A DNA stretch of 5,726 nucleotides from a virus. Both the position numbers and the translations under genes were made by a program. The DNA lies in IMG/VR virus record IMGVR_UViG_3300045988_001819, positions 1-5,726 of that record; one strand, given 5' to 3'. The notes beneath the pieces are model-generated. The model was not told where the DNA came from. It saw only the letters and a program-made list of their open reading frames with translations, and ran no database searches. Positions 1-5,726 of this stretch are shown piece by piece; within the stretch, counting starts at the first letter, position 1; every line of letters begins with the position of its first letter.

Positions 1-119
1 CTCCTTTCTGTGGTTGATTTGTGCAAATACCACCGGTTCGCCAGCGCTGGAGGCAGAGCATTCCTCCTTTACATTTGGACGCCGGTTCCCCTATGTCAAT
101 TTTACCAAAAAAAAAAAAC
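1..119. repeat. Left copy of the exact 119-nt terminal direct repeat (circular-contig overlap)
   Basis: Base-by-base comparison shows identity with 5608-5726, including the A12 run at 107-118. Confidence 0.95.
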
Positions 120-147
120 GCAAGGTCAACTTTCGTCAACCTCACGT
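107..147 (-). terminator. Intrinsic terminator downstream of the 52-aa acidic ORF
   Basis: The minus-sense RNA reads ACGUGAGGUUGAC-GAAA-GUUGACCUUGCGU followed by a U11-12 run. That is a 13-bp stem with a GNRA loop. Four of the pairs are G-U, which become C-A mismatches on the other strand, so the hairpin only forms well in minus-sense RNA. Confidence 0.8.
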
Positions 148-155
148 TTTTTGGT

Positions 156-314
156 TTATCTTTCGTATTCTTTGAGTTTTTCACAGATTGCGTTTGTCCA
201 TTCGTCATCCATGTTGTACTCTTCTTTTATCTGCTCTCGGTCTTCGCTTTTCCATCCACCGTCATATAGTGCTGCTGCGCAGTTTTCAACTTCTTCTTCA
301 TAGTAGCTTTTCAT
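156..314 (-). CDS. Hypothetical 52-aa highly acidic, aromatic-rich protein (MKSYYEEEVENCAAALYDGGWKSEDREQIKEEYNMDDEWTNAICEKLKEYER)
   Basis: Hand translation runs from ATG 314-312 to TAA 158-156. AGGAGG lies 6 nt upstream of the ATG. The protein has 16 D/E against 7 K/R, and 7 Y/W. It has its own consensus promoter upstream and a strong terminator downstream. It is below the ORF-track size cutoff. Confidence 0.7.
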   Translation of the reverse strand: MKSYYEEEVENCAAALYDGGWKSEDREQIKEEYNMDDEWTNAICEKLKEYER

Positions 315-333
315 GGTGCGCCTCCTATTTTGT

Positions 334-352
334 GGTGTGCTCTTCTTACACC
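334..352 (-). promoter_or_regulatory. Candidate operator: inverted repeat GGTGT-N9-ACACC starting 3 nt downstream of the P1 -10 hexamer
   Basis: Read directly from the sequence. A repeat of the same geometry, AGTGT-N9-ACACT, sits at the same offset from the second promoter (1994-2012). Confidence 0.5.
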
Positions 353-355
353 TTT

Positions 356-384
356 ATTATACACCTAAAACATACACTTGTCAA
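356..384 (-). promoter_or_regulatory. P1: perfect consensus sigma70/sigmaA promoter (TTGACA-17 nt-TATAAT) driving the 52-aa ORF
   Basis: On the minus strand, TTGACA is at 384-379, the spacer is exactly 17 nt, and TATAAT is at 361-356. The promoter is intergenic and has an A-rich tract (GGCAAAATT) upstream. Confidence 0.75.
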
Positions 385-429
385 GTAGAATTTTGCCTAG
401 ATGGCCGTCCGGTCGGCGCTGGTGCGCCG

Positions 430-469
430 AATGAAAAGGACGGCGTAGCTTTCCGTGACTACGCCGTCC
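430..469 (-). terminator. Probable intrinsic terminator after VP4
   Basis: The minus strand reads GGACGGCGTAG-(10-nt loop)-CTACGCCGTCC, a perfect 11-bp GC-rich stem at 438-469. It is followed by TTTTCATTC and lies about 70 nt after the VP4 stop codon. Confidence 0.6.
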
Positions 470-537
470 TGTGTCCTCTATTCTGTCGTTCTTCAGCTTG
501 ACTTGTCTTTTGCTCTGCTTTTTGATCGCTGTGGCCG

Positions 538-1638
538 CTAGATTTCTTCCCGGATAAGCTTCTTAAACCTCTCTTGTATTTTCTGCTCTTCTTTGTTATA
601 ATACTCTTGTATGGTTAAGCCGTTGTTCTTTTGTAGCTTGGCAAAGAATGCGTCGTTGGCTTTTCGGCGTCGTTCTCTTTTTATTGCCTTTAGCTCGCTA
701 GACTCGGCTTTTTCTATTGTCTCTTCGATGCTCTCCATCTCGCTTTCTGTTAGTGGCTTTGCGTTGGAGTGCTCTAAATCAAATAGCTTATCAAAATACC
801 TTGGTGGTTTGCAAATCCTTCCGTTCTTTAGCTGTATCTTATCTCTTTCGTAGATTTCTGCTGCGTGTTCATAGTAATATTGTGCTCCTATTGCTGGCTT
901 TAGGCTCATATTGCACTTTTCCGGCAAAATGCCCATTTCTTCGTAAAATTTTTTTCCTTCCTTTCCGTATACTTTTTTCGTGGTGTATCTTGCTGTATAG
1001 GCCATTGCTTTCCATTCAGCTGGTGCGATGACTACATGACCCTTTCCCCAGATTTTTGTTATCCAATCTACGTTATAATAGACTGCTCCGTTTTTCCTTT
1101 TGTACTCCTTCATGTCGTTTTTTTCAATTGGCAGGTCGTATACGATCGCATGATAATGCGGTCGGTGTGTTTTCCCGCCATATTCCCCGCATTGGAAGTA
1201 CATCAAATTTCCTTTGTTAAGTTCATGGTATTCTAGATACCTTCGCAGTCTTTTCCAGAATGCTTTCATATCTTCATAGTTGAGGCTGTAATTTTCAACA
1301 AGCACTTCGCCTGTTCCTTCGTCCCATGTCATTCGATATGGGACGTTTTCATTGTCGTATGTAAGAGTTAGGAACCACGCATTTTCATGATATGGCAGTT
1401 CCATTTCCATCCTGTTTGCCCAACTGGATGCTGCTGTCATTTTGCACGCTGGACAGTGTCCGCATGGTAATAGCTGCGCTTCTTCGGTTTTCAACATTTC
1501 CAGAAGCTTCTTCTCTTTGCCGATTTCGCCTTTTTTGCTGTTGCCGTTTTGGTAGTATTTACCAGTTCTGGACAGGTACGCTTTTAGTGATATGATCTGT
1601 CCGGTGTTGAGTCGTACGAGTGGTCTTGTACATGACAT
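538..1638 (-). CDS. VP4: Replication initiation protein VP4 (HUH rolling-circle endonuclease, phiX174 gpA-like superfamily)
   Basis: Rolling-circle Rep motifs are visible: FLTLTYD (motif I), HYHAIVY (HUH, codons at 1150-1158) and AYTARYTTKK (paired Tyr codons at 997-999 and 985-987). A CGHCPAC...W.NR cysteine cluster matches what I recall for gokushovirus VP4. I place the start at ATG 1638 (MSCTRPL...). The in-frame GTG at 1653 given in the ORF track is an alternative. Confidence 0.92.
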   Translation of the reverse strand: MSCTRPLVRLNTGQIISLKAYLSRTGKYYQNGNSKKGEIGKEKKLLEMLKTEEAQLLPCGHCPACKMTAASSWANRMEMELPYHENAWFLTLTYDNENVPYRMTWDEGTGEVLVENYSLNYEDMKAFWKRLRRYLEYHELNKGNLMYFQCGEYGGKTHRPHYHAIVYDLPIEKNDMKEYKRKNGAVYYNVDWITKIWGKGHVVIAPAEWKAMAYTARYTTKKVYGKEGKKFYEEMGILPEKCNMSLKPAIGAQYYYEHAAEIYERDKIQLKNGRICKPPRYFDKLFDLEHSNAKPLTESEMESIEETIEKAESSELKAIKRERRRKANDAFFAKLQKNNGLTIQEYYNKEEQKIQERFKKLIREEI

Positions 1639-1659
1639 ATAGTTTCGCTGCACCTTCCC

Positions 1660-1706
1660 GTCACCTAGCCCCTATAACCTTCTTGATGTTATAGGGGCTA
1701 GGTGAC
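1660..1706. other. Perfect 19-bp inverted repeat with a 9-nt loop, immediately upstream of the VP4 translation start
   Basis: GTCACCTAGCCCCTATAAC (1660-1678) pairs with GTTATAGGGGCTAGGTGAC (1688-1706). The loop is CTTCTTGAT on the plus strand and ATCAAGAAG on the gene-sense strand. No U-run follows it on the gene-sense strand. Confidence 0.85.
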
Positions 1707-1752
1707 ACAATTTTTAGCTGCCGCCCAAAAAACCTAATGGATAAATGTTGCA

Positions 1753-1780
1753 GAAGTGACCGAGTTCGCTCGGTCACTTC
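1753..1780. other. Perfect 12-bp stem-loop overlapping the stop codon of the RHH gene
   Basis: GAAGTGACCGAG-TTCG-CTCGGTCACTTC. In gene-sense RNA it is followed by UGCAACAUUUAUCC, a poor U-tract, so it is at best a weak terminator or attenuator. On the plus strand it is followed by GTTTCTTT. Confidence 0.8.
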
Positions 1781-1977
1781 GTTTCTTTGAGCTTCCACTT
1801 ATTGGCGAATGTGTATCCCGTTTCCTTTTCGCAGTAGCATACTATTGCTTCTCGTATGATGTCGCTGGTGGTCATCTTCTGCCCCCTGTTCATCATTTCG
1901 TGTTCGAGACTTTCTAGTGCTACCTGCTCTCTGTCGGTAAGATTGACATTAAATCTCTTCGTGATCTGCGTTCTCAT
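1774..1977 (-). CDS. Ribbon-helix-helix (CopG/Arc/MetJ-type) DNA-binding protein, 67 aa; putative transcriptional repressor
   Basis: The sequence reads as strand-helix-turn-helix. KRFNVNLT has the alternating beta-strand pattern, DREQVALESLEHEMM would be helix 1, a G-containing turn follows, and TSDIIREAIVCY would be helix 2. This compares with CopG KRLTITLSESVLENLEKMAREMGLSKSAMISVALENY. AGGAGG lies 5 nt upstream of ATG 1977. The gene has its own near-consensus promoter. Confidence 0.7.
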   Translation of the reverse strand: MRTQITKRFNVNLTDREQVALESLEHEMMNRGQKMTTSDIIREAIVCYCEKETGYTFANKWKLKETK

Positions 1978-1993
1978 ACTAGCCTCCTAGCTA

Positions 1994-2012
1994 AGTGTGT
2001 GATTGGTACACT
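1994..2012 (-). promoter_or_regulatory. Candidate operator: inverted repeat AGTGT-N9-ACACT starting 3 nt downstream of the P2 -10 hexamer
   Basis: Arm length, spacing and offset match the P1 repeat at 334-352. The arms differ by a paired G-to-A and C-to-T change that keeps the symmetry. Confidence 0.5.
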
Positions 2013-2015
2013 CAT

Positions 2016-2044
2016 AATATACACCTCTTTTCTCCACTTGTCAA
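2016..2044 (-). promoter_or_regulatory. P2: near-consensus promoter (TTGACA-17 nt-TATATT) driving the RHH gene and probably VP4
   Basis: On the minus strand, TTGACA is at 2044-2039, the spacer is 17 nt, and TATATT is at 2021-2016. It begins 5 nt after the VP2 stop codon. It matches P1 at 27 of 38 positions from the -35 onward (hand count). Confidence 0.7.
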
Positions 2045-2049
2045 CTATT

Positions 2050-2988
2050 TTATGGAAGCATCGGAAGACCCGGCAGTAAGTTGAATTGGCCTTTTGCTCC
2101 AAGGCCTGCGTCAAGTCGCCCTTCGTTCTTGAACTGGTGACCTTCGGTTTTCTGTTCCTGCTGTGTGGTGCTGTCCATCCGCTCACCCAGCTGGCCAACG
2201 GTTTTTGCGCTGCTGCTTACGGTTTGCTGTTGCATCTGTTCGAGGTGCTCAGCTGTCCAGTAGTCAGAACTTTGTTTCGCGTTGTTGATGGCCGTTTGAA
2301 AGTTCTGCACGATCTGTGCGGTGTTGTTGCCGTAGTCATACATTGCCTGCATGGTTGCGTTTTTGGCTGCTGGTGCTGCCAGAGCTTGAGCGTGTGCGAA
2401 GGTCTGACCGCCACCGAGACTTCCATAGCCTCCTGATGGCGTTTGTGCCCCATAGCCGTTATAGGCTGCTAAGATAGGATTCAATCCCGCTGCTTTAAGG
2501 TCTGCCACGCCTCTCTGATAGCTGGTATTGGCCATTCTCTCTTGCCAGTTTCTTTGTTTTTGGGCTTCAGCGGAGTTGTATCGCATTGCGCTGCTTTGGC
2601 TCGCTGCGCTCATTGCATTGGATGCTAGAGCGTTTCCCATGTTGAGAAGATTGCTCATCATCCATGTACCGGTCTGCAAGTCGTTGGCAGTTTTTGCGTT
2701 CGCTGCGTTGAAGTCCGCTGCGGTTTGAGCATTGTTGCCGGTCGGCGTTCCGAGTGCTGTTGCCAGCAGATTTCCCAGTGCGCTTGTGTTGCCGGTCTGG
2801 ACGCTCCCACCTGCGCTTGTAGTGTCCTGTGCGGTGCTTCCCATGGTTGTACCGCTCTGGATAGTCGAGTTCATACTACCCTGCGTTTTGGCGCTGCTGG
2901 TGCTTCCTTTGATTGCGCTGTAGATTCCATACAGTGTGTTTGCCAGAGTTAGGCCGCCTTTGACAAGGCCCATTAGCCCGATTGCCAT
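2050..2988 (-). CDS. VP2: Minor capsid / DNA pilot protein VP2
   Basis: The N-terminus is Gly-rich and hydrophobic (MAIGLMGLVKGGLTLANTLYGIY), and the middle is a long A/G/S/T/Q-rich segment. I recognise the block NSAEAQKQRNWQERMANTSYQRGVADLKAAGLNPILA as the conserved core of gokushovirus VP2. GGAGG lies 7 nt upstream of the ATG. The gene immediately follows VP1. Confidence 0.85.
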   Translation of the reverse strand: MAIGLMGLVKGGLTLANTLYGIYSAIKGSTSSAKTQGSMNSTIQSGTTMGSTAQDTTSAGGSVQTGNTSALGNLLATALGTPTGNNAQTAADFNAANAKTANDLQTGTWMMSNLLNMGNALASNAMSAASQSSAMRYNSAEAQKQRNWQERMANTSYQRGVADLKAAGLNPILAAYNGYGAQTPSGGYGSLGGGQTFAHAQALAAPAAKNATMQAMYDYGNNTAQIVQNFQTAINNAKQSSDYWTAEHLEQMQQQTVSSSAKTVGQLGERMDSTTQQEQKTEGHQFKNEGRLDAGLGAKGQFNLLPGLPMLP

Positions 2989-3000
2989 TGCGCTTCCTCC

Positions 3001-4623
3001 TTAGATGGTATCAAGGCCCGGGATGCTGTAGATAGGCATTGCCCTTGTCCACGTCTGGTCGAAGTAGAAGTTGCAGATAAATTGACGGGATTTGTCGCTC
3101 TGAATTGCGATAGTCCGGTCAATGTTTTCCGTGCCCTCTTTAATCCAGTCGCTCGAGAGAGTTGGGAGACTCGTATACTTGTCCGCGTAGTGCCACGCGT
3201 CCAAGGTCTGCGTGTAAGTGCTGCGCATTTCTCCCGTTATCATGTTTGTTCGGTACCTATAGTCGGCCCAGGCCTCCTGGTACCCAAACACCTCCTCGTC
3301 TTTTGCGTTGCCTTGTGCGTAGATCTCCTGATTGAGTACTGCTTGTTCTCCGAGGTTTGCAAGCATTGGGTCATAGTAGGAAAAGCGTGTGCTGCGTGTC
3401 CACATTCGAGAAAGGCCCTGCTGATAGCTGTGATCAACTCGCACCGCTGCCAGACCGATGATGAAGCCATGCTCCGTTGCGCTGTACGTTGCCATGTTCC
3501 GGCTCATCGTGGTCATGGAGAATGCTGCTGTGTTGCCCTGCGGACTTGTTGAATCCGTGCTGGATGTCTGAATGACCTGATTGATGTTGATAGGCAGTCT
3601 ATACCCGCCGATGTATTCCGATCGGTCAAGCCGTGCATCTGGACTGGTGACGCCCCAAGCTCCTTGCAGGATTTCCTTGTACCGCGTGCCGGTGCGTGCA
3701 TCTCTCTCTAAGATATGCTGTACTGCGATAGCCTGCCGCAGCTCGTTGATGGTCGCGGCTGTTACGTTGCTCATGTCTGCGCCAAGTACTGGGTGCAGGC
3801 TATCGTCTCTTTCGGTGTATACCTGTGCTGGTTTCGCTCCGCTTGTTTTGTCTCCGTTTACGCCTGCAAAGTAAGGGATGAAGTTTGTTATTAAGTTTAG
3901 GTCTGTGTTGTCCAGTTTTTCTTTGAGGCTTGCTGTGCCGTATCCATAAATCGGCGCCGCTCCTGTCATCGGCAGCGTCACTCCCTCGCCTTTCTGAGGA
4001 CTCGGTAAGCAGCTCGTGTAGTAATCTTTGTATTTACAGACTTTGAGCGGCAGGCCTCCGGCTTCGGCGTCGGTGAGTGCCGTTCCTGCGTTGCTTCCTG
4101 CGGTCGTGGCGTCTGATTTGCTCATCGTGACAGGCTGCTGCAGATTTTCGTCTCGAAACCATTCGTTCCAGATTTTGGCATAGGCCCTGAAAGGCAAGCT
4201 GTTCACCTGAAGGTTTTCTACTCCGGTCGGAATGCCGAAGTAATCCGCCAGCGTGCCCACTTTCCAGCCTCCGGCCGGTGCGGTCGTTTTCGGAGTCGTG
4301 TACTCTACCGTTTCCGCCCAGAAGGTCGAGTCGTTCTGGCCCATGAGATTTTCGAAGTGCTCCCACAGCAGCCGCGACGGCACGAAGAAGAAGTAAAAGT
4401 CACAGTAGCAGTTATCCATGACAGGATACAGCGGTGTGCTCATACGCATCAGAGCATTCAGATCGATCTTTGCCGTGTCTGCCGGGAGTACCTCATCACA
4501 GTAGATCGGGACGAGATCACCCTCATTCATCGTGGTCAGGAGAGAATAGTCTCGTTTGAAGCGTGCGCGCGGCACGTTTGCATGAGGCACTTGGCTGTAG
4601 TGTTGTTCAGCGTTGCGGTTCAT
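3001..4623 (-). CDS. VP1: Major capsid protein VP1 (Microviridae F-type jelly-roll capsid)
   Basis: The 540-aa protein carries family hallmarks. These are the N-terminus ...RARFKRDYSLLTTMNEGDLVPIYCDEVLPADT, then CKYKDYYTSCLPSPQKG, TINELRQAIAVQHILERDARTGTRYKEILQGAWGV and SEYIGG. A segment of about 80 aa between PQKG and TINELR fits the gokushovirus insertion loop. Confidence 0.95.
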   Translation of the reverse strand: MNRNAEQHYSQVPHANVPRARFKRDYSLLTTMNEGDLVPIYCDEVLPADTAKIDLNALMRMSTPLYPVMDNCYCDFYFFFVPSRLLWEHFENLMGQNDSTFWAETVEYTTPKTTAPAGGWKVGTLADYFGIPTGVENLQVNSLPFRAYAKIWNEWFRDENLQQPVTMSKSDATTAGSNAGTALTDAEAGGLPLKVCKYKDYYTSCLPSPQKGEGVTLPMTGAAPIYGYGTASLKEKLDNTDLNLITNFIPYFAGVNGDKTSGAKPAQVYTERDDSLHPVLGADMSNVTAATINELRQAIAVQHILERDARTGTRYKEILQGAWGVTSPDARLDRSEYIGGYRLPININQVIQTSSTDSTSPQGNTAAFSMTTMSRNMATYSATEHGFIIGLAAVRVDHSYQQGLSRMWTRSTRFSYYDPMLANLGEQAVLNQEIYAQGNAKDEEVFGYQEAWADYRYRTNMITGEMRSTYTQTLDAWHYADKYTSLPTLSSDWIKEGTENIDRTIAIQSDKSRQFICNFYFDQTWTRAMPIYSIPGLDTI

Positions 4624-5116
4624 TCCTTATTTTCTCCTTTCTGCACAGTTTCATCTGTGCCAGGATTGGGCTTTTTTGTTCATCCTGCTGAATTTTGATG
4701 CCCATCTTGTTTAGCCATTCTTTTTCACCGGCTGTTGCCATCCAGTTTTCGAAGTTCATACCGAAAGCCTGACGAATATTCAGCGGAAGCTGATTGAACT
4801 GCTCCCGTTTCTCGTTCATCATGTTCATGTATTCGGTGTAGGTCTGCGGTAGTTTGCTGGTGTCGATGTACCATCCCGGTTTTGCCAGTACACTTTCGTC
4901 GCCGGCAGCGTACCGGCTCAGAATTGCCATGACGTCGCATTCGTCTTTATAGCTCTGGATTTTCTCGTAGGTGTCCACTTCGCCCACCTTTTCCAGATAT
5001 GGCTGCCCTCGGTCGTCATACCGTTCTTTGTATTCCGGTTCAAACCTGTTGCCCGGCTCGTTCGGCAGCGCCAGCGGTTTTTCGTCCTCGTAGGGTTTAA
5101 AGATTCTTACTCCCAT
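4607..5116 (-). CDS. VP3: Internal scaffolding protein VP3
   Basis: The 169-aa protein sits directly upstream of VP1 and overlaps its start by 17 nt. The motifs YKDECDVMAILSRY and QLPLNIRQAFGMNFENWM match my recollection of the Chlamydia-phage-type scaffold family. GGAG lies 7 nt upstream of the ATG. Confidence 0.8.
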   Translation of the reverse strand: MGVRIFKPYEDEKPLALPNEPGNRFEPEYKERYDDRGQPYLEKVGEVDTYEKIQSYKDECDVMAILSRYAAGDESVLAKPGWYIDTSKLPQTYTEYMNMMNEKREQFNQLPLNIRQAFGMNFENWMATAGEKEWLNKMGIKIQQDEQKSPILAQMKLCRKEKIRNEPQR

Positions 5117-5360
5117 TGAGCTGCTCCTTTTTCATGAGTTCGATATTGTACATGAGCATCGGCAGCGCCAGCGGCTTGATCTGGCCGCTTTCGTTGTCGT
5201 ACTTGCCCAGAAGATAGACCCGCTTATCCTCGCAGTCGGCTTTCTCCATTTCCTGTGCCATCCATCTGAAGGTGCGGTCGGCTACCTTTTCATTGACCAC
5301 TATCAGATTGCCGAAGATGCCAGATAGTTCGTCTTTTACTGCGTATACCTGAAATTCCAT
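5097..5360 (-). CDS. Conserved small non-structural protein (gokushovirus ORF5/VP5-type, function uncertain)
   Basis: The 87-aa sequence MEFQVYAVKDELSGIFGNLI...ADRTFRWM...YLLGKYDNESGQI fits a pattern I recall from this family: V-Y/F-x-V-x-D-x-K/L-x-G-x-F-G, then A-x-R-x-F, then L-G-x-Y/F-D-x-x-x-G. GGAG lies 7 nt upstream of the ATG. It overlaps the VP3 start by 20 nt. Confidence 0.55.
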   Translation of the reverse strand: MEFQVYAVKDELSGIFGNLIVVNEKVADRTFRWMAQEMEKADCEDKRVYLLGKYDNESGQIKPLALPMLMYNIELMKKEQLNGSKNL

Positions 5361-5372
5361 GATGATTCTCCT

Positions 5373-5492
5373 TTACAGACGGATGCCGCCGCGCGACGGC
5401 TTCGGGTTGATGTTGATTTTCTTTGTCTTTTTTGCGGTGTTGGTAAACACTCGCTTATCCTTTTTCGGATTGACCGGCATTCTGTGAGCCAT
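5373..5492 (-). CDS. Small basic DNA-binding/packaging protein (phiX174 J-like, gokushovirus ORF8-type), 39 aa: MAHRMPVNPKKDKRVFTNTAKKTKKININPKPSRGGIRL
   Basis: Hand translation runs from ATG 5492-5490 to TAA 5375-5373. The protein has 12 K/R in 39 aa and a C-terminal RGGIRL. AAGGAGG lies upstream (GGAGG 8 nt from the ATG). It is below the ORF-track cutoff. Confidence 0.7.
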   Translation of the reverse strand: MAHRMPVNPKKDKRVFTNTAKKTKKININPKPSRGGIRL

Positions 5493-5599
5493 TATTTATC
5501 CTCCTTATCCAGTCCCATGGCGTGATAGATCTTGTCCAGCATCGCAAGGATCTTCCTTAACTGATTAAAAATTCCGCGGATGTCTTTCAAAGTGATCAT
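5492..5599 (-). CDS. Hypothetical 35-aa protein (MITLKDIRGIFNQLRKILAMLDKIYHAMGLDKEDK), translationally coupled to the J-like gene
   Basis: ATG 5599-5597 is preceded by AGGAGG at 7 nt. Its stop codon overlaps the next start as TAATG. The sequence looks like one amphipathic helix. No homology is recognisable by eye. Confidence 0.45.
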   Translation of the reverse strand: MITLKDIRGIFNQLRKILAMLDKIYHAMGLDKEDK

Positions 5600-5607
5600 G
5601 GCAGCAC

Positions 5608-5726
5608 CTCCTTTCTGTGGTTGATTTGTGCAAATACCACCGGTTCGCCAGCGCTGGAGGCAGAGCATTCCTCCTTTACATTTGGACGCCGGTTCCCCTA
5701 TGTCAATTTTACCAAAAAAAAAAAAC
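5608..5726. repeat. Right copy of the exact 119-nt terminal direct repeat (circular-contig overlap)
   Basis: Identical to 1-119. It begins inside the Shine-Dalgarno region of the 35-aa ORF and ends after the A12 run. Confidence 0.95.
5678..5706 (-). promoter_or_regulatory. Weak candidate promoter P3 ahead of the structural operon (equivalent to 71-99)
   Basis: On the minus strand, TTGACA (5706-5701) sits just downstream of the T12 run and GGTAAAA, which could act as an UP element. The hexamer 17 nt downstream is AAATGT, only 2/6 to TATAAT. Confidence 0.25.

Follow-up and report, generated by a model that had tools for sequence, protein, structure and literature searches.

What is the function of a small, very acidic gene situated between VP4 and the late genes of a gut microvirus, and how did it come to be there? 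The window, i.e. the whole stretch of 5,726 nt analysed here, is a circular gut microvirus genome of 5,607 nt with a terminal redundancy of 119 nt. It was compared with ~75 related gokushovirus-like genomes, where the same position lies between VP4 and the late genes. This position is referred to as the slot and the gene within it as the cargo. All features described below are on the minus strand. The original prediction was that the locus represents a moron-like autonomous cassette that encodes an anti-defence effector.

Promoters and the RHH-like gene

The cassette promoter, P1, is at positions 384–356 and consists of a −35 TTGACA (384–379), a 17-nt spacer and a −10 TATAAT (361–356). This predicted promoter matches the consensus at 12 of 12 positions, as had been claimed, and gives the cargo its own upstream promoter, as found in morons. 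Sites with one mismatch or less occur twice in the window (0.01 expected from shuffled sequences). One is P1; the other, at 2044–2016, is P2 (TTGACA-17-TATATT, 11/12 match), a backbone early promoter that is a paralogue of P1 and precedes a gene for an RHH-like protein. P2 occurs in relatives with and without the cassette, and P1 is nearly invariant in ~30 related genomes whatever the cargo. Re-scanning of viral contigs with a looser promoter pattern yielded no further genomes.

Consensus comparison shows a core common to P1 and P2, at positions 334–366 in the cassette, which is a candidate operator or promoter-proximal element. An AGGTGTA at 366–360 overlaps the P1 −10 and a second copy is found at 353–347; the window genome also displays an inverted repeat, GGTGT (352–348) and ACACC (338–334). 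The P1 and P2 consensuses, from ~30 genomes each, both contain TTGACA..rGGTGTATAwTA..gGTGTA. The sequence similarity behind the earlier suggestion of a single putative operator at the cassette and RHH promoters is thus real and conserved.

The RHH-like gene (1774–1977; 67 aa) lies behind P2, and homologues with the pattern M(K/R)SQ..KR.N.NLT...SDIIR(D/E)AI are found 3′ of P2 in almost every relative. The protein gives only weak matches to CopG/RHH profiles, and AlphaFold2, run on the single sequence, predicts its structure with low confidence (pLDDT 67). It is a possible common repressor of P1 and P2. The cassette and this gene were earlier compared to an acr-aca pair split across the genome, which does not hold: the RHH gene and P2 are present in essentially every relative, empty-slot genomes included, and RHH is therefore a core gene and not a regulator that moves along with the cassette. 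There is no HTH or RHH aca gene co-operonic or co-inherited with the cargo, the RHH gene having P2 as its own promoter. An assignment of the RHH gene as a cassette-linked Aca was rejected, as both the gene and P2 are backbone features.

Terminator and edges of the slot

On the 3′ side of the cargo, a hairpin with the sequence CGUGAGGUUGAC-GAAA-GUUGACCUUGCG is found at positions 146–119. It is followed by a run of 12 T residues read from the sequence at 118–107 (U12 in the RNA), which completes an intrinsic terminator. A 13-bp hairpin with a GNRA loop and U11-12 had been described. The GAAA loop and the T run agree with this, but the stem is 12 bp and includes 4 G-U pairs; it can be extended by flanking A and T runs. 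The minus-strand RNA gives −23.2 kcal/mol (z = −5.5) and the plus strand −12.7 kcal/mol; the fold is therefore orientation-specific, as originally stated. Among 21 distinct versions of the hairpin, pairing is present in 87% of cells, compared with 30–44% in slid controls, and compensatory double changes are seen at 4 pairs. The T run recurs at the 3′ end of the window because of the 119-nt terminal redundancy. An Rfam scan of the window gave no matches.

Directly after the T run is TGGTAAAAT (99–107), a candidate extended −10 (TGn + TAAAAT) for a late operon promoter. Nearly all relatives carry GGTAAAAT, GATAGAAT or GATAAAAT directly 3′ of the T run, which has 8–17 bases in all relatives, also where the slot is empty. 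Judged by this conservation, TGGTAAAAT belongs to the backbone and marks the limit of the slot on its 3′ side, and it may serve as the late-operon promoter. The 5′ edge is formed by a conserved hairpin region distal to VP4 (405–470), with a perfect 12-bp stem (470–459/448–437), which is kept whether the slot of a relative is filled or empty.

The cargo has an intrinsic terminator downstream, as does a moron; however, the same terminator is found in empty-slot genomes. Because the hairpin, the T run and GGTAAAAT are retained there, they constitute a backbone element, and the "autonomous cassette" is for this reason only partly self-contained. The inserted unit is strictly the promoter, leader and open reading frame.

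Replacement of the cargo in related genomes

Alignment of the window with MG945186 and KX513873 shows that the promoter and terminator blocks are conserved and that the open reading frame between them cannot be aligned. Across the ~75 genomes the cargo types are A, A′, A-basic, B, C, D, E, F, G and H. The open reading frame gives way to at least 10 unrelated small genes, and other slots are empty or contain decayed remnants. Cargo A, B, C or E, or no cargo at all, is found on backbones whose VP1 is at least 93% identical to that of the window. Cargo A is also present in a distant microvirus (42% VP1 and 33% VP4 identity), where a remnant P1 promoter and leader accompany it. Presence, absence and replacement between otherwise adjacent genes, with at least 10 cargos, empty slots and decay scars, is the pattern known from morons. 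The moron-like character of the locus, with its conserved promoter and terminator, is thus borne out; its autonomy is so only in part, as the terminator belongs to the backbone.

In some relatives the slot is filled by a basic variant without the LYDGGWR motif described below; acidity is therefore not essential to the lineage. Genes for M15 peptidases are found near the VP4/late intergenic region in some relatives (L013, L034, L049), where they are situated 3′ of the terminator and have no P1. A lysis-gene slot was considered as the main reading and rejected, since these peptidase genes are past the terminator without P1 and the cargo protein lacks a membrane segment.

The 52 amino acid protein and the LYDGGWR family

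The cargo of the window is listed as an open reading frame at 314–156, which encodes a 52 aa acidic protein, MKSYYEEEVENCAAALYDGGWKSEDREQIKEEYNMDDEWTNAICEKLKEYER. The AGGAGG Shine-Dalgarno sequence that had been pointed out can be read at 326–321, 6 nt 5′ of the ATG (314–312), and computation gives the net charge of −9 and the 7 aromatic residues stated earlier. The GC content of the gene is 39.6%, below that of the whole genome (48.9%) and of the capsid genes (53%), which points to a foreign origin. The gene is under purifying selection (median pN/pS 0.28), and variable columns are distributed 22/10/37 over the three codon positions, with the third dominant. The AlphaFold2 model shows a bundle of three helices with a pLDDT of 95.3 and displays no transmembrane segment or enzyme-like features. 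Judged by pN/pS, the codon-position pattern and the pLDDT of 95 for the predicted fold, the cargo is a real gene.

Close homologues form 20 clusters, every one on microvirus-sized contigs. Searches of Pfam (E ≤ 1), PHROGs and NCBIfam with the protein gave nothing meaningful. A PDB fold search with the model gave no matches and a PDB profile search gave chance matches only; a BFVD search showed only uncharacterised homologues, from gut siphoviruses.

The YDGGW(K/R) pattern, which the original prediction had named as familiar, is real and is the hallmark of a large, uncharacterised family of Clostridia, Lachnospiraceae and Bacillota prophages. The family motif of ~45 residues is (A)ALYDGGW(R/K)..D...(I/L)..EY.(L/M)....A..IC..L..YE, and the window protein displays it as ALYDGGWK...EY.M...TNAICEKLKEYE, with K at position 22; it is a member of this unnamed "LYDGGWR" three-helix family. 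In 51 diverse members W21 is invariant, and conservation is 90% or more at L16, Y17, G19, G20, R22, D25, Y33, C44 and L47. Profile searches extend the family to 347 representative clusters, or 1,436 clusters at 90% identity, and across these more than 1,400 clusters the LYDGGWR motif hardly varies. Some members contain the domain in tandem, and in others it is joined to varied, unrelated N- or C-terminal domains. The longer and fused members likewise gave nothing meaningful against named families, and an earlier description of the motif was not found in the literature searched.

Every family member whose context was examined occupies a moron position in a Firmicutes prophage. Examples are found downstream of lysis genes (holin, amidase) in the prophage accessory region (L051, L054, L058, L094, L097). 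A small RHH or HTH gene is frequently beside or near the prophage members.

An AcrIC5 homologue in the slot of sister genomes

Of importance, cargo D is a homologue of AcrIC5. It matches Pfam PF22147 over its full length (E-value = 2.7e-26, 91.9 bits) and PDB 7YHR (AcrIC5) with an E-value of 1.1e-11. This homologue is found in the identical slot of four sister genomes (L022, L023, L068, L081), with a P1-type promoter at its 5′ side and the slot terminator at its 3′ side, as in the window. AcrIC5 is the one cargo of ~10 that could be annotated; searches with the others gave no function. Assignment of function from a shared locus is a standard route to new Acrs. The anti-CRISPR in the slot of a relative makes the 52-residue protein a good candidate for a novel anti-defence protein.

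The earlier guess of an anti-defence effector thus gains independent support from the AcrIC5 homologue that sister genomes carry in this slot, but the 52 aa protein itself shows no homology to AcrIC5 or to any named family. Homology of the LYDGGWR family to AcrIC5 was also considered and rejected (hhalign probability 0.2%, no Pfam AcrIC5 or PDB fold match).

Gut Microviridae are known targets of CRISPR, including that of Firmicutes (PMC8530359). AcrIC5 homologues have been reported in Firmicutes, with broad action on type I-C systems (PMC7913775), and small, highly acidic Acrs, e.g. AcrIC5, have been described as binding the site that binds target DNA (PMC10478522).

Proposed role of the slot and alternatives

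The most likely reading, which we hold to be somewhat probable, is that the locus is a plug-in slot of a gut gokushovirus-like clade and that the cargo of the window neutralises a component of host defence. Transcription of the cargo, its timing, its anti-defence activity and its target are what we infer in the following scheme. The backbone would provide a strong sigma-A-type promoter (P1, the paralogue of early P2) and an intrinsic terminator, which would insulate the late operon that starts just downstream. Recombination would swap, delete or replace the small open reading frame between promoter and terminator. The cargo would be made as a short monocistronic transcript once the double-stranded replicative form exists, and the 52 aa protein would then bind and neutralise a host defence component, e.g. 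a CRISPR-Cas or restriction complex. The model for this is the small acidic Acr or anti-restriction protein, which acts in such a way by occupying a DNA-binding surface.

The near-invariance of the LYDGGWR motif, its tandems and its fusions are more in keeping with a module for binding a conserved host protein than with a rapidly evolving Acr of narrow range. The cargo could thus be a host-takeover or hub-binding factor, in which an LYDGGWR adaptor binds a conserved host protein (e.g. RNA polymerase or sigma, a replication/repair protein or a nucleoid protein) and favours phage replication. A motif nearly unchanged across diverse Firmicutes phages (more than 1,400 clusters), tandem copies and many unrelated fusions, which are typical of a binding module, and the strong early-type promoter 5′ of the cargo all point in this direction. 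But the cargo is dispensable in very close relatives, which have other cargos or none, a sister cargo is an Acr, and positions at prophage ends are typical of accessory or defence-related genes, and we regard such a factor as unlikely.

Rapid turnover of cargos on near-identical backbones is also the signature of an arms race, and prophage ends, where family members are found, are the home of lysogenic-conversion genes. Kirchberger et al. (2021, PNAS) reportedly documented virus-virus competition as a driver of hypervariable regions in microviruses. Slot genes might then be directed at competing phages or plasmids, or shield the infected or lysogenised cell, and not act against host immunity. 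However, the open reading frames and Pfam matches of these microvirus genomes display no integrase or other signs of lysogeny, a soluble acidic protein of 52 aa lacks a membrane segment through which entry could be blocked, and AcrIC5 in the slot points to counter-defence. Competition or superinfection exclusion is thus quite improbable as the role of the slot.

A phage-intrinsic regulatory or lysis-related accessory protein, e.g. one that modulates the RHH repressor or the timing of lysis, would be in keeping with the conserved core common to P1 and the RHH/VP4 promoter P2, and with M15 peptidase genes in the same intergenic neighbourhood of the three relatives mentioned. It is very improbable, given that those genes lie beyond the terminator without P1 and that the cargo shows neither a transmembrane segment nor enzyme-like features. 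Its place is taken by unrelated cargos, an Acr among them, or left empty in other genomes; a conserved role in the phage cycle is therefore not needed.

The viral strand of Microviridae is the coding strand, so that the G-T-containing hairpins would form in virion ssDNA too. That the hairpin with its T run, a backbone element kept in empty slots, and the neighbouring hairpins are primarily ssDNA replication signals (a complementary-strand origin) and the promoter and open reading frame incidental is nevertheless highly improbable, as a stem followed by T8–17 is a canonical intrinsic terminator, the promoter is invariant and perfect, the open reading frame is under purifying selection with a confident fold prediction, and a dual role of the hairpin would still leave the open reading frame non-incidental.

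The plug-in slot with a defence-neutralising cargo can be extended to a wider reading, put forward only tentatively and leaning to the doubtful side. The slot may be an anti-defence island of ssDNA microviruses, a fixed promoter/terminator "landing pad" that samples anti-defence genes from a pool which these viruses share with Firmicutes prophages. The LYDGGWR family, of more than 1,400 clusters and without annotation, may then represent a widespread and new class of anti-CRISPR or anti-restriction proteins, and the unannotated cargos B, C, E, F, G and H may be additional new inhibitors.

Relation to known systems

Morons of lambdoid phages (HK97/HK022) are extra genes with their own promoter and terminator, situated between genes that are adjacent in relatives. 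The slot resembles them in its strong own promoter and downstream intrinsic terminator, in presence, absence and replacement between collinear genes, and in a GC content below that of the structural genes. It differs in that the carrier is a 5.6-kb ssDNA microvirus and not a tailed dsDNA phage. In the classic moron the whole promoter-gene-terminator unit inserts, whereas here the promoter and terminator stay and the open reading frame is exchanged; moreover, the slot promoter is a paralogue of the phage's own early promoter.

With acr loci the slot shares hypervariability, small and often acidic proteins and a strong early-type promoter. Unlike in acr loci, the window protein shows no homology to any named Acr, and the operon has no aca, the RHH gene being a core gene 1.4 kb away.

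Acidic DNA mimics with anti-restriction or anti-defence activity include Ocr, ArdA and AcrIF2. The cargo is similarly very small, with a charge of −9 over 52 residues, predicted to be all-helical, encoded on a mobile element and presumably early. However, it gives no sequence or fold match to any protein of this kind, and a basic variant exists in its lineage. The slot is also distinct from the "defensive hypervariable region" of microviruses, which Kirchberger et al. reportedly located in the VP2 pilot protein.

Accessory genes reported in Microviridae comprise methyltransferases, peptidases and small proteins without known function, and the same survey ascribes to microviruses a limited accessory repertoire and genetic isolation from the wider pangenome (PMC9239249). 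Like those accessory genes, the cargo is a small open reading frame (~50–65 aa) that is patchy among microviruses and displays signs of recombination. Unlike that picture, it lies in a defined promoter-terminator slot with at least 10 cargos, and at least two of these, LYDGGWR and AcrIC5, are also found in Firmicutes prophages or other bacterial mobile elements.

Significance

A prior description of a moron or an anti-CRISPR in gokushoviruses or Microviridae was not found in the literature searched. If the reading of the slot as an anti-defence island is true, these would be, as far as that literature shows, the first Acr-type genes recognised in Microviridae. A large unannotated protein family of gut Firmicutes phages becomes directly testable, and the slot itself is a compact natural discovery device, in that whatever lies between promoter and terminator is a candidate inhibitor of 50–100 residues. 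Together, the promoter and terminator may also prove useful as a small expression module for Firmicutes. The slot qualifies the view of microviruses as minimal phages that have few accessory genes and exchange little with other gene pools (PMC9239249), and it suggests that even ssDNA phages of 5.6 kb invest in counter-defence.

Genome layout and anatomy of the cassette

The window covers the whole of a circular 5,607-nt microvirus genome, since it carries an exact 119-nt terminal redundancy (1–119 = 5608–5726). The circle break lies within the T run of the cassette terminator, and the contigs of relatives often end there too. The closest GenBank records are gokushoviruses and pig and human gut Microviridae at ~80% nucleotide identity. 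Every gene is on the minus strand: a small open reading frame (5492–5668) with no family assigned, a basic 39 aa J-like protein, VP5, VP3 (Chlamy_scaf), VP1 (Phage_F, E-value = 5e-164), VP2, a 67 aa RHH-like protein, the replication protein VP4 and a 52 aa open reading frame, termed cargo A. The first of these, called as 58 aa, is probably a protein of 34–35 aa starting MITLKDIRGIF, because relatives encode just that conserved part.

The elements of the original prediction (promoter, ribosome binding site, open reading frame and hairpin with T run) are all present on the minus strand. The promoter, P1, consists of TTGACA (384–379), a 17 nt spacer and TATAAT (361–356), a 12/12 match to the consensus; two promoter-like sites with at most one mismatch occur in the window vs 0.01 expected. 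AGGAGG lies 6 nt ahead of the ATG at 314. Cargo A (314–156, minus strand) has 52 aa, a net charge of −9 and seven aromatic residues. The terminator hairpin (146–119, minus strand) displays a GAAA loop and a stem of 12 bp, not the 13 bp predicted, which includes four G-U pairs and is followed by T12 (118–107). Its proposed orientation specificity holds, with a predicted RNA fold of −23.2 kcal/mol (z = −5.5) for the minus strand vs −12.7 kcal/mol for the complement. Compensatory changes maintain the pairing. Of the cells in 21 distinct versions, 87% are paired, vs 30–44% with the partner column slid; double changes are seen at four pairs, and the observed covariation score was reached in 0 of 500 shuffles.

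The sequence TGGTAAAAT (107–99, minus strand) is found directly 3′ of the T12 run, and nearly all relatives, empty-slot genomes included, show TGnTA(A/G)AAT after the T run. This suggests a composite element in which the terminator adjoins a candidate extended −10 promoter of the late operon. Downstream of VP4 lies a GC-rich region of two hairpins (405–470, minus strand), GGACGGCGTAG...CTACGCCGTCC and then GGCGC-ACCA-GCGCC, which relatives keep whether their slot is filled or empty. It may terminate VP4 transcription, serve as an ssDNA complementary-strand origin, or do both. Two further structures are an inverted repeat shortly before the VP4 start (1660–1706), whose 19-bp stem is perfect and whose loop has 9 nt, and a perfect 12-bp hairpin (1753–1780) that overlaps the stop codon of the RHH-like gene. 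These are possible attenuator, terminator or replication-origin structures.

A cargo-swapping slot

Aligning the VP4-to-late-gene interval with those of MG945186 and KX513873 shows two conserved blocks, one at the promoter (CTTGACAAGTGTAT....AGGTGTATAATAAAGGTGTA) and one at the terminator (AAACGTGAGGTTGAC...CCTTGCG-Tn-GGTAAAAT), around an open reading frame that is unalignable. The comparison was extended to ~75 non-redundant related genomes, of which VP4 homology brought in 44, cargo homology 10 and an exact promoter pattern in viral and metagenome contigs the remainder. The window type, cargo A (LYDGGW family, 51–58 aa), is preceded by P1 and followed by the terminator. The other cargos, with the same promoter ahead of them and the same terminator after them, are A′ (longer relatives of cargo A, 68–84 aa), the variant A-basic, and B (60 aa), C (53 aa), D (60 aa), E (56 aa), F (83 aa), G (67 aa) and H (97 aa). 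Some slots are empty and others hold decay scars. The cassette, proposed originally as a moron-like unit, is therefore carried, missing and replaced at the same site.

The scars are of several kinds. The promoter lies directly against the terminator in L019 and L067; the −10 is joined to the final codons of cargo A in L018; only a 3′ remnant of cargo A, without promoter, is present in L016; and the −10 is lost in L033 by a deletion exactly between two GGTGTA direct repeats. The slots of these five genomes hold intermediates in cassette decay. Empty-slot genomes retain the hairpin, the T run and GGTAAAAT, and thus the terminator is a backbone element; the inserted unit consists of P1, leader and open reading frame.

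Turnover is seen among close relatives. At ≥93% VP1 identity to the window, L024, L044, L078 and L086 carry cargo A, L083 cargo B, L010 cargo C and L009 cargo E, and L045 has no P1 cassette. Conversely, the distant microvirus L049 has cargo A at 75% identity with VP1 just 42% and VP4 33% identical to those of the window. Within 3240–3860 of that genome, cargo A is accompanied by the same promoter and leader in truncated form, TTGACAAGTGGTATAAT...GAAAGGACGGTGCAAACCATG; the terminator is absent and an M15 peptidase gene follows directly. At 39.6%, the GC content of cargo A is below that of the genome (48.9%) and of VP1 and VP2 (53%). Judged by sequence comparison, the slot region behaves in a moron-like manner.

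Genomes L013 and L034, which are without P1, show Peptidase_M15_3 genes (122–136 aa) just past the backbone terminator, and the intergenic neighbourhood is therefore also home to lysis-type accessory genes. In the 89 aa protein P0018 and in L085, part of a 26.6-kb contig, cargo A is in-frame with unrelated sequence, which in P0018 is VP2 antisense. These fusions probably stem either from chimeric assembly or from genomes that are rearranged, defective or concatemeric.

The LYDGGWR family

Cargo A is a genuine gene under purifying selection, with a median pN/pS of 0.28 (17 distinct microviral copies; 105 pairs with pS > 0.1) and variable columns per codon position of 22/10/37. AlphaFold2 with an 18-sequence alignment predicts a three-helix bundle (residues 4–18, 23–32 and 37–51; pLDDT 95.3). 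A PDB fold search with this model gave no match, and the top BFVD hits, homologues from gut siphoviruses, are uncharacterised.

Profile searching recovered 347 family clusters at E ≤ 1e-3 from 1.8 billion representative proteins and 1,436 at E ≤ 1e-5 from a 5.8-billion-protein collection, the latter every one labelled 'hypothetical'. The family has no model in Pfam, NCBIfam or PHROGs. The consensus is aAaLYDGGWRa.Dr.eLi.EY.Lt.eeAd.ICe.L.eYE, in which W21 is invariant and L16, Y17, G19, G20, R22, D25, Y33, C44 and L47 are conserved at ≥90%. Members are single, in tandem, or fused to varied domains likewise without annotation. The A-basic variant, found in the slots of L003, L004, L063, L065, L082 and L084, retains the N- and C-terminal helices (..YEE.. 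and ..W..A(I/V)(C/S).K(L/M).E..) and carries E(M/I/L)(H/R)(R/K)RH(Y/C)KS, with R/K-RHYKS, in place of the ALYDGGWRS motif. Its net charge of ~0 to +2 is a charge reversal inside one lineage.

Outside microviruses, the family is represented in MAGs of Clostridia, Lachnospiraceae and other Bacillota. The phage and prophage contigs examined place its members in an accessory region downstream of lysis genes. In L051 a 49-aa RHH gene comes directly after the member, and in L054 the member is followed by a 66-aa open reading frame with no Pfam match that by reading resembles an HTH protein; in L050 an HTH_3 gene is ~700 bp downstream. In L097 the member is between an Amidase_2 gene and host genes, and in L094 it lies ~3.6 kb beyond a holin-like gene and ~1.6 kb ahead of a CI-like repressor gene. 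In the Bacillota MAG L058 a 56-aa member (7971–8141) at a prophage end follows putative holin and Amidase_2 genes. A gap of 470 bp separates it from the downstream cas3 gene (Pfam Cas3_HD, Cas3_C) of a type I-E-like cas operon (8614–15554), where the four open reading frames after cas3 resemble, by reading, Cse1, Cse2, Cas7 and Cas5 of a type I-E locus.

Two promoters and the RHH-like gene

A second near-perfect promoter, P2 (2044–2016, minus strand), precedes the RHH-like gene. P1 and P2 share a consensus beyond the two hexamers, TTGACA..rGGTGTATAwTA..gGTGTA (~30 genomes each), and in the window (G/A)GTGT-N9-ACAC(C/T) follows both. The inverted repeat after P2, of the GTGTA-N7-TACAC type, is conserved and lies close to where the transcript is predicted to start. 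The 'same putative operator' noticed at both promoters is thus a genuine and conserved sequence similarity, and P1 appears to be paralogous to P2.

Together, P2 and the RHH-like gene (1774–2044, minus strand) make up a backbone unit that is conserved upstream of VP4. The product, a conserved M(K/R)SQ..KR.N.NLT...SDIIR(D/E)AI protein, is conserved in its N-terminal two-thirds and highly variable at the C-terminus in length and sequence; the RHH assignment is based on weak profile hits and a low-confidence model. The unit is present in almost all relatives, empty-slot genomes included, and is therefore core. This excludes the RHH-like gene as an Aca moving with the cassette, and the split acr-aca pair of the original prediction falls with it. 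The RHH-like protein is a plausible common repressor of P1 and P2.

AcrIC5 in the same slot

Cargo D (MKYVIDQNGNNIDYEAAVNLMDNEIREELHREMAPCTEQEFYDAYCKRHEETYHEEFVVM), found in L022, L023, L068 and L081, has a match to Pfam PF22147 'Anti-CRISPR protein AcrIC5' that spans the whole model (E-value = 2.7e-26, 91.9 bits, cut-off 27) and another to the solved AcrIC5 structure 7YHR (E-value = 1.1e-11). In L022 it has TTGACAAGTGTATGCAAAAGGTGTATAAT upstream and a CGTGAGTCTGAC/TCAGGCTTGCG-T16 hairpin downstream, and is situated exactly in the slot of the window. Divergent type I-C systems are inhibited by AcrIC5 homologues, which are known from Proteobacteria, Firmicutes and Actinobacteria (PMC7913775), and small, highly acidic Acrs such as AcrIC5 are reported to bind the target-DNA-binding site (PMC10478522). 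CRISPR-targeted sequences included 766 gut Microviridae genomes, with predicted hosts including Firmicutes (PMC8530359). Cargo A itself is rejected as an AcrIC5 homologue (hhalign probability 0.2%). The anti-defence reading of cargo A is drawn from the slot in common with AcrIC5, not from family membership.

Proposed mechanism and comparison with known systems

Host sigma-A RNA polymerase would fire P1 and P2 after synthesis of the complementary strand. P1 would give a monocistronic mRNA of ~230–240 nt ending at the U12 terminator, which would shield the late operon, with the candidate extended −10 directly beyond. The product, a small acidic protein with a predicted three-helix fold, would most likely bind and block a host defence complex. 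Less likely alternatives are that cargo A is a takeover factor that binds a host hub, a factor in inter-phage competition, or an intrinsic regulator or lysis accessory, or that the cassette hairpin and T run, with the neighbouring hairpins, are primarily an ssDNA origin structure.

A literature search turned up no description of the slot or of the LYDGGWR family, and none of Acr genes in gokushoviruses. In a global survey, microviruses had limited accessory repertoires and were genetically isolated from the wider pangenome (PMC9239249). In functional terms the slot region resembles a moron or acr locus of tailed phages. However, the carrier here is a 5.6-kb ssDNA microvirus, no aca gene is linked in the operon, and only the open reading frame is exchanged while promoter and terminator are fixed.

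Follow-up and report, generated by a model that had tools for sequence, protein, structure and literature searches.

The window, the whole stretch of 5,726 nt analysed here, represents a circle of 5607 nt, because its positions 1..119 are identical to 5608..5726. All its genes lie on the minus strand. This one-strand layout on a circle of ~5.6 kb, with genes for VP1 (Phage_F), the VP3 scaffold (Chlamy_scaf), VP5 (Phage_ORF5), the VP2 pilot protein and the VP4 Rep, identifies a Gokushovirinae-type member of the Microviridae, and its nearest records, at ~80% identity, are gokushoviruses of the pig and human gut. Promoter P2, a gene of 67 codons for a probable ribbon-helix-helix (RHH) protein, the gene for the HUH-type Rep VP4 and a putative terminator (T2) follow one another at the locus. 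This order is kept in every relative examined, and so is the synteny VP2-P2-ORF-hairpin-VP4, even in the most distant member (L225). A preliminary description had listed P2, the small ORF, a hairpin at its stop codon and VP4, and all four are found on the minus strand where it had placed them. It had also suggested looking for the same RHH-Rep pairing in other microvirus genomes, and we see this pairing in every relative examined.

The 67-aa ORF (1977..1774, minus strand) is preceded by a Shine-Dalgarno sequence, AGGAGG (1988..1983), read directly from the sequence 5 nt upstream of the ATG at 1977; relatives have AGGAGG, AGGAG or AAGGGG at this place. We collected 22 homologues of the protein, with identities of 54-94%, and searching 1.84 billion representative proteins with a profile extended the family to 41 clusters (at 50% identity), which share one signature. 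The genomic context is microviral in all of the 45-plus family members whose loci were readable, the remaining clusters lying outside this count. The ORF is a real gene, because it evolves under purifying selection with a median dN/dS of ~0.15. In fact, only 4 of 3438 GenBank microvirus records encode it, and it is annotated in none of the four. One relative, L124, carries two tandem paralogues.

What kind of protein does this gene encode? Its predicted layout is a beta-strand (KRFNVNLT) followed by a helix at residues 15-30 and a second at 37-53 that begins at TSDIIREAI. Two AF2 models (pLDDT 72 and 82) show an extended segment at 6-14 and the same two helices, so that an N-terminal extended segment and two helices fall within ~45-50 residues; a monomer model is not expected to form the strand itself. 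Residues K7, R8, N10 and N12 of the strand are invariant in close relatives, and R8, N10 and N12 are nearly so across the whole family. Searches with the window protein gave no Pfam match at E<=10, no significant match in the PDB (phmmer) and none among PHROGs, where the best E-value was 0.029 and a CopG-like PHROG reached 0.065. At the level of the family, Pfam RHH_1 is the commonest hit (found in 13 of 42 members with a lowest E of 1.1e-4, short of the gathering score), the family profile finds TTHA0139 (E=0.002) and ParD (E=0.36) in the PDB, and hhalign aligns the family with CopG in the correct register (E=1e-4, probability 58%). Foldseek returned no significant match for either AF2 model (every E-value at least 0.9, TM-scores 0.43-0.49), and its best matches include NikR, ParD2, Arc, CdbA, ParD1 and TacA2, which we take to be RHH proteins. 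Several concordant, individually weak lines thus indicate that the protein is probably a ribbon-helix-helix protein. The assignment made in the preliminary description rests on evidence from the family; no hit passes a database threshold, and Pfam returns nothing for the window protein. In several members of the family, those in MG945186 and KX513873 among them, the protein terminates in an acidic (D/E)DLPF tail, which hints at roles beyond repression; the window protein has no such tail.

VP4 (538..1638, minus strand, 366 aa) is an HUH rolling-circle replication initiator. It matches the microviral Rep families PF23343 (REP_ORF2-G2P, E=3e-17), the sole Pfam family matched at E<=0.1, and phrog_942, the best PHROG (E=2e-93), and it contains the HUH motif HYHAIVY and the motif YTARY. 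The start at ATG 1638 is conserved (ATGTCATGYAC) and is also the start annotated in MG945186 and KX513873, whereas a GTG at 1653 was ruled out as it is not conserved. A terminator scan found T2, a 13-bp GC-rich hairpin followed by TTTTCATT, at 470..437 on the minus strand, and this is the likely end of the predicted RHH-VP4 transcript. In a simple scan, a GGACGGCGTAG...CTACGCCGTCC hairpin with a T-rich tail follows VP4 in 13 of 34 related genomes.

The promoter in front of the small gene is strong. P2 (2044..2016, minus strand), close to the sigma-70 consensus, scores 11/12, with a -35 TTGACA (2044..2039), a 17-nt spacer and a -10 TATATT (2021..2016). It recurs at the orthologous place, scoring 10-12/12, in each of the 35 related genomes of the initial set and in 9 of the 10 added later, and its columns TTGA.A and GGTGTATA do not vary. 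The window has another promoter, P1 (384..356, minus strand), a perfect TTGACA-17-TATAAT (12/12) upstream of a variable small ORF (314..156). These are the two coding-strand sites that score at least 11/12; 300 shuffles gave 0.027 such sites on average. With its boxes (see below), P1 scores 12/12 in 25 of 34 related genomes, drops to 10-11/12 in another three and is absent in six.

Both promoters carry short repeats that we regard as candidate operator half-sites, binding being predicted from their sequence. In P2 (2037..1995, minus strand) these are a degenerate GTGGA (2037..2033), a GTGTA that overlaps the -10 (2024..2020), a GTGTA around +1 (2011..2007) and an inverted CACAC (1999..1995); P1 has three GTGTA boxes (377..373, 364..360 and 351..347). 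Direct boxes are 13 bp apart in both promoters, a spacing that exceeds the 7-11 bp usual for RHH operators. Five of the six GTGTA sites on the minus strand of the window fall within P2 and P1. The P2 boxes are invariant across 32 unique P2 sequences from genomes whose synonymous sites are saturated (dS up to 2.5), and in L006 and L008 they form a perfect GTGTA-N7-TACAC. The conservation of the second box could stem partly from promoter function, because it is fused to the -10 hexamer. The boxes are present in every genome carrying the RHH gene and absent from the strong promoters of ~30 RHH-less gokushoviruses, the one RHH-bearing genome in that set having them.

Between the RHH gene and VP4 lies a spacer of 135 nt. 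The preliminary description had seen no convincing promoter there, and a scan agrees: from 1774 to the start of VP4 no promoter-like site reaches 9/12 (the top score, 8/12, is background), and none is positionally conserved in 34 related genomes. Neither the window nor these 34 genomes have a spacer hairpin followed by a U-tract. Folding and the terminator scan detect hairpin A (1780..1753), a 12-bp stem with a GCGA-type loop that overlaps the stop codon; as had been noted, it lacks a U-tract on the sense strand, which reads TGCAACATTT after the stem, and in the scan it is terminator-like on the plus strand only. Its structure is kept with compensatory changes in some relatives (L001, L007, L009 and L010), swapped for another hairpin in L006, L008 and L013 and missing in L003, L004 and L005; hairpin A is therefore dispensable. 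The spacer is not empty, and two of its elements had gone unmentioned. One is a block, GCAACATTTATCCAT (1751..1737, minus strand), which most relatives keep even without hairpin A; the T-run that follows it (1732..1727, minus strand) is absent in L005 and L008, and block and T-run match no promoter or terminator pattern. The other is hairpin B (1706..1660), much stronger than hairpin A and abutted by the Shine-Dalgarno sequence of VP4, GGGAAGG (1659..1653).

Hairpin B has a perfect stem of 19 bp and a loop of 9 nt that reads ATCAAGAAG on the minus strand and CTTCTTGAT on the plus strand; the plus strand of the window carries CTTCTTGATG. The spacer folds with a z-score of -9.85. Among 8 sequences, double compensatory changes affect 6 of 21 pairs, covariation in the main stem involves Watson-Crick types only, and the loop is invariant even where the entire stem differs. 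Two other features of the region were set aside. A 45-aa ORF across the spacer (1798..1661) has no Shine-Dalgarno sequence and its residues are altered by stem covariation, its apparent conservation arising because the underlying DNA is the hairpin; an extended pairing that would sequester the Shine-Dalgarno and start of VP4 is predicted for the window alone and is lost in the alignment fold.

The element also occurs in Chp2 and in Dulem-like viruses, with its orientation to the genes reversed. Because both orientations occur, we rejected a primary role as an mRNA element (attenuator or stabiliser). Its orientation follows strand composition instead. In a survey of 122 non-redundant genomes, 84 gokushoviruses could be assigned by the strand of the CTTGAT loop: in 59 of them the loop lies on the non-coding strand, and third codon positions of VP1 invariably show A>T (T3 0.10-0.17); in the other 25, among them Chp2, it lies on the coding strand, and these positions invariably show T>A (T3 0.41-0.61), with no exceptions or intermediates. 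A preference for NNT codons is a known mark of the single-stranded state (PMC3278643). Since orientation tracks composition in 84 of 84 genomes, hairpin B behaves as a DNA-level, origin-like element, probably part of the replication origin, and the clade of the window may package the non-coding strand. The viral-strand origin of phiX174 (rep_origin 4306) reads CAACTTG/ATATTAATAAC, and the T-rich strand of hairpin B has, over its loop and 3' arm, CTTGATGTTA here and CTTGATGTTAA in Dulem-like viruses, to be compared with CTTGATATTAA in phiX. This likeness is one of sequence and spans ~10 nt; the phiX origin lies within gene A and needs no hairpin, and in the window clade the phiX-like sequence sits on the non-coding strand. 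We put forward only tentatively, as somewhat less probable than not, that hairpin B is the rolling-circle origin itself and that this clade and a large class of gokushoviruses with A-rich coding strands nick, displace and package the antisense strand. If so, this would run contrary to the textbook positive-sense genome of Microviridae. A cultured phage, phiMH2K, belongs to the A-rich class. A literature search on the origin or strand polarity of gokushoviruses found nothing relevant. No origin has yet been defined for gokushoviruses; hairpin B is a candidate that can be put to the test, and it raises the question of which strand is packaged.

Are the two genes expressed together? Since there is no promoter or intrinsic terminator in between, co-transcription is the simplest reading, and the RHH gene and VP4 most probably share one P2 transcript. 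VP4 could also be reached by read-through from upstream, because the interval between VP2 and P2 has no terminator, and the very stable hairpin B in front of the VP4 Shine-Dalgarno could uncouple VP4 from the RHH gene through RNA processing or translation. In an alternative that we judge unlikely, the two genes are merely adjacent: VP4 would be expressed from a promoter invisible to our sigma-70 consensus scan or from transcripts processed at the hairpins, and the RHH protein would not set Rep dosage. A spacer of 135 nt is indeed long for an operon and contains the conserved GCAACATTTATCCAT block, and in many relatives a TTGACA or TTGAGA lies ~10-20 nt before hairpin B, but no -10-like hexamer is found 15-19 nt from it. 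Non-canonical promoters may exist in this phage, given that a site with a good -35 and a poor -10 at window ~100..95 is conserved in L003; yet P2 is always present in the RHH clade, and in RHH-less clades no promoter of at least 10/12 lies within 700 nt upstream of VP4, save for two 10/12 sites at differing positions. The 19-bp perfect stem of hairpin B could conceivably be an RNase III substrate, but the hairpin is inverted in other lineages and hence no RNA signal.

We therefore return to co-transcription from P2 and propose, as a reading with a better than even chance of being right, that the RHH gene and VP4 form a two-gene, P2-driven operon that ends at T2 and is repressed by its own first product through the GTGTA boxes. 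In this model, a host RNA polymerase of the sigma-70 type would initiate at P2 and transcribe what would be an early operon of the gokushovirus: the 67-aa RHH gene, the 135-nt spacer by read-through, and VP4, with a stop at T2. RHH dimers would then bind the GTGTA boxes over the -10 hexamer and the transcription start, shutting off their own synthesis together with that of VP4, and this negative feedback would cap the dosage of Rep. DNA binding and repression by the RHH protein are the best reading of the boxes because these occur in every gene-bearing genome and are absent from the strong promoters of RHH-less relatives. Given that P1 has the same boxes, the regulator probably controls more than Rep dosage: P1, with three boxes and a variable accessory gene under its control, is a predicted further target that the same protein probably represses. 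Since the spacer hairpin is probably an origin element, the regulator, an origin-like site and the initiator would be held in a single cassette.

Could the small protein act on replication directly? As a replication accessory, it would bind GTGTA in an iteron-like manner or near the origin and organise or recruit host replication proteins, any effect on P2 being secondary. The gene does adjoin an origin-like hairpin and the Rep gene, and L124 has its tandem paralogues. A TTGTGTCA motif flanks hairpin B, but the GGTGTCA flank is not specific to the RHH protein, because lineages without the gene have it too. The (D/E)DLPF tail of several family members resembles the C-terminal tip of SSB (DDDIPF), but it is missing from the window protein. 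In two promoters the boxes coincide exactly with the -10 and +1, a placement characteristic of repression, and we consider a mainly accessory role improbable. Very improbable, finally, is that the boxes are promoter parts (a host-specific extended -10 or discriminator) and that the RHH protein acts on host genes or a superinfecting phage: the second box overlaps the -10 in both promoters, and P1 and P2 may have arisen by duplication of a single ancestral promoter, in which case their shared flanks could be inherited rather than selected, but RHH-less relatives from the same kinds of sample have strong promoters with a TGnTATAAT-type extended -10 and no GTGTA, and the third box and the inverted half-site are positioned downstream of +1, in a stretch that RNA polymerase does not contact in a sequence-specific way.

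The autorepressed operon proposed here recalls copG-repB of the streptococcal rolling-circle plasmid pMV158, in which a small RHH gene likewise lies directly upstream of a co-oriented HUH initiator gene (PMC5717011, PMC4485353). In both cases there is one strong promoter in front of the RHH gene and none between the genes, repeats overlap the promoter, and the logic, here proposed from sequence, is autorepression that limits Rep. The differences are also substantial. Only fold-level comparison reveals homology to plasmid CopG, VP4 is a microviral Rep (PF23343) and not of the RepB type, a second promoter (P1) carries the same boxes, the origin-like hairpin sits between the two genes and not upstream of the operon, and the replicon is not a plasmid but a phage of the lytic type. 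The target of CopG is a pseudosymmetric element of 13 bp at the -35, unlike the boxes here, which cover the -10 and +1 at a spacing of 13 bp. The RNAII arm of pMV158 control is missing, as no conserved antisense promoter was found in 35 genomes. Near the start of VP4 a single antisense site reaches 10/12 or more (1569..1596 on the plus strand), and L009 alone has it too; a countertranscript from this site, with hairpin A read as a plus-strand terminator, was rejected because neither part is conserved. Both fit chance, with 6 promoter-like sites found and 5.1 expected.

The RHH-VP4 operon is thus proposed to work like copG-repB and is not a member of the pMV158 family, because it has no plasmid homologue, no conserved antisense promoter and a different Rep family. 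Of the plasmid parallel drawn in the preliminary description, the layout of genes and promoter stands; a CopG homologue, a RepB-type Rep and the RNAII arm are lacking. The module exchange with rolling-circle plasmids that it had suggested finds no support: the RHH protein has no match in 72,556 plasmids (PLSDB, tblastn E<=1), the readable contexts of its family are all microviral, and VP4 is not of the RepB type.

Other RHH systems offer partial parallels. In the Sulfolobus plasmid pRN1, the CopG-like RHH protein ORF56 is co-transcribed with the downstream ORF904 replicase and binds its own promoter. The gene order is thus similar to ours, as is the own-promoter binding, which is predicted here, but pRN1 is a plasmid of archaea, it encodes a primase-polymerase/helicase as replicase and not an HUH nuclease, and there is no sequence relation. 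RHH dimers such as Omega of pSM19035 and Arc and Mnt, the phage-encoded repressors of P22, bind short direct or inverted repeats, the half-sites of Arc being about 11 bp apart. Omega controls several promoters through short-repeat arrays of contiguous 7-bp heptads, which resembles what we propose for P1 and P2. To our knowledge, none of the three is linked to an HUH Rep gene or found in a single-stranded DNA phage.

Microviruses are the textbook minimal phages. Regulation in phiX174 is thought to rest only on fixed promoters, terminators and mRNA stability, and we know of no microvirus with a described transcription factor. A survey of 13,000 genomes does not mention regulators (PMC9239249), and our search of the literature for RHH, CopG or a repressor in Microviridae found nothing relevant. 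In this phage family, the circuit proposed here would be the first to be predicted for a transcription factor. If it is correct, even ssDNA phages of 5.6 kb use replication feedback, as rolling-circle plasmids do, a function can be assigned to a class of small unannotated ORFs, and the repressor and its operator constitute a very small, portable pair. If hairpin B is in addition the origin, the RHH-origin-Rep cassette would be a compact, self-regulated replicon of the plasmid type.

Elsewhere in the group, 19 representative genomes of other clades and Dulem virus 156 have no RHH-like ORF upstream of VP4. The distant genome L114, which we count in favour of the proposed operators, has, in the same position, an unrelated RHH-like ORF with no match among GenBank phages and only weak Pfam hits in the RHH clan. 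Its promoter scores 12/12, and the -10 is flanked by a different, perfect inverted repeat of 8 bp.

The window holds the whole genome of a gokushovirus-type microvirus; its closest public records, gokushoviruses from pig and human gut, are ~80% identical in nucleotide sequence. Because positions 1..119 recur exactly at 5608..5726 (119 nt), an assembly overlap, the genome is a circle of 5607 nt. ORFs called across this terminal repeat are affected by the overlap, and in place of the 58-aa ORF at 5668..5492 two genes are more likely: one of 35 aa from ATG 5599 and, after it, a basic J/VP8-like one of 39 aa. The minus strand carries every gene: VP5, the VP3 scaffold, the VP1 capsid, the VP2 pilot, a 67-aa ORF and the replication initiator VP4.

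The 67-aa ORF, a probable ribbon-helix-helix (RHH) gene, lies on the minus strand (ATG 1977 to 1774) behind an AGGAGG and the promoter P2 (2044..2016, minus strand; TTGACA-17-TATATT, 11/12 in a consensus scan). A 12-bp hairpin (hairpin A, 1780..1753) overlaps its stop codon, VP4 follows, and beyond VP4 a terminator scan finds T2 (470..437, minus strand), a hairpin of 13 bp whose tail is rich in T; 13 of 34 related genomes carry a GGACGGCGTAG-type hairpin at this place. The coding strand has two promoter sites of at least 11/12, where 300 shuffles average 0.027, so the promoter features exceed chance. This promoter-RHH-Rep arrangement is the one claimed in the preliminary description, and it holds at these coordinates with two amendments: the conserved VP4 start is ATG 1638, for which GTG 1653 was rejected, and the spacer between the genes contains a second hairpin (hairpin B, 1706..1660) that had been missed. 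VP4 matches microviral Rep families (PF23343, E=3e-17; phrog_942, E=2e-93) and carries the motifs HYHAIVY and YTARY. Its residues 1..55 (window 1474..1638) form an N-terminal extension of ~55 residues found in the window clade and the L185/L193 clade; most of the 3438 GenBank VP4 homologues lack it, their alignments beginning at residue 56-57.

The absence of a promoter between the RHH stop and VP4, also claimed before, was borne out. In fact, the minus strand from 1774 to VP4 holds no promoter-like site of at least 9/12, the best in the spacer reaching 8/12 (15-19 nt spacers allowed), and no promoter-like element occupies a conserved position in the spacers of relatives. Hairpin A is terminator-like on the plus strand only and, as described earlier, lacks a sense-strand U-tract, because TGCAACATTT comes next. 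Relatives L003, L004 and L005 lack it, and L006, L008 and L013 have another hairpin in its place; to judge from these sequences, it is dispensable. No terminator lies between VP2 and P2, so upstream read-through can add to VP4 expression.

The same RHH-Rep pairing was looked for in other microviruses, namely 9 genomes from an exact-protein look-up and GenBank, 25 from IMG/VR and 10 more found through the hairpin motif. The order VP2, P2, RHH gene, spacer (94-149 nt), VP4 is kept in all of them, and this position holds even for P0062, the family's most distant member, whose microvirus is 5.4 kb long. P2 scores 10-12/12 in 35/35 genomes first examined. In 19 genomes representing other gokushovirus clades, VP4 is not preceded by any RHH-like ORF, nor by a promoter of at least 10/12 except at two isolated 10/12 sites. 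Of 3438 GenBank phage records containing a VP4 homologue, only 4 code for the RHH protein, and none of the four annotates it.

Searching a collection of 5.8 billion proteins returned 22 homologues (54-94% identity), nearly all on 5.5-5.8 kb contigs, and a profile run against 1.84 billion representatives found 41 clusters with the common signature MKSQxxKRININLT ... SDIIRDAI. The median pairwise dN/dS of the gene is 0.15, and purifying selection thus acts on the ORF as a protein. By itself, the window protein has no Pfam match even at E<=10 and no significant PDB match by sequence. Across the family, the commonest Pfam match, a weak one, is RHH_1 (CopG family; 13/42 members, best E=1.1e-4), while CcdA, 56B_RHH and DUF6290 match single members; the family profile finds TTHA0139 (E=0.002) and ParD antitoxins in the PDB, and hhalign aligns the family strand to strand and helix to helix with CopG (E=1e-4, probability 58%). 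AlphaFold2, run on a 50-sequence alignment (pLDDT 82), predicts an extended segment (6-14) and two helices (15-30 and 37-53). Foldseek gave these models no E-value below 0.9, which is expected because the fold has 50 residues and exists only as a dimer; among its better matches are NikR, ParD2, Arc, CdbA, ParD1 and TacA2, all of which we take to be RHH proteins. Several weak family-level lines agree on an RHH fold, and the 67-aa protein is very probably a ribbon-helix-helix protein.

Several family members (P0042, P0044, P0046, P0056, P0058, L124 and the L001 and L002 ORFs) have an acidic C-terminus, (D/E)(D/E)DLPF, that is absent from the window protein. It is similar to the last residues of bacterial SSB, DDDIPF, and could connect the RHH protein with factors of host replication or repair. 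In L124 the RHH gene is present as two tandem paralogues, and in L125 one ORF contains the RHH domain twice in frame; in both, the promoter in front is the same boxed one.

What would such a protein bind? The P2 sequence 3' of the -35 hexamer, aGTGGAgaaaagaGGTGTATATTatgaGTGTAccaatcaCACAC, contains three operator-like GTGTA-type boxes spaced 13 bp, the first degenerate, the second over the -10 and the third over +1; an inverted half-site comes after the third, and in L006 and L008 it forms a perfect GTGTA-N7-TACAC. GGTGTATA and ATGxGTGTA are invariant in 32 unique P2 sequences, despite synonymous divergence of up to 2.5 among the same genomes. The sole other strong promoter in the genome, P1 (384..356, minus strand, 12/12; TTGACAaGTGTAtgttttaGGTGTATAATaaaGGTGTA), directly after the VP4 terminator, has three exact GTGTA boxes with the same 13-bp spacing, and together P1 and P2 hold 5/6 minus-strand GTGTA sites of the window. 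Boxed P1 scores 12/12 in 25/34 related genomes, where it drives different, unrelated small ORFs. As a control, ~30 related gokushoviruses lacking the RHH gene were examined: their strong promoters (at least 11/12) show ordinary -10 regions of the TGnTATAAT type without GTGTA boxes, and the sole RHH-bearing genome in this set, L176, has both boxed promoters.

We propose that P2 transcribes the RHH gene and VP4 as a bicistronic mRNA ending at T2, and that RHH dimers bind P2 at the boxes covering its -10 and +1. The bound protein would then repress its own synthesis together with that of Rep, and the same protein would repress P1. What has been observed are the sequence features, how they are conserved and the joint occurrence of gene and boxes; transcription as one unit, binding and repression are inferred. 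A distant gokushovirus (L114, IMGVR_UViG_3300045988_123112; VP4 35% identical) repeats this layout with other parts. At the RHH position lies an unrelated RHH-like 58-aa ORF (TTIRLTDHQEKIVQEYMSMAGISKNQAIGELIEKG; weak Pfam matches to DUF6290 and NikA-like), and the 12/12 promoter before it has another perfect inverted repeat, of 8 bp, on either side of the -10 (CTGTATTC...GAATACAG); a ATCAAGAGA hairpin and then VP4 follow. Thus, regulator and boxes change together.

In plasmid pMV158, the single promoter Pcr co-transcribes copG and repB; CopG acts as the repressor of Pcr, and another promoter, PctII, gives the antisense RNA RNAII, which blocks translation of repB (PMC5717011; PMC4485353). The phage cassette shares with it gene order, a single promoter and presumed autorepression. 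An antisense RNA of ~190 nt over the VP4 start, from a plus-strand site at 1569..1596 (10/12 with TG) to hairpin A read as a terminator (1753..1780), is probably chance since only L009 shares the promoter, and no antisense promoter is conserved. The preliminary description had also suggested module exchange with plasmids, or convergence. No plasmid homologue was found, and the initiator is microviral instead of RepB-type; the cassette would thus work like copG-repB and is not a member of the pMV158 family. We found no evidence of exchange, and convergence explains the arrangement more economically. The earlier interpretation is supported in part: boxes and conservation strengthen the operon and autoregulation logic of the earlier proposal, and the circuit would be both wider, including P1, and more compact, with an origin-like site inside. 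In the literature searched, no transcription regulator is described in Microviridae; this would be a control circuit of a known kind, in a family of viruses without a described regulator.

The origin-like site is hairpin B, a 19-bp perfect stem with loop ATCAAGAAG predicted by folding, and the reason why the spacer folds far better than shuffles (z = -9.85). Across 8 relatives, 6/21 pairs show double compensatory changes, covarying main-stem pairs being of Watson-Crick types only, and the loop remains ATCAAGARG where the whole stem differs (L014, L023, L029). Distant gokushoviruses carry the element inverted relative to the genes: the coding strand of Dulem virus 156 reads GTTAAC-aCTCTTGAT-GTTAAC, and the single CTTGAT of the Chp2 genome lies in the loop of a 14-bp coding-strand hairpin. 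Counterparts lie at ~2437..2480 in L035 and ~2903..2940 in L154 (Chp2). On the CTTGAT strand, loop and 3' arm CTTGATGTTAA resemble the phiX174 origin CAACTTG/ATATTAA (checked in NC_001422, rep_origin annotated at 4306).

Hairpin orientation also follows strand composition. Among 122 non-redundant genomes, we compared the loop strand under strict criteria with VP1 third codon positions, where T3 is bimodal. All 59 with CTTGAT on the non-coding strand have A>T (T3 0.10-0.17), including the window (T3 = 0.14, A3 = 0.22, C3 = 0.36, G3 = 0.27), and all 25 with it on the coding strand have T>A (T3 0.41-0.61), an agreement of 84/84 without exception. The 38 genomes lacking such a hairpin divide into 28 A>T (including phiMH2K, with its T-rich, C-poor signature on the non-coding strand) and 10 T>A (including SpV4). 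In ssDNA phages, a preference for NNT codons is established as the mark of C-to-T bias acting on the genome in its single-stranded form (PMC3278643). In the window class, both the CTTGAT strand and the T-rich, C-poor signature fall on the strand complementary to the genes. A cautious reading is that lineage history and mutational bias produced the agreement; the bold one is that this class may package the antisense strand. Independent orientation flips are probably few. From orientation and the NNT signature, hairpin B acts at the DNA level, and it is a good candidate for an origin element.

In the window, the P1 region (347..384) drives a 52-aa acidic ORF (156..314, minus strand) followed by a very strong terminator (152..113, 18-bp stem + T12). 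The P1 cassette is missing in 6/34 related genomes and looks like a regulated accessory-gene slot. Right after this terminator, at 95..100 (= 5702..5707, minus strand), lies TTGACA-taggggaaccggcgtcc-AAATGT-aaaggagg. This site, a perfect -35 hexamer with a poor -10, is conserved in L003 and may be the promoter of the structural genes, perhaps an activator-dependent one.

Follow-up and report, generated by a model that had tools for sequence, protein, structure and literature searches.

In the virus record IMGVR_UViG_3300045988_001819, a small gene of 67 codons (ORF67) located between VP2 and VP4 of a gokushovirus was found to be a real, conserved gene under purifying selection, and its product is very probably a genuine ribbon-helix-helix (RHH) DNA-binding protein. 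The reading that we favour, and to which we give a slightly better than even chance, is that ORF67 is a CopG-like autorepressor that limits the rolling-circle replication initiator VP4, and that a second promoter of the genome (P2) is regulated together with its own.

The first 119 nt of the window (the whole 5,726-nt stretch of DNA analysed here) are repeated at its end, leaving a unit of 5607 nt; this terminal repeat indicates that the genome is complete and circular, with a size of 5607 nt. The window is the complement of the coding strand, and every recognisable gene lies on its minus strand. These are VP1 (3001-4623; Pfam Phage_F, 5e-164), VP2 (2050-2988; Pfam and PHROGs), VP4 (538-1653; Pfam REP_ORF2-G2P, 3e-17, and phrog_942, 2e-93), VP3 and VP5 (both identified by Pfam and PHROGs), and a small conserved ORF of unknown function (5373-5492; phrog_10695). 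ORF67 (1774-1977, minus strand) begins with ATG and encodes a 67-aa protein, MRTQITKRFNVNLTDREQVALESLEHEMMNRGQKMTTSDIIREAIVCYCEKETGYTFANKWKLKETK. A ribosome-binding site, AGGAGG (1983-1988, minus strand), stands 5 nt before the ATG, and a purine-rich, Shine-Dalgarno-like stretch precedes ORF67 in nearly all of the listed relatives. Farther upstream is a promoter, P1 (2016-2044, minus strand), in which a -35 box TTGACA (2044-2039) and a -10 box TATATT (2021-2016) are separated by a 17-nt spacer, with 11 of 12 matches. An earlier note on this DNA, made from the sequence alone, had described the gene with its position and size, the AGGAGG site and the TTGACA-17-TATATT promoter, and all of these were found again where it had placed them.

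Homologues of ORF67 were collected by two protein searches. A search of 5.8 billion proteins gave 22 homologue clusters with 54-94% identity, whose longest contigs measure about 5.5-5.8 kb, and a search of 1.84 billion representatives gave 41 ORF67 clusters, consisting of small proteins throughout. The order VP2-ORF67-VP4 is kept without exception in the 27 genomes that were fetched. A further 56 relatives, chosen by VP1, were then fetched. The gene occupies the same slot in all 58 genomes whose VP1 is at least about 67% identical, and it is missing from all 27 genomes whose VP1 is at most 63% identical. In two of the latter (L056 and L059), VP2 and VP4 adjoin each other directly or almost directly; given this arrangement in distant relatives, ORF67 is a clade-specific insertion. 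VP4 always lies downstream of ORF67 on the same strand (58/58 genomes), at a distance of 92-154 nt. Synonymous sites of ORF67 are saturated (pS 0.71 versus pN 0.38), and the 235 pairs without saturation give a median dN/dS of 0.45, with 98.7% of the values below 1. The survey of the VP2-VP4 junction that had been proposed in the earlier note therefore found the gene in close relatives (58/58) and in none of the distant ones (0/27), with coding constraint present.

The ORF67 protein is composed of a strand at residues 7-14 (KRFNVNLT), helix A at residues 15-30, helix B at residues 37-53 and a conserved tail, GYTFANKWKLKETK. AlphaFold2 predicts a monomer that is extended up to residue 14 and forms helices at 15-30 and 37-53 (mean pLDDT 72), in agreement with the strand-helix-turn-helix pattern that had been noticed in the translation; the same region of a relative, P0034, was modelled with pLDDT 92-97. 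Within the strand, hydrophobic side chains (F9, V11 and L13) take turns with polar or basic ones (R8, N10 and N12). K7, R8, N10, N12 and L13 are invariant among 23 close members, positions 9 (F/I/V) and 11 (V/I) vary conservatively, and R8 and N10 are kept at 90% or more among 49 family members.

By itself, ORF67 gave nothing significant in Pfam, NCBIfam or PDB and had a weak CopG-like match in PHROGs (E = 0.065). At the level of the family, Pfam RHH_1 was matched by 19 of the 49 members (best E = 1.1e-4) and Pfam CcdA by one member (E = 0.004). NCBIfam gave weak matches to aCcr1 (19/49 members, best 8e-4) and to the plasmid copy-control protein ORF56 (7/49, best 1e-4), all of them below the curated cut-off, which none of the family-level RHH matches reached. 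The family profile searched against PDB matched 5ytp (TTHA0139) at E = 0.0027, with the strand and both helices aligned, followed by a ParD antitoxin at E = 1.1. In hhalign, the family aligned over 40 columns with CopG of plasmid pMV158 (P = 8.5e-5, probability 60%); KRLTITLS of CopG was paired with KRFNVNLT, and both helices were also aligned. The same comparison with Arc and with lambda Cro gave nothing. The RHH assignment rests on the agreement of several weak searches, with no single strong match, and the recurrence of RHH extends over four profile libraries and one profile-to-sequence comparison. Within this fold, ORF67 resembles CopG and ORF56 more closely than Arc.

Structure searches with Foldseek (the ORF67 monomer against PDB and BFVD, and P0034 against PDB) returned nothing significant except one BFVD homologue with 57% identity; RHH proteins recur among the matches, only at E > 1. 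Such a result is expected for a monomer that folds only as a dimer. P0034, which is a natural 125-aa fusion with a degenerate second repeat, was used as a single-chain stand-in for the dimer, and its second half was predicted as helices (pLDDT 63-70) and showed no ribbon. The earlier note's claim of an accessory RHH-type gene with its own promoter and ribosome-binding site between VP2 and VP4 is supported by the conservation, the selection, the absence from distant gokushoviruses and the recurring RHH matches. The profile search that it had called for gives weak but agreeing matches to the class for the family, but not for ORF67 taken alone, which has no significant match in Pfam, PDB or NCBIfam.

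The most conserved sequence at the ORF67 locus is the non-coding core of P1, GGTGTATATTATGAGTGTACCAATCACACAC (1995-2025, minus strand), which is marked by its conservation as a candidate operator. Upstream of ORF67, 57 genomes (53 unique sequences) share the pattern TTGACA-N12-GAGGTGTATAwTATGrGTGTAynAATCryACACyT, and the 57 relatives compared keep the P1 promoter, apart from a few one-base changes in the -35 box. Mean pairwise identity over the 34-nt core is 0.88 among the 53 unique sequences, compared with 0.30 upstream of the -35 box, 0.48 in the stretch from the core to the ATG and, in the codons of ORF67, 0.44 at third positions and 0.62 at first and second positions. The core holds direct GTGTA repeats 13 nt apart, one overlapping the -10 box (2024-2020) and one at about +1 (2011-2007), with an inverted arm, CACAC, at 1999-1995; in relatives, (T/C)ACAC lies 7 nt past the second GTGTA. 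A degenerate third repeat, GTGGA, is present at 2037-2033. What variation there is falls into two-base blocks that separate GTGTA, AATC and ACAC.

The second promoter, P2 (335-384 together with its repeats, minus strand), consists of TTGACA (384-379), a 17-nt spacer and TATAAT (361-356), with 12 of 12 matches. It bears three GTGTA repeats at 13-nt spacing (377-373, 364-360 and 351-347) and CACAC at 339-335, and its consensus among relatives is cTTGACAAGTGTAT-N5-AGGTGTATAATAAAGGTGTAGAAAGGA. The earlier note had pointed to a second promoter at 334-384, and the sequence there proved to carry the same repeats as P1. Six promoter-like sites were found in the window against 5.1 expected, a total not above chance; those scoring at least 11/12 are only P1 and P2, which are on the coding strand, stand before ORFs and are conserved in relatives. 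P2 is present in 33 of the 57 genomes carrying ORF67 and missing in 24. The next ORF after it in the window is a small gene, ORF52 (156-314, minus strand), with no Pfam or PHROG match below E = 0.1, and in other genomes several unrelated small ORFs stand behind P2, differing from genome to genome. From these sequences, P2 looks like a conserved, similarly controlled promoter before a variable slot.

It could be supposed that ORF67 is an RHH DNA binder with its target elsewhere, in host DNA or at another phage site, and that the cores of P1 and P2 are merely strong host-type promoters with a leader. Since the P1 core includes the -10 box and the start site, part of its conservation does reflect ordinary promoter function. 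An exact 19-mer from the core, GGTGTATANTATGNGTGTA, also occurs at the position of a promoter before thioredoxin, recA, hsp20 and aldolase genes in metagenome-assembled genomes of gut Clostridia; however, its 52 genome-wide matches compare with about 69 estimated by chance (17 fixed bases, 596 Gb), and none of the 52 matches the P1 core beyond the 19-mer. Moreover, the GTGTA repeats are better conserved than the -35 hexamer, and the third GTGTA of P2 lies in a spacer that is normally unconstrained. GTGTA-N8-GTGTA, with at most one mismatch, occurs four times in the window, only at P1 and P2, where 0.2 would be expected and none of 200 shuffles reaches four; the 5.6-kb genome has no further repeated motif that stands out. 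We therefore regard this explanation as unlikely. The repeat pair is found in 58 of 58 genomes with ORF67 and in 0 of 27 without it, a co-occurrence that is confounded by ancestry because the carriers form one VP1-defined clade. Covariation between ribbon residues and repeats is not decisive: a variant with N12F (P0031) reads GCGTA in place of GTGTA in just one of its repeats, and the distant P0057, with KQVQVRLT, has different repeats in a context that is not that of a microvirus.

Two other roles for the conserved core were considered and rejected. An upstream ORF of 9-13 codons (MSVPITHLARRLV), whose stop codon lies over the ATG of ORF67, varies at codon positions 1 and 2 and is invariant at position 3; this broken codon pattern points to constraint on the nucleic acid and not on a leader peptide. 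The core of P1 and P2 could also be a plus-strand origin, and 33 of the 57 genomes carry two direct copies of it. From phiX174 biology, two direct origins in a rolling-circle replicon should give sub-genomic circles, and by this reasoning the origin was rejected as the main reading.

According to the autorepressor reading, ORF67 would come first in an early transcription unit running from P1 through ORF67 and VP4 to a terminator-like hairpin (437-470, minus strand), and a second unit would run from P2 through ORF52 to a strong terminator-like hairpin with a T run (113-152, minus strand), with the late genes following. No promoter-like site and no minus-strand terminator-like site was found from 1774 to 1653, and VP4 is probably co-transcribed with ORF67 from P1; the hairpins at 470-437 and 152-113 are likely to be the ends of the P1 and P2 units, respectively. 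A dimer or higher oligomer of ORF67 would bind the GTGTA repeats that span the -10 box and start site of P1 and block RNA polymerase, so that less ORF67 and less VP4 would be made, and the outcome would be a negative feedback on the level or timing of the replication protein. The repeats at P2 would extend this control to the variable small gene, which in the window is ORF52. We infer the dimerisation of ORF67, its binding to GTGTA, the repression and the co-transcription with VP4; autorepression of P1 and co-regulation of P2 are proposed because the modules of plasmids pMV158 (copG-repB) and pRN1 (ORF56) have a matching arrangement.

Two hairpins are found around the junction of ORF67 and VP4. 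One, of 12 bp, extends over the ORF67 stop codon (1753-1780) and, read on the coding strand, is not followed by a T run. The other is a perfect hairpin of 19 bp with the loop ATCAAGAAG, just before the ribosome-binding site of VP4 (1660-1706, minus strand). An Rfam scan of the window recovered no RNA family at E values up to 1. Covarying stems and a conserved loop mark the 19-bp hairpin, which as a whole has the opposite orientation in other clades; it is a general gokushovirus element and not specific to the ORF67 cassette. A GTGTCA in the flank of this hairpin was considered as an extra operator and discarded, as it occurs also in genomes without ORF67. The position of the hairpin between ORF67 and VP4, where it could impede read-through, counts against the proposed circuit, as do the lack of P2 in 24 of the 57 carriers and the 13-nt spacing of the GTGTA repeats, which is not a helical repeat.

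Plasmid pMV158 encodes CopG, a small RHH protein whose gene directly precedes that of the rolling-circle initiator RepB; CopG represses the promoter that the two genes share. CopG (RepA) is similar to ORF67 in being the product of a small RHH gene directly upstream of an HUH initiator, behind a single strong promoter; its strand and both helices align with those of ORF67, homology being weakly supported (probability 60%), and R8, N10 and N12 of ORF67 align with positions of the CopG ribbon that face the DNA in the CopG-DNA structure. On the other hand, pMV158 is a plasmid, whereas the carrier of ORF67 is a lytic-type single-stranded DNA phage, and ORF67 has a loop between helices A and B that is 3-5 residues longer and, unlike CopG, a conserved tail of 15 residues. 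CopG acts on an operator of 13 bp that is pseudosymmetric and lies at the -35 box, whereas the candidate operator of ORF67 is made of GTGTA repeats lying across the -10 box and the start site. The ORF67 system also differs in having a candidate second regulated promoter, P2, and no antisense RNA partner was seen. ORF56 of the Sulfolobus plasmid pRN1 (NF041793) is likewise an RHH copy-control protein encoded upstream of a replication gene; however, the plasmid is archaeal, its replication protein is of another type, and the matches lie below the curated cut-off. Arc and Mnt of P22 are RHH repressors that are also encoded by a phage and have operators overlapping promoters, but no sequence relationship of ORF67 to Arc is detectable by hhalign; P22 is temperate, has a double-stranded DNA genome and possesses an immunity region, whereas the partner gene of ORF67 is a rolling-circle initiator.

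For TraY, NikA and TrwA, the RHH accessory proteins of HUH relaxases, the RHH gene stands beside that of an HUH nuclease, and conserved binding sites upstream of it can also serve autoregulation. ORF67 shares with them the adjoining HUH nuclease gene and the conserved upstream sites; unlike theirs, its repeats are on promoters, about 300 nt from the origin-like hairpin, and each genome has the site twice. This likeness bears on a quite different possibility, namely that ORF67 is a DNA-anchored adaptor or replication accessory, whose RHH head would sit on the repeats in the double-stranded replicative form and whose tail would recruit a host or phage partner, repression being secondary or absent. 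Such a protein would resemble the RHH accessory proteins that aid HUH relaxases at oriT, or would work as the SSB tail does in recruiting the proteins that bind it, and it could coexist with autorepression. The position of ORF67 next to the HUH initiator VP4 and the conserved hairpin, whose loop is like a Rep nick site, speaks for it; the hairpin is the only origin-like element, and it lies about 300 nt from the P1 repeats. Against it, the candidate sites fall on the -10 box and the start of two promoters, as is typical for a repressor, and P2 bears the same sites yet is located on the far side of VP4, over 1.2 kb away from the hairpin.

The allele data favour such an adaptor as well. ORF67 alleles are nearly uncorrelated with those of VP1 (rho 0.16) and VP4 (rho 0.15), whereas VP1 and VP2 are linked (rho 0.87). 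A co-evolution of ORF67 with VP4 was rejected, as their identities to the window are uncorrelated (rho 0.15); the independent assortment suggests that ORF67 acts on shared DNA sites and not on a co-evolving Rep.

Evidence on the adaptor also comes from the C-terminal tails. The tail of ORF67 (GYTFANKWK...) is under purifying selection, with pN/pS of 0.22 versus 0.32 in the head, and in 26 of the 114 proteins of the family the C-terminus is an acidic run plus [LI]PF, e.g. AISEEEDLPF, behind linkers of differing length. The C-terminal tip of bacterial SSB, which is DDDIPF in E. coli and IDISDDDLPF in Gram-positives, mediates the protein interactions of SSB (PMC5872125, PMC5531588), and the acidic-LPF ends of about a quarter of the ORF67 family equal this tip peptide. 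The tip is carried by an OB fold in SSB, whereas in the ORF67 family it is carried by a head predicted to be an RHH that binds double-stranded DNA. These ends suggest that at least some of the LPF-tailed members recruit host proteins to the DNA they bind, and the Gram-positive form of the tip may point to a Gram-positive host. ORF67 itself, however, ends in ...KWKLKETK and has no acidic [IL]PF motif. Considering these points together, we rate the adaptor as a minority possibility, at about one chance in four. Of similarly tentative standing is the broader idea that the family is a modular DNA tether, in which the RHH head stays on GTGTA repeats and interchangeable C-terminal peptides recruit host machinery: the SSB-tip copies may bring SSB-interacting replication or repair proteins to phage DNA, and the GYTFANKWK tail may bind some other partner. 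Simple repression leaves both the constrained tail of ORF67 and the SSB-like tails of its relatives unexplained.

RHH proteins also serve as antitoxins (ParD/CcdA) and as centromere-binding partition proteins (ParG/omega), and ParD antitoxins are among the weak sequence and structure matches of ORF67, in addition to the CcdA match of one member mentioned above. The gene downstream is, however, VP4 in 58 of 58 genomes, and none of the nine ORFs of the window belongs to a toxin or partition NTPase family in Pfam or PHROGs; no ParA/ParM NTPase partner was found in the 5.6-kb genome. A ParM-like neighbour was seen only on a 48-kb contig, in which the phage stands beside plasmid-like genes; as this contig ends in an Illumina adapter (AGATCGGAAGAGCACACGT), it was set aside as a probable chimera. 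Because the partner gene is absent, we consider an antitoxin or partition role highly improbable.

As for the lifestyle, the earlier note had suggested temporal control, copy-number control or a carrier or persistent state. Among these roles, control of the level of the replication protein fits the gene order best, but a carrier or persistent state is unsupported: no integrase was found, and the peptide patterns of the family had no match in 185,579 reference genomes. A prophage or temperate state is equally unsupported.

In a global survey, the only recognisable accessory genes of microviruses were methyltransferases and lysis-associated genes such as peptidases (PMC9239249), and the earlier note's statement that the canonical gokushovirus gene set has no dedicated regulator agrees with this one survey. 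In the literature searched, no paper linked Microviridae or gokushoviruses with RHH proteins or regulators, and none described ORF67. Homologues of ORF67 are present and unannotated in the GenBank microvirus records KX513873, MG945186 and MG945797, which indicates that annotation pipelines miss the gene; in one JGI record, a homologue was automatically named an Arc/MetJ-type regulator. The ORF67 module would be an RHH autorepressor module in a genome of a kind where it was not expected.

Microviruses are usually described as being without regulators of their own. Here, a clade of gut gokushoviruses has a predicted DNA-binding protein, matching sites on two promoters and a promoter slot for variable genes. 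If the SSB-tip reading is true, mimicry of this tip by a phage protein that binds double-stranded DNA would be a new route from a minimal phage to the host replisome. The autorepressor reading offers a simple, testable circuit, mirroring the copy-control module of rolling-circle plasmids, by which a 5.6-kb phage could limit its own replication protein, and control of this kind could be relevant to how long gokushoviruses persist in the gut.

Comparison of the whole genomes L001–L027 with the window, together with identity correlations across 26 genomes, revealed that the genomes are mosaics. In L017, L023 and L024, VP1, VP2, VP3 and VP5 are 87–98% identical to those of the window, and the identities of ORF67 (the 67-aa RHH gene between VP2 and VP4) and VP4 are 47–67% and 47–48%, respectively. 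Across the 26 genomes, the identities of VP1 and VP2 are linked (rho 0.87), in contrast to the independent assortment of both ORF67 and VP4. The conserved non-coding blocks may have served as crossover points.

The region 156–384 (minus strand) holds P2, a conserved promoter cassette, behind which the small ORF differs from genome to genome. The ORF found in the window, ORF52 (MKSYYEEE...), had no match below E = 0.1 in Pfam and PHROG searches, and the P2 cassette is missing in 24 of the 57 genomes carrying the RHH gene. After ORF52 lies a strong terminator-like hairpin with a run of 12 T (within 99–152, minus strand), directly followed by TGGTAAAAT (107–99, minus strand), which may represent an extended -10 promoter serving the late genes. 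The T run plus GGTAAAAT is likewise recognized in L006 and L008.

In P1, the promoter of ORF67, an ATG within the core opens a 13-codon upstream ORF (MSVPITHLARRLV; 1974–2014, minus strand), which is preceded by GAGGTG and whose TGA stop overlaps the ATG of ORF67. Its variation is unlike the pattern of coding sequence, but translation of this ORF would still be possible if transcripts read through from VP2. An exact P1 19-mer, GGTGTATAATATGGGTGTA, was also found in a thioredoxin-gene leader conserved in eight Eubacteriales/Clostridia MAGs (L111, L116, L133, L137, L138, L142, L144 and L145), and further single matches lie upstream of recA, hsp20 and aldolase genes; the overall number of matches to this 19-mer is approximately at the chance level.

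Twenty-six of the 114 ORF67 family proteins terminate in an acidic run followed by [LI]PF (for example, …AISEEEDLPF and …MDDDDLPF), the same ending as the C-terminal tip of bacterial SSB. These tails, which are carried on linkers of varying length, are exemplified by P0044, P0056, P0072–P0092, P0097 and P0102, and by L013, L014, L016, L018, L020 and L021; the tail is not present in the ORF67 protein of the window. The most distant family member, P0057 (L090 and L091; ribbon KQVQVRLT), resides in a non-microvirus setting, where ORFs of 216–236 aa and 81–118 aa come after it and different repeats (ATCAG...CTGAT) lie upstream, and therefore the microvirus family grades into RHH proteins that belong to other elements. 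In the 48-kb contig L028 (ENA ERZ27281030 k141_41694), a related microvirus is present as a near-complete copy joined to plasmid-like genes (ParM-like, HTH and ABC transporter). Because this contig ends in the Illumina adapter AGATCGGAAGAGCACACGT, we regard it as a probable assembly chimera rather than a prophage.

A single long perfect hairpin with a stem of 12–20 bp exists in each of the genomes compared (the window, where it lies upstream of VP4 at 1660–1706 on the minus strand, L059, L060 and L062–L078), and its loop is conserved while its stems covary. In the RHH-carrying clade, the mRNA-sense strand bears the loop ATCAAGAAG and the 5' flank TTGTGTCA. The sense strand of 10 gokushoviruses without the RHH gene bears the exact reverse complement (loop CTTCTTGAT, 3' flank TGACAC), and CTTCTTGAT is similar to the nick site of phiX174/pC194-type Rep proteins. 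If this hairpin is the plus-strand origin, the entire element would be inverted relative to the genes from clade to clade.

What the first reader, a model, noticed from the sequence alone, without database searches (positions are those of the whole stretch)
1994..2044. P2 and P1 (334-384) are paralogous promoters with an identical repeat array, likely a shared operator
Aligned from the -35, the two regions are identical at 27 of 38 positions. Both contain RGTGKA hexamers at the same three offsets, 13 bp apart. In P1 these are AGTGTA 378-373, GGTGTA 365-360 and GGTGTA 352-347. In P2 they are AGTGGA 2038-2033, GGTGTA 2025-2020 and AGTGTA 2012-2007. Each region also has an inverted copy giving a 5-N9-5 palindrome that starts 3 nt after the -10. 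That palindrome is GGTGT-N9-ACACC in P1 and AGTGT-N9-ACACT in P2, so the difference between them is a compensating pair. The array runs from the -35 to about +20. RHH repressors such as omega, MetJ and CopG typically bind arrays of short direct or inverted repeats. The likely transcription start falls inside the first arm, which favours a DNA operator over an RNA hairpin.
Basis: seen in the sequence. Interest (0 to 1): 0.8.

Follow-up and report, generated by a model that had tools for sequence, protein, structure and literature searches.

The report
Shared repressor boxes on two gokushovirus promoters
A small gut ssDNA phage (gokushovirus) carries the same short GTGTA boxes, 13 bp apart, around the two strongest promoters of its genome. 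One of these promoters drives a tiny ribbon-helix-helix-like protein plus the replication initiator, which looks like a plasmid-style self-repressing replication switch not yet described for this virus family.

Summary
The window is a complete circular 5,607-nt gokushovirus genome with all genes on the minus strand. P1 (384..356) and P2 (2044..2016) are its two best sigma-70 matches. They match at 27 of 38 positions, and the RGTGKA hexamers and 5-N9-5 palindromes lie exactly where reported.

In about 60 related genomes, the element shared by both promoters is a direct repeat, GGTGTA-N7-RGTGTA, bracketing the -10. P1 adds a conserved upstream box. P2 adds a conserved downstream inverted box. 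The P1 palindrome and the first P2 hexamer are specific to the window's clade.

P1/P2 identity is confined to -35, -10 and the boxes, so paralogy by descent is not shown.

P2 always precedes a small ORF with ribbon-helix-helix topology and an invariant KR.N.NLT strand, followed by the Rep gene VP4. Relatives lacking the cassette, and a third conserved promoter, lack the boxes.

Best reading (about 0.6): an autoregulated RHH–Rep cassette like CopG–RepB that also controls an accessory-gene cassette. Binding is untested.

The parts
2039..2044 (-). P2 -35 hexamer TTGACA, starting 5 nt after the VP2 stop codon
   Evidence: Conserved in relatives.
2033..2038 (-). P2 site 1, AGTGGA. A degenerate box, not conserved family-wide (AACACA, GACACA, TGAGTC and others).
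   Evidence: 20 variants in 45 unique P2 sequences; mean pairwise identity 0.50.
2020..2025 (-). P2 site 2, GGTGTA. Its last two bases are the first two of the -10.
   Evidence: 45 of 45 unique P2 sequences.
2016..2021 (-). P2 -10 hexamer TATATT, 17-nt spacer
2007..2012 (-). P2 site 3, AGTGTA, spanning the expected transcription start
   Evidence: RGTGTA in 45 of 45 unique P2 sequences. Rare GGTGTT and GGTGGA variants appear in extra metagenome loci.
1994..1999 (-). P2 site 4, CACACT. An inverted box that forms AGTGT-N9-ACACT with site 3.
   Evidence: yACACy in 43 of 45 unique P2 sequences and xACGCC in 2. The outer pair varies A-T, G-C and G-T.
1774..1977 (-). 67-aa RHH-like gene, the proposed repressor
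   Evidence: AF2 model with an extended N-terminus plus two helices. Invariant R8, N10, L13, T14, S38, R42. hhalign to CopG E 6.7e-5. Pfam RHH_1 sub-threshold in 7 of 22 members.
538..1653 (-). VP4, the rolling-circle replication initiator. It lies downstream of the RHH gene with no sense promoter or terminator between them, so it is the likely co-transcribed target.
   Evidence: PF23343 3e-17 and phrog_942 2e-93. No minus-strand promoter or terminator in 1774..1653.
437..470 (-). Intrinsic terminator ending the P2 (RHH-VP4) transcription unit
   Evidence: 13-bp stem plus a T-rich tail
379..384 (-). P1 -35 hexamer TTGACA
373..378 (-). P1 site 1, AGTGTA
   Evidence: AGTGTA in 29 of 34 unique P1 sequences
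360..365 (-). P1 site 2, GGTGTA, overlapping the -10 TATAAT (361..356)
   Evidence: GGTGTA in 30 of 34 unique P1 sequences
347..352 (-). P1 site 3, GGTGTA. This is the last conserved element before the variable cargo leader.
   Evidence: GGTGTA in 24 of 34, with 7 one-base variants. It is lost in 3 sequences where recombination falls right after the -10.
334..339 (-). P1 inverted arm CACACC (forms GGTGT-N9-ACACC). Clade-specific; probably not a required part.
   Evidence: Only 5 of 34 unique P1 sequences carry it, and the palindrome is broken in L007 (GATGT).
156..314 (-). 52-aa accessory ORF driven by P1. Function unknown; this is a variable cargo position.
   Evidence: No Pfam or PHROG hit. 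Different ORFs occupy this slot in relatives.

Best explanation
The 67-aa ORF encodes a ribbon-helix-helix DNA-binding protein. Its dimers are proposed to recognise RGTGTA boxes spaced 13 bp centre to centre.

The core operator is the direct pair GGTGTA-N7-RGTGTA that brackets the -10 hexamer and covers the transcription start. It is present at both P2 and P1. Auxiliary boxes extend the array: an inverted box 13 bp downstream at P2, and a direct box abutting the -35 at P1.

Occupancy would block RNA polymerase binding or open-complex formation. P2 would then negatively autoregulate the RHH gene and the co-transcribed Rep gene VP4, the same circuit logic as copG-repB of pMV158. The same protein would also repress the accessory-gene cassette at P1. 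The structural genes appear to have their own box-free extended -10 promoter.

Shown here: the sequences, their conservation pattern, the gene order, and the co-occurrence of boxes with the gene.

Inferred: the RHH fold (moderately supported), DNA binding, repression rather than activation, and RHH-VP4 co-transcription.
For: 1. P1 and P2 are the two best sigma-70 matches in the genome. Their identity is confined to -35, -10 and the boxes. Within-genome P1-vs-P2 identity over 36 genomes is: -35 0.94, site 2 0.97, -10 0.87, site 3 0.83, against 0.25-0.40 for spacers, discriminator and outer sites.
2. Conservation footprint. P2 sites 2 and 3 are present in 45 of 45 unique sequences and site 4 in 43 of 45. 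P1 sites 1-3 have mean pairwise identity 0.81-0.95, against 0.65 for the 7-nt spacer.
3. P2 lies immediately upstream of the RHH-like ORF in all 59 clade genomes.
4. The protein's helix A and C-terminal tail diverge strongly, yet the predicted DNA-reading strand K/E-R-x-N-x-N-L-T and the SD(I/C)IR helix-B cap stay invariant or nearly so. This parallels the invariance of GTGTA.
5. RHH fold: AF2 gives an extended 5-13 segment plus two helices, pLDDT 73. hhalign to CopG gives E 6.7e-5 and probability 64% over strand and both helices. RHH_1 hits are sub-threshold in 7 of 22 members.
6. Negative controls. The closest relatives without the cassette (Dulem viruses 202, 205, 206 and chicken microvirus mg7_10) have no P2 and no RGTGTA array at the promoter after VP4. 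The third promoter P3 (T-tract plus TGnTAAAAT), conserved in 43 of 60 genomes, has no boxes.
7. The boxes are unchanged in genomes whose VP4 is only 47% identical to the window's. This argues against Rep as the binder.
8. Precedent: CopG is co-transcribed with repB and contacts about 50 bp covering -35 and -10 of its own promoter (PMC2724298).
Against: - There is no experimental or structural evidence of binding.
- The RHH assignment is below curated thresholds. Pfam gives no hit for the window protein. PDB sequence searches find nothing. Foldseek finds nothing significant.
- A 13-bp spacing puts successive boxes about 86 degrees apart around the helix. This differs from Arc and CopG (boxes 9 bp centre to centre) and from omega's 7-bp repeats (from memory).
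- Site 2 is fused to the -10 and site 3 covers the start site, so part of their conservation could be promoter-intrinsic.
- There are only five negative-control genomes, and three of them may encode a different RHH-like protein.
- Many sampled genomes come from one IMG/VR project and are phylogenetically non-independent.
Confidence: 0.6

Rival explanations
1. The boxes are promoter-intrinsic. GGTG next to the -10 and RGTGTA at the start site would be contacts for the host RNA polymerase or sigma factor (an unusual upstream -10 extension, discriminator or initial transcribed sequence). They would make these promoters strong, with no phage repressor involved.
For: Site 2 is contiguous with the -10 and site 3 spans the expected +1. 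The 3-nt discriminators (AAA in P1, ATG in P2) are also nearly invariant. The string GGTGTATAHTATGRGTGTA occurs in chromosomal promoters of gut Clostridia, including a conserved thioredoxin promoter and several with TTGACA at the right distance.
Against: The number of genome hits (38) is close to the roughly 26 expected by chance. The conserved P3 promoter of the same genomes and the promoters of cassette-less relatives lack the boxes. This reading does not explain the conserved P1 site 1 in the spacer or the conserved inverted P2 site 4 at about +20. It also does not explain why one hexamer recurs at a fixed 13-bp period. GGTG directly abutting the -10 does not fit the TGn extended -10.
Confidence: 0.15
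2. The P2 palindrome acts as a nucleic-acid hairpin. It could be a 5' stem-loop on the RHH-VP4 mRNA, or a hairpin in the single-stranded viral DNA (for example a priming or packaging signal).
For: The palindrome is conserved in all unique P2 sequences. The outermost pair changes A-T to G-C with G-T intermediates, and two lineages show T-G at an inner pair. Only 3 of 500 shuffles reach the observed covariation score.
Against: The hairpin is very weak: -2.3 kcal/mol as ssDNA and not significant against shuffles as RNA. The genuine hairpin 300 nt downstream folds at -20.9 kcal/mol. Only one pair covaries, and the four inner pairs are essentially invariant and identical to the direct boxes elsewhere. 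The 7-nt loop has a conserved AATC core. With a standard -10-to-start distance, transcription begins inside the 5' arm. P1 has the same left arm but usually no right arm. There is no Rfam match.
Confidence: 0.1
3. The boxes belong to replication rather than transcription. They could be iterons for the Rep protein VP4. Alternatively, the RHH protein could be an accessory factor that helps the HUH nuclease at the origin, as TraY or TrwA help relaxases.
For: HUH initiators often use short direct repeats next to a hairpin. RHH accessory proteins of relaxases also autoregulate their operons (from memory). The RHH gene sits next to VP4. Some relatives' RHH proteins end in EEEDLPF or DDDDLPY, which resembles the SSB C-terminal tip.
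Against: The boxes are identical in genomes with VP4 types only 47% identical. The array is duplicated at P1, and two origins would be harmful in a rolling-circle replicon. Relatives with a related VP4 but no cassette lack the boxes. A far better origin candidate exists about 290 nt downstream of P2: a 16-18 bp hairpin with an invariant TCAAGARG loop. The boxes are positioned precisely relative to -35 and -10.
Confidence: 0.1
4. The boxes are binding sites for a host transcription factor that the phage exploits to sense host state.
For: A GTGTA-N7-TACAC palindrome is broadly similar in style to sites of dimeric bacterial regulators. The host is unknown.
Against: The boxes co-occur strictly with the phage's own small DNA-binding gene. 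Direct repeats at a 13-bp period are atypical for host helix-turn-helix dimers. No match to a known host operator was recognised (from memory only).
Confidence: 0.05

Closest known systems
CopG / Pcr / repB copy-control cassette of rolling-circle plasmid pMV158 (PMC2724298)
   Same: A small RHH gene lies immediately upstream of, and is apparently co-transcribed with, an HUH rolling-circle initiator. The repeat-bearing region spans about 50 bp covering -35 and -10 of the same promoter. The logic is negative autoregulation of Rep supply. hhalign aligns the strand and both helices (E 6.7e-5).
   Different: CopG's primary site is a 13-bp pseudo-symmetric element of two inverted 4-bp boxes 5 bp apart, centred on the -35. 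Here the core is a direct repeat of 6-bp boxes, 13 bp centre to centre, bracketing the -10. No conserved antisense RNA partner was found. The replicon is a phage, and a second promoter carries the same boxes.
Omega repressor of inc18 plasmid pSM19035 (from memory)
   Same: An RHH protein that controls several promoters of one replicon through arrays of a short repeat, which can occur in direct or inverted orientation. It links copy-number control to other functions.
   Different: Omega heptads are contiguous 7-bp units in arrays of 7-10. Here the boxes are separated by 7 variable bp, with only 3-4 per promoter.
Arc and Mnt repressors of phage P22 immI (for the Arc operator)
   Same: Phage-encoded RHH repressors of about 50-80 aa whose operators overlap promoters.
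   Different: Arc and Mnt belong to a tailed dsDNA temperate phage. The Arc operator is two inverted TAGA boxes 5 bp apart. They control antirepressor, not a replication initiator.
ParG of plasmid TP228 (from memory)
   Same: RHH autoregulator that reads arrays of 4-bp boxes in either orientation, separated by AT-rich spacers.
   Different: ParG boxes have an 8-bp period and belong to a partition system. It has no link to a Rep gene.
phiX174-type Microviridae gene expression (from memory; accessory-gene survey in PMC9239249)
   Same: Same virus family, with constitutive sigma-70 promoters and terminators in a 5-6 kb circular genome.
   Different: No transcription factor is known in phiX174. 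The survey of microvirus accessory genes lists methyltransferases and lysis or peptidase genes, not regulators.

Membership tests
Ribbon-helix-helix (CopG/Arc/MetJ) superfamily | N-terminal beta-strand with alternating hydrophobic and polar residues, followed by two helices joined by a short turn | tested here: met
   The AF2 model has an extended 5-13 segment and helices at 15-30 and 37-53, pLDDT 73. The strand K-R-F-N-V-N-L-T alternates, with R8 and N10 invariant and N12 kept in at least 90%.
Ribbon-helix-helix (CopG/Arc/MetJ) superfamily | Significant sequence or profile match to curated RHH families or solved RHH structures | tested here: inconclusive
   The window protein has no Pfam hit. 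RHH_1 matches 7 of 22 homologues, best E 0.001, below cut-off. phrog_7325 (CopG-like) gives E 0.065. hhalign to CopG gives probability 64% and E 6.7e-5. PDB sequence searches and Foldseek found nothing significant.
Ribbon-helix-helix (CopG/Arc/MetJ) superfamily | Obligate homodimer forming a two-stranded antiparallel ribbon that enters the major groove | not testable with these tools
   Only monomer prediction was available, and no protein-DNA modelling.
CopG-type cop-rep cassette of pMV158-family plasmids | The RHH gene directly precedes the rolling-circle initiator gene and is co-transcribed with it from one promoter | tested here: inconclusive
   The gene order P2-RHH-VP4 holds in all 59 clade genomes. 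No sense-strand promoter or intrinsic terminator lies between RHH and VP4. Co-transcription itself is inferred.
CopG-type cop-rep cassette of pMV158-family plasmids | Operator is a 13-bp pseudo-symmetric element (two inverted 4-bp boxes 5 bp apart) overlapping the -35 | tested here: not met
   The boxes are 9 bp apart (13 bp centre to centre). The conserved core pair is direct and brackets the -10 (CopG operator).
CopG-type cop-rep cassette of pMV158-family plasmids | Second control element: an antisense RNA against the rep leader | tested here: not met
   The window has an antisense promoter-like site at 1569-1596, but it is absent in nearly all relatives.
Omega-type heptad arrays (inc18 plasmids) | Contiguous 7-bp repeats, at least two per site, in direct or inverted orientation | tested here: not met
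   The 6-bp boxes are separated by 7 variable bp.
Omega-type heptad arrays (inc18 plasmids) | The same repeat is present at several promoters of the replicon | tested here: met
   P1 and P2 carry the boxes; P3 does not.
Sigma-70/sigma-A housekeeping promoter | TTGACA and TATAAT hexamers 17 bp apart, upstream of a gene with a ribosome-binding site | tested here: met
   P1 scores 12/12 and P2 11/12, both with 17-nt spacers. AGGAGG precedes both start codons. Transcription starts were not mapped.

The most novel reading that the evidence does not exclude
A widespread clade of gut gokushoviruses may run a plasmid-like, RHH-autoregulated Rep circuit. This would let the phage throttle replication and accessory-gene expression, and possibly persist as a low-copy episome or carrier state rather than lysing at once. 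The repressor would read 6-bp boxes at a 13-bp period, in either orientation at the outer positions. That binding geometry has not been described for RHH proteins. This would be the first transcription factor and operator system described in Microviridae.
Probability: 0.2. Interest if true: 0.75.

Novelty: new member of a known kind. Interest (0 to 1): 0.55.

Why it matters
Microviridae are treated as phages without their own transcription factors. Their accessory-gene repertoire is reported as minimal: methyltransferases and lysis genes (PMC9239249). The RHH ORF is unannotated in all four GenBank relatives.

A dedicated repressor that controls the replication initiator would give this abundant gut virus group a regulatory layer. 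It would also offer a concrete, testable handle on an open question: how gut gokushoviruses, whose hosts and lifestyles are largely unknown, persist.

The system is very small: a 67-aa protein and two roughly 50-bp operators. It can be tested directly with synthetic DNA and could be reused as a compact repressor/operator pair.

Tried and rejected
- RNA or ssDNA hairpin at P1/P2. The folding energies are marginal, and covariation is limited to the outer pair.
- Known RNA family in the leaders. Rfam finds none at E <= 1.
- Antisense-RNA partner like pMV158 RNA II. The window has a plus-strand promoter-like site at 1569-1596 and plus-strand terminator-like hairpins, but the promoter is not conserved.
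- Prophage or episome copies in bacterial genomes. A genome-contig scan with the P2 core gave 38 hits, close to the roughly 26 expected by chance. None encodes RHH, VP1 or VP4, and one group is a conserved thioredoxin promoter.
- dif-like (XerCD) site in P2. TGTATATTATG resembles part of E. coli dif (from memory), but there is no XerC arm and the -10 position varies, so this was dropped.
- PDB sequence searches and Foldseek for the RHH protein gave nothing significant.
- A degenerate P1 pattern scan of viral contigs was too unspecific, with more than 120 mostly unrelated hits.
- Looking for more cassette-less close relatives in IMG/VR using Dulem VP4 returned only the RHH clade.
- Looking for lineages with a changed reading strand and changed boxes found only minor variants.
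- Generic repeat statistics show the P1 array alone is not beyond chance.

Full report
WHAT THE WINDOW IS

The first and last 119 nt are identical, so the window is a complete circular genome of 5,607 nt. All genes are on the window's minus strand:
- major capsid VP1 (4623..3001; PF02305, E 5e-164)
- pilot protein VP2 (2988..2050)
- scaffold VP3 (5116..4607)
- VP5 (5360..5097)
- a 39-aa basic protein (5492..5373)
- the rolling-circle initiator VP4 (1653..538; PF23343, phrog_942)

This is a gokushovirus (Microviridae). The nearest GenBank records are pig and human gut microviruses at about 80% nucleotide identity.

Two small extra ORFs lie on either side of VP4. The 67-aa ORF (1977..1774) sits between VP2 and VP4. 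A 52-aa ORF (314..156) sits after VP4.

CHECK OF THE OBSERVATION

Read on the minus strand, both regions are exactly as described.
- P1: TTGACA-AGTGTA-tgtttta-GGTG/TATAAT-aaa-GGTGTA-agaagag-CACACC
- P2: TTGACA-AGTGGA-gaaaaga-GGTG/TATATT-atg-AGTGTA-ccaatca-CACACT

They match at 27 of 38 positions from the -35. They are the two best sigma-70 matches in the genome, at 12/12 and 11/12, each with a 17-nt spacer.

Every identity except two falls in the -35, the -10 or the hexamers. The 10 remaining positions match at 2 of 10, which is random.

Genome-wide, RGTGKA is not enriched: 13 copies against about 11 expected. A generic search for any three similar hexamers at equal spacing finds 0.49 arrays per Markov-simulated genome. 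One array alone would therefore not be remarkable.

What is remarkable is the co-location. Six of the 13 copies sit at the same offsets in the two strongest promoters. The second notable point is what related genomes show.

COMPARATIVE EVIDENCE

I collected 59 non-redundant genomes of the clade, plus 26 further metagenome loci:
- GenBank:
- IMG/VR:
- Logan assemblies:
- metagenome loci:

Results for P2:
- P2 is present in all 59 genomes. Strict matching finds it in 57, and L158 and L164 carry a TATAGT variant and an 18-nt-spacer variant.
- P2 always lies directly upstream of a homologue of the 67-aa ORF.
- In 45 unique P2 sequences, site 2 (GGTGTA) is invariant. Site 3 is RGTGTA in 45 of 45.
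- The inverted site 4 is yACACy in 43 of 45.
- Site 1 has 20 variants: AACACA 13, AGTGGA 4, GACACA 4, TGAGTC and others.

Results for P1:
- P1 is present in 36 of 59 genomes.
- In 34 unique sequences, site 1 is AGTGTA in 29 and site 2 is GGTGTA in 30.
- Site 3 is GGTGTA in 24, with seven one-base variants. It is missing only where a recombination junction falls right after the -10.
- The 7-nt spacer between sites 1 and 2 has 10 variants, with mean pairwise identity 0.65 against 0.94-0.95 for the boxes.
- After site 3 the sequences diverge completely, because different cargo genes follow.

The ACACC arm that makes the P1 palindrome occurs only in the window's own clade (5 of 34) and is broken in L007.

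Comparing P1 with P2 inside each of 36 genomes gives these identities:
- -35: 0.94
- site 1: 0.40
- spacer: 0.36
- site 2: 0.97
- -10: 0.87
- discriminator: 0.33
- site 3: 0.83
- gap: 0.35
- site 4: 0.25

Family-wide, the shared element is therefore the direct pair GGTGTA-N7-RGTGTA bracketing the -10. P1 adds an upstream direct box and P2 adds a downstream inverted box. There is no residual similarity that would indicate duplication by descent.

CONTROLS

First control: the nearest relatives without the cassette are Dulem viruses 202, 205 and 206 (VP4 about 50% identical) and chicken microvirus mg7_10. Between VP2 and VP4 they have only a hairpin. They do have a promoter after VP4, but no RGTGTA array anywhere near it.

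Second control: within the clade, a third promoter-like element lies after the P1 cassette and just before the structural genes. It is a terminator T-tract followed by TGnTAAAAT (window 107..99, minus strand). It is conserved in 43 of 60 genomes and carries no boxes.

Third control: the boxes are unchanged in genomes that have swapped in a VP4 only 47% identical to the window's, such as L036, L038, L177 and L178.

THE PROTEIN

The family is narrow. There are 22 clusters at 90% identity, all from contigs under 6 kb, with no precomputed Pfam domain. The ORF is unannotated in the four GenBank relatives.

AlphaFold2 with the family alignment gives an extended N-terminal segment (5-13) followed by helices at 15-30 and 37-53, with pLDDT 73. 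This is the RHH monomer topology.

Across very divergent members the invariant residues are M1, R8, N10, L13, T14, S38 and R42. K7, N12, D39, I41, A44 and I45 are kept in at least 90%. These are the outward-facing residues of the predicted strand (R-x-N-x-N) and the N-cap of helix B. In known RHH proteins these parts touch DNA (established knowledge of Arc and CopG). Helix A and the C-terminal tail vary freely.

Sequence and structure evidence is weak but consistent:
- RHH_1 matches 7 of 22 members below threshold.
- phrog_7325, CopG-like, gives E 0.065.
- PDB sequence searches and Foldseek find nothing significant.

I take the RHH assignment as likely, not proven.

MECHANISM

The best-supported reading is as follows.
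- RHH dimers bind the boxes.
- The core pair covers the -10 and the start site, so binding excludes RNA polymerase or blocks open-complex formation.
- P2 therefore autoregulates the RHH gene and VP4. VP4 follows with no sense-strand promoter or terminator in between, and the unit ends at the strong terminator at 470..437.
- P1, which carries the same core, puts a variable accessory gene under the same control.

This is the circuit of copG-repB on pMV158. There, the RHH repressor is co-transcribed with the rolling-circle initiator and contacts about 50 bp spanning -35 and -10 (PMC2724298).

The proposed operator geometry differs. Arc and CopG use two inverted 4-bp boxes 5 bp apart. Here 6-bp boxes sit 13 bp centre to centre, and the core pair is direct. 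The outer positions (site 1 of P2, site 4 of P1) sometimes carry the box in the opposite orientation (ACAC instead of GTGT) or nothing at all. This recalls omega and ParG arrays (from memory) but is only weakly supported.

Binding, repression and co-transcription are all inferences.

RIVALS

Promoter-intrinsic signals. This is plausible for site 2 and site 3 because they touch the -10 and +1. The same 19-mer also occurs in some Clostridia promoters. However, that hit count is near chance. P3 and the cassette-less relatives lack the boxes. Site 1 of P1 and site 4 of P2 are not explained.

Hairpin. The P2 palindrome is universal and its outer pair covaries with G-T intermediates. Against this, the structure is worth only about -2 kcal/mol, and the inner pairs are simply the invariant box. 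The loop has a conserved AATC core, and the expected start site lies inside the left arm.

Replication origin or iterons. This is disfavoured for four reasons: the box is invariant across VP4 types, the array is duplicated at P1, cassette-less relatives lack the boxes, and a much better origin candidate exists (see below).

Host factor. This cannot be excluded, but it does not explain the strict linkage to the phage's own DNA-binding gene.

NOVELTY

Full-text searches found no paper linking Microviridae or gokushoviruses with RHH or CopG proteins. The global survey of microvirus accessory genes mentions only methyltransferases and lysis or peptidase genes.

The kind of system (an RHH autorepressor with a repeat operator, in front of a Rep gene) is well known. 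Its presence in a Microviridae clade and the 13-bp direct-repeat layout are new. All contigs carrying it are genome-sized, and no copy was found in bacterial genomes. There is therefore no evidence for integration. A persistent episomal lifestyle is speculation.

VERDICT

There is a shared operator-like core and a linked RHH-like gene. However, the promoters are not demonstrably paralogous, the full 'identical array' and the P1 palindrome are clade-specific, and binding is untested.

Noticed in passing
window 1660-1706 (minus strand), between the RHH stop and the VP4 start: A very stable hairpin (-20.9 kcal/mol as ssDNA) with a 16-18 bp stem. The stem covaries among about 60 relatives while the loop nATCAAGARG(G) is invariant. 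It is also present upstream of VP4 in cassette-less Dulem viruses. On the opposite strand the loop reads TCTTGAT, which resembles the phiX174/pC194 nick core (from memory). It has no U-tract on the coding strand. It is a candidate replication origin or priming signal.
   Followed up: partly
window 99-107 (minus strand; repeated at 5706-5714), just after the hairpin and T-tract at 152..113: TGGTAAAAT, an extended -10 type promoter placed directly after a terminator T-run and shortly before the first structural-module gene. T-tract plus TGnTAnAAT is conserved in 43 of 60 relatives. It is the likely promoter of the structural genes and carries no GTGTA boxes. The consensus scan missed it because it has no -35 at 16-18 nt.
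   Followed up: partly
window 113-384 (minus strand): P1, a small ORF and a terminator together form a moron-like cassette. The ORF differs between relatives (a 52-aa MKSYYEE...AALYDGGW... family, MTLKSYRIEM..., MKQWKFLAYIYY... and others). About 23 of 59 genomes show no P1 by the pattern used, including some complete circular genomes (e.g. L015, L039, L178); a few others keep a remnant of P1 without site 3. The 52-aa protein has no Pfam or PHROG match.
   Followed up: partly
RHH homologues in L001, L003, L004, L008, L010, L020, L026, L032, L034, L035 (C-terminus ...EEEDLPF) and L167 (...DDDDLPY): Several relatives' RHH proteins end in an acidic tail plus LPF or LPY, resembling the bacterial SSB C-terminal tip (DDDIPF, from memory). 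The window protein instead ends in ...YTFANKWKLKETK. This may hint at recruitment of host replication or repair proteins.
   Followed up: no
L012 3953-4211, and the same place in L184 (Dulem viruses 205 and 206): In relatives lacking the P2-RHH cassette, the promoter after VP4 (TTTACA-16-TAAAAT) drives a 62-aa ORF, MKHNKTVRMSNSTQAAIYLIKSKLY.KGVTTDSHVI.YAVENLF..., which by eye also has a strand-helix-helix pattern. It has no Pfam hit. It may be a different small regulator at a different locus.
   Followed up: partly
window 1974-2015 (minus strand): An ATG directly after the P2 -10 opens a 13-codon ORF (MSVPITHLARRLV) whose TGA overlaps the RHH start codon (ATGA). The ATG triplet is present in 45 of 45 unique P2 sequences (ATA in one extra metagenome locus), but the short frame is not conserved outside the window's clade. 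Why this triplet, and AAA at the same place in P1, are so constant is unexplained.
   Followed up: partly
window 1753-1780 and 1569-1596 (plus strand): A terminator-like hairpin on the non-coding strand overlaps the RHH stop codon. An antisense promoter-like site (TGGACA-16-TATGAT with an upstream TG) lies inside the VP4 5' end. Together they suggested a countertranscript, but the promoter is not conserved in relatives.
   Followed up: yes
window 1-119 and 5608-5726: An exact 119-nt terminal direct repeat, which is an assembly overlap of a circular genome. Features in 1-119 are therefore duplicated at the other end.
   Followed up: yes
L196, L199, L207, L213, L215, L216, L219, L221, L222 (Eubacteriales and Clostridia MAGs): A conserved thioredoxin-gene upstream region contains GGTGTATAATATGGGTGTA, the same string as the phage core operator, but without a recognisable -35. 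This is probably coincidence, though it could hint at host-lineage promoter context.
   Followed up: partly
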